From a virus (Duplodnaviria; Caudoviricetes), in the IMG/VR virus record IMGVR_UViG_3300015214_000026, positions 1-64,000 of that record: DNA of 64,000 bases; one strand, given 5' to 3'. The position numbers were made by a program, and so were the translations under genes. Position 1 is the first letter of the stretch. Each line of letters begins with the position of its first letter. Positions 1-64,000 of this stretch are shown here, piece after piece. The notes below the pieces were generated by a model. That model saw nothing but the letters and a program-made list of their open reading frames with translations, was not told the DNA's origin and made no database searches.

Positions 1-1
1 A

Positions 2-412
2 TCATCAAATATCATTGATATTCTGGAAACATGGATCGCTTATCGTATCAAACTTGAGAAAAAGGCGTGTACTTACTGGATTGATAAGCGGCAAAAAGAA
101 ATCGATTACCTCAATCTTATGAGGTTAGCGGTCAAAAATCGTAAGTTTATCATTCAAGCATTGGATAAACCATTTGATGACGAAAAATTGGCTGCGTATA
201 TAGCGAAGAACTTGAAAATTACAGTAGACCAAGCAAATATTATCCTTGATTTGAAGGTTAGGTCGTTGAAAGCTTTGGAGGATAAAAAACTAATTAAGAA
301 GATAAAGGAACTAAAAGAGGAAATAAGTGGATACAAAACTAGAATTGCAAAACCTAGAGCTTTCATAGCTAAACAAGTCAAGGAACTATACCAAGAGTTC
401 AAAAACGTTTGA
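2..412 (+). CDS. Type II topoisomerase (GyrA/ParC-like) subunit A, C-terminal part, truncated by the window start
   Basis: Frame is open from base 2. ...YRIKLEKK...QANIILDLKVRSLKALE resembles the QAxAILD(L/M)RLxxL(T)xLE motif of GyrA/ParC. Confidence 0.7.
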   Translation, partial: SSNIIDILETWIAYRIKLEKKACTYWIDKRQKEIDYLNLMRLAVKNRKFIIQALDKPFDDEKLAAYIAKNLKITVDQANIILDLKVRSLKALEDKKLIKKIKELKEEISGYKTRIAKPRAFIAKQVKELYQEFKNV

Positions 413-445
413 AATAGTAGACAGCTTGACTGTCTGGTAACGTAG

Positions 446-474
446 TTGACTGATTATTGTAGACGTGGTATACT
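446..474 (+). promoter_or_regulatory. Sigma70-type promoter
   Basis: TTGACT-17nt-TATACT with TG extended -10, upstream of ORF 564. Confidence 0.7.
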
Positions 475-563
475 ATATTTAACTCATGGTAAATATGAGT
501 TGAGTAACCCAAATCAAAAGGGTACGTGTTAAAACCAAACCCTTTATAAGAAAGGAAATTAAA

Positions 564-1445
564 ATGCGTGAATCTGTAATCTTTATTCCGTCCCTTGGTA
601 TCATTACCGAGATTGATTATATTAATATGCCCATCACTCTTGCATATTCCGCGCGGAACGTGTATAAGTTGGTTCGTGATACGGCTAATATTTTCACGTC
701 TCGTGAAATGCTGGTTCAGCGTACTATTGAAATTGATTCCAAGGCTATCATTACGTTGAGCCATAGTGCTGGAATGATTCAGCCTTCTGCTGAGGCTCTC
801 GCAGATTACCATAATCGAGTGGAGAATGCCCTGTCGAAGCTGGATGACGATGAAGCTCCTAAGAAGCGTCGTAAGAAGCGCGATGAAGAAGATGATATTT
901 CGGCAGAGGCTAATATTGAAGCTCTTACTTCTCCTATGGTTCATGAGATTGTTGTTTCAAGGACTGTTCTGGATCAGGAACCTACGCCTATTCAGATGAC
1001 CAAGCCGTTTCAGGTACTTGCGGAGAAGCATGAAGAAACCCTTCTTACTAATCTTAGCCGTCTGGCTAGGCATGTAGCTCTTCGTGGAGAAGCTCTCCAG
1101 CACCTTAGGGCACCGTCGTCGGAAGACGTTGAATCGGCTGTTAGTGATCTTCTGCCGGACATTGGGGAATCTTCGATTGAAGCTATCAATCGTTCTGGTC
1201 TCGCTAACTACGAAGAAAAGCTCCGTCGCGATGTTTCTGAACAGGAAACTCGAATCCATAAGATTTATGATTGGTTCGAGGAAAAGGTGATCGACCGCTA
1301 TAATAATAAGTCCAATGTAATGTCGGGCGTATTCACCGAAGAAGAAAAGACTATTGCGGAAGTCACTATTTCGCGACAGGAACTTCTTACTAGCCTGTTT
1401 AAGGACGAAATCATCTTTCTTAATAAGACTACTTCGAAGAAGTAA
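564..1445 (+). CDS. Hypothetical protein
   Basis: 293-aa ORF with strong RBS (GAAAGGA), its own promoter and a terminator. Confidence 0.8.
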   Translation: MRESVIFIPSLGIITEIDYINMPITLAYSARNVYKLVRDTANIFTSREMLVQRTIEIDSKAIITLSHSAGMIQPSAEALADYHNRVENALSKLDDDEAPKKRRKKRDEEDDISAEANIEALTSPMVHEIVVSRTVLDQEPTPIQMTKPFQVLAEKHEETLLTNLSRLARHVALRGEALQHLRAPSSEDVESAVSDLLPDIGESSIEAINRSGLANYEEKLRRDVSEQETRIHKIYDWFEEKVIDRYNNKSNVMSGVFTEEEKTIAEVTISRQELLTSLFKDEIIFLNKTTSKK

Positions 1446-1469
1446 AGTATTCTTTAAATACCTCTCTTA

Positions 1470-1508
1470 AAACCCGGTGTGTGCGTAATACACCGGGTTT
1501 ATTTTTAT
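1470..1508 (+). terminator. Rho-independent terminator
   Basis: AAACCCGGTGT/ACACCGGGTTT stem followed by a T-rich tail. Confidence 0.75.
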
Positions 1509-1529
1509 CTATATTTATAGGTTTTTAAG

Positions 1530-2123
1530 ATGGATATCGCTAAAGCAGAAAATGCTATTAAAGAATTTCTTGAAGCTTTGGATCAAGATCTTGATGACCC
1601 AAATTTAAAGAATACTCCTAAACGCGTGACAAAAATGTTCTGCGAGGAATTACTTACTAGCAAACCTTTTGAAGTAGCTACATTTGATACTGCTGTTGGT
1701 TCTCAATTTGTTTCTGTGTTTGATATAAATGTTACGTCTATGTGTTCCCACCATCTTCAAGCCATTACTGGTAGGGCGCACATAGGTACTTTTTATATCG
1801 CTGATGATAAAAATAGAGTTAAATTACCAGGCTTGTCTAAATACGCTCGTGTAGTTGACATGTTTGCGCGTAAGCTTCAGTTACAAGAACGTCTTACTTT
1901 CCAAATTTGTGAATTTATATTTGATAATTTTGGCGCAGATTTTGTATATGTCCACCTTGATTGTAAGCACGGTTGTATGGCACACCGCGGTATAAAGGAT
2001 GTAAATTCTAATACTACAACCACGCATTTAAAAACTTCTGAAAGATATCACTCTGGTAACTACGAGGCTAGATCGATGATATCGGATTTTTATCATCAGT
2101 TAAATGTACGTATTAGGACGTAG
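1530..2123 (+). CDS. folE: GTP cyclohydrolase I
   Basis: TPKRV, SMCSHH, GLSKYARVVDMFARKLQLQERLT and HGCMAHRG motifs. Confidence 0.95.
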   Translation: MDIAKAENAIKEFLEALDQDLDDPNLKNTPKRVTKMFCEELLTSKPFEVATFDTAVGSQFVSVFDINVTSMCSHHLQAITGRAHIGTFYIADDKNRVKLPGLSKYARVVDMFARKLQLQERLTFQICEFIFDNFGADFVYVHLDCKHGCMAHRGIKDVNSNTTTTHLKTSERYHSGNYEARSMISDFYHQLNVRIRT

Positions 2124-2125
2124 TT

Positions 2126-3778
2126 ATGAAAACAAAAACTGCTGATAGAGTTTTAGGTGAGCCTTTTGTGTATAAAAAACACAAGATGACTAAAGCTTAT
2201 GGTGATATGCGGTTTAGATTCTATAGCTGTGGGCATACTCCTGATGAACACAATCAGATAATTTATGTAAAATATAAGCCCATGGCTAATCAGACCGTAG
2301 ATAGCCAAGCTATAATTCTATCATCAGACATAGACCATGTTCACTTTGATTTACCAGATAGAGAACTTCTTATTACGAAGAATAATTTCGTAATAGGTGG
2401 TTCTAGGCCGTTAAATAAACCTAATAAAGAAGGATGGCATAAGGCGGTATCCCTTACACCAATGACGTCGGTTGCGGATGATTGGCCTTTTGATAGGTTT
2501 ATGATAAACCCGCATGCATATACTGATAATACAGAACCAAAAATTAGAGATACTAGAACACAATATACATCAGATAAAGTGTGTATTGCGGATAGTTCGG
2601 CCTTCCAATTAGGTCATGGTCATTTACAATTTATCGATCCCGATACTTTATGTGGCTTTTATGATAGAAATGCGGATGAAGGTGTAGTATTAGATATTCC
2701 TACTAGGCATCTATCGGATAAGATATCTATTCTAAAGCATACAGCTAAACTTCAAAATCTTAATACCAAATATATGAAGAAACGTATGTTTGATTATCAT
2801 GGTAGAAAGGATTTTCGTTTTGCTACTGTGTTTCATGGCTTATCTATGCCATCGTTGGAATTTTTTCGTAATAAAATTGAAGAATTTGATGACGATTTCC
2901 CTATAGTATGTATATCGGGCGCTATGAGATTCAATGTTCTTGAATCTATACATAGAATGCTTAAAATCATACTCAAAGGTAAGCAATACCCACAATATCA
3001 TCTTCTTGGAGTAGGGCATCCAGTTCTTCTGTCGTTGGTTATATGGTTATCGTATTTGCTGAAGCGTTCAGAGAAAGATATTCTTATCACTTCTGACGCC
3101 TCTTCTGCTATTATGTTGTCTGCTGCTCATACATACTATTCACAAAATGTGTATCATGAAGGGTTAAACCTTACTAGGTTTGGTTTAAAGATGGATACCA
3201 ATAAGGATGCTCCATCTGGTAATACGCCTAATTCATATAGGCGTATAATGACTATAGACCCTATATCGGAAATAGTGGGTGGATATCAGGATATTATTTC
3301 TGGTTATAATATTGCGGCTACTAGAACATACATTAAATATGTAAATATGCTATCTATGCATAGATATTTTAATATGATGTGCTTATACGCGGATACTTTG
3401 GACCATAAAGGGTATAAAGAACTTATTATTGAGCAATATAAAAAATCTACACATGTTCAATTAATGTCAGTTACTATGGATTATCTTCAAATGGTATTTG
3501 AAGGCGGGATGACTGATAAAGCTGTAGATAGAGCTTATAATAAATATAAATTCTATATGCCAACATTTTCTGGTGAAGCCACTTTACATAAATTTCCTGC
3601 TATTCAAGAGGAAGAAGAACAAGATCAATTTTTATTAAAGAAACGAGCATTTGTTAAGAAGCATCTAATTACTGTGATTAATAACTATTATGAGTTTCAT
3701 AGATCAGGTAAACGTCCTAAATCTTTTGTTAATCTAGAGAAAAAAGAGTTTGATTTATCAAACGCTATGAGGAAATAG
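2126..3778 (+). CDS. TGT-superfamily transglycosylase, probably DpdA-like 7-deazaguanine DNA insertase
   Basis: ADSSAFQ (cf. DSGGFQ), VLDIP, TVFHG, YHLLGVG and SDASS in TGT order; adjacent to folE. Confidence 0.75.
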   Translation: MKTKTADRVLGEPFVYKKHKMTKAYGDMRFRFYSCGHTPDEHNQIIYVKYKPMANQTVDSQAIILSSDIDHVHFDLPDRELLITKNNFVIGGSRPLNKPNKEGWHKAVSLTPMTSVADDWPFDRFMINPHAYTDNTEPKIRDTRTQYTSDKVCIADSSAFQLGHGHLQFIDPDTLCGFYDRNADEGVVLDIPTRHLSDKISILKHTAKLQNLNTKYMKKRMFDYHGRKDFRFATVFHGLSMPSLEFFRNKIEEFDDDFPIVCISGAMRFNVLESIHRMLKIILKGKQYPQYHLLGVGHPVLLSLVIWLSYLLKRSEKDILITSDASSAIMLSAAHTYYSQNVYHEGLNLTRFGLKMDTNKDAPSGNTPNSYRRIMTIDPISEIVGGYQDIISGYNIAATRTYIKYVNMLSMHRYFNMMCLYADTLDHKGYKELIIEQYKKSTHVQLMSVTMDYLQMVFEGGMTDKAVDRAYNKYKFYMPTFSGEATLHKFPAIQEEEEQDQFLLKKRAFVKKHLITVINNYYEFHRSGKRPKSFVNLEKKEFDLSNAMRK

Positions 3779-3781
3779 TTT

Positions 3782-4117
3782 ATGCACAGGGATATTATAG
3801 AAGCTAGAAGAAAGATTAGAGCGTATGAGTCTGCGCTTAGAAGGACTTTACGTAGACTTCAAGAAACTTGTACACATGAGATAGCCTATCACGTAGAAGG
3901 TAGGTCAAGCGAATACTTTGGGCGGTCTCCTTCTGTAAGAATGTGCTGTAATTGCTGTTATGAAGAGCATTCACCTTGGGGATCTGCTACTATGTGGCCA
4001 AGTGGAGGTCTGTCTGATAGATTCGGCAACAAAGCTACGTATTCAAGAAAATCATTATTAGGTAATAGTGCTATTAAAGTAATATCTAAAGATAGATATT
4101 TAAAAATTAGGCCATAG
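3782..4117 (+). CDS. Hypothetical Cys-rich protein
   Basis: Tightly packed ORF with CxH and CCxCC. Confidence 0.65.
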   Translation: MHRDIIEARRKIRAYESALRRTLRRLQETCTHEIAYHVEGRSSEYFGRSPSVRMCCNCCYEEHSPWGSATMWPSGGLSDRFGNKATYSRKSLLGNSAIKVISKDRYLKIRP

Positions 4118-4119
4118 TT

Positions 4120-4371
4120 ATGGAATCAGATAAAGAATTAGCTGAGATTCTTGAAATAGCTAGAGGTTGTGGAGTAACTATTCATGTCCGTGGTACAGAT
4201 CAACGACCAGTTGTAGAGCTGTTATCCAAACAAAATAGAAGAGTAGGTAATAGAATTGTTGTTGGTGGTATAGAATTAAAACAGCGTTACGCTAGATTAT
4301 GCACTAATGAAGGCTGGAAGAATACTATTGGTATGAGTTTAGGAAAATTTAAGCACGGGAGATACCGATGA
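4120..4371 (+). CDS. Hypothetical protein
   Basis: Packed ORF in operon. Confidence 0.6.
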   Translation: MESDKELAEILEIARGCGVTIHVRGTDQRPVVELLSKQNRRVGNRIVVGGIELKQRYARLCTNEGWKNTIGMSLGKFKHGRYR

Positions 4372-4682
4372 AAAGATTTTGTAAATTAAATGTATTGCTA
4401 CTAATAGACAGATTTATTACCGATGATACCGAACGTAGTAACCTTCGTACTGCTATTGCTAATGAACTAGAAACCTCTATCTCTGCTGAAAATAGAGGTA
4501 TAGATGAAGCTATAAAATTTGTTAGGAATCGATGCGATACGTATATAGAAGAACATGGTATTTGGGACCCATCTACAGGGGTGGTAGAATTTCGTGGCGA
4601 TGGTGAGGAATACGTTGCTGAATTAGAAGAAATAATGGAGGGTTTGGAAACTCTTAAATTCAAAGCTAAAATTGAAGGTTAA
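4368..4682 (+). CDS. Hypothetical protein
   Basis: ATGA overlap with the upstream ORF. Confidence 0.65.
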   Translation: MKRFCKLNVLLLIDRFITDDTERSNLRTAIANELETSISAENRGIDEAIKFVRNRCDTYIEEHGIWDPSTGVVEFRGDGEEYVAELEEIMEGLETLKFKAKIEG

Positions 4683-4711
4683 TTCTATATGGACACATAG
4701 AGGATTTTCCT

Positions 4712-5266
4712 ATGACCTTCAAATACGCCATTAAACCATTTTTTAAAGTACCTAAACGAATGCGTAAGGAACCAACCCTTACCATTCGTGATATAAATAA
4801 GTACGTACCAAATGAGACGAAATTAAAATCTCGTCTTGTAGGTATTGAACAGGCGTATGAAGGTAATACTCCTAAATTTTTAGAGGGCTGGACTACTTAT
4901 CGATTTCAGACACGTAATAGCGAAAATGGGCACCAATACCGTTTAGCTATTTTTTCGCCTACCCCTAGAGTCCGTCTTAATACGAAAGTAGTAATCGATG
5001 ACCAATGCCCAGTATATATCTTTATGTATGAATATGCCATGGCGAAAAGGGGAAATGCGTACATCTTTCGCTCTAATGGCGACGCCCCTATACGCACTAA
5101 CCCTTCTCTACGTCCAGGCGTTAGTCATCACGCCTACCGTTGTCTTCAATACTTGGTCAAATTTACAGATGAAACGGGATTAAAGGTTTCAAGGAAGCGT
5201 TCTGATAGAGAAACAGAGGATTTATATCGTGAAGCTAATAAACTGGCTTCGAGGCGGCGTAGATGA
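4712..5266 (+). CDS. Hypothetical basic protein
   Basis: 184-aa ORF with RBS GAGGA and a TTAATTCTA motif upstream. Confidence 0.7.
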   Translation: MTFKYAIKPFFKVPKRMRKEPTLTIRDINKYVPNETKLKSRLVGIEQAYEGNTPKFLEGWTTYRFQTRNSENGHQYRLAIFSPTPRVRLNTKVVIDDQCPVYIFMYEYAMAKRGNAYIFRSNGDAPIRTNPSLRPGVSHHAYRCLQYLVKFTDETGLKVSRKRSDRETEDLYREANKLASRRRR

Positions 5267-5874
5267 TCTATATAGGCGCTGATCCTGGCACGGCCAACTA
5301 CGCCTATTCTGTTATAGAATGTAAGCGTACATCTATAAATATACTTGAAATAGGTATGGTTCAAGCCACTATTACAAATTTAACTAAAAATCATGCTAAG
5401 CCACCTAAATCTAAAAGAAAAAAGAAGCAGCCGATAATTCTTATACCGCCTTTTGATACACAATTTAAAGAATATAAAACCACTTGGGATATTCTTATAG
5501 AAGAATTTAAACCTGTTAAAATAACTGTTGAGAGGTTTCAATCTAGAGGATATCAGGGTTCTCAAGTTATCGAAGCGGTTAGCATGATGAATGGAATTTT
5601 ATCTGCTTTAGCCTATGCTTCAAATGTAGAATATGAAAATCATATAGCAGGAACTTGGAAAAATAATTTAAATAAATATCTTTCTAATAATCCACAGTTA
5701 AATTTATCGCATTTAGAAGAAATATATGAATCTTGTAATGCTATCCCTAATCACGTTGTAGATAGTATTTTTATAAATCTTTATGGTATGCTTCGTCATA
5801 AATCGAAGGCGTGGTCTGATTTGAATCTTGTCAAGCTTATTAAAGATATACAAAAATATGAATACATAAAATAG
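5263..5874 (+). CDS. RuvC-like Holliday junction resolvase
   Basis: IYIGADPGTANYAYS, VERFQSRG and HVVDS catalytic motifs. Confidence 0.8.
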   Translation: MIYIGADPGTANYAYSVIECKRTSINILEIGMVQATITNLTKNHAKPPKSKRKKKQPIILIPPFDTQFKEYKTTWDILIEEFKPVKITVERFQSRGYQGSQVIEAVSMMNGILSALAYASNVEYENHIAGTWKNNLNKYLSNNPQLNLSHLEEIYESCNAIPNHVVDSIFINLYGMLRHKSKAWSDLNLVKLIKDIQKYEYIK

Positions 5875-5883
5875 GCAACAACA

Positions 5884-6486
5884 ATGACAAGTTTCAAATG
5901 TCCTCATAATGAATCAGTTCATATATTAAAATCTTGTCCGATAGTGGAATGCCCGTTCCACTATAATAAAGTATCTATATTCTTTAAAATAGATAAGCAA
6001 GAAACTAACTGCGTTTATTATGATTCAGATATAATGTCCAATGTATCAGATAATCGCACGCAAATATCTGCACTATCAAGGGATAGCCGTAGAACAGTAT
6101 CGCCAAAAGCGATTAAAGAATCATATGACGATGCTTTGGCTTATATAAAAACAAAGATTCATCTTATACATGATATATCTTCTAATAAGCACGCGTGTAA
6201 ATCCTGTGGGATACAGTTAAATACAAAGGCTGAAACATGCGTTAGTGTATCTGCTTGCTCGTCTAGGCGAGAATGGATTAAATATATAGCATCTTTATAC
6301 GGAGTAGAAGATAACCAATCTACCAAACAATTAATTTGGGAATTGCTTTTCAAGGATAAGATACATTTGGAGGAACAAGCTAAGCAATTAGGTTATTCGT
6401 TATGTCCGTCAAGATTATTATCTGATTATATAAAAGATAAAATGGCGAAATATGAAAATGAAAAATTATCCACGGTAAATAAATAG
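5884..6486 (+). CDS. Hypothetical Zn-binding protein
   Basis: Multiple Cys clusters (CPH, CPIVECPFH, CKSC). Confidence 0.7.
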   Translation: MTSFKCPHNESVHILKSCPIVECPFHYNKVSIFFKIDKQETNCVYYDSDIMSNVSDNRTQISALSRDSRRTVSPKAIKESYDDALAYIKTKIHLIHDISSNKHACKSCGIQLNTKAETCVSVSACSSRREWIKYIASLYGVEDNQSTKQLIWELLFKDKIHLEEQAKQLGYSLCPSRLLSDYIKDKMAKYENEKLSTVNK

Positions 6487-6551
6487 TGTACCCCGACAAT
6501 AAATCGGCTCGATATTTAAAACACTATAAACACATATAAGGATAATAAATA

Positions 6552-7238
6552 ATGAGTAATAATACGCCTGTCACTCCATTAAATATGGAACAGATTCGAG
6601 AAATTGCGGAAAAAGATGGCGCTCTGTGGGTTATTAACTACACTGATCGAGGTATGCAGCGTAATCGTGGTAATCTCCATGTTTCATTCGTAGATGAAAC
6701 TGGAGCTTCACACGGTATTGTGTTTCCTAACACTTGGATTCCTATTGACGCTGCTACGTATGCTTCGTCTAAGCAATTGATTAAATCACAAACCTTTCTC
6801 GCGGCTATTCGTAATACCGATCTAATTTGTATTAGTGCCCAGGAAGCTAAGGGGTTACTCGCATTACCTAATGCGAAAGCTGAGATTGAAAATGTAGCAA
6901 AAAAGTACGCTAATATTGCGGGTGTAGTTTCAGCCTCTCCTGATAAGATTAATATTTTTAGCGGTGATACGGGAGCAGCTCCCGCTCCAGATTTTTCTCT
7001 GCCTACAGAGGAAGCGAATACTTCACCAACCGATGCTTCATTAGTCAATATTATTGACATGTTTAATGACCGTAATATTAGTGACGGAGAAGCGGCTTCT
7101 AGAATCAAAGGTTTAACCCCTAAGCCTTCTGAAACTGCGCTTATTAAAGTAATGTCAAATATAAACGTCACTACATCGGAAACGTATAAGGCAATTACTT
7201 ATATCCTTAATGGTGAAGACGCTTATACTGGAGCTTAA
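6552..7238 (+). CDS. Hypothetical protein
   Basis: 228-aa ORF with RBS AAGGA, preceded by the GTAAATAAATAGTGTA motif. Confidence 0.75.
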   Translation: MSNNTPVTPLNMEQIREIAEKDGALWVINYTDRGMQRNRGNLHVSFVDETGASHGIVFPNTWIPIDAATYASSKQLIKSQTFLAAIRNTDLICISAQEAKGLLALPNAKAEIENVAKKYANIAGVVSASPDKINIFSGDTGAAPAPDFSLPTEEANTSPTDASLVNIIDMFNDRNISDGEAASRIKGLTPKPSETALIKVMSNINVTTSETYKAITYILNGEDAYTGA

Positions 7239-7368
7239 AAAATTCGCTCTCCGATTAATAGTGTATGGCGATCCACTTTAATTGTAGAGAGCGAATAGGC
7301 TGGTAGCGTTTGGTCCGTGGTGGCGCTACCAGCCACTTATCCTATTGAAATAACATGGAAAATAACCG

Positions 7369-7397
7369 TTGACTGTTAATACGTAGTATGATATACT
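7369..7397 (+). promoter_or_regulatory. Sigma70-type promoter
   Basis: TTGACT-17nt-TATACT with extended -10. Confidence 0.7.
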
Positions 7398-7503
7398 AGA
7401 ATAGTATGGTATTATGTAGCGGGAGGCTATTATTTATTAGAAGGTGAATTTTTAATTTCACCTTCTTTTTGTATTTAAGCCAGGGCTATAAAACGGTGAA
7501 AGG

Positions 7504-8877
7504 GTGGCTATGTCCGACTTAGTTATTTCCAGAAAACTATCAAAATACGATCGCAAAGTTTTTAAAAAATTACAAGATTTGGGAAAAGTCAAAGAGCGGT
7601 TTGTAATCCCCGAAGAAAAAGTTGAAACCAAATCTTCTAATGAACCTTCCTTTAAGCAAGAGATAGAACAAACAGTTGCTAGGGATGAAAAAGCCATTAA
7701 ACTAATGGATATGGCTGTACAACATGTTAGAGTTTATGATTCTAAAGAAACAGCTGTAGAACTTATGAACAGAGCCTATAAGGCTTGTACTTCTATCTAT
7801 AATAGAAGACTTATCTCTACTTCCACTAGAAGTTTGAAAGAAGCTATTAAAGCTGAAAAGTGGATGCAATCAAAGAAGCGACGTAAGCATGTCGATAAAT
7901 TGACTGTAGAGAAAAATGTGACTACGTTTTTTGAAAAATTGAACGATGCTGTAATCTCTATTAAAGTTGAAATAGAGAAGCGTACGAATAAATTATTTAA
8001 TCGTGTTAAAACAGAATACGCGGTTGACCTTCCTATAGAACTCCCTGAATCAAAATCTTATACTATAACTAAGGCGAATATAGTAGCGCATTGCGCTAAT
8101 AAACCTTCGGTTAAACACTTACGCTTAGAATCTAACCTTTTTCTTATAGAGAACGCCACAATTATAGGTATTAATATAAGGAAAACCAATTCCTCTTATA
8201 TTAAAGCAGAAGCTGTAGCGGAAAAACGCGGTTGTACCGTTTATGATAAAATCCTATCTAGACCTTCTAAAAATATACACTGGTATCTACTTCTTAATTT
8301 TAACTCAAAAGTTACCTATGCAACATTCTCTGATTCTCTTCAAGTTTCAGATGCTGTAGAAGGTGATTTCAATTCATATGATGAATATGTTCGTATTAAA
8401 GAAGCAAAAGATAAATTAAAAGAACAGCTTAAAACACGACGTCTTTTAGAATATAGAAAGAAGTTTGAAGAAGAGAATAAACCTCTTTATGAAGATATAA
8501 AGCAACTTCAAATTGACTTATCGAATCTCATAGATTTACGATCCAGAATGCAGGAAGAATTGGAAGGTCTAACTACATTCGATGAAGAAAGTAAAGGTAT
8601 AAATACAAAGAATATATCTAAATTAGATCAATTTGCTAAAGAATTTAGAGATCGTAAGCATTATAATGAAGGTATAGAATATACTGAAGCGGTTAAACTA
8701 TCACTCAAACAAAAAATTGCGGCTAAAACCCTTCATTATGATTTGAAAGATTTGAATCAGCAAATAAGCGTAATCCGATCTAAAATAAAGTTCTTGGAAG
8801 AAGATAAGAAGAAGCGTCGTACTAATTATGCGCTGGAGCTTGGTTTAGTATCTATGACAAAGATAGCTGACATATAA
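7504..8877 (+). CDS. Hypothetical coiled-coil protein
   Basis: 457-aa Lys/Glu-rich ORF. Confidence 0.75.
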   Translation: MAMSDLVISRKLSKYDRKVFKKLQDLGKVKERFVIPEEKVETKSSNEPSFKQEIEQTVARDEKAIKLMDMAVQHVRVYDSKETAVELMNRAYKACTSIYNRRLISTSTRSLKEAIKAEKWMQSKKRRKHVDKLTVEKNVTTFFEKLNDAVISIKVEIEKRTNKLFNRVKTEYAVDLPIELPESKSYTITKANIVAHCANKPSVKHLRLESNLFLIENATIIGINIRKTNSSYIKAEAVAEKRGCTVYDKILSRPSKNIHWYLLLNFNSKVTYATFSDSLQVSDAVEGDFNSYDEYVRIKEAKDKLKEQLKTRRLLEYRKKFEEENKPLYEDIKQLQIDLSNLIDLRSRMQEELEGLTTFDEESKGINTKNISKLDQFAKEFRDRKHYNEGIEYTEAVKLSLKQKIAAKTLHYDLKDLNQQISVIRSKIKFLEEDKKKRRTNYALELGLVSMTKIADI

Positions 8878-8929
8878 TAGCGCATTACTAGGGAGGAAAC
8901 GTTTGTAGTATACGCCTACTAGTGTCGAT

Positions 8930-8958
8930 TTGACATATCCTCATACTTATGGTATACT
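8930..8958 (+). promoter_or_regulatory. Sigma70-type promoter
   Basis: TTGACA-17nt-TATACT with extended -10; flanked by AAACGTTTG motifs. Confidence 0.75.
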
Positions 8959-9024
8959 GGATTGGTTCGAAGTAGGTTGTATACTTCAAACGTTTGTGAA
9001 CAATTGGTGAAAGGATGAAGTGAC

Positions 9025-10449
9025 ATGGCGAAGAAGAAAGTAGTGAAGACGTTGCAGGATTTGGCGGAAATCAAAGAAAATGAAACGTCGGAAAATATGC
9101 AACTTGAGAATGATAGCGTGATGCTATCGTATTCTGATATAAAGAATACGAAGGTTGTTGATCTTGAGGATCGCATAATCGATGAATCTCACAGTATTAA
9201 ACAGGTAAACGAGAATGAAGATGGTCCGACTTACGATTCCGCTTCTCGGGAAGAAATTGAATCTATAATAGACGGTTTAGAGATATCATCTTCTGATGAC
9301 ATGGACACCGTAGTAGGCCAAGTTTTGGAAGATTTGGAAAATATTGATCCGGCAGATCAGCTTGAGATTCTGGATGAAGCTATCACTACCATCCTTCAAT
9401 CAGAAGAAAAATCTGGACAAGTTATAATCGATGTTTCTGCAACAGAAACATCATCAACGGACGTTTATATTCCCGGTGAACCTGAGCCTATGAAGCGAGA
9501 AGTAATTCTCGAAGAACTAAAGTCTCTGTATTCGCTTCTTCGCACTCCATATGTTTCTCAATCTTGGGATAGTATGGATACCCCTTTGTTATATGATCTT
9601 CTTACCATTGTTAGAAAAGATGCGGGTGGTTCTTTGGAAGCCGCCTCGCTCATTCAGCAAACAAAGGAAGATTTTGAAGTTTCGATTTCATCTGAAATGA
9701 TGAAGTCTAGGTTGAAAATCGCCGATCAAAAAGCTGTAGATTACGCTAAGATTGTTCAACGTATGTCAGCTATGCTGGGCTCCGACGTAGTAATTAACGG
9801 CGCTCGAACCAAAGAGTATCATGAAATGGTTCGAGAATATGTGAAGTACATTGTTACTCTCACACAAAAAATCAATTCTATCGCCCAATTCTTCAATATC
9901 ACTATTCCTGTAGAAGAAGAATTTCCAAACGGTCCACATATTCCTGTTGTGGATGAAATGCCGTGTTCTCCAATTAATGCCATCTACATTCTTAATGTAG
10001 TTATGGCGACTATGGATCGAACGGTTACTTCTTCTAAATTCGCAAAAGAATCGCTTGAAAGAGCGAATAATAGAATTGAATATCTTGAAGGTCAATTACG
10101 GGTTGCCCGTGAACGTATTGACGATCTCCAGCGATCTGCGACTAAAGCGGCCGAAGAAACTCAACGGTTGATAGGTAATTCGTCGTACTGGATTGTTAAA
10201 GACCAGCATAATCGTATTCTACAGAAGATTGATCCTGATAAGCCATTGGAAACCCCGGCAGATCTTGATCTTCATGGAACCATCGATACGGCTCTGTTTA
10301 TTACAACTGCTAGATCCGCAGAGATTTTGGTAGAACGTTTGTCTAGGTCTCGTAGATTCCGTAAATACAATCTAAATTCTTATAGAGTATCCATCGTACA
10401 GCAAACCTTCAATGAGCGTCCTAAAGAAGAAGCGGAAGAAGAGCTTTAA
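9025..10449 (+). CDS. Hypothetical acidic coiled-coil protein
   Basis: 474-aa ORF with RBS. Confidence 0.8.
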   Translation: MAKKKVVKTLQDLAEIKENETSENMQLENDSVMLSYSDIKNTKVVDLEDRIIDESHSIKQVNENEDGPTYDSASREEIESIIDGLEISSSDDMDTVVGQVLEDLENIDPADQLEILDEAITTILQSEEKSGQVIIDVSATETSSTDVYIPGEPEPMKREVILEELKSLYSLLRTPYVSQSWDSMDTPLLYDLLTIVRKDAGGSLEAASLIQQTKEDFEVSISSEMMKSRLKIADQKAVDYAKIVQRMSAMLGSDVVINGARTKEYHEMVREYVKYIVTLTQKINSIAQFFNITIPVEEEFPNGPHIPVVDEMPCSPINAIYILNVVMATMDRTVTSSKFAKESLERANNRIEYLEGQLRVARERIDDLQRSATKAAEETQRLIGNSSYWIVKDQHNRILQKIDPDKPLETPADLDLHGTIDTALFITTARSAEILVERLSRSRRFRKYNLNSYRVSIVQQTFNERPKEEAEEEL

Positions 10450-10476
10450 AGGGTCTTATAGAAGGGAGTAAGTATT

Positions 10477-10896
10477 ATGGAATTTGTTTACCTTCGAAGG
10501 GTCCAATCAGAACGTGGTGAACGTTTGTTGCCTACAAATGTTAATGATGATATCGCTTTGATGAAAGCTAGGACGCTTTTATATGTTCTAGCTAATAACC
10601 AAAAATTGGAAAAAGAGACGTATGAAACGCATACTCTTTATTATCCAATATGGAATCCAGCGATTAAAACATTGGCTACGCCACTTAGACCTTCAACCTA
10701 TGAAGACATAGGAGCTATTATCCCTGTAATACCTTTTAAACAGGTATGGGAGCAACCCGGTACTGCCTATGTATTCGGCGATCTTGAAAATCAGGCGTTG
10801 TTTACAACCTATCTTTTGTCATCTAAACGTTGGTTAGACGGCCATCCGGGATCGCAGGAAGAAATAGAAACTAAGATTTTGGAGGTAGCCCCATAA
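10477..10896 (+). CDS. Hypothetical protein
   Basis: ORF with RBS GGGAG. Confidence 0.7.
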   Translation: MEFVYLRRVQSERGERLLPTNVNDDIALMKARTLLYVLANNQKLEKETYETHTLYYPIWNPAIKTLATPLRPSTYEDIGAIIPVIPFKQVWEQPGTAYVFGDLENQALFTTYLLSSKRWLDGHPGSQEEIETKILEVAP

Positions 10897-10911
10897 GGGG
10901 CTACTTTTTTC

Positions 10912-12420
10912 ATGAAAAATACACTTACTTTTCAAGATGCAGAAGGAATCTTTAAATTGAAAATGAATGACCTTATTACATCTTCTGTATCGGTTTATAC
11001 GCTTTACAATTCGGATACAGAAGACGAATTAAACTGCGACTTCGCGGAACTTTTTGGTTCTAGCGAAGTAATCCATAATTCGTTTACTAAAACTGCGTAT
11101 GGGGAACAAATAAACATAAAATCAATAATGTCTCCGTATGACTCTAACTATGAATGGGATATAGAACGTGTATTCGCGTTGTCCGAAGTAATGACTGCGC
11201 TATGTGATCTTTATCCTGATGCGTATGTTGGTAATATTAGAAATCAAGAATCTATTATAGCTAATTTTGTAGCTCTAACTAGAGGATTATCTACTTATCT
11301 ACCAGAAGGAGCGATGGATCAATTTCAAGATTCTGTACATGAAGAACTTGAAAATGAAGGTAAGCTTCTTGATGCGGAAGAAGAAATAACCATTTACGGT
11401 ACAATTTTTACTAAATTTACTAGTGAAACCGCTGAATATAACGATGTAACCGAGCATATTCATACAGTAGTATTTAGTGTGTTCTTAGAATTTGAAGATA
11501 TACAATTTATTGTGAATTTTAACTTTAATAATGGTTTAGACGTTATATATAATGAGAATGCGGCAATAATTAGAACTACTACAGCCCCTACCGCACAAAT
11601 GGGTAAACATGTGGGTAAGGATTATATAACAGCATTACTTAGAGCAAAATTGGAAGGGGAAATTCAATTGGAAGAAGAGGCTGTTACTTATATAACAGCC
11701 ATTAATAAAGAAGATTACGCGCCATATAATTTTATCTATATGATGAATAATTTATTTGTTTCTGCGATAGAAGGTGATTCTTCTGTATATCGCTCTTTGA
11801 AGCCTATGAATTATTTTGTTGTATCTGATACTGTAGTATCATTAGACGGTGATATTATCACCGCAGATAATCACTCTATATTAGAATTTATACAAGAAAA
11901 TCAAATCGATATTGACATTAGCATAGTAGATGAAATCGAAGATTTTGGTGATGGTCTGCTTCGTGTTTTAGTTTTGTTCGATAAAATAGAACGTTTCGAT
12001 AATACGAATGATTTGTTGGATAAAAATATAGCCGATTATACAAGCCTTATTCTAGATAAATATATGGGTATAACGCTTACCGGAACTACTTTTTATACGC
12101 TAAGAGAGTATGTAGATTTACATTTTGATTCTATATGCAAACTTGTAGGTAATCCTAATAATATAGAAAATCGTACATGGCTAGAAATAGAGGAACCCCC
12201 TCTTGTTACTATGCCACATATGATAGTTCGTGATATTGACGACATTCCTTTGTGGGTTTATATGGTAGCAATTCCATGTATTTTGTATCTATCTAATACG
12301 TTGGAAGATGAGGAGATAATTGAATTAGCGGAATATGATGATAAAGGTATAGAGAACCACTCCAAATTTATGGAAACTGTGTATATAGTAAAAGAACTGC
12401 TTGATAGAAAATGGAATTAA
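10912..12420 (+). CDS. Hypothetical highly acidic protein
   Basis: 502-aa ORF. Confidence 0.8.
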   Translation: MKNTLTFQDAEGIFKLKMNDLITSSVSVYTLYNSDTEDELNCDFAELFGSSEVIHNSFTKTAYGEQINIKSIMSPYDSNYEWDIERVFALSEVMTALCDLYPDAYVGNIRNQESIIANFVALTRGLSTYLPEGAMDQFQDSVHEELENEGKLLDAEEEITIYGTIFTKFTSETAEYNDVTEHIHTVVFSVFLEFEDIQFIVNFNFNNGLDVIYNENAAIIRTTTAPTAQMGKHVGKDYITALLRAKLEGEIQLEEEAVTYITAINKEDYAPYNFIYMMNNLFVSAIEGDSSVYRSLKPMNYFVVSDTVVSLDGDIITADNHSILEFIQENQIDIDISIVDEIEDFGDGLLRVLVLFDKIERFDNTNDLLDKNIADYTSLILDKYMGITLTGTTFYTLREYVDLHFDSICKLVGNPNNIENRTWLEIEEPPLVTMPHMIVRDIDDIPLWVYMVAIPCILYLSNTLEDEEIIELAEYDDKGIENHSKFMETVYIVKELLDRKWN

Positions 12421-12435
12421 TTTAACAGGTGAAGC

Positions 12436-12858
12436 ATGGAAATTGAACTTCAACTTTTAAGAAAAAGGATAGAAAAGCTCACGGATGAAGTTGAGCTATG
12501 GAAAGAAAAGTATCAACACTTGAAGGGTGCTCTTTTACCTAGGCTACTCCTTCATGGTAAGTATGATTTAACCGAAACAGAAGTGACTATATTAAGCTTT
12601 TTCCTTTCGAATCAGGGTGTATTTAGAAAAGACCTATTTACTTGCATGTATTTGGATAAACCTGAAATACCTGATAAGAAAGGTATGGATACATATATAT
12701 GCCGAATACGTAGTAAAATAAAGAAGCATAACCTACCTATAGAAATTTCCACCATGTGGGGCATAGGTTGGTCTATGGATAAAAAAGGTCTGGATTTCCT
12801 ACGTAAACATTGTAGACAACTAGAAATCCTTACAAATACGGACGTAAAAATATCATAA
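12436..12858 (+). CDS. OmpR/PhoB-type winged-helix regulator (CtrA-like DNA-binding domain) with N-terminal coiled coil and no receiver domain
   Basis: LTETEVTIL...MDTYICRIRSKI...ISTMWGIGW, cf. CtrA LTGKEYQML...IDVFICKLRKKL...IETVWGRGY. Confidence 0.75.
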   Translation: MEIELQLLRKRIEKLTDEVELWKEKYQHLKGALLPRLLLHGKYDLTETEVTILSFFLSNQGVFRKDLFTCMYLDKPEIPDKKGMDTYICRIRSKIKKHNLPIEISTMWGIGWSMDKKGLDFLRKHCRQLEILTNTDVKIS

Positions 12859-12870
12859 TTTTAATATTAT

Positions 12871-12895
12871 GGGCAGGTAAATCCTGCCCTTTTTG
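12871..12895 (+). terminator. Rho-independent terminator
   Basis: GGGCAGG/CCTGCCC stem plus T run. Confidence 0.7.
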
Positions 12896-12949
12896 TTGCT
12901 CTTATATAACCCTAATTCTATGTTTCATTGGGTTATAAAGAGAATATCT

Positions 12950-13894
12950 ATGCTATATTTCGATTATTTGGAAAAAGCAGCTGTAAATGACTATAATCTA
13001 TATCACGCTACAGGTTTACACAAACTGTATTCTATAATTTCTACAAACTCTTTACGATTATCTTTGGCAGAATCAAATTCGAGTGAATCCAGTTTAGGTG
13101 TTCCTAAGCTATACTACATGTCTTTTGCAAGAACACCAGCTTCAGGATATATTGCTGATCGAGGAGAGTCTTTAAGGTCTGTTAATGAGGCAGCTTTAAT
13201 AGTATTCGATAGACATAAATTGTTAAAAAAGCGAGGTGTGATCGTAAATCCTGTGCAGTATTATAACTTGGACTCACGAGGTCGCATATACGGTTCACAG
13301 GCACGCGAAGCAGAAGAACGCCTTTTCTCTAATAGTCTAGAAATAAAGAATATAGTTTCTTCTATCAAAGAAGTACGCATAATGACGTTTGGGGATAAAT
13401 ACCCAGTGCCTAGTATTTCAAAGAAGCTATTGTTGCTAATCAAAACCAACAAAATCAAATTAAAATTATTTACAATGGATAATTTTCAAGGCTTTTTGCT
13501 AGGTAAAGAGAAATCAAGCGATAGAGTCTTAGCTTTTAATAACTTAAAAGCGTCTGAATATACCATAAATACCTATTCGTCAGAAGCTAGACGAGCTAAA
13601 CAAATAACTAAAAAGAAGCCTAATTGGAACTCGTTTAACTCCTTAGACAATTTACACGAATACGTATATAAAAATACCAAGGGTGAATTAACTAGACAGG
13701 CTAGATCTTCACTCTACTACCATACACGCTATCCAGAAGCGTTTATGGAATCCTATAGTGCAGATTTACATAATATGCGTTCTGGAATTTTCATGGATAA
13801 AGATAGATTTGATAGACTATTGAAGCGTATGAAGTCTAAAACAGTGAAAGAGTTTTTCAATAAACTATATATAAAATGGAAAGATAAAGAATAA
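12950..13894 (+). CDS. Hypothetical protein
   Basis: Long ORF; ATG at 12950 follows the CCTAATTCTA motif. Confidence 0.7.
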   Translation: MLYFDYLEKAAVNDYNLYHATGLHKLYSIISTNSLRLSLAESNSSESSLGVPKLYYMSFARTPASGYIADRGESLRSVNEAALIVFDRHKLLKKRGVIVNPVQYYNLDSRGRIYGSQAREAEERLFSNSLEIKNIVSSIKEVRIMTFGDKYPVPSISKKLLLLIKTNKIKLKLFTMDNFQGFLLGKEKSSDRVLAFNNLKASEYTINTYSSEARRAKQITKKKPNWNSFNSLDNLHEYVYKNTKGELTRQARSSLYYHTRYPEAFMESYSADLHNMRSGIFMDKDRFDRLLKRMKSKTVKEFFNKLYIKWKDKE

Positions 13895-13919
13895 TTAAAA
13901 TAATTTAAGGAAACACAAC

Positions 13920-16259
13920 ATGAATAAGAAACCGTTAGGATCACCAGTAAAAGCGGACCTGAAAAGAAATTGTCTTTTATGCTCTAGATGGGCTATGTGC
14001 CGCGATCCTAATAAGGACATGGATTATGCTTGTACTAGATTCACTACTACATTTGACGCTTCAATATATGATGTAATAGAAGAAGACAATGAATATGAGG
14101 CTACACAGAAAAAGAAAAAGAAAAATAAAAAAGAAGACTTTATAAAAGAACAGCGATTAGGATTTAATTCTTCTGTTAACATTACTGAAAAGCATATTAA
14201 AGAAGATACTATTTATGATCTTATAACAGATGTATTAGATTCAGGTAATCCACTGCCACCAGACCTTAAAATCAATGATAAAGACATAGAAAAACCTGCT
14301 AATATCATCGATTGGATGACTAAGGAAGAATTTATTGGTGGCGATCAGCAACCTTTTGCTCGTCAGATGCAAATTGCTCTACATTTCATGGCGGAATGGT
14401 GCCCTAGATGTAGTGATGAGGACTATATAGAGAATATACCCGTAGCGGATACCTTAGACGATGTTAAATCGAATGTGGTGTTCTTAAAGAATGGTAAATG
14501 TCCTAGATGTAAAGCTACTAAATATGATTTAGTTACCGAAGGTGAGCTAGATGATCCAGTAGAGCTGATTAGTATCCTTGGCCAAAGATCTGGCAAGAGC
14601 ATTCTTTCGACTATGATAGAATCATATAATATAGCAAAATGGGTTACAACACCTAATCTGCCAGCTACATTTAAGGTTCTACAATCATCAGTTTTTACTG
14701 GAACCTACACGGCTACTACGTTTGGGCAAGCTAAAGGTTCATTCTGGGATCCGCTAAATTCAATTTTATTAGATTCTAATTGGTTTAAGCAATACCATAA
14801 ATTTCTTACTGAAACTGGCTATAAGCTCGGTGAAGAATTATATAAGCATAGTGAAACTATTCTTACCTATCGTCATAAAAATATGATATTGGCACCCGCT
14901 TCACCATCACAAAGGTCTTTGCGAGGAAGAACCCGCCTTTCAGCGGTCGTTGATGAAGCCGGTTGGTTTCGTATAGGGCAAAAGAAACAAGGTGGGGATT
15001 TTGAGCGTATGAACGGCAATGAAGTATACGCCGCTTTAAAACGTTCACTTACTACCATGAGAGTTGCTTATCAGAGAAGATTTGAACAAGGATACTATAA
15101 CCTACCCAAACCAACTTTATCTATGATTAGTTCACCTTCTGCTAGAAATGATCTAATTATGACTAGGTTTAGAAAATCTCAAGGCTCCACAGAGGTGTAT
15201 ACCTGTAAAACACCGACGTGGTTAGCTAATCCGAATCTACCTAGAAAAGCGTTCAACGAAGAATTTCGTACTGATTACGTAGCAGCCATGCGAGACTATG
15301 GGTGCGAACCGCCGATGGCCGCTAATCCGTGGATTAAAGATGAAGAACTTATAGAAAATTCATTTGGTAAGGATAAGAACGCGATTCTTGTTACTACTAA
15401 GCGAATAAAGACCAAATCTCGTAAATTAGCCACTTCCGGTCATTATAAAACAGTACGTAGACCTATTCCACCATTGGGCGGAGGCACTATTCTAGGCTTA
15501 GACGCTGGGTTTAGTAATAATTCCTTTGCTTTTTGTATAGCTGCGCCAAATTCAATACCTGATGCTGACGATGAGGATGAAGAAACCGTATTGGTCGGTA
15601 TGGATGTTTTAGCGGTAGGGGAGATTATACCTAGAAAAGACTATCCTATATCGTTTACTTCCATATATCGGAATATTCTAGAGCCTCTTTGCACAGAATT
15701 TAACGTAGCTGTAGTTATATCGGATAGCTGGCAGAATAAGAAAATACAGCAAGATTTAGAGGAAAACGTTGGAGTTTCGTATTACGAAATCAAAGCGGGT
15801 ATGCAGGAGTTCATAGACTATAAGGATTGTCTATATCATGAATTGATTACCCACCCTAAATTGGATATGAAGTTTAAAGAAATATCTGAAATGACATTGG
15901 AAGACTATCCTCAATGTTTTTCTAAAACTCCTGTAGCGCACCTTGCTTTCCAAATGATGACTGTTCAAAATACCGGAACAGCTGTAGTTAAAGGAGAAGA
16001 AGGTACTACAGATGATATCCTTAGAGCTTGTATAGTATGCCACGCAGGATTACAAGATGAAGAAGTATTAGGTGAAGTTTTAAGCTTCTCTACGGTGTCG
16101 CACACACCTAGAATGGCATTAGGTGCCGTAGCTTTAGGTTCATCTGGCGGAGCTAGCACTTCTAGATCATCTAATATAGGGGTAGTATCTTCATATGGAA
16201 GCGGGGGCGGTCCGATTTCTAATATAGGAAATATCGGAGTGCTGGGACGAAAAACGTAG
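13920..16259 (+). CDS. terL: Terminase large subunit
   Basis: Walker A GQRSGKS, Walker B AVVDEAG, coupling motif ISS, nuclease ILGLDAG and C-terminal DDI; extra Cys-rich N-terminus. Confidence 0.8.
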   Translation: MNKKPLGSPVKADLKRNCLLCSRWAMCRDPNKDMDYACTRFTTTFDASIYDVIEEDNEYEATQKKKKKNKKEDFIKEQRLGFNSSVNITEKHIKEDTIYDLITDVLDSGNPLPPDLKINDKDIEKPANIIDWMTKEEFIGGDQQPFARQMQIALHFMAEWCPRCSDEDYIENIPVADTLDDVKSNVVFLKNGKCPRCKATKYDLVTEGELDDPVELISILGQRSGKSILSTMIESYNIAKWVTTPNLPATFKVLQSSVFTGTYTATTFGQAKGSFWDPLNSILLDSNWFKQYHKFLTETGYKLGEELYKHSETILTYRHKNMILAPASPSQRSLRGRTRLSAVVDEAGWFRIGQKKQGGDFERMNGNEVYAALKRSLTTMRVAYQRRFEQGYYNLPKPTLSMISSPSARNDLIMTRFRKSQGSTEVYTCKTPTWLANPNLPRKAFNEEFRTDYVAAMRDYGCEPPMAANPWIKDEELIENSFGKDKNAILVTTKRIKTKSRKLATSGHYKTVRRPIPPLGGGTILGLDAGFSNNSFAFCIAAPNSIPDADDEDEETVLVGMDVLAVGEIIPRKDYPISFTSIYRNILEPLCTEFNVAVVISDSWQNKKIQQDLEENVGVSYYEIKAGMQEFIDYKDCLYHELITHPKLDMKFKEISEMTLEDYPQCFSKTPVAHLAFQMMTVQNTGTAVVKGEEGTTDDILRACIVCHAGLQDEEVLGEVLSFSTVSHTPRMALGAVALGSSGGASTSRSSNIGVVSSYGSGGGPISNIGNIGVLGRKT

Positions 16260-16272
16260 TAAAATCAATGTA

Positions 16273-16301
16273 TTGACTTCCGCCAAGAAATGTGGTATTA
16301 T
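16273..16301 (+). promoter_or_regulatory. Sigma70-type promoter
   Basis: TTGACT-17nt-TATTAT with TG. Confidence 0.6.
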
Positions 16302-16315
16302 AAATAATATACTTC

Positions 16316-16639
16316 TTGGCGGGAGGTTTTATTTTGAAACGTGTATTATCCAAGAAAGAGCGTATAGAGCAAGCTAAGAAAGAACTCAATAAAACATTGA
16401 AGAAAACAGGGTATCTTTCTTATCTAGCTAAACATGGCGAATCCGCCAGACCTTCCTTCCCCAATTTAAAAATACCTGAAAATAAGATTACTACTTCCGA
16501 CAAAATAATTCATGTCGCAGGTAAGAAAGAATTGCCTAAAGACGCTAAGCAATTCAATGTACAATCGCCGCATAAACAAGGCTTGATGTTATACATTCCA
16601 TCGGATGGCATGGAACATGCCGGCGGTAAAAAATCGTGA
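16316..16639 (+). CDS. Hypothetical basic protein
   Basis: ORF downstream of the promoter; GGAGG precedes an internal TTG start, so the true start may be slightly later. Confidence 0.65.
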   Translation: MAGGFILKRVLSKKERIEQAKKELNKTLKKTGYLSYLAKHGESARPSFPNLKIPENKITTSDKIIHVAGKKELPKDAKQFNVQSPHKQGLMLYIPSDGMEHAGGKKS

Positions 16640-16654
16640 AAGGGGGAAGTTACT

Positions 16655-16894
16655 ATGGGGTTAGGCGTAGACGTAGAAATTATAAAAACAGATGATTTTA
16701 AAAAGCTTAAAGAAATTGTAGACATAGTAGAATCTACAAAAGAAATTGTAGACATAGTAGAATCTACAAAAGAAATTGTAGACATAATAGAATCTACAAA
16801 AGTTTACAACGGTAGATATGTTAAGAGCTACGACGTAAAATCAGCTATTTCTGATGATTTTTTCGAAATGACTATCATATTATATGATTATTAG
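16655..16894 (+). CDS. Hypothetical protein with KEIVDI(V/I)EST repeats
   Basis: RBS GGGGG; in-frame repeat. Confidence 0.55.
   Translation: MGLGVDVEIIKTDDFKKLKEIVDIVESTKEIVDIVESTKEIVDIIESTKVYNGRYVKSYDVKSAISDDFFEMTIILYDY
16709..16802. repeat. Three 30-bp tandem repeats, each internally palindromic
   Basis: AAAGAAATTGTAGACATAGTAGAATCTACA x3 with one substitution; TTGTAGA/TCTACAA inverted arms. Confidence 0.95.
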
Positions 16895-16906
16895 GATTCA
16901 ATTAAC

Positions 16907-18196
16907 ATGCCTAATATATTTGCACCACATATTTGCCCAATAAAATCAGCTTTATCTATCGATAGTAAAAGATTGTCTCGTTTATGCTTTGAATCGTACG
17001 AGATTTTATCATCAGCTTTGCGTAAATCTAAAATACATGAATTAAAGAAAGTAGAATCCAAACTCTATAAAGCGCATGCGGGGCATTATAATCATCCTAC
17101 TGTTGATTGGGTATTAAAGGATTCTTTGCATTTTGAATGGGTTCTAAAAAACGCACAAGAGCTTAATAACCAATATGTATTACGATATAAGAAAGATGAC
17201 AATTGTAAGCCTTATAATCAGCTTAACCAAATAATGGAAAAGGCTTTACAATATTTACCGGATACAAAATATAAACGCAGAAATTATAAATTTATAGAAT
17301 TTGATGAGTTCTTTAATTACAATCAATTTAAATCGCAATATAATAAGAAATATGAGGGTGACGTAGTATTAGACCCGGAAGTATCAGTTAAAACTAGGTA
17401 TAGGCTTGCGCTACTTCATAAATGGCTATATTTAGACGCTAGAGATGTAAGTTGGCATGAGGTTACACCGCCTATTTGGGTATACAATCCTATATACAGA
17501 GATTTTTTGCGTAAGCATTTTGGTAAACCAATTAACAAATTAGAAATATTTAATCCTAAATCCGCGGGTTACGTTAAATCTCTAGCTTCAGCTTCTTCTA
17601 AAAATAAAAATCTTCTGTCTTTGCTTGATATTGGGAAATCGCTTATTATAGATGATTTAAAGGTATCAACCAATTCTTCCTTTGATACGCATAGTTGTGC
17701 GGTATTTGATTCGTCTGAAGCTTATAGATATTATCTATCTAGGCAATGGAATACTAATAAACCACTTATAGCCTGTATGTTGAATCCTAGTACCGCGGAT
17801 GCTTTCAAAAACGACCCTACTGTTCAAATCATAGAAAATCTAGCTAAATCTATGTCCTGTGGAGGATTCATAGTTATTAATTTTGCAGCTCTGCGAGCTA
17901 CTGACCCTAAAGATATGCTATCAAGCAATGATCCATTTGGTGAATATAATCACTACATAGTGAATAAAACTATGAGTCAAGTAGTTAATCGTTGGAGGAC
18001 TAAACCTGATGTATTGCTTGCTTATGGTAATAATGTAGAAAAATTACCTACGGGTATACATGAAGCTAATAATATAAATCGCATCTGTGCTAAATACGGT
18101 AGACTAAAGTGTTTGAAAATCACAAAGAAGGGTTTTCCACAACACCCGCTTTACTTATCTAGAGACATTAAGCCTGGGAGATATTTGCCATGGTAG
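16907..18196 (+). CDS. Fusion of pyrimidine-dimer-DNA-glycosylase-like N-domain and DUF1643 C-domain
   Basis: MxNIF..H.NHP.V.W..L...Y..RY N-terminus; YRYYLSRQW, MLNPSTAD, DPT, RATDP and PQHPLY C-terminus. Confidence 0.75.
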   Translation: MPNIFAPHICPIKSALSIDSKRLSRLCFESYEILSSALRKSKIHELKKVESKLYKAHAGHYNHPTVDWVLKDSLHFEWVLKNAQELNNQYVLRYKKDDNCKPYNQLNQIMEKALQYLPDTKYKRRNYKFIEFDEFFNYNQFKSQYNKKYEGDVVLDPEVSVKTRYRLALLHKWLYLDARDVSWHEVTPPIWVYNPIYRDFLRKHFGKPINKLEIFNPKSAGYVKSLASASSKNKNLLSLLDIGKSLIIDDLKVSTNSSFDTHSCAVFDSSEAYRYYLSRQWNTNKPLIACMLNPSTADAFKNDPTVQIIENLAKSMSCGGFIVINFAALRATDPKDMLSSNDPFGEYNHYIVNKTMSQVVNRWRTKPDVLLAYGNNVEKLPTGIHEANNINRICAKYGRLKCLKITKKGFPQHPLYLSRDIKPGRYLPW

Positions 18197-18651
18197 ATCA
18201 TCTTCCTGATCCTAGACATGCTGAAAAGCATATATGCTATTGTTGTGGTAAGAAAAATATATCGGATCAGCATCATATAAGACCAATTGAATACAATGGC
18301 CCTAAAAATGGTGTTACTGTACCTTTATGCCCTACTTGTCATAGATCAGTGCATAGAGAAGGCGAATACCGATTTAAAAATCAGGATGAAGGTAAATTTA
18401 TAAATCATCAGGAATTTCCTAATCCTTTATATTATCAAAGAGCTGATTTATTAGCGAATTATATATTACAATCTAAGATACGTTTTATTTTAGAAGGTAA
18501 ATCTAAGGCTGACGACAGTAGGAACATGATACAAGTCTCTTTCACCAATGAAGAACTTAGAATGGTTCATGCTTTAAAGAGAGATTTGGGATTTACTTCT
18601 TTACCTAAACTGATAAAATACCTTATACAAAATAAAATAGCTTCTAAATGA
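18190..18651 (+). CDS. HNH-domain protein
   Basis: CxxC...HHI.P...LCPTCH..VH. Confidence 0.75.
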   Translation: MVDHLPDPRHAEKHICYCCGKKNISDQHHIRPIEYNGPKNGVTVPLCPTCHRSVHREGEYRFKNQDEGKFINHQEFPNPLYYQRADLLANYILQSKIRFILEGKSKADDSRNMIQVSFTNEELRMVHALKRDLGFTSLPKLIKYLIQNKIASK

Positions 18652-19631
18652 CAACGAAGGGGTGGCCTAACATGAAAAAGATGGTGCCTTTAACTGAAAA
18701 GAGCTCTAATAGGATTTCTAGGGTTGCGTTTAGAATTTCTGATGAAGGTATTATAGCTTTAGCAGGTAGACGTAGAGAGCGTCATGTATATAACGCTGAT
18801 TTGTATAATATGTCTATTACCAGAACACTTCCAGCGGAAATTCATACAGATAGCGTTCCCATAACTGAATTGTTTAAGCTTATATATTTATCTTATTTAT
18901 ATATTTTAAGAGTAGTTAATACAAAAGATATGCGTAGATTAACTACTGTGCATAGGGATGTGATTACAGCTACTAAAGATCGTGTATTTATGTCAGATAA
19001 TATATTGAAATATAAAATAGCTACTTTACGTTGTGTAATACAAAAATTAACTCCTGATGATTCTATTGAAATAGAAAAGCACTTTAAGGCTTGTGACCTG
19101 ACCGCTGATGACGCCATATTATACCATATGCTATATCATAACTATGATATAGAGAGTTTTATTGAAATAGTTAATACTATTGAAGATATCAAATTTACTC
19201 TAGACGTAGAAGCTTTGGCAAAAGAAAAAAATAATCCTAAAATTATAGCTATGTTTGAAAGAACAGCTAATACTTTTTCTTATAGAAAACTTAGATTTAT
19301 CGCTGATAGCAATAGATTTGAACCTAAAGACATTAAACAAGATTTGATACTTAGGGCTGTTCAGTCATATTATTGGGTTAGGCCATTCTATTCTATAGAC
19401 CATGCTATTAATTATGCTAATAGGTCTATGCATGGTTACACGCATTGTATTCGTGAATACTATAATGATGAATCTAGGCGTAGACTGTCAGAAGACGATG
19501 GTTACGGGCATCAGAATACCATTCAGTCGTTTGACGAAGTTATAATGACTACTACGAATGATTATACGCTTAATGAAGATGCTATAATATCGTATATTGA
19601 CCATAAAAATCGATTTCTTGAAGCGGTGTAG
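18648..19631 (+). CDS. Hypothetical protein, possibly a divergent sigma-factor-like transcription factor
   Basis: FEPKDIKQDLILRAV weakly resembles sigma region 2; function uncertain. Confidence 0.55.
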   Translation: MTTKGWPNMKKMVPLTEKSSNRISRVAFRISDEGIIALAGRRRERHVYNADLYNMSITRTLPAEIHTDSVPITELFKLIYLSYLYILRVVNTKDMRRLTTVHRDVITATKDRVFMSDNILKYKIATLRCVIQKLTPDDSIEIEKHFKACDLTADDAILYHMLYHNYDIESFIEIVNTIEDIKFTLDVEALAKEKNNPKIIAMFERTANTFSYRKLRFIADSNRFEPKDIKQDLILRAVQSYYWVRPFYSIDHAINYANRSMHGYTHCIREYYNDESRRRLSEDDGYGHQNTIQSFDEVIMTTTNDYTLNEDAIISYIDHKNRFLEAV

Positions 19632-19633
19632 CT

Positions 19634-20218
19634 ATGAAAAAGAAAACGATTCGAATGTCCGACCTTAACAAAAAGGTCAATATCAATACAGAAATACCTG
19701 ATAAATTAGATAGTGTATTTGATTCAAAAGAATTTGATTCTATTCCAGTAGAATTGATTCAAAAGATTTTTATAAAAAAGTATGGGGAGCATAAAGCAGC
19801 TATACTTAATCTTGCTTTATCTAGATTGGCGTTTGGTACAGCGTTATCAAATGTGGAAGCATCTATTAAGGATGCTATGGAAGAAGCTATTATTCTAGAT
19901 ACTGATAAAACCAGAGAATCCTTAGATGTAGGATTTACGCTGGCTATGATAACACAAGGTTATTCTGATGCCTTTTCGTTTATTACCGATGAAGAAGTAA
20001 GAAAAGAAATTATTCTTACGCTTATAACAGGTAAAAAATTAACTAATGCTAAACAAAAAGGACCAGTTGGTTATATAAAAGGATCAGAAGGAGTAGAAAA
20101 AGATTTAGAAGAAATTAAAAAGCATGTATCTAACAAGCTTGAAAAAGATACAGATTCTATGTATGGAAATATATCTGGTAGTAAAGTAGGTATATTAGGT
20201 CGAAGAAAGACCGATTAA
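19634..20218 (+). CDS. Hypothetical protein
   Basis: Packed ORF; its C-terminus (VGILGRRKT) resembles the terminase C-terminus (IGVLGRKT). Confidence 0.7.
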   Translation: MKKKTIRMSDLNKKVNINTEIPDKLDSVFDSKEFDSIPVELIQKIFIKKYGEHKAAILNLALSRLAFGTALSNVEASIKDAMEEAIILDTDKTRESLDVGFTLAMITQGYSDAFSFITDEEVRKEIILTLITGKKLTNAKQKGPVGYIKGSEGVEKDLEEIKKHVSNKLEKDTDSMYGNISGSKVGILGRRKTD

Positions 20219-20222
20219 TATC

Positions 20223-30016: not shown

Positions 30017-30868
30017 ATGCAGTCTTTTAATATAATGATACCAGATAACCTAGGCATAACAGATATAGTAACTTATCTTAAAAATACTCCGTTTAATTCG
30101 TTATACAACGTCTTTTATAATGAAAAAGTAGAATCGAAATACGATTACATAGTAGCGTCAGCGAATGACCCATCAACCTTTCTCTATAAAAAGAACGCAA
30201 ACATACTTATTAGCATAATCTCTTATGTGCCAAGTATTGATGATGAAAGATGGCCTAATTTTTATACTAATTTATGCCTTACAGACGTAATAGTGGTAGA
30301 TAACTATAATAAGTCTATTCTGGATACCTACGCTTATCCAGAAAAGCGTATTATTATAATGGATGGGGCGGCTATTCCGATTAAACCTCATATTACTAAA
30401 AAGGCATCCGACGATAAGTATCGTATATTGAACATAGACACCAATACGAAATTATGGGATAAATACGTTGAATACCTAGTTTCTTTTAATGACCATAAGC
30501 TTGAAGTTACTTTGAATCCGTCAGAAGCTGATGCGGTATTAGCTATGAATCCTATAGGTTATGGTCTAACCTATAGCATGGTTAATAAATTCTCATTTTT
30601 TATGAGTCCTGCAAACGATCAAACCTCCACTATTCTAGATGCTAGATGTATTCATTATTTAGATAAACGTCTTGGAGCTCTTATAGAAGTAAGAGGTAGT
30701 GCCTTTACACCGCAAATCAGAGAAGAATTTGGGGTATTCACAGTGACATTAACCGATTTATTAGATCATTTACAATCTTCTCGAAACAAGCTGTTTAGGT
30801 ATTCTACAAATCAACCATTGTTAGATAGAATCTTTCATCAACTTAACGCAACGTATACGCCACAATAA
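30017..30868 (+). CDS. Hypothetical protein
   Basis: 283-aa ORF with RBS AGGAG. Confidence 0.75.
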   Translation: MQSFNIMIPDNLGITDIVTYLKNTPFNSLYNVFYNEKVESKYDYIVASANDPSTFLYKKNANILISIISYVPSIDDERWPNFYTNLCLTDVIVVDNYNKSILDTYAYPEKRIIIMDGAAIPIKPHITKKASDDKYRILNIDTNTKLWDKYVEYLVSFNDHKLEVTLNPSEADAVLAMNPIGYGLTYSMVNKFSFFMSPANDQTSTILDARCIHYLDKRLGALIEVRGSAFTPQIREEFGVFTVTLTDLLDHLQSSRNKLFRYSTNQPLLDRIFHQLNATYTPQ

Positions 30869-30890
30869 CCTATAATAAATACAAAAAATA

Positions 30891-30915
30891 AGGCCGGTAG
30901 AAATTCTACCGGCCT
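30891..30915. terminator. Terminator hairpin at the convergence point
   Basis: AGGCCGGTAGAAATTCTACCGGCCT; near-identical copy at 38510-38534. Confidence 0.8.
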
Positions 30916-30940
30916 TTCGCATATCTATATAGTTCTATAG

Positions 30941-31879
30941 TTACTTCCAGATAATGTTATTATGTATAGTTTCCATAAATTCAGCGGCGTCCTCAAACTG
31001 TATATTTACACCGGAAGCCTGTTTATGCCCTCCTCCACCCCAAGCCTTAGCAAGAATAGAACAATCTACACCTTCACGACTACGAATACTTAGTCCAAAG
31101 GACGATTTAGTAAAATATCCAGTAATGCCTAAATCAAATCCTTCTTTAACAAATCTTGAACTAATTTCGCTACAGAAAGCATAGTCTGTAGTTACATATT
31201 TAAATGTAAATCCTTCATATTCACCTTCAATAGCGTTCTCAATAATTCGGTCAGCGGTAGTTTCTACGTATTGACGAATTACAACGCCTTTATCAAGAAA
31301 TGGAGTTAAATCGTCTTCTGTAGGAATATCAAGGAATGGTATATAAGACGCTCCATTGATAGGTATAGCCCTAGTAAACCACAAGAAATCGGTGCTTCTA
31401 GGCATATTATGACGGCCTAAATCAATATCCTTTATTCTATCTACAAACGGAGGAATACTTGTATCAGGATAGAAAAATTGCCAAGTAAGTGAAGAACCAC
31501 ATTCATCCATGTCAAAAAGAGCAACACATTTCTGTTCTTTTAAGAGTTCTTCTACCTCATTTACTGTATGGAATGATTCCAATTTAAAGTTTTCAAGTTC
31601 TGATTGAGCAGTAATATGATGGTCTAGAATAACAATTGACTCAGCAGAAGTAATAAGACCTTGAATTTCCTTGGCTTTATACGAAAAATCTGCCATAAGT
31701 ACGTGTTTTCCGCGTACTTTATCAATTAATTCATCTATAAACCCAGCTCGTTTAGCATCTCCATAATCACCTTTAATATATTCAATACTATCATCATTAT
31801 AGAACTTACGAATAACGGCTTCAGATGTAGCTCCATCCGAGCACGGGTAATGCGTAATTACAATATCTGGCTTATACAT
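30941..31879 (-). CDS. DHH/DHHA1 phosphoesterase
   Basis: HxxCxDG, DFS, LDHH, GGGGHKQASG. Confidence 0.9.
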   Translation of the reverse strand: MYKPDIVITHYPCSDGATSEAVIRKFYNDDSIEYIKGDYGDAKRAGFIDELIDKVRGKHVLMADFSYKAKEIQGLITSAESIVILDHHITAQSELENFKLESFHTVNEVEELLKEQKCVALFDMDECGSSLTWQFFYPDTSIPPFVDRIKDIDLGRHNMPRSTDFLWFTRAIPINGASYIPFLDIPTEDDLTPFLDKGVVIRQYVETTADRIIENAIEGEYEGFTFKYVTTDYAFCSEISSRFVKEGFDLGITGYFTKSSFGLSIRSREGVDCSILAKAWGGGGHKQASGVNIQFEDAAEFMETIHNNIIWK

Positions 31880-31881
31880 AC

Positions 31882-32181
31882 TTATAAATCCTTATGCTTT
31901 AAACAGTAGCTAATCCGGCGCTGTTCACAGTTATTGAAAGCTTCTCGTAGCACTTCCATACGCTTTTTAGAAACGTTTACATTGTATCGAATAATATCCT
32001 GACATTGGCTGATATCTTGTCTAAATCCATGATGGATATTGAAAATAGCGGATTTATTATCAGGTTCTATATCTAAAAGATTCATAGATTTAATTAATAA
32101 ATTGATAGTAGTAACAATCATAGAATCGGCGATATCCGCGTCAATCGCGGCAGCCTCTTTATTATTCTTAAATAATTCCAT
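31882..32181 (-). CDS. Hypothetical protein
   Basis: Packed ORF. Confidence 0.65.
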   Translation of the reverse strand: MELFKNNKEAAAIDADIADSMIVTTINLLIKSMNLLDIEPDNKSAIFNIHHGFRQDISQCQDIIRYNVNVSKKRMEVLREAFNNCEQRRISYCLKHKDL

Positions 32182-32193
32182 TATATTAAATCC

Positions 32194-32679
32194 TTAATTA
32201 TCGAATAAATGCCATGTGGCAGGAGTACCCTGAACCCCAGCCATATTACTTTGAGTTTCGCTGACTTCAATTCTGGTACACCATATGTCTCTGTCACCGG
32301 CTAGCTGCTTAAGAAATCCATGCTTTGGGTCATTCATCCATCTGTATAACCAATCTGCGAGACCTTCACAACCAGTTCTTTCTACTTCTACTACTTTAGC
32401 TAAGCCGATAGCATCAAGATTAATAAGAGTTTCTTTAAATGGATCATCAATAGCTACTAAAAGAGTATGATCGAACCATTCTTCTAACCATCCCTTGAGA
32501 GGACTCAAACTGCCGAAATCGATAACCCAATTCCTAGTATCTAATTCGTTAGTACCGAACTCAAAATAAAATGATGGAGAATAGCCATGTAGAAGATTAC
32601 AATGGCTATCAGCCTTCCATTGTCTATAGGCAATAGAACCTAGATTCACGTATCGCTTGGAAGAAAAATACTTATACAT
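32194..32679 (-). CDS. queD: 6-carboxy-5,6,7,8-tetrahydropterin synthase
   Basis: CNLLHGY, VIDFG, FDH, TGCEGLA, VSETQSN. Confidence 0.9.
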   Translation of the reverse strand: MYKYFSSKRYVNLGSIAYRQWKADSHCNLLHGYSPSFYFEFGTNELDTRNWVIDFGSLSPLKGWLEEWFDHTLLVAIDDPFKETLINLDAIGLAKVVEVERTGCEGLADWLYRWMNDPKHGFLKQLAGDRDIWCTRIEVSETQSNMAGVQGTPATWHLFDN

Positions 32680-33139
32680 CTCCTACCAACCTGTATGTCT
32701 TTTTAAATACTTCTTTTTCAATACGATATACATCCGTACCATCCAGTTTAGTAGAACAAATATAATCTCCTGGCTCACATAACATTTCTTCACCCCAAGG
32801 AGCTTCAAATACAAAAGTATCCAGTCCTACGTATTTAACTGCGTAGCATTTACCTGTAGCTTCCCAGATTTCTGCTACACCTTTTGGTTCAATCTCAAGA
32901 AATTTATACCTGTCTTTTAGTTTAGAATTAGACAGAAGATACTGTTCCCCAGCTGACCCTGTTATAAGAACATCGCCCACTTTGGCTATATTTGTAGTCT
33001 CTTTCTTGCCATTAATAATGGTATCTACCTTAGTGCCTGGCTTAATAGCCTGAACCCTAACCCTACCTATTTTCTTGTATTCATTAAGATATTCATCTTC
33101 CTTAGCCATAAGGAACAATTTTACAGCTCGGTTTGTCAT
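32672..33139 (-). CDS. PGDYG-like protein
   Basis: AKVGDVLITG..GEQY, APWGE.M..EPGDY, YRIEKEVFKKTY. Confidence 0.7.
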   Translation of the reverse strand: MTNRAVKLFLMAKEDEYLNEYKKIGRVRVQAIKPGTKVDTIINGKKETTNIAKVGDVLITGSAGEQYLLSNSKLKDRYKFLEIEPKGVAEIWEATGKCYAVKYVGLDTFVFEAPWGEEMLCEPGDYICSTKLDGTDVYRIEKEVFKKTYRLVGDV

Positions 33140-33216
33140 AGTAGAACCTATTCTTGAGGTTTTAAATAATAGGCGAGTGCTACTGTTTTAAAATAAGACA
33201 TTGTTGTAGTCTCCTA

Positions 33217-34077
33217 TTATGGAAGATTCCATAGAAGATGTGCCTGAATAGTACAGATAAACCCATATCTCATGGCTAACATAGCCGCTCTTTCATGTGA
33301 TCTTCTATTAGCTTCCATATCTAGAATACCCGGTTCCCAAAAAGATACACGTTCCATTTCTTCACTACGTACAGATATATCGGCGTCTTTTCCGAAATAC
33401 CTACTTTCTAACATCTTTTGCGGTTCAGACAAGTAATAATTCATCGGCGAAAGGTAAATCGGGGAATCGAGTTTTAAAGCCCATTCAGGTACGTCATAAT
33501 AAGGGCTATCGGGGTCGAAAGAAATTAGGAATTTGAAGAATACGCTTGAACTATATAGGTTATTATCGCAAGGTTTTAGGTACCTGCCAAATTTTCCATT
33601 CTTTTCATATACTTTTGGACTACATACCACTATTATATTCGGGGAAAGCATTGAAAAGTCTACAGTACCGTTTGTTTCAATTTGAATGGTATCGAATACG
33701 CTAGCTTCTTCTAAACGATTAATAAAATTAATAAAATTCGGCTGCAACATAGGCTCACCACCAGTAATAATTAGATTCCATCTATTATAAGGATCGGTAT
33801 AATCTTGTGAACCTCCATCATACGTAGCATTCCACTTATCAATGGATTCTTTTGCCGCTTCTATTAAGCTATCAAACGTATATACGTCCCCTTTATCGAA
33901 GAAAGCATCACAGAATTGGCACGCGAGATTACAGCCTGTTAACCGAACAAAAACACTTCTTTGCCCGATAAGTGGCCCCTCTCCTTGAAGACTAGCAAAG
34001 ATAGAAGTGACAAGAAGTTCATTACTATTCAACGAAGAATAGTTTTTTCGGCCGTGGATAACATTTTTACCAAACAT
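33217..34077 (-). CDS. queE: 7-carboxy-7-deazaguanine synthase (radical SAM)
   Basis: [35 protein letters not shown]. Confidence 0.93.
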
Positions 34078-34092
34078 CTTTAAATTCCTGTT

Positions 34093-34656
34093 TTAGCGGT
34101 AGAGTCTACTAAATAGAGACTCTACATCTTTGTCTAAATCGTTCTCTACTGTTACTTTACCAGTAGATTGAATACGGTATTCTGTATAAAATGGAATACG
34201 ATCTTCTTTAGGGCCTATTGTAAAATCAGAATATTCTATAAGCATAGCATCTTTTATTAATATTGCTTGGGGAATACCATACGCTATAATAGGAATTAGC
34301 AAGTCCACAGACGTATTAAACATATCAGCCTGTATTGAATCTAGAGTATCATACACTATGGCTAAATCTTTATAAGCAATTGTATGATCTAATTTTATAA
34401 TAATATCTTCTACAGGGATACCTTTAAACAAATTAATGGTTAATGGGTTATTCGCATGTAAGGATTTAGCGGATAAATGTTCTATTCTGGCTATTTCTTG
34501 TATTTTATCGAATCTAGCCCATAAAGTTCCAGTAAATATATATTCTGGATATTCAGATTCTTCATGCATGACACCTAGTTTATCTAAAAATTTAGGTTTT
34601 AAATCTAGAACATCGCAAAATTTATTAAAAACTTCTCGTTTAATGAAGGTCATCAA
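34093..34656 (-). CDS. Hypothetical protein
   Basis: Packed ORF. Confidence 0.7.
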   Translation of the reverse strand: MMTFIKREVFNKFCDVLDLKPKFLDKLGVMHEESEYPEYIFTGTLWARFDKIQEIARIEHLSAKSLHANNPLTINLFKGIPVEDIIIKLDHTIAYKDLAIVYDTLDSIQADMFNTSVDLLIPIIAYGIPQAILIKDAMLIEYSDFTIGPKEDRIPFYTEYRIQSTGKVTVENDLDKDVESLFSRLYR

Positions 34657-35084
34657 AAGATTCCTTTTACTTTTTTCAATTCTGTAACTAGCTTAGATTG
34701 TGCTAAACCAATTGCTTTCTTAGATTCTCTTTTATTATTGATAGCAATTTCCGCTAAAGAAGTTATAAATTGAACCAACGAAGCTCTGAGGAATATTGTT
34801 GGAGCGTCAGGATACTGTTTTAGTATTACATGTGCAAACATCGCAAAAATATCGTAATGTAAATGACCGCGTAAAGAATTACAACGTCTACACGCAAATA
34901 ATAAGTTATCTGAATGGTCTGTGCCTCCTAAAGCTCTAGGTATTATATGCTCGATAGAACACTCTTTTCCCGCTTCAATGGGGTTAACCTTGTCACTATT
35001 ATTATAAGGTAACATTGGCCTTTTACAATAGTGACAAGGTTTACCTACACCTTCTTTAGCTTGTACTTTTCTAAATGGTTCCAT
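34653..35084 (-). CDS. HNH endonuclease
   Basis: CHYC, SIEHIIPRALGG, NLLFACRRCN. Confidence 0.85.
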   Translation of the reverse strand: MEPFRKVQAKEGVGKPCHYCKRPMLPYNNSDKVNPIEAGKECSIEHIIPRALGGTDHSDNLLFACRRCNSLRGHLHYDIFAMFAHVILKQYPDAPTIFLRASLVQFITSLAEIAINNKRESKKAIGLAQSKLVTELKKVKGIF

Positions 35085-35334
35085 CTGTATTTACACAGTC
35101 ATCATTACTAGGAAGATTCCTACTTTCATCAAATGGGCTAAATCCGTACCACTTATCTCGGGCTTTAACGGCGGTATTATACACTTCTAAACAACCTAAC
35201 ATGTATTTTGCGAGTAGAAAATCCGGTGTATTCGAATCGTTTTCTTTACAATGCTTATTAATGATATGCTCAAGGTCTTTTTCAAAATCAGATGTATCGA
35301 CTTCGACTAATACTTCAAAATCAAGATTTGACAT
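35071..35334 (-). CDS. Hypothetical phage protein
   Basis: LEHIINKHCKENDSNTPDFLLAKY. Confidence 0.7.
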   Translation of the reverse strand: MSNLDFEVLVEVDTSDFEKDLEHIINKHCKENDSNTPDFLLAKYMLGCLEVYNTAVKARDKWYGFSPFDESRNLPSNDDCVNTDGTI

Positions 35335-35337
35335 TAG

Positions 35338-35886
35338 TTATTCTCTTTCTCTTATAGACTCTACTGGTTTATTTTCTTGATTCTGGTATTTACCCATGTA
35401 TGGCTTTTGTGTTTTATTTACTAATTTAGTAAATAGAATTTGTGCGATCGGATCCCCGGATTTGATATGAATAGGCTTATAGCCTACACATTTCAATTCA
35501 AGTGTAAGCCAGCCTGACCAGCCTGGTTCAATAACAGTATTATGTACAGATAAGCCCTCTCTAACCCATGAAGATTTATCCTTTACTTCCGCTCTAATAT
35601 CCTCCTGTAAATTGAATTTTTCTATAGTAGAAGCCAACATGAAAGAAGGTCGTGGTTCCACGTATTCCTTTCTTGTCAATTTACACCAAACGCTGTATAA
35701 ACCATTAACAACTAAGTTACCTAATGTAACTGGATACAATGTAATTTCTTGCTTAATGCGTACGTCATATCCTGATTCTGCTAAACCATAAGATTTACCA
35801 GATTTCACAGTCTTTTCATAATACGGTGTTATTAACCCGTATTTTATACAGCGTAGTTTAATATGTTGATAAGCTAATCCAGTCAT
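35338..35886 (-). CDS. dcd: dCTP deaminase
   Basis: SYGL..GYD, DKSSW.R.GL, IEPGWSG.LTLEL, IAQ, Y.GKYQNQ. Confidence 0.85.
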   Translation of the reverse strand: MTGLAYQHIKLRCIKYGLITPYYEKTVKSGKSYGLAESGYDVRIKQEITLYPVTLGNLVVNGLYSVWCKLTRKEYVEPRPSFMLASTIEKFNLQEDIRAEVKDKSSWVREGLSVHNTVIEPGWSGWLTLELKCVGYKPIHIKSGDPIAQILFTKLVNKTQKPYMGKYQNQENKPVESIRERE

Positions 35887-35888
35887 TA

Positions 35889-36968
35889 CTACACCGCAAT
35901 AGGAGCTTTGATAGTATCATGGCTGATATAATCATCTAGTCTAATATCAGACCATTCATAGTTTTTAGGATCATCATAACGATTATTAATAAACAGCTTA
36001 GGAGATTCACCCGCTGAATACCTAGAAAGTTGTTCTTTAGCCTGATCTTCATGGTTTCTATAAAGATGGCAATCTCCAACAGTGTAAACTAGTTCACCGG
36101 GAATCATATTAACAGTATTAGCCATCAAGTGTGTCAAAAGCGCATATTGAGCAATGTTAAAGGGCATTCCTAAATACGCATCATTTGAGCGAATAACAAC
36201 GTGACAATCTAGATATCTTTCTGGAATACCTTCCTCGTCTAGCTTACGCTTGTTTTTACCGGCCATGGAAGAATCGGACATCCATTGTTCATTAAGATCG
36301 TATAGCTCAGAACGATTAAGCCTTTCTTTCATAGAAAGCGGACGTGTATAGAATTGGAATGTATAATGACAAGGAGGCAACCCGGAAGGAATCATTTCTG
36401 GAATATCAGCTACGTTCCAAGCTGAAACAATCATTCTACGTGATTCGGGGGCAGTCTTTAGATCATTAATAACTTGAGCAATCTGGTCAATACCTCCAAT
36501 AGACCAATTTTTATTATGTTCAGCTGTTACTATTTTCCAATTACGCCATTGATATCCATAAACAGGTCCACAATCTCCCCATTTATCCGCAAATAGCTCA
36601 TTCGAACCCCAATCTCGCCCATTAGTACGAATCTTGTTTTCAAAATCCTCTTTAGTAAGAGGAAAATCATGATTTTCAGCATTATATTTCTTTAGGGGCC
36701 AATCAGTCCATATGCTAACACCATTATCCACGAGATACTTGATATTAGTATCTCCCATGAGCATCCACTTTAGCTCATGAAAAATACCTTTAAACCACAC
36801 TTTCTTTGTAGTAATAAGTGGGAATTGGGTTTCCAAATTAGAGAACCTAAGCTGTCTACCGAATAGGCTCCTAGTACCTGTACCAGTCCTATCCCCACGG
36901 ATAGGTGCTTTCAATAGTTCTTCTAGAATAGTATGATACTGCCTATCAACTGGATTTAGCCACGTCAT
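35889..36968 (-). CDS. thyA: Thymidylate synthase
   Basis: DRTGTGT, GPVYGYQWR, SRR, LPPCH, RSNDAYLGMPFNIAQY, C-terminal IKAPIAV. Confidence 0.97.
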   Translation of the reverse strand: MTWLNPVDRQYHTILEELLKAPIRGDRTGTGTRSLFGRQLRFSNLETQFPLITTKKVWFKGIFHELKWMLMGDTNIKYLVDNGVSIWTDWPLKKYNAENHDFPLTKEDFENKIRTNGRDWGSNELFADKWGDCGPVYGYQWRNWKIVTAEHNKNWSIGGIDQIAQVINDLKTAPESRRMIVSAWNVADIPEMIPSGLPPCHYTFQFYTRPLSMKERLNRSELYDLNEQWMSDSSMAGKNKRKLDEEGIPERYLDCHVVIRSNDAYLGMPFNIAQYALLTHLMANTVNMIPGELVYTVGDCHLYRNHEDQAKEQLSRYSAGESPKLFINNRYDDPKNYEWSDIRLDDYISHDTIKAPIAV

Positions 36969-37621
36969 CCTATAATCTCCATTATCTTTGATCTTTTTAA
37001 ACCAGTTAAATTAGAAATTTCGCTTATTGATTTACCTTCAGCCCATAATACATTTACCTTTAACTCATTTTTAGATAAATGTTTGTTATTAGCTATATTA
37101 GATTCTAACTTTTCTTTTATCTTCTCTTTTGCTCGATTAAAAGATGACTTTAATGTACCAATAGGTAGATTTAATTTTAAAGAAGCTTCTTCGTAGCTTA
37201 AACCTAGCACACCTATATACGTAAGTATATCTCTATCGTATTTAGGCATAGACCGCATTATTCTAGATAACTGGTCTAGTTCTAATGATTCTTCTTGATA
37301 ACCCTCTATTGGAATATTTCTTGTATAAATATTATCAGTATCTTGAACTTCGAATTTAATTTTTCTTAAATTACTATACCATTCATTACGCAAAATAGTA
37401 AAACACCAAGCTTTAAACCCTCCAGCTTTTACATCAAAATATTTTTCACGGTTTAAAAGAACTTTTAAGAAAGTTATAGATACTAAATCTTCAGCATTTT
37501 CAAAATCTTTTCGTTTAGCGAAATTTAATAAATTAGGACGTATATCTATAAATCTCTTGGTTATTTCTTCTTCTGAAAGCGTTGGACCTTTATTATCATT
37601 GGTAGCGATATTACTATTCAT
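36965..37621 (-). CDS. ECF sigma factor (EcfG/RpoE2-like) with extra C-terminal HTH
   Basis: AEDLV..TFLK, KAWCFTILRNEWYS.LRK..EVQDTD, GLSYEEA....PIGTLKS...RA. Confidence 0.85.
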   Translation of the reverse strand: MNSNIATNDNKGPTLSEEEITKRFIDIRPNLLNFAKRKDFENAEDLVSITFLKVLLNREKYFDVKAGGFKAWCFTILRNEWYSNLRKIKFEVQDTDNIYTRNIPIEGYQEESLELDQLSRIMRSMPKYDRDILTYIGVLGLSYEEASLKLNLPIGTLKSSFNRAKEKIKEKLESNIANNKHLSKNELKVNVLWAEGKSISEISNLTGLKRSKIMEIIG

Positions 37622-38451
37622 AACGCCCCCACGTTTTCAAAAAATTCCATCAATTTAATTGATAGTGTTTGGTTTACTGCTCGTTTCTTTCTGGATTCTA
37701 CAACAGCATTGTCTAGCGTTGTTTGCAAATTAAGTTGTTCTAAATATTTTAAGGTAGATTCCTTCTTTAAAGACGGTTCTAAATCGTATACATGGCAGAA
37801 TGCTTTTATTACCGGATCGCGTAGAAGCCCTCTATTCATATCTGCCGCTGTTTCGGTAATACTACGTAAAGCAAAAATAAGATGGTCTTCGCCATAGACC
37901 TTTAAAGATTTTTTCAAGCAGCCTAAAGCAATTGTATGACCGGGTTTAATTACCTTGTTATCTACAGGATAAGCATTGATAGTTACATTGGCCCGTCTAC
38001 ATATTTCGACTAACCTAATACTATCTTCCAATCCCGCCGCAACTTCTGCTTTGAACGTAGATAATGGAGAAACAGCAGTAATTCCCGCATTAATAGATAC
38101 GAAAGCTAATGCTTGTTCTTCTTTTGTAGCTTCAATTACGTTACAAGGTACTTCGCGTATACCCCGCAAGAAAGCAGCAATAGTTCTATGTTGACCATCT
38201 ACAATTATATACTTGTTGTTAAATAAAGCTACTTGAATAGCGCCAAATTTCTTCCAATCAAATTTAGTAGCTATTTTGACTATGTTACGTTTGCCAGTAC
38301 GAAATACTTTACGCTGAAAGGATTTGTCAATGTTTAATTGAGCTATGTCTATCCACACTAATTCAGATTTCTTTCCTATTTCAGATACGTCCTCTGGTAA
38401 TTCTAAATTAAGCTCCTTAGCTATATCTGAAAGGCAAACAATATCATCCAT
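37618..38451 (-). CDS. ParB/Srx-like N-terminal domain protein
   Basis: LNIDKSFQR, IVDGQHR, EQALAFVSIN. Confidence 0.8.
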   Translation of the reverse strand: MDDIVCLSDIAKELNLELPEDVSEIGKKSELVWIDIAQLNIDKSFQRKVFRTGKRNIVKIATKFDWKKFGAIQVALFNNKYIIVDGQHRTIAAFLRGIREVPCNVIEATKEEQALAFVSINAGITAVSPLSTFKAEVAAGLEDSIRLVEICRRANVTINAYPVDNKVIKPGHTIALGCLKKSLKVYGEDHLIFALRSITETAADMNRGLLRDPVIKAFCHVYDLEPSLKKESTLKYLEQLNLQTTLDNAVVESRKKRAVNQTLSIKLMEFFENVGAL

Positions 38452-38509
38452 ATTAAAATTCCCTAAGTATAATATACTATCTATATTTTACGGTAAGAAG
38501 CGAAAAAAG

Positions 38510-38534
38510 AGGCCGGTAGAATTTCTACCGGCCT
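38510..38534 (-). terminator. Rho-independent terminator
   Basis: AGGCCGGTAGA stem followed by TTTTTT on the minus strand. Confidence 0.8.
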
Positions 38535-38629
38535 AAGTTACGACGAAAGGAAATTAACAACATGACGTAGTAAATATAGACGGACCCATACTTTCTACAT
38601 ACTAGAATTAGGTTATTATTATTTTTACA

Positions 38630-39160
38630 TCAATCACCAGAAGCGTCGTTATCTGTATCTGGCTTAGTTGGATTGGAAAGGCGAACAATGTCAGCCTTCA
38701 ATCTATCAATTTCTTCCATAAGAGCTGCGTTCTGTTGGTTAGCTACTTCTAATTCGTTATTTTCTTTAATTGCTTCCAAAGCGCCTCGTAATTCATCAGC
38801 TTCTTTGATAGCTTCATTCATGGCGGCTATGTTTTCCTTAGCCGCTTCATCGTACTCATTAATTGTGCTATTCAACATATCAATGGTAATATTAAGCTTT
38901 TCGTTTTCTTTAGTAAGCTTAGTCAACTCTTTATTAGTCTTAGCTGCTTTAGTAACCTTGCCGATAGATACATTATATCGACCAAAAGTGTAGACCGAAG
39001 TGCGGTCTTCTCTAAAAGTGTTAGAACTGGCTACAGAAAGGTCTTCAAATTCAATAGTGATAGTAGGTGTATCTAAGGAAAATTCAGAAGGCAAACGCCC
39101 AGACTCTACAACCTCTAACTGATTTCCAACAATTGTAATAGCTTTGATAGGATTTTCCAT
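38630..39160 (-). CDS. Hypothetical coiled-coil protein
   Basis: 176-aa ORF. Confidence 0.7.
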   Translation of the reverse strand: MENPIKAITIVGNQLEVVESGRLPSEFSLDTPTITIEFEDLSVASSNTFREDRTSVYTFGRYNVSIGKVTKAAKTNKELTKLTKENEKLNITIDMLNSTINEYDEAAKENIAAMNEAIKEADELRGALEAIKENNELEVANQQNAALMEEIDRLKADIVRLSNPTKPDTDNDASGD

Positions 39161-39163
39161 AAT

Positions 39164-39409
39164 CTATTTTCCTTTTAGTACCTTATTACCCAATTTAGAC
39201 AGAGAATATCTAGCTATACCACCGTTGAATTTAGGATGCGGTATTAGTTCCCTATCAGGTTCGATTAACCCCGCCTTGACTAATTTTTTAATATAATGTA
39301 AAGCGGGATCATTTTTTGTAAATTTCTCTACTGGTTGGTTATCTTTCATCCATTCCAATGTAGAGACTACTTTCTTCGTTATTCTTATGGTTATTATGCT
39401 ATTTGTCAT
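39164..39409 (-). CDS. Small winged-helix-like protein
   Basis: IKKLVKAGLIE...YSLSKLG pattern. Confidence 0.6.
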   Translation of the reverse strand: MTNSIITIRITKKVVSTLEWMKDNQPVEKFTKNDPALHYIKKLVKAGLIEPDRELIPHPKFNGGIARYSLSKLGNKVLKGK

Positions 39410-40064
39410 CTATACCAATAAATTGTGCTAAATCAAGAAGATCAATAAAATAATTGGAAGCTTTGATTAATCTTTTAGATACAGTAAACGGATATGATTT
39501 ATCGTCACCACTAATTAGTTGCTTATTTTCTATTGCGGTAGAAACTCTTTTATGAGAATTACCAATTATTGTTACAGTTATACCTCTAGACTGTAAGGCT
39601 TTAACAATTTCTGTATGTTCCGTATTGCCGGTCATAAAAATAACATGATCTATGTTAATTAGATTCATGCTATCTAGTGCAATAGAAACATCGATACTGG
39701 TCTTTATTCCAATAGAATTTGTATCCGAAAATTCAAATTCTCTGCCACGCTTTAATGTAACCTTGAAGTTGTTATAACTCATCCAATTAACAACGCTATA
39801 CCACCAAGGTTTATCGTCCGTAGATAATTTTAAAGTGTCAATATCTAAATCAAATTCATTGGAATCTACTTCAACGTTTGTAACAGTTAAATAATAATTA
39901 ATATTACGTACTCTTGCTATTTCTGTAAAGAAAGATTGGAATTTATTCCAATCAATTTTCATATCAATCGATCTAGTAGCACTATGCGTGGTATGACCAT
40001 CAATTAAAATAGCTACGCGATCAAATTCTTTGATAATAAGTTCAAGCTTGTCTCTGGCATTCAT
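39399..40064 (-). CDS. NYN (LabA/DUF88) domain protein with degenerate catalytic motif
   Basis: ILIDG, K..IDV.IALD, FMTGNTEH in place of SGDGDF, LQSRGITV, L...A..FIDL. Confidence 0.75.
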   Translation of the reverse strand: MNARDKLELIIKEFDRVAILIDGHTTHSATRSIDMKIDWNKFQSFFTEIARVRNINYYLTVTNVEVDSNEFDLDIDTLKLSTDDKPWWYSVVNWMSYNNFKVTLKRGREFEFSDTNSIGIKTSIDVSIALDSMNLINIDHVIFMTGNTEHTEIVKALQSRGITVTIIGNSHKRVSTAIENKQLISGDDKSYPFTVSKRLIKASNYFIDLLDLAQFIGIDDK

Positions 40065-40076
40065 TACTCTAAACCC

Positions 40077-40742
40077 TTATATAAGCTGTATTAAAAAATC
40101 TGTGTGATAAGTTTTATTTATAAACATAATATGTGAAGGAGTTTCCTTATATCCATGTATGCGTTCATTAAGCTCCACACTATTTACTAATCTCCCTGTT
40201 TTTAATCCTATTTTATAGGATAAATGAAAAGCTTCTATTTCGAATTTTTCTATTAAATTTTCAGCACCTTTTAATTTTAACATAAGAAGCCTATTAGGAT
40301 ATACTATATCGCCTAATTTATCTATTATATGTTCATAATAAATAGAATTTACTATGGTGGCTACTTTAAATAAACGTATGTATTCAGTTTCTATAGATTC
40401 TGAAAAATCAATACCTATAATCAATTTAGTAATAGATTCGTCTTGAGCATAACCATAAATATAATTATAACCCAGCATAGTTGAATTTTCGAATAAATTC
40501 ATTTTAGAAGTTAATAAATATGTATATAAGTAATTTTCAAATTCTTTGGCTTCCTTTAAAAAAGATATAATCTTGAATTTTAAACCAAGGTATGTGATAT
40601 ATTTAGATAGCCTAATTGCGGATTGCTGTAAGCTCTCAACGTCCAAATTAAAATCACCTATAGGTCTGTAAGGGTAATAATCAGGGAAAACATCGGCATC
40701 AGGTATTCGTGAAAAATTACTTATTACAGCTTTTATATTCAT
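40077..40742 (-). CDS. Hypothetical protein
   Basis: 221-aa ORF. Confidence 0.7.
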   Translation of the reverse strand: MNIKAVISNFSRIPDADVFPDYYPYRPIGDFNLDVESLQQSAIRLSKYITYLGLKFKIISFLKEAKEFENYLYTYLLTSKMNLFENSTMLGYNYIYGYAQDESITKLIIGIDFSESIETEYIRLFKVATIVNSIYYEHIIDKLGDIVYPNRLLMLKLKGAENLIEKFEIEAFHLSYKIGLKTGRLVNSVELNERIHGYKETPSHIMFINKTYHTDFLIQLI

Positions 40743-40749
40743 AAATCAC

Positions 40750-41199
40750 CTAATGATAAGAACTGTTTTGCAAGTGCCAATGCCAATAAGCGGGTACAGG
40801 ATCGCCTCTATATAAATATTGATTCATTATAGAAATAAGTAGAACTGTGAACTTATGTTGATATTGAGGATTATTTAAAATAGCCATAAGTATTAATTGA
40901 ATACAACCTACATAAGATAGCAATTCCACTCTATGCGTACAATCTAGTACTACGCATTCTATTTTACCCGCATTAATCTGTATAAATTCTTCTAAAGGTT
41001 TACCTTTAAATTCATCATTAAATATACGCATAGATTCTTCAATTTTATTAAAATCTTTGTAATATTCAAATAATTCTTCTAAATTGGGCGAATATTCATT
41101 TTTCTTTAACTCTTTATATAAAGAGGTTTCCAAGCTTAAAAATGTATTGTAAACGGCTACTTCTATGTGAAAAGGATTTAATAAATTTGTATTACTCAT
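40750..41199 (-). CDS. Hypothetical protein
   Basis: 149-aa ORF. Confidence 0.65.
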   Translation of the reverse strand: MSNTNLLNPFHIEVAVYNTFLSLETSLYKELKKNEYSPNLEELFEYYKDFNKIEESMRIFNDEFKGKPLEEFIQINAGKIECVVLDCTHRVELLSYVGCIQLILMAILNNPQYQHKFTVLLISIMNQYLYRGDPVPAYWHWHLQNSSYH

Positions 41200-42262
41200 C
41201 GGCTTCCTCTAAGAAATAGATAATTTTTATAAGCTCTGGTAATACATAATGTTGTATATTAGAGTTAATGGAAAGCAATTCATTCTTAATAGCTACTAAT
41301 TTTGATCCTACAATAGCGGCTGTTCTTATATCAGGAACTGCTTTTCTTTCCTGTAGTTCTTTAACATGATAAAAAGCTGCCCCTACTCTTATACCGCTCA
41401 TATGGTTTATAAGATCATAATGGATAGCAGTGACTCTTTCCATTACGCCCCATATGTTTTTATCATATAATATATTAGTAAGATATTTAGCTTTTTCTTC
41501 TGCTTTCTTTTCAGAAGAATATAGACACATTATTACTTGTAAAGCAATCTGAGCATCTGTTTTATCAGATGATTTTCTAATACCATTTATAACCAATTCT
41601 TTAAAGGAAGAATATTCATTCTGAGAATCAGCTATTTCTTTTAAAAGCTGTAGCGATTCTCTAGGAACCCTATCGGATACCGTAGCTACTTCTTTACAAA
41701 TTTTCTTGATTTTGTCTTTTTCAAGCTTGGGGAAAGCTTTTTCTACTTTGGCTAATCGGAAAAGGTACTTAGCTAATCCTTCAACAGAAGGGCGCTCAAC
41801 AGCAATTTTATAAAGACGATTTAAAAGTTCTGGTTTTAATAAATGCGGTTTATCAGTACAGAGTATCCAAACTACTCTATCGTGTTCTGGCTCCTCAATT
41901 GTCTTTAACACCGCCGATTGGCTCTGACCTAGTAGTGCGTGTACTTCATCCATGATGAATACACGGTTCTTACCTCTAGGCTTAAATTGCGAGGTTTTAA
42001 TAAGAGATCGAATAGTGTCAATCCCTTTTTCATCTGCGATATTCTTCTCATCGATATCAGTAGCTTGGTCCGTAAGACCATTAGCAAGAATCTTCGCTAG
42101 CGTAGTTTTCCCCGTTCCTGTGCCGCCGTGAATAAGAATGGCGTGAACATCTTGTTTTTCAATTATTCTCTTAGCTTTTGATACGGCTACTTCATTCTCA
42201 AGAAAATCATCAAAATTCTTAGGTCTATACTTGACAGACCATTGTTTGAATTGCTTGCTCAA
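41192..42262 (-). CDS. Clamp-loader ATPase (DNA Pol III gamma/tau-like)
   Basis: KYRP..FDD, GTGKTTLA, GIDTIR, VFIMDEVH, LKTIEEP, ILCT. Confidence 0.9.
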   Translation of the reverse strand: MSKQFKQWSVKYRPKNFDDFLENEVAVSKAKRIIEKQDVHAILIHGGTGTGKTTLAKILANGLTDQATDIDEKNIADEKGIDTIRSLIKTSQFKPRGKNRVFIMDEVHALLGQSQSAVLKTIEEPEHDRVVWILCTDKPHLLKPELLNRLYKIAVERPSVEGLAKYLFRLAKVEKAFPKLEKDKIKKICKEVATVSDRVPRESLQLLKEIADSQNEYSSFKELVINGIRKSSDKTDAQIALQVIMCLYSSEKKAEEKAKYLTNILYDKNIWGVMERVTAIHYDLINHMSGIRVGAAFYHVKELQERKAVPDIRTAAIVGSKLVAIKNELLSINSNIQHYVLPELIKIIYFLEEADE

Positions 42263-42323
42263 GATTCAATCCTCTAAACATAGAACATTCAATCTTACTT
42301 TACCGTTAAAATACAAATCAAAT

Positions 42324-42872
42324 TTAATTTATACGAATTTGAAATGGCCCAAATACCGTAGTAGTTGTCCATAAAACATGGCATTGATGATGTAGTACGC
42401 CAGTTATAATAGAATTGGCTGGAATCGGTTTATCAGTTACAAGTTCCCATTCACCTTTATATATATTTCTATTATGCAGCATTTCTACATCGCTTTTGAC
42501 AATATTTATCACTCCATGAGTTGTATCTAAGCCATCTTCACTTATAATATTAGCCGCTACAGTTTGTTCTGATACGTATAAGCAATTAAATCGATACCAA
42601 GGATTAGAAGCAGATACGTTAAAAGTCCATTTATTTTCTGAACTTACATAGTTTTCTGCGTGCCACTCATTAAATACCCCTAAGAACCTAGATTCAATAG
42701 CAGGTCCGACATTTAAGCTGAATGTAAGCAATAACACTAGAACACCAGCTCGTATTCCAGTGTCTATTATAATATCTAAACATCTTCGTATAAAATATTG
42801 TATTTTATCATTATCGACTATATCAGCTAAGGTGTTGGACAGCCGATCTAAAGTCTTAGCAATGTTAATCAT
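42324..42872 (-). CDS. Membrane-anchored hypothetical protein
   Basis: One TM segment followed by a soluble domain with two Cys. Confidence 0.65.
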   Translation of the reverse strand: MINIAKTLDRLSNTLADIVDNDKIQYFIRRCLDIIIDTGIRAGVLVLLLTFSLNVGPAIESRFLGVFNEWHAENYVSSENKWTFNVSASNPWYRFNCLYVSEQTVAANIISEDGLDTTHGVINIVKSDVEMLHNRNIYKGEWELVTDKPIPANSIITGVLHHQCHVLWTTTTVFGPFQIRIN

Positions 42873-43242
42873 CGAAGTGATCCATTTGTGGTGAAACTTT
42901 TATATTATTTTCATTAAGCTTAAATTCTAAATAACGTATTCTACTTTTTAATATTTTTATTTGTATGTATAGCTTGGTAACTGTATTATTGCGTTCTGCT
43001 AATTCTAATTGTAATCTTCGAGATTCTTCTTGACAACCTGATTTTTCTTTTTCATATTTTTCTATGGTTTGTCTAAAATATTTTTCTATTCGCGTTTCTT
43101 CTGGTTCTTTTTTAGCGCTTATACTAAGTAGAAATTTTAAAAGATGCTTAAGCAGTACAAATAAACCTGTTAGTATAATTGCTATAACAGCTATGCCGTC
43201 TTTTAATAATGGATCGGATATTATTTTTATTAAATCTATCAT
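42865..43242 (-). CDS. TM plus coiled-coil protein
   Basis: N-terminal TM, C-terminal heptads. Confidence 0.65.
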   Translation of the reverse strand: MIDLIKIISDPLLKDGIAVIAIILTGLFVLLKHLLKFLLSISAKKEPEETRIEKYFRQTIEKYEKEKSGCQEESRRLQLELAERNNTVTKLYIQIKILKSRIRYLEFKLNENNIKVSPQMDHFDD

Positions 43243-43284
43243 AATAATTCAACATGACCGCTATCTAAACGTAGTTATCTAAAT

Positions 43285-43599
43285 TTATCTAGAATAAATG
43301 AAACGAATTACAGTGAAAAAATAAAGTCGAACAAATAAAGCAATAATGGTAGCAATTAATAGAAACAAACTGAATATAAAATTGTAATCAATATTTATAA
43401 ATATTGGTTTTGATACTAATAACCACGCACCTACACAGGCTTCTGTTAACCCTTCAATTAAACCTATGTACATGGATTCACGCTTACGCATGTTAGGACG
43501 TATAGATAGCAAGCCTAAAAATAGTAATAGACTGTTTAGTATTATAACTACAGCCGCTATATTTACAAAATACTCTATTATTGAGGTAAATTCTGGCAT
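43285..43599 (-). CDS. Small 3-TM membrane protein
   Basis: Three hydrophobic segments; CTAATTCT motif upstream. Confidence 0.65.
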   Translation of the reverse strand: MPEFTSIIEYFVNIAAVVIILNSLLLFLGLLSIRPNMRKRESMYIGLIEGLTEACVGAWLLVSKPIFINIDYNFIFSLFLLIATIIALFVRLYFFTVIRFIYSR

Positions 43600-43835
43600 T
43601 ATCTCTACTCTATCTTTTCATAGAAAAGAATTAGTAAAAAGTAGTATTTCTTGTGGAATAAAGGCACAAAAAAGGGAGGATTTATCCTCCCAAAACTTAA
43701 ATAGATTGAACTTATAAAGTTGGTATATCAGCAACCGCCGGGTACTAAATCATGCACCCCACAATTTATACAAATTTCATCGTAGAGGCGTCAATAGATA
43801 TTCTTGTTTTGTGGGATGGGTGCTTTCCCGTACAA

Positions 43836-44087
43836 TTAATCCTCTATTTTAACTCGACGAAGTTCGTATCCTAGCATACGATAAGCCATTTGTATTGAAA
43901 CACTTTGTGGATGTTTAACCTTGCTTTTCATCCAGTTATTCAAGGTACTAGAGGATAAACCAGAAACATTTGCTTTTGCGTAGGTACTTCGATTATCCCT
44001 ACGCAAAAGGGTTACAATATCATCCAACATAGGATCAATTTCTGGTTTTTCTGGCTTATTAACAAAGGTTCTCTGCTTTTTAACCAT
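43836..44087 (-). CDS. XRE-like HTH protein
   Basis: A..SGLSSSTL.NW......P....I......LGYEL. Confidence 0.7.
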   Translation of the reverse strand: MVKKQRTFVNKPEKPEIDPMLDDIVTLLRRDNRSTYAKANVSGLSSSTLNNWMKSKVKHPQSVSIQMAYRMLGYELRRVKIED

Positions 44088-44101
44088 TGTTGCATATTCC
44101 T

Positions 44102-44569
44102 TTATGTTTGTTCAGCTGTGTCTTCACCTAGAATATGTCTTACAATGAAATTTCTAATACGTAATAGACTTTCATTTTGATTCTGCAAATCTACAAGAAT
44201 AATATTTAAACGGTCATTAATTTTAGAAGATTCAACCGATCCATCTTTTTCTTCCGAAGATTCTTTTTCTTCCGAAGATTCGGGCATTCTATCAATTTGT
44301 GATAATAGTTGCGTAATAGTATTAATTGCGTAGTTATTATTATTCGTAATATTGGCAATTCTAGTAGTTAGATCGCAGGTAGACAATGTTTTATGTTTAC
44401 CAACTTTTTTAGATTTAGTTATAGGTAATTTATAACTATACTGATGATCGTCATCATCATCGTCGTCTTCGTTAACCCTGTTAATATAAGCTTTAGATTT
44501 CTTATTGCCCATAGAAATATCCTTTGGTGTCGATCGACTTTTTGTCGGAGCTGTTATTGGTCTAACCAT
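44102..44569 (-). CDS. Hypothetical protein
   Basis: ORF with poly-Asp and a short ESSEEK duplication. Confidence 0.65.
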   Translation of the reverse strand: MVRPITAPTKSRSTPKDISMGNKKSKAYINRVNEDDDDDDDHQYSYKLPITKSKKVGKHKTLSTCDLTTRIANITNNNNYAINTITQLLSQIDRMPESSEEKESSEEKDGSVESSKINDRLNIILVDLQNQNESLLRIRNFIVRHILGEDTAEQT

Positions 44570-44691
44570 TATCTAGCCTTACCCTGCCCACGGTATGGTT
44601 TCTTCGTATTACGCTTGTTATTTGGTCGGCTGAATGACGAATTACCAATAGAGGTACGATGCTTCTTTGTAATGCCCTTTTTCTGTGCCAT
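44569..44691 (-). CDS. 40-aa basic peptide (MAQKKGITKKHRTSIGNSSFSRPNNKRNTKKPYRGQGKAR), not in the ORF track
   Basis: RBS GAAAGGA; TAATG coupling to the next gene; TSIG...YRGQG pattern of small phage peptides. Confidence 0.75.
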   Translation of the reverse strand: MAQKKGITKKHRTSIGNSSFSRPNNKRNTKKPYRGQGKAR

Positions 44692-44854
44692 GTTATTTTC
44701 CTTTCATTGCGCTGTTACTATATTCTATATCCGTTCGCCGGAGTTATCACTTCTGACTATACGATGAAGCACCACGGATAAACAGTATTGTCATTATGAC
44801 CCTTGCAGAATGTAGATAAACCCAACTGCTATCATAATCTAGCTTCAAAGAATC

Positions 44855-44880
44855 TGGTGAACTCGGTGGGGATCGAACCC
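44855..44880 (-). pseudogene. 3' half of a split tRNA-like gene (T arm, acceptor strand, ACCA)
   Basis: GGG-TTCGATC-CCCAC-CGAGTTC-ACCA. Confidence 0.8.
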
Positions 44881-44903
44881 TCTTTGGATTTCTCCGAGGA
44901 ATT

Positions 44904-44979
44904 TGGTGGGTCCATCGGGATTTGAACCCGAATTTCGGAATTAAAAGTTCCGCACACTAACCAATTGTGTTATGGACCC
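44904..44979 (-). tRNA. tRNA-Lys(UUU)
   Basis: GGGTCCA/TGGACCC acceptor, CGGAA-CTTTTAA-TTCCG anticodon arm, TTCAAAT T-loop, encoded CCA. Confidence 0.93.
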
Positions 44980-44987
44980 AAATCTAT

Positions 44988-45386
44988 TTATAATCTACAC
45001 CAAGCTTTGTGCCCCGCGTAAGATTTAACAGATTTGAAAATCTTACCGCATTTACATCTTTTCCTTATTTTAGGATTAGAAAAACAACCTTCACCATTAA
45101 TTTTAGTTTTCACCTTATGACAAGTTCTGCATCTTAATTCACATTTATTGATTTCTTCCCAAAATCTAAGCTCTGAAAATGAGGAAGCTCTAGCTATTGT
45201 AATAGTTTTAGCCGAAGGGTCAACGTGGTCAAATTCTAATCTTGTTTTTCTAGAACAGTCTACACATTTACCGCCTAAATATTTTATAGCCTCTTTTCTT
45301 CTTTTACGCCATCTTTCCTTCATATAATCATTCATGTATTGATTGTATTTTTCTTTATCTTTAGATGTTTTTGATGTACTAGACAT
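44988..45386 (-). CDS. HNH endonuclease in the tRNA cluster
   Basis: LGGKCVDC...LEFDHVDP...E..KCELRCRTCH..KT; start MSSTSK at 45386 (the longer track ORF runs over RNA genes). Confidence 0.85.
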   Translation of the reverse strand: MSSTSKTSKDKEKYNQYMNDYMKERWRKRRKEAIKYLGGKCVDCSRKTRLEFDHVDPSAKTITIARASSFSELRFWEEINKCELRCRTCHKVKTKINGEGCFSNPKIRKRCKCGKIFKSVKSYAGHKAWCRL

Positions 45387-45402
45387 TATAACCAATAACC
45401 TT

Positions 45403-45457
45403 ACCCGCCCGGTGAGTATCGCATCCGTAATAGCTCTACTAGCTGAGCTACGAGTTC
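45403..45457 (-). pseudogene. 5' half of the split tRNA-like gene (acceptor strand and D arm)
   Basis: GAACTCG-TA-GCTC-AGCTAGTA-GAGC; GAACTCG pairs perfectly with CGAGTTC of the 3' half. Confidence 0.8.
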
Positions 45458-45503
45458 GAGTTGTGGAGGGGTTAGGAAAAGCAGGAAACCTAACCCCTCC
45501 ACC

Positions 45504-45625
45504 AATCGTAGTAAACATTGCCGGCCTTCTCGAAAACATCCGCATGTTAGTTTCGATCGGCCACCTTTGTCTTTCGTCCATGAATGCCATCAATTACGAG
45601 GTTTCATCCATGGCATACTACGATT
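45504..45625 (-). ncRNA. Putative structured ncRNA module A
   Basis: 10-bp closing stem AATCGTAGTA/TACTACGATT enclosing TGCCAT/ATGGCA and GGCC..TCGAAA/TTTCGA..GGCC hairpins. Confidence 0.55.
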
Positions 45626-45636
45626 AACTAGAAGAA

Positions 45637-45769
45637 GTCGAGGGAACCAGCTTTGATATACTGGCGAGCCACCGAACGGCCTGCTTTACTTGATGAGGGT
45701 TCGGTCAACATCAAGCTATTCCCTCTACATCGCAGCCTCACCCCTTTCAAGCGGGGTAGCTTACTCGAC
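45637..45769 (-). ncRNA. Putative structured ncRNA module B with pseudoknot
   Basis: GAGGGAA/TTCCCTC, ACCGAAC/GTTCGGT, CCAG/CTGG, CCCC/GGGG stems; CTTGATG/CATCAAG pseudoknot. Confidence 0.55.
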
Positions 45770-45904
45770 GTATTCTTGTATTAGTTGGGACCAACCTTAC
45801 GTAGTTGGCGGGTCGCTTAGCGTCCTCTTATTCGATGGACAAGATCGAACTATCCCGTACCTATTTTAGTTTCTAGGACATACCTAAATAGGTAAATGTG
45901 ATAG

Positions 45905-45981
45905 TGGTGGGAGCGGTCGGGTATGATCCGACATAGATTCCGTTATGAGCGGAAGGCATTCTCCATTTATGCTACACTCCC
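45905..45981 (-). tRNA. tRNA with CAU anticodon (elongator Met, or Ile2)
   Basis: GGGAGTG/CGCTCCC acceptor, TTCCG-CTCATAA-CGGAA, atypical T-loop ATCATAC, CCA. Confidence 0.85.
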
Positions 45982-45996
45982 GAAAATTAATTTAGT

Positions 45997-46079
45997 TGGT
46001 GCCCGCTGCCGGACTCGAACCGGCACTCCGAAGAAGAGCATTTTAAGTGCTCCGCGGCTACCATTTACGCCAAGCGGGC
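45997..46079 (-). tRNA. tRNA-Leu(UAA)
   Basis: GCCCGCT/AGCGGGC acceptor, GAGCA-CTTAAAA-TGCTC, long variable arm, TTCGAGT, CCA. Confidence 0.93.
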
Positions 46080-46111
46080 ATCAACTAAATTAATCTTAAG
46101 CGTCTACAAAC

Positions 46112-46222
46112 GAAAGGGTGGTAAGATAAATCAGCCTCAGGCGGGGGACACAATTATCTGACTTACCTTACCTACAATCATCCGCGCGGGGGGATGAACG
46201 AATGACTGTATTTTACCCTTCC
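46112..46222 (-). ncRNA. Putative structured ncRNA module D
   Basis: AAGGGT/ACCCTT closing stem; GGTAAG/CTTACC, TCAG/CTGA, TACA/TGTA, TCATCC/GGATGA stems. Confidence 0.5.
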
Positions 46223-46378
46223 GCTTCTGCAAGTTACCTCGTATAGAAGCAACTCACAAACTCACAAACGTGTTTAAGACACTCTCGCAAAATATACAAC
46301 ACGTTTGGTTACTCTAGACCATCAGGGTCTGACTTCTCTTTACCGTGGGAAAAATCACTACCCTACTAGTCTACATAT

Positions 46379-46407
46379 AGTATATCCTACTACAAATACC
46401 CTGTCAA
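46379..46407 (-). promoter_or_regulatory. Sigma70-type promoter of the tRNA/ncRNA cluster
   Basis: TTGACA-17nt-TATACT on the minus strand. Confidence 0.75.
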
Positions 46408-46410
46408 CCC

Positions 46411-47538
46411 CTATTTTAGTATCCTTTTGAACCCCATTTGATAGGGTATCTGGAGCAAACGTATACCCGGAGTAGCGTTAAAATCTATAATTACAGGACC
46501 TTTATCAGTTACAGCTATATCGAATCCAATTAACTTGGTGGGTCTGAAAACTTTTGCTGCCTTTTCTACGAAAGAAACAAGATCATCCCAATCAGGTACA
46601 ATTGCTCTTTTTACTTTTAGTTCAGCATTACCAAGATAATCTTTACCTCTATAGGCTGTATTAAACAAATGGCCGTTATCTAGATCGATAGCCACAGCGT
46701 AATTACCGCTTGTATTAAAATTGTCTACCCAATTTAACCCGCGAGATAACTTATACACGGCCCCTACAACGTTTCCTCGCAAAGTAACAAAACGTATGGT
46801 ATTCAAACCTTTGGAATGTCGTGTAAAGGATGGTTTAAATGAAGATTTAACTACCTTTGAAATAAGGTAGTCTTTATCGTTCATACGCTCTTTTAATTCT
46901 TCATATCCCATTTTACCAATAGGTGTTACAAAACTATCGGATAACCTATTATATTTATACGCTAATATTGTGTCGATACCGCCTACACCATCGATAGGTT
47001 TCATGAAGAATGGAGTATAATTAATAAGTTCTTTTTTAGAAATTTCTTGGCTATTAAATGTACCTAAGTCTTCTGTGGCGTGATCGTTACCTAACTTATA
47101 ACGGATCAGTTTATTCGCTAAATCCTTATCATCAAAATGAAGGAATTTCCTATCGTTTAGTTTATTCCATAAATCATACAATTTCAAACCGCTTATATAC
47201 GAATTTTTCTCTCCTTGTGTTTTATTATAAAGCCGGTATTCAAGATATTCATTCGGTGTTATTAAATTGGTTGCCGCCAATTTTGTTGTTTCTTGAATTA
47301 ATTTTACGCGATCTACACTATTAGGAGCTATCTTTTTATAAATTGTTGCTAAAGAAGCATTAGAATCGGGGTCTTCAATCAATAGAAGAAGACTACGTAT
47401 ATTACCTATAATATCTTCTTCAACGGATACTTGAGCTGATTCAGACTTATCTTTATAGGTCTTATATACAAATCTATAGGTATCAGAAGCCCATTTACCT
47501 TGCTTACCAAGAGCAATATCCATAATATCTAACCCCAT
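46411..47538 (-). CDS. ATP-grasp ligase (sugar-transfer-associated / alpha-L-glutamate ligase-like)
   Basis: DDK, FFMKP..G.GG, LNTIRFVT, VDNF, VPDWD, IGFDIAVTDKGPVIIDFN. Confidence 0.8.
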   Translation of the reverse strand: MGLDIMDIALGKQGKWASDTYRFVYKTYKDKSESAQVSVEEDIIGNIRSLLLLIEDPDSNASLATIYKKIAPNSVDRVKLIQETTKLAATNLITPNEYLEYRLYNKTQGEKNSYISGLKLYDLWNKLNDRKFLHFDDKDLANKLIRYKLGNDHATEDLGTFNSQEISKKELINYTPFFMKPIDGVGGIDTILAYKYNRLSDSFVTPIGKMGYEELKERMNDKDYLISKVVKSSFKPSFTRHSKGLNTIRFVTLRGNVVGAVYKLSRGLNWVDNFNTSGNYAVAIDLDNGHLFNTAYRGKDYLGNAELKVKRAIVPDWDDLVSFVEKAAKVFRPTKLIGFDIAVTDKGPVIIDFNATPGIRLLQIPYQMGFKRILK

Positions 47539-47545
47539 TAAGTAA

Positions 47546-47568
47546 GGTGAGGGGTAGAACCCCTCACC
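47546..47568 (-). terminator. Hairpin, probable terminator
   Basis: GGTGAGGGG/CCCCTCACC. Confidence 0.55.
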
Positions 47569-47576
47569 ATTAAATT

Positions 47577-48155
47577 TTAATTAACTGATACAGAAAGGTT
47601 TTCAATCAAAACGCGAATAGAAGAAATGATTTGGTCTACGTGCTTGATTTGTTCATCAGTTTTACCTGATTCCATTTCAATACGGTTCTGTTTTTCCTGC
47701 ATCAATTTAGCATTCATTTGAGTAAGTTCGCCGATACGAGTTTCCAGAACCTTGATCTTATCAAGAATATCCTTAATCATAGCGGTATTAGTATCAATCT
47801 TATGATCGTATACCGATGAGATGCTTTCAATACGAACTTCATGTTCAGCAACGAGTTCTGCCTTACGCTTAAGGTAAGTAGCCAACTTATCCTTAGCTTC
47901 ATTACTTTCATTAGAAAGTAGGGCGGTGGGTAGAGCAGCATTTTTCTCCATGACTTTTGCAGTCGCCTCCTTGAGAGAAGCCCCCTTGTAGGCACCGAAA
48001 GGAAGAACTTTCTTTTCTTCGCTCGCGTTCTTTAGAAGTGTATTCATAAAGGTCTCCTTTTTATTAAAATCCTTACTAAGTTCTTGTTCAAGTTCCGCTG
48101 TCAAATTATCAAGCTTGTCAGCGACGTTATCAAAGTTGTTATTCAACATGTTCAT
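47577..48155 (-). CDS. Hypothetical coiled-coil protein
   Basis: RBS AGGAG. Confidence 0.75.
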   Translation of the reverse strand: MNMLNNNFDNVADKLDNLTAELEQELSKDFNKKETFMNTLLKNASEEKKVLPFGAYKGASLKEATAKVMEKNAALPTALLSNESNEAKDKLATYLKRKAELVAEHEVRIESISSVYDHKIDTNTAMIKDILDKIKVLETRIGELTQMNAKLMQEKQNRIEMESGKTDEQIKHVDQIISSIRVLIENLSVSVN

Positions 48156-48229
48156 AATTCTCTCCTAAACTGTCTCGATACACTTTATCATGTTTCATTA
48201 GACTGTCACGTCTCATTTAAAGCTTCCCT

Positions 48230-48293
48230 TGTTTCTATATTCTTGCATAACTCATTCAGTATCAATGATTCTGTTCTTCCATGTTAATTCAAT
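48230..48293 (-). ncRNA. TIGR-like array 3 (about 2 units)
   Basis: attgaatta-ACATGGAAGA-acagaatca-TTGATACTG-aatgagtta-TGCAAGAAT-atagaaaca on the minus strand. Confidence 0.6.
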
Positions 48294-48300
48294 TACTATT

Positions 48301-48612
48301 TTATTCCGGCTCTTCTGGTTCTACATTAACCGGATATGCTTCTTCTAGAGATTCTTCGATAAGAAGCATAGCTTGATCTGCCGTTTCCTTTACCTGAATA
48401 TCTACCTTTCCTTCATTGAACTTAGGAAGAAAATCCGTGTTACCATAAATAAAACTAGTATGCTCATTATCTCCGGTTTTCTTGATTTTCGCTAGAGTAA
48501 CGAATTTACTAGTATCTGGCGTTTCTTCATCTATTAGGTTTGTAGGCGCGATAAAGAACAAATCGTTGAACATAAGAACCCATGTTCTAAATTTGAAATT
48601 CTCGTTTTTCAT
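48301..48612 (-). CDS. Hypothetical protein co-transcribed with the tas-like gene
   Basis: Starts 1 nt after the tas stop and is followed by array 3. Confidence 0.7.
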   Translation of the reverse strand: MKNENFKFRTWVLMFNDLFFIAPTNLIDEETPDTSKFVTLAKIKKTGDNEHTSFIYGNTDFLPKFNEGKVDIQVKETADQAMLLIEESLEEAYPVNVEPEEPE

Positions 48613-48613
48613 T

Positions 48614-57473: not shown

Positions 57474-58274
57474 TGTTTTGGTTCCTTCATCTATTCATCA
57501 CGTTGCCTGATTGGAATAGTGGGAGGACTAATCCTCCCACCTTTCCATTTCTTTCTTCCAATACTGGCGAAAATCCTTGTGATATTTTCGCTTGAAGAAA
57601 CTACGGGTTTTACCCTGATAGTTCTCCCGCCAACCCCTCGGCGGATAATGAGAATGATAATAGGTCGGCGAGATACCGTCGTATCCATTCTCGTAACGAT
57701 TACGCGGATCTTTCTCCGCCCATTCTTCCCTGCCTAATCCGGTCATCGTCAATTCCCATGGGGAATACTTAGTAGAGGAAAAACCGGGAAGGATACAACG
57801 TTTGGTTCTGCTCATGAACACTCTCCTGTGTAGCGGAATTGCTACATAAAAAGTGCCCATAAATCCAGTGTCGATATTGTTTCATAGTGCGCTCCTAGTC
57901 GTAGATGCCGATATCGGCATCAGTCGGATGAAACTGACCGTCTTCTACAGAGTACCAGAGTACCCACGCTCATCCAACATGTTTATTACATCGTCCTTAT
58001 TGACAGCGCCATCTTTGATAGTCAGCGTATCAATAATACCGCGATAATCATGGACAGTCATAAAACGGTCAACGTCTACGGTATAACCAGCTTTTTCCAG
58101 AAGAAGTTTTGCTTCCGTTACTAACATTTGATCCTCCAATGCTCTAAAGCAGCTTGAACAGCGTCACTTTTACGGACATAGTTATAATAGTTGTAGCCTT
58201 TCTGGCTTGTCCATACCCAACCATGTCCTCCGCCTACCCAACGGATATTCGCTAATATTTCAATATCCATGTTA

Positions 58275-58466
58275 TCACCACTTCGCGATTACGGTGATTT
58301 CCTTCGGCCCCTTCTTACCGTCCAGTGCGTCCTTACGAACGTAGATGGAGCCGATCTTGACTTCACGGAAGTCCTCGATAACGTTTCCATCGTCATCGAT
58401 TTCCGAATACTGATACGCCCCCTTGGTTTCCTTGACCCGCTTCATCTGAACGGAAATTCTGCTCAT
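58275..58466 (-). CDS. Small hypothetical protein
   Basis: KETKGA..Y.E...IGSIYVRK. Confidence 0.65.
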   Translation of the reverse strand: MSRISVQMKRVKETKGAYQYSEIDDDGNVIEDFREVKIGSIYVRKDALDGKKGPKEITVIAKW

Positions 58467-58516
58467 GGTTCTCTCCTGCTTTTTACCGATTGATATTGTT
58501 AATTACTGTAATTGGG

Positions 58517-59113
58517 TTAGAGCGGATATTTCTCCGCTAACTGTTCATCATAATTCTCCCCCTCAACAATACCCAACGTTTTACACGCAGCATCCAGCAC
58601 GTCGTTCCACCAGCCATTCAGCGCCAAACTAATCAATGTCGCTTCGAAAGCATCAGGTGTAAACTGCGCCACACAATAGATTGTGTCGTACTCATAGCGC
58701 CCTTCCTTCGAATTGTAATGCTTTTCACGGAAGGACGCCGCGCGTATAGCAACCAAAGCAAGTCGTTTATCCGCCGACATCAAAGCGGTATTGAATACCG
58801 GGTCAGCTTCGCTTTTATATTTTTCATTCCCTTCTGTGAGAGGATCATTAAGATGCTGGTCAATTTCTTCGACCCTACTCATTGCTGTAATAAGTGGATT
58901 AACTCGAAACCCTACAACATACTGGCTGTCTTTCGCGTCAGCATATAAATAGTGACGGCCTTCTCCGCAATCTACATAAAGACCTTGTTGTTCATCCCGC
59001 TTTACTTCCTTTGGTCCAGCCTTCATGCAATCACTTCCACCGTCGAAATGAATGTACTGGCCGACTTTAAGTGAGAAAATATTAACCCAATTAGTCATGG
59101 TTCTGTTCCTCAA
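58517..59113 (-). CDS. Hypothetical protein
   Basis: ORF; probable start MTNW after GAGGA. Confidence 0.7.
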   Translation of the reverse strand: MRNRTMTNWVNIFSLKVGQYIHFDGGSDCMKAGPKEVKRDEQQGLYVDCGEGRHYLYADAKDSQYVVGFRVNPLITAMSRVEEIDQHLNDPLTEGNEKYKSEADPVFNTALMSADKRLALVAIRAASFREKHYNSKEGRYEYDTIYCVAQFTPDAFEATLISLALNGWWNDVLDAACKTLGIVEGENYDEQLAEKYPL

Positions 59114-59131
59114 ACGTTTGAAGATACGAAA

Positions 59132-59156
59132 AGAGCGGGGTTAATAACCCCGCTCT
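59132..59156 (-). terminator. Rho-independent terminator
   Basis: AGAGCGGGGTT/AACCCCGCTCT plus T run on the minus strand. Confidence 0.75.
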
Positions 59157-59172
59157 AAATCGTCAGGGACGA

Positions 59173-60045
59173 TTAGTCATCGATATCGTCAATGTCATCG
59201 AGGCCGTCTTCATCGTCGTCCTCGTCCTCGTCCTCGTCTTCTTCATCCTCGTCTTCTTCTTCGTCCTCGTCCTCGTCCTCGTCTTCTTCTTCGTCCTTCT
59301 TGGACTTGCGCTTGGACTTGGCTTTCTTGTCCTTCTTCGACTTACGGGACGGCTTCTCGTCTTCCTCATCCTCGTCGTCTTCATCCGGTTCCTCGTCGGA
59401 ATTGAGGGCGACCAGAATGGCGGTGATCTGCTTGTTCTTGGACTTCACCTTGTCCGTGTCGATACCGAGTTCTTCGGCGAGTTCCGAAATATCGTCCTCG
59501 TCATGGAGCTTCAGTTTTGCCATCAGCGCCTTGTTGGCCGCGAGGAACATTCCGAGTTCTTCCGCCTTCTCGGCCCGCGTTTCCGCGTCCTCCGTCAGAA
59601 CGTCGGGATCGCCGCCCAGCTTCTTGACTTCCGGCTTCAGTTCACGAATGCCTCCCTCGACAGGCTCCCCTTCAAACTCGGAGAGGAAATCGTAGCAGTC
59701 ATCCAGAGTCGGTGTACCGTCGAACGGTTCCGGCTTCGAACGTTTCGACTTCTTCTCGGCCTTGTCCGCCTTGGCCTTGCGACCACGCTTCTTCGGTGCC
59801 TCGTCCTCGTCATCATCGTCCTTGGCCTTGCGACCACGCTTGGTCTTGACCTTTTCGGTCTTCTTGCCCTTCTTCACCTTATCGCGGCGCGAAGACGACG
59901 CCGTGGATTCCTCCAGATCGGAAAGGTCTTCCGAAGCGGAGAGTTCCACGATGGTCTCCAGCAGGGTCGCGACCGATCCCTGAAGCTTCTTGTTCATGCC
60001 GTCCACGATATCGAGAACGCGATCACGGTTGGAAATACGTGCCAT
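59173..60045 (-). CDS. Highly charged protein with alternating Lys/Arg-rich and Asp/Glu-rich blocks (histone-like or DNA-mimic candidate)
   Basis: Strong GC3 codon bias; own promoter and terminator. Confidence 0.85.
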   Translation of the reverse strand: MARISNRDRVLDIVDGMNKKLQGSVATLLETIVELSASEDLSDLEESTASSSRRDKVKKGKKTEKVKTKRGRKAKDDDDEDEAPKKRGRKAKADKAEKKSKRSKPEPFDGTPTLDDCYDFLSEFEGEPVEGGIRELKPEVKKLGGDPDVLTEDAETRAEKAEELGMFLAANKALMAKLKLHDEDDISELAEELGIDTDKVKSKNKQITAILVALNSDEEPDEDDEDEEDEKPSRKSKKDKKAKSKRKSKKDEEEDEDEDEDEEEDEDEEDEDEDEDDDEDGLDDIDDIDD

Positions 60046-60130
60046 GTTGAGAGTGTCCTTTTCTCATGTTTAGGGGATTCAAACGTTTGAATGATCCGAC
60101 CGGGTTCCCCAACCCATTAGGATCATTCAT

Positions 60131-60159
60131 ATTTTACACTGATTCGGTGTCCATGTCAA
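60131..60159 (-). promoter_or_regulatory. Leftward sigma70-type promoter
   Basis: TTGACA-17nt-TAAAAT. Confidence 0.75.
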
Positions 60160-60260
60160 CCCCATCAAAATCAGGGGTTTGCGGTGAATATGTTCAAACG
60201 TTTTGAGTGACGCTTTTGATCCAAACTGACACTTTAACCGAAAGCCAGGGTTCCTCCGAT

Positions 60261-60289
60261 TTGACAAACTGACCGAATCATGATATGAT
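60261..60289 (+). promoter_or_regulatory. Rightward sigma70-type promoter
   Basis: TTGACA-17nt-TATGAT with TG. Confidence 0.75.
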
Positions 60290-60353
60290 TGATTTGTCCC
60301 ACGGGGACGATTTGGGAAGAGCTGAAACCTTCAAACGTTGAAAAGAGAATCAA

Positions 60354-60599
60354 ATGTCAAACCAGTTTTATGAAATGGTCGCATCCATTACCGCTCCCAA
60401 AGCACAACAGGAAATCCAATTCCTTGTGTTTGAAGGAAACGGCGAGTTCATCGTGGCGACTCCGGCTACGCTTGATGGTGTTCGTGAGTTCTTCGAAAAG
60501 TATGAGCGTGATATTGAAGACTACGATATCACGCCCGTCTATTCACCGGCGGTACATATCGAGTTGCATCGGCCGAGTGCGAGTGTATACGGTTTGTAG
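60354..60599 (+). CDS. Hypothetical protein
   Basis: First ORF after the rightward promoter. Confidence 0.65.
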   Translation: MSNQFYEMVASITAPKAQQEIQFLVFEGNGEFIVATPATLDGVREFFEKYERDIEDYDITPVYSPAVHIELHRPSASVYGL

Positions 60600-60644
60600 T
60601 TAATCCATGTAAGGCAACAATCCCTAACAAGAGGAAACGGGAAA

Positions 60645-60830
60645 ATGTCGAAAACGTTTCGTGGCAAGAATCGTGAGTTCATGAAGACCCTGGCGAAGTT
60701 CGACCGCCGGAGAAAGCATCAGAAGCGATCGAAGAAGCAAGGTTTCGACAACAGCATCGCGATGGAGTTCCATGAACCCAAGACGTTTGCGGACTCCAAA
60801 CGTTTGAGGAACCGCTTCCTCACGGCCTGA
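60645..60830 (+). CDS. Small basic protein
   Basis: RBS GAGGA; followed by a hairpin at 60840-60861. Confidence 0.65.
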   Translation: MSKTFRGKNREFMKTLAKFDRRRKHQKRSKKQGFDNSIAMEFHEPKTFADSKRLRNRFLTA

Positions 60831-60884
60831 CACGAAACAGGGCTGGTGTAAAAACCAGCCCCATTCTTAAACAAGGAATACCCT

Positions 60885-61106
60885 ATGCTTAAGCTCGTTA
60901 GCTGCTCGCAAACTGTCTACGGAAACCTGATGGCGTTTCTGGGACGACCGTTCATCAAACGTTTCGTCACAGAAAGCGGGGATTGGTCACAGATGAATAT
61001 ATCCGTTTTCGGAATCACTGTCGCTTACACGCAACCGAATGTGATCGGCGAATACGGCGAGCCGGATTTCTTCTGGTGCCGTAAGTTTTTGCGATATCTG
61101 TTCTAA
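60885..61106 (+). CDS. Hypothetical protein
   Basis: RBS AAGGA. Confidence 0.6.
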   Translation: MLKLVSCSQTVYGNLMAFLGRPFIKRFVTESGDWSQMNISVFGITVAYTQPNVIGEYGEPDFFWCRKFLRYLF

Positions 61107-61149
61107 TAATAGTGGAAACCTAATCGCCGTAACATAGGGGGTTTTATAG

Positions 61150-61464
61150 ATGGTAGTTTGGCTGGTAGTGTCCGTCGTTCTGTCGGTTCTCGGAATATGG
61201 TTTAATCTTCCTGACTTCGAATTGGCTACTATATGCAGCCTAATTCTTTCAGTCGGAGCGGTATCAACACGTATCAAACGTTTGGGGGAGTCTAACAAAA
61301 CACTGCCGTACACAACTACAATCCGATTTTGGATATCGGGCGGAGTGGTTTCTGGAATGCTCGGCATGTTTCCTAATAAGGCACCATTTGAAGTGTTATG
61401 CCTTATTATAGTGTGGTTTGGTACGGCGTATATTATGGTCGAACTTCGGGACGTGGAGCCATAG
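61150..61464 (+). CDS. Membrane protein (about 4 TM)
   Basis: Hydrophobic segments; RBS GGGGG. Confidence 0.6.
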   Translation: MVVWLVVSVVLSVLGIWFNLPDFELATICSLILSVGAVSTRIKRLGESNKTLPYTTTIRFWISGGVVSGMLGMFPNKAPFEVLCLIIVWFGTAYIMVELRDVEP

Positions 61465-61831
61465 TAATGGTAAGTTATGAATGGGAAGTTTTAACCGCCG
61501 ATTATATCGGCGATGGAAAATGGGAACCGAATACACCGCTGGTGTTTGATTCCGAAGATGAAGCTATAGAATACGTGAAGTTGATTAACGCGAATAATCA
61601 GCTTCGAGTGTCCAAACGTGTGCTCCATGTAAAACAAATAGGCTGAACATGAAAGAAATGTTGAAGCATTGGTTCTTCATGATCCGGCATCGTCGATGTT
61701 GGGAATACGGAAGAACAAAGGACTGGAAATTCACCGCGTTCTATACGTGGCATGATGGTCCGATATTCGTCTATCGTTTTGGACCAATCTGGTTTGGTCT
61801 AACCTACGATAACTGGTGAGGATAAAATATC

Positions 61832-62188
61832 ATGGAAGGCGCGAGCGAAATGGTTGACGACGACTACGGTTTCAATAACCTGCCGAAACAGGGTACGATT
61901 CTCACCTTCGCAGAAATTATTGGGCTTGAATTGCCGGATATGCCGTGTTTCGAGTTCAAGATTAATGGTCATATGGGATGGATACAAACGTCCCATTTGA
62001 CTATGGAGAAAGAGAGGGAATTTGTGGAGCTTGGTAAAACCAAGTGGAAATACCTCTACACTACCCGCGAGTGGATTCCGGTATTTAAGTACGCGGATAC
62101 TGTGGATTTGCGGGAAGTTCTCGATATGGAATTTGTTCCGATGGAGGATGGTCAGGAAGCATTCTGGTCCGGGTTTCCGAAAAAGTAG
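61832..62188 (+). CDS. Hypothetical protein
   Basis: RBS GAGGA. Confidence 0.65.
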   Translation: MEGASEMVDDDYGFNNLPKQGTILTFAEIIGLELPDMPCFEFKINGHMGWIQTSHLTMEKEREFVELGKTKWKYLYTTREWIPVFKYADTVDLREVLDMEFVPMEDGQEAFWSGFPKK

Positions 62189-62209
62189 AAACGCTTAAAT
62201 AAAAGGAAC

Positions 62210-62506
62210 ATGAAAATGGCTAATGGTCTTCCCAACGTTTTGTGGATGGTGCAGTACAATCTCGCGGGCTTGCAAAAGCCGTATCGTATGAAGCTGCATG
62301 ATGATATCAGTAGTGACAAGGTTTCGTTATATTACGACAAGTCGGAAGATATCGGCGGTGATCCGATACCGAATAACACCAAGGTCTGGCCTGTGGTGTT
62401 CGATACTAATGACAGGGTGGCTTACTATTTCAATGACAAAAAGGAAGCGGAGGCGGCTTATGACATGCTGAACCGCTACCGCAGTCATATCGTAACTCAT
62501 ATTTAA
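62210..62506 (+). CDS. Hypothetical protein
   Basis: RBS AAGGA. Confidence 0.65.
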   Translation: MKMANGLPNVLWMVQYNLAGLQKPYRMKLHDDISSDKVSLYYDKSEDIGGDPIPNNTKVWPVVFDTNDRVAYYFNDKKEAEAAYDMLNRYRSHIVTHI

Positions 62507-62586
62507 TCGAAGAAACCAACGCTTCGGTTAGGTGGACTTTACAGTCCACCATTCCCAAACGTTGAATCCAATGAAAGGAACATAAC

Positions 62587-62853
62587 ATGCGTGAATATAC
62601 TCTCTTTCGTGAAACCCGCACCACCCGCAAGGTTACGTTTCGTGCGGACAGGTATGGTCTGTACCTATTGTGCTGGGAGCGTGGGTGTCTCGCAGCGGGC
62701 GTGTCATATCAGTGGCCTAATTGGCTGCAACGTAAGGTCAACGGTGAAGATGCCGCCCGTCACCTTAATCCCGGTTTGTCTGGTTTCAGTTGGGGACCAG
62801 ACGTTGTTGAATTTCTCGACCATTCAATGCCGGCGGCTCTGTATGACGATTGA
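62587..62853 (+). CDS. Hypothetical protein
   Basis: RBS GAAAGGA. Confidence 0.65.
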   Translation: MREYTLFRETRTTRKVTFRADRYGLYLLCWERGCLAAGVSYQWPNWLQRKVNGEDAARHLNPGLSGFSWGPDVVEFLDHSMPAALYDD

Positions 62854-63233
62854 GCCGTATCACAAAGACCATAGCCCGTTTTGGAAATGGCTGTTTAACT
62901 ACTATGAGGCGAGAAACCATGATAACGGCTAATAATGAACAAGATTTTATCCTGTTGCTAGGGGATATGGATCGAAACGGAAAGAAACTGATTCGTGGTT
63001 ATAAAGCGGGTAATAGAATAAGACCCATTTATGAATGCCGAATTATGGCTACTGCCGGTGGGCTTCAATATGGGTTCGCAGAAATCAATTCTATGAATCA
63101 ACGAGGTTCCGGCATATACACAATGGATATCGAAGAGGCTTATCTTATAGCCTACGATTTCGAAACCAAAAATACATCAAGCGAATGGTTTTTGGTCGAT
63201 GATTGCGAACACACGTATTATTCGGAATACTGA
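62850..63233 (+). CDS. Hypothetical protein
   Basis: Packed ORF; start uncertain. Confidence 0.6.
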   Translation: MSRITKTIARFGNGCLTTMRRETMITANNEQDFILLLGDMDRNGKKLIRGYKAGNRIRPIYECRIMATAGGLQYGFAEINSMNQRGSGIYTMDIEEAYLIAYDFETKNTSSEWFLVDDCEHTYYSEY

Positions 63234-63286
63234 ATAAGCCTACGTGAAGATTAAATAGAAACAATCAAAATGAAGGAAACTGACAA

Positions 63287-64000
63287 ATGGCTTTTGTGGA
63301 CAAACTACTGGTTAAAGGCGACCGTGTTATTATGAATATGAACGAGGAATCTCGTGGCTGGGCTGGAGATAAGTATCCTCCTAATGGCACGCTCGGAACC
63401 TTTCTCGGTCGTCATCGTATCCAGATTTATCGTGGTCGTGTTGGCGTTGATCGGTATTTTTATGAACCCGGTATTTATGAAGCCGATGGGGCAGCTATAA
63501 TTGAATGGGATAACGGTTCTACTGCTGTTGACGGGTGGAGCCACGAAATGGCAGATAAAGAGGAATATAATAGACGATTCACAGCGTATCATGCGATTGA
63601 AAATAAGCCTAATGACTATGGTGAAAACGTGGTTCGAATTGGTGATCTTCCTGAAACCAAGTTTTGGGAGGGTGATATCGTCAAACGCGAATTTCATGAT
63701 TCAAGTGAACTTAACAGAATGCGGATTAGCTCCATTCAATGGCATTGGGATAAAGACGATCGCGGATGGTGTTACAACGTTGAATGGGTAAACGAGGATA
63801 ATACGTATGCTCGTCGTGGCTCTATGTATCTTCATGATTATGAGTTGGAGCTTATAGAACGAGGGAATGTGTGGCGTGAAGCGCACAACCAGCCTCTGTA
63901 TTTTAATAATTTCGAGGAAGAAGTCACTTTCGAACGTTTGGTGGGTAGATATGAGGAAGTTCGAAATCCAAAAAGTAAGCTCTATTCATGGACGAAGGAT
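63287..64000 (+). CDS. Hypothetical protein, truncated by the window end (MAFVDKLLVKGDRV...)
   Basis: RBS AAGGA; frame appears open to the end of the window, which explains its absence from the ORF track. Confidence 0.75.
   Translation, partial: MAFVDKLLVKGDRVIMNMNEESRGWAGDKYPPNGTLGTFLGRHRIQIYRGRVGVDRYFYEPGIYEADGAAIIEWDNGSTAVDGWSHEMADKEEYNRRFTAYHAIENKPNDYGENVVRIGDLPETKFWEGDIVKREFHDSSELNRMRISSIQWHWDKDDRGWCYNVEWVNEDNTYARRGSMYLHDYELELIERGNVWREAHNQPLYFNNFEEEVTFERLVGRYEEVRNPKSKLYSWTKD

Follow-up and report, generated by a model that had tools for sequence, protein, structure and literature searches.

In a tRNA cluster of an uncultured phage (genome of 170 kb), two pieces that together resemble a single tRNA gene lie apart from each other, and an HNH nuclease gene and a complete tRNA-Lys(UUU) are found between them. 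The locus is part of a 64,000-nucleotide stretch of the phage DNA, referred to here as the window. This layout raises the question of whether a homing cassette was inserted into a tRNA-like gene or whether the outer pieces form a functional tRNA-like clamp around an mRNA, the two possibilities put forward in the original prediction.

Analysis of the outer pieces revealed the parts expected from the two ends of a tRNA. The 5′ half starts with the acceptor strand GAACTCG (45457-45451), followed by U8 and A9 (TA in the DNA) and by a D arm with stem GCTC/GAGC and loop AGCTAGTA, which ends at 45433, with T26 at position 45432. The 3′ half consists of a T arm (GAGGG-TTCGATC-CCCAC, 44882-44866), the acceptor strand CGAGTTC (44865-44859), A73 and CCA (44857-44855). 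The predicted orphan halves with a perfect 7-bp acceptor stem are real: on the minus strand, both acceptor strands form Watson-Crick pairs at 7/7 positions, an outcome with a chance of 4^-7 (~6e-5) in a fixed register. The D-arm consensus TAGCTCAGNNNGTAGAGC has a single occurrence in the 64-kb window, with 0 mismatches, and the number of matches expected in the window is 0.1, even with 2 mismatches permitted. Since the 7/7 acceptor pairing is found beside this unique D-arm and T-arm consensus, we consider the two halves to be one gene. ARAGORN assigned the 5′ half to no tRNA with the intron option on or off, and called no fourth tRNA when run with introns on the whole genome. The acceptor of the outer gene resembles that of a phage tRNA-Ile in locus L054, and comparison with 465 phage tRNAs gave no clear identity for the outer tRNA. 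The annotation appropriate for the pair of halves is a disrupted tRNA-like gene and not a tRNA. The coordinates of all features are collected in Table 1.

Table 1. Components of the interrupted tRNA-like gene and of the DNA enclosed by it (window positions).
Feature	Position	Strand	Content or basis
Outer tRNA-like gene, 5′ half	45457-45433	minus	Acceptor 5′ strand and complete D arm; from sequence
Putative inserted cassette, 528 bp	45431-44904	minus	5′ leader, HNH gene and tRNA-Lys(UUU)
Cassette leader, ATTACGGATGCGATACTCACCGGGCGGGTAAGGTTATTGGTTATA	45431-45387	minus	From sequence
HNH homing-endonuclease gene, intact, 132 aa	ATG 45386 to stop 44988	minus	
Complete tRNA-Lys(UUU), CCA encoded	44979-44904	minus	ARAGORN; Rfam tRNA, 71.5 bits
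AATTC-CTCGGAG-AAATC-CAAA, 21 nt	44903-44883	minus	In place of outer anticodon arm and variable loop
Outer tRNA-like gene, 3′ half	44882-44855	minus	T arm, acceptor 3′ strand, A73, CCA; from sequence

The presence of an HNH ORF and of tRNA-Lys(UUU) between the halves, also part of the original prediction, was borne out, by PHROG for the former and by ARAGORN and Rfam for the latter. The HNH protein matched the PHROG 4234 HNH endonuclease (6.3e-21, the best among the PHROG HNH families) and, weakly, Pfam HNH. It contains a CxxC...DH...CxxCH motif and a C-terminal zinc-finger-like tail, and residues C41, C44, D53, H54, C86, C89 and H90 were invariant in the alignment of its homologues. A Shine-Dalgarno-like TAAGG sequence is located in the leader (45403-45399), 12 nt 5′ of the ATG. 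A longer frame of 201 aa starting at TTG 45593 was discarded as a read-through artefact, because the homologues begin at ATG 45386. The HNH gene is flanked by tRNA-Leu, tRNA-Met and tRNA-Lys, all on the same strand; it is single-copy in the genome and is not present in the complete genomes of the distant relatives G001 and G002. The tRNA-Lys(UUU) is the sole tRNA-Lys of the phage, and its CCA end coincides with the 3′ boundary of the cassette. Bacterial-type features of this phage include a sigma-70-like promoter and the occurrence of the HNH homologues in phages of bacteria.

We then considered the sequence obtained when the insert is taken out. Deleting 45431-44904 leaves 75 nt, which are canonical tRNA dimensions, although the rebuilt anticodon stem consists of 3 A-U pairs and two mismatches, and ARAGORN called a tRNA from this join (45432/44903) with the T-stem base of the relatives described below, not with the window's own. 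In folds and ARAGORN runs of the joined halves, the 21 nt preceding the T arm provided an anticodon stem of at best 3 bp, with U33, CGG and A37 in register. No single join of the halves restored a canonical anticodon arm, the best ones giving either a 3-bp anticodon stem or else a C33 loop; an ARAGORN scan over all joins was uninformative, as almost any middle was accepted given good acceptor and T arms. The non-canonical anticodon arm that had been noted corresponds to the cassette leader, from which no canonical arm can be built. The GAAA-tetraloop hairpin also described there does exist (GGA-GAAA-TCC, 44894-44885), yet its stem is of just 3 bp.

Searches for further RNA elements at the locus gave negative results. 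An Rfam search of 2 kb around the locus (44300-46300), with E values up to 10, detected no group I, group II or other family, so that the group I intron core for which an Infernal check had been suggested is not found; in positive controls, the same group I model matched L033 with 62.7 bits and L042 with 51.3 bits. ARAGORN with introns recovered no intron-bearing tRNA at the locus. A tmRNA or permuted tmRNA was rejected as well: hits to the T arm reached 6.4 and 16.9 bits, respectively, versus a cut-off of 47 bits, pair 3-70 is A-U and not G3-U70, and the enclosed ORF is equipped with an ATG and a Shine-Dalgarno sequence of its own.

Close relatives were compared through contigs of runs X3, X5 and X6, which correspond to three studies (X3 and X6 being from sludge and landfill samples), and only the contig-covered parts were interpreted. 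One X6 contig (record 24; 317 nt, depth 15.4) is without exactly 417 bp (45004-45420), the pieces 44830-45003 and 45421-45462 being contiguous with 2 nt of microhomology. The missing segment takes in the larger part of the leader and almost the entire HNH ORF, and the tRNA-Lys and both outer halves are kept. In another X6 contig the whole unit is skipped, from 44823 to 45530. In a 349-nt contig of X3, 45432 is connected to 44903 and the 528-bp cassette is left out, at a joint that may hold other letters (~128 of the 349 were unplaced), and the neighbouring tRNA-Met in X3 is itself interrupted (749 letters). The HNH gene thus shows presence/absence polymorphism among relatives, and the comparison with related phages that had been proposed yielded an HNH-less allele in X6 and, in X3, a joint to be read with the reservation just given. 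Exact-pattern scans of IMG/VR for the outer 5′ half and for the empty-site junction gave no match, blastn of the region against cultured phages returned tRNA-Leu matches only, and no loci related through the ATP-grasp neighbour gene were found. A clamp loader search retrieved two relatives only, with ~50% identity, whose DNA does not align with the region.

The same comparison accounted for the T stem. At position 44867, X3, X5 and X6 carry U and the window carries A, with the result that the T stem of the relatives (GAGGG/CCCUC) is perfect, whereas that of the window has an A50-A64 mismatch. A join of 45403 to 44880 had been proposed to restore this stem. Such a join gives GTGGG/CCCAC on paper but is not needed, as the contiguous T stem is perfect in the relatives, and we consider it an artefact of the point mutation at 44867 in this strain. 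A stem that is mismatched here and perfect in three relatives fits the decay of a dead gene.

To place the locus in a wider context, we analysed the HNH family and the occurrence of the same layout elsewhere. In 80 metagenome loci, members of the family sit in phage tRNA arrays, with 407/408 tRNAs co-oriented with the HNH gene and with tRNA-Lys as 35/71 of its immediate tRNA neighbours, versus a background of 5%. The family is found in three states: free-standing, borne by a group I intron in tRNA-Lys, or enclosed by the halves of split tRNAs. The first is represented in cultured phages by JohannJBalmer (HNH, then tRNA-Lys) and Mendera (tRNA-Lys, then HNH), and the second by L042, where the tRNA-Lys(UUU) gene has a group I intron that contains an HNH gene of the same family. 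Ribozyme-free HNH genes inside a split tRNA were also observed in L061, L098, L094, L106 and L089, and orphan halves enclosing a complete tRNA plus a homing endonuclease in L025 (twice), L061, L094, L098 and L106. Genome G001 holds the nested layout twice (G001-A and G001-B), in this case with unrelated HNH_3 nucleases. A CUGAUGA motif resembling that of a hammerhead, located upstream of the shell in G001-A, was discarded, since its core does not fit and no Rfam match was obtained. The nested layout is recurrent in unrelated phages. Altogether, the window and no fewer than seven further loci among those examined have a ribozyme-free nuclease gene within a tRNA gene, beside a complete tRNA gene.

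The relationship between inner and outer tRNA differed among these loci. Nested and broken outer tRNA are of one kind in L098 (Gln) and in L094/L106 (Pro), and probably also in L061 (Val) and G001-A (Lys). In the window, the nested tRNA-Lys(UUU) differs in kind from the outer gene (CGG at best, with a tRNA-Ile-like acceptor), indicating that a spare-copy logic does not apply there. The cassettes of L094 and L106 are 93-100% identical, whereas their flanks are unrelated and their outer acceptor stems differ in three compensatory pairs; this contrast means that one cassette sits in two different alleles of the target and that the proximal parts of the exons were co-converted with it.

The explanation that we favour, with reasonable confidence, is that a 528-bp cassette of leader, HNH gene and tRNA-Lys separates position 26 of a resident tRNA-like gene from position 27, and that the halves of this gene are the remnants of the target. 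The locus is most likely an insertion scar, not a spliced or clamp-forming RNA. The homing cassette of the original prediction is in this way retained, with the insertion point moved from the T stem to T26/A27 (45432/44903), where the D stem meets the anticodon stem.

The tRNA-shaped shell might instead belong to the mobile element and act at the RNA level. Its ends would pair and be trimmed by RNase P and 3′ processing, and the HNH transcript would be defined or stabilised in this way; alternatively, the element would be cut from host RNA by ordinary tRNA-processing enzymes. Perfect acceptor pairing and an encoded CCA are shared by the independent shells of the window, G001-A and G001-B, none of the three has a recognisable anticodon arm, with G001-B also lacking part of the D arm, and the L089 shell encloses an HNH gene without a nested tRNA, all of which speaks for such a role. 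We nevertheless consider it unlikely. The shell of the window is not within another tRNA, and once tRNA-Lys had been excised the HNH mRNA and the 3′ half would be held together by no more than 7 bp, in a strain that carries a disruptive T-stem change not seen in its relatives. The functional clamp around an mRNA is unlikely on the same grounds, severing of the 3′ half by ordinary tRNA processing and a mutated T stem. Furthermore, relatives retain the halves after deletion of the HNH gene and, apparently, also without the whole cassette, and the divergence of the distal shell parts between L094 and L106 around a nearly identical cassette suggests that the shell there derives from the target and not from the element.

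Rearrangement within the tRNA cluster could also have generated the layout as a by-product, if recombination between the conserved D-arm and T-arm sequences of adjacent tRNA genes had put a pre-existing HNH-tRNA-Lys pair inside a third tRNA gene with no homing involved. Orphan T arms and truncated tRNAs are indeed common in HNH-bearing arrays (e.g., L032, L059 and L074), in the relatives the cluster is a hot spot of indels, and amplification at microhomologies driven by SegB has been described (PMC13096335). On the contrary, the junctions at this locus are clean, with the CCA of tRNA-Lys as the exact end of the cassette, the halves sum to one tRNA length and no chimeric tRNA parts were found; moreover, the nested pattern repeats with different nucleases and different tRNAs, and we regard this origin as quite improbable. 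It is very improbable that the outer gene encodes a genuine, working tRNA whose huge intron (HNH gene plus tRNA-Lys) is removed by a non-ribozyme route, with endonuclease cuts that are then sealed by an RNA ligase such as RtcB or Rnl: the exact fit to tRNA dimensions with U33 and A37 in register, a 3′ boundary at the 3′ end of tRNA-Lys and the 'enigmatic introns' of Lak megaphage tRNAs, one of them maybe tRNA-encoding (PMC6784885), are outweighed by the absent group I core, the poor anticodon stem, a 5′ boundary (T26/A27) that is no known processing site, the mismatched T stem of this strain, an HNH-less deletion variant that indicates evolution at the DNA level, and the lack of any anticodon arm in G001-B and L098.

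Under the homing-cassette explanation, the insertion of a mobile cassette would have taken place in the DNA, its target being a tRNA or tRNA-like gene resident in the phage. The cassette would be made up of the HNH gene with its leader and of tRNA-Lys(UUU), the habitual companion of this nuclease family. We infer that the nuclease cut the uninterrupted gene and that the cassette arrived through double-strand-break repair. The outer RNA would be non-functional, with the halves not rejoined at the RNA level, although they might still act as homology arms in later homing. A single precursor transcript probably spans the whole tRNA cluster, and RNase P and 3′ processing would release tRNA-Lys from this precursor, the piece upstream of tRNA-Lys being the putative HNH mRNA. 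The HNH gene would go through the cycle of gain and loss usual for homing endonuclease genes. The 3-bp A-U anticodon stem of the uninterrupted sequence suggests that the target may never have been an ordinary tRNA, and the intact 7/7 acceptor, despite the unrecognisable middle of the gene, could reflect selection on the RNA.

Homing endonuclease genes are thought to persist inside genes only if an intron or intein splices them out. We tentatively suggest, as a possibility to which we give somewhat less than an even chance, that the nested loci represent a distinct, undescribed class of mobile elements, namely homing-endonuclease cassettes that invade small RNA genes without a self-splicing intron and offset the damage, or earn their keep, through the complete tRNA gene that they carry. 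In some cases, as part of the same suggestion, this tRNA would be a diverged spare of the broken gene, making the cassette a natural 'home-and-rescue' drive. If the cassette is a mobile unit, carrying a replacement or a useful cargo rather than splicing would be a third strategy. Within the suggested class, the group I intron, free-standing and nested forms of the HNH gene would be interchangeable states of one element. It has to be noted that tRNA-Lys(UUU) is a target of anticodon nucleases and of PARIS (PMC11464382), and the cargo of the window could therefore be anti-defence. A third strategy of this kind would reveal a route by which anti-defence tRNAs such as tRNA-Lys spread among phages, would account for tRNA halves without a partner and for odd 'introns' reported by tRNA finders in the genomes of large phages, and would be a source of natural nucleases aimed at conserved tRNA-gene sequences. 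In the literature searched, no published description of the layout was found beyond the 'enigmatic introns' of Lak phages.

Several known systems share part of these features. The free-standing homing endonucleases of phage tRNA clusters include the HNH nickases of the T5 tRNA region. In T4/T6, the GIY-YIG enzyme SegB is a free-standing homing endonuclease of the phage tRNA cluster that recognises a conserved tRNA-gene motif and cuts the tRNA genes of phages lacking SegB (PMC2330249, PMC13096335). Like segB, the HNH gene of the window is an intact ORF of a homing family, situated in a co-oriented phage tRNA cluster outside any intron or intein, patchy in its presence among relatives and tied to particular tRNA genes. 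Unlike SegB, whose gene lies between intact tRNA genes and whose homing replaces the recipient region, the window nuclease is a zinc-binding HNH protein encoded, together with a whole tRNA, inside another tRNA-like gene, and the halves of the split target persist as flanks.

A similar outward form is shown by the 'enigmatic introns' of Lak megaphage tRNAs, among which there is one with a predicted tRNA inside (Devoto et al. 2019, PMC6784885). In both cases a phage tRNA is interrupted by an insert that may contain a tRNA of its own, that is variably present among relatives and that was assigned to no Rfam class; the Lak inserts, for which no nuclease gene was reported, were read as introns (PMC6784885), whereas we read that of the window as a DNA insertion that probably killed the outer gene. 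Homing endonuclease genes are also carried by group I introns of bacteria and phages, among them introns in the anticodon loops of tRNA genes (PMC3984707), and the window resembles such introns in that a homing endonuclease ORF interrupts a tRNA gene, with L042 as an example from the same nuclease family. It differs from them in having no ribozyme core, in being interrupted at 26/27 and not in the anticodon loop, in carrying a complete second tRNA, and in exons that rebuild no canonical tRNA. Finally, 'home-and-rescue' and 'cleave-and-rescue' gene drives exist as synthetic constructs. The cassettes described here are natural and their cleavage specificity is putative, and the tRNA-Lys of the window would be cargo and not rescue; in L098 and L094/L106, and probably in L061 and G001-A, the nuclease is accompanied, as in the synthetic drives, by a diverged intact copy of the gene that it disrupts.

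The window carries, on its minus strand, a split tRNA-like gene whose halves enclose an HNH gene and a complete tRNA-Lys(UUU). In the 170-kb IMG/VR source record, which begins with the window and is 94% complete by CheckV estimate, ARAGORN detected only three tRNA genes, all in one minus-strand cluster. The acceptor 7-mers of the outer pieces (GAACTCG and CGAGTTC) showed perfect Watson-Crick complementarity, and the D-arm consensus had one zero-mismatch match in 64 kb, with an expectation of 0.1 even at ≤2 mismatches. These data indicate that a single tRNA-derived gene gave rise to both pieces, so that the split arrangement put forward in the original prediction is real, including a GAAA hairpin in the 21 nt after tRNA-Lys. 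The product of the HNH ORF, single-copy in its genome, matched PHROG 4234 (6.3e-21) and four more HNH PHROGs, with a weak Pfam HNH match; in the alignment, its homologues begin at the ATG at 45386 and show no variation in the zinc and catalytic residues.

Features of the split tRNA locus in the window, and nested or intron-bearing units in a related phage (G001) and in metagenome loci (L numbers)
Feature	Content	Coordinates	Strand	Source
tRNA-Leu(UAA)		46079-45997	minus	ARAGORN
tRNA-Met(CAU)		45981-45905	minus	ARAGORN
ORF-free stretch	447 nt, between tRNA-Met and outer 5′ half	45458-45904	minus	
Outer 5′ half	GAACTCG-TA-GCTC-AGCTAGTA-GAGC, then T26	45457-45433	minus	sequence
Leader	45 nt, with Shine-Dalgarno-like TAAGG	between T26 and ATG 45386	minus	sequence
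HNH ORF		ATG 45386 to TAA 44988	minus	sequence, PHROG
tRNA-Lys(UUU)		44979-44904	minus	ARAGORN, Rfam
Spacer	21 nt, with GGA-GAAA-TCC hairpin	between tRNA-Lys and outer 3′ half	minus	sequence
Outer 3′ half	GAGGG-TTCGATC-CCCAC-CGAGTTC-A-CCA	44882-44855	minus	sequence
G001-A (L025, IMGVR_UViG_3300037565_000025)	GGGTGCT + D arm + ACCGC-CTT, tRNA-Lys(UUU), HNH_3 ORF, GTGGG-TTCGAGT-CCCAC-AGCACCC-A-CCA	nested cassette 3625-4440		
G001-B (L025)	GGGCTTG + partial D arm, tRNA-Met, HNH_3 ORF, GGGGG-TTCGAGT-CCCTC-CAGGCCC-A-CCA	nested cassette 5236-5941		
L042	tRNA-Lys(UUU) with 572-nt group I intron at CTT|TTAA, holding HNH of the window's family	2937-3582		
L033	tRNA-Lys(UUU) with 228-nt ORF-less group I intron, same site CTT|TTAA	601-905		
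L061	ribozyme-free nested, outer probably Val-like; between halves, HNH then tRNA-Val(UAC)			
L098	ribozyme-free nested, outer Gln-like; between halves, HNH then tRNA-Gln(UUG)			
L094, L106	ribozyme-free nested, outer Pro-like; between halves, odd tRNA-Pro(UGG) then HNH			
L089	ribozyme-free shell, acceptor pairs 6/7; between halves, HNH without nested tRNA			

Rfam searches at gathering thresholds returned nothing besides the three tRNAs, which were also the only hits at E ≤ 10 on 2 kb, with neither a group I nor a group II intron; tmRNA-type scores lay far below the cut-off and covered the T arm only. ARAGORN allowing introns of up to 1 kb found no fourth tRNA in the genome. The same tools detected group I introns in the tRNA-Lys(UUU) genes of L033 (62.7 bits) and L042 (51.3 bits), which served as positive controls. 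The Infernal search suggested earlier revealed no group I core in the window, and a self-splicing intron or a known RNA family was rejected as the identity of the unit. The ORF-free stretch is GC-richer, strongly structured as RNA (MFE z-score −5.85) and ends in a 14-bp hairpin; it had no Rfam family match and was about 95% conserved in relatives' contigs.

The anticodon arm of the outer gene is indeed non-canonical, as first noticed, and no single deletion in the window rebuilds a canonical one. In silico removal of the putative 528-bp cassette (45431-44904; leader, HNH gene and tRNA-Lys) left a 75-nt sequence that matches tRNA dimensions exactly (7/2/4/8/4/1/5/7/5/4/5/7/5/7/1 + CCA) and has U33 and A37 in register; when carrying the relatives' T-stem base, this join was called tRNA-Pro(CGG) by ARAGORN. 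Its anticodon stem has just three A-U pairs and two mismatches, RNAfold favoured the small GAAA hairpin, and the outer acceptor stem is identical at 13 of 14 positions to that of a phage tRNA-Ile(GAU) in metagenome locus L054. The identity of the insertion target, a tRNA-derived gene that may have been degenerate before insertion, is therefore uncertain. Splicing of the outer tRNA by a non-ribozyme route is unlikely, since it would need a cut at 26/27 of no known kind and its product would have a very weak anticodon stem.

The stretch is present in landfill and sludge metagenomes, with no RNA run among the public runs listed for it, and Logan contigs of four of these runs were mapped on 43800-46500. 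A contig of run X3, a sludge metagenome, joins 45432 (T26) to 44903, the base following the tRNA-Lys CCA, skipping exactly 528 bp; this is probably an empty site, although about 128 letters of the 349-nt contig are unplaced and the joint may hold other letters. Record 24 of run X6 is contiguous over 45421|45003; it has cleanly lost 417 bp (leader and HNH ORF), with 2 nt of microhomology, and retains tRNA-Lys and both outer halves. As it also keeps the final 16 nt of the ORF, encoding a conserved C-terminal motif, it is a deletion derivative. A second X6 contig leaves out the entire unit, from 44823 to 45530. The HNH gene is patchy and polymorphic among relatives, and is undergoing loss, as usual for homing endonuclease genes.

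In addition, base 44867 is complementary in runs X3, X5 and X6, giving a contiguous T stem (GAGGG/CCCUC), and mismatched in the window and run X2. The long-range join proposed to restore the T stem is therefore not needed, and damage is building up in the outer gene of the window's strain. The neighbouring tRNA-Met gene is likewise unstable in close relatives, split in one and lost in another: 749 letters replace 45938-45963 (anticodon arm) in an X3 contig, and in X5, also a sludge metagenome, a contig without this gene has 22 letters in place of 45870-45981. Just downstream of tRNA-Met lies a T-arm-like remnant, GATAG-TTCGATC-TTGTC then CATCGAA (about 45859-45836, minus strand), which may be a further orphan tRNA 3′ half; its edge coincides with the deletion endpoint 45836 of one relative. 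Downstream of the outer 3′ half, the contig of one relative cleanly lacks 44745-44829 (85 bp), and others vary over 44706-44863.

Only two related IMG/VR phages were found, G001 and G002 (clamp loader identity 51-54%). G002 has one tRNA, an uninterrupted tRNA-Met. G001 shares all three tRNA kinds of the window, two of them nested exactly like the window's. Both split outer tRNAs of G001 have an intact acceptor stem and CCA, and the first 5′ exon ends at ACCGC-CTT, the site of tRNA-Lys group I introns; a non-coding stretch of about 230 nt with a long hairpin directly precedes this first shell. No similarity was detected between the HNH_3 proteins of G001 and the HNH of the window, which is absent from G001 and G002. 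The nested layout has thus arisen repeatedly, with different nucleases.

A profile built from the closest HNH homologues recovered 80 metagenome loci, 56 of them with tRNA genes, co-oriented with HNH in 407 of 408 cases. tRNA-Lys made up 35 of the 71 immediate tRNA neighbours vs 5% among other tRNAs (binomial p ~1e-26, the loci not being independent). The nested tRNA-Lys of the window is the habitual partner of this HNH family, not a spare copy of the outer gene. Free-standing forms occur in cultured phages, in the window's order (HNH then tRNA-Lys) in E. coli phage JohannJBalmer and as tRNA-Lys then HNH in Stenotrophomonas phage Mendera. Many more orphan T arms and truncated tRNAs adjoin nucleases of the family, such as a 5′-truncated tRNA-Lys(CUU) in L059.

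Loci L094 and L106 form a mosaic, with an identical nested tRNA, HNH genes ~93-95% identical, an outer 5′ half identical in its proximal part, three compensatory base-pair differences in the outer acceptor stems (5-68, 6-67, 7-66) and unrelated flanks. Such a pattern would be expected if one cassette had entered two different tRNA-Pro alleles and sequence close to the insertion point had been co-converted, but not if the element included the shell. The nested tRNA-Pro(UGG) of both loci (1000-1070 and 2904-2974, respectively) combines a non-canonical D arm with the T loop GGCAGTA, the T loop of the window's tRNA-Met (ATCATAC) lacks TTC, and L043 holds two odd tRNA-Lys(UUU) genes missed by ARAGORN; these odd tRNAs may have been recoded for nuclease escape.

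Polymorphism and recurrence favour the predicted insertion of a homing cassette into a tRNA-like gene, while the X3 join at 45432|44903 argues against the T stem as its site. We propose that a tRNA-like gene was cut by this HNH or its ancestor, that break repair copied the leader-HNH-tRNA-Lys unit into it, and that the outer halves now do no more than flank the cassette. Upstream of tRNA-Leu, at 46407-46379 on the minus strand, a strong promoter-like site of sigma-70-type near-consensus (TTGACA-17-TATACT, 11/12 matches) marks the likely start of the tRNA-cluster transcript; with no terminator-like site on this strand, co-transcription of HNH with the tRNAs is plausible. RNase P cleavage at tRNA-Lys would set the 3′ end of the HNH message and detach the outer 3′ half from it, which speaks against the alternative of a functional tRNA-like clamp around this mRNA and makes it unlikely.

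Full-text literature searches turned up no account of nuclease-plus-tRNA cassettes that lie nested within split tRNA genes. We consider it likely that the window unit adds one more case, polymorphic at the population level, to a recurrent and apparently undescribed variant of free-standing homing endonuclease. Phage tRNA clusters are an established location of homing endonucleases (PMC2330249, PMC13096335): the T-loop motif of tRNA genes is recognised by SegB, which drives the region's inheritance (PMC2330249) and even its amplification (PMC13096335). tRNA genes with group I introns and endonuclease genes are already known (PMC3984707), and inserts in phage tRNAs, possibly encoding a tRNA, were reported unexplained in Lak megaphages (PMC6784885). 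Since phage tRNA-Lys is proven to counter PARIS (PMC11464382), a mobile HNH-tRNA-Lys pair is of biological interest.
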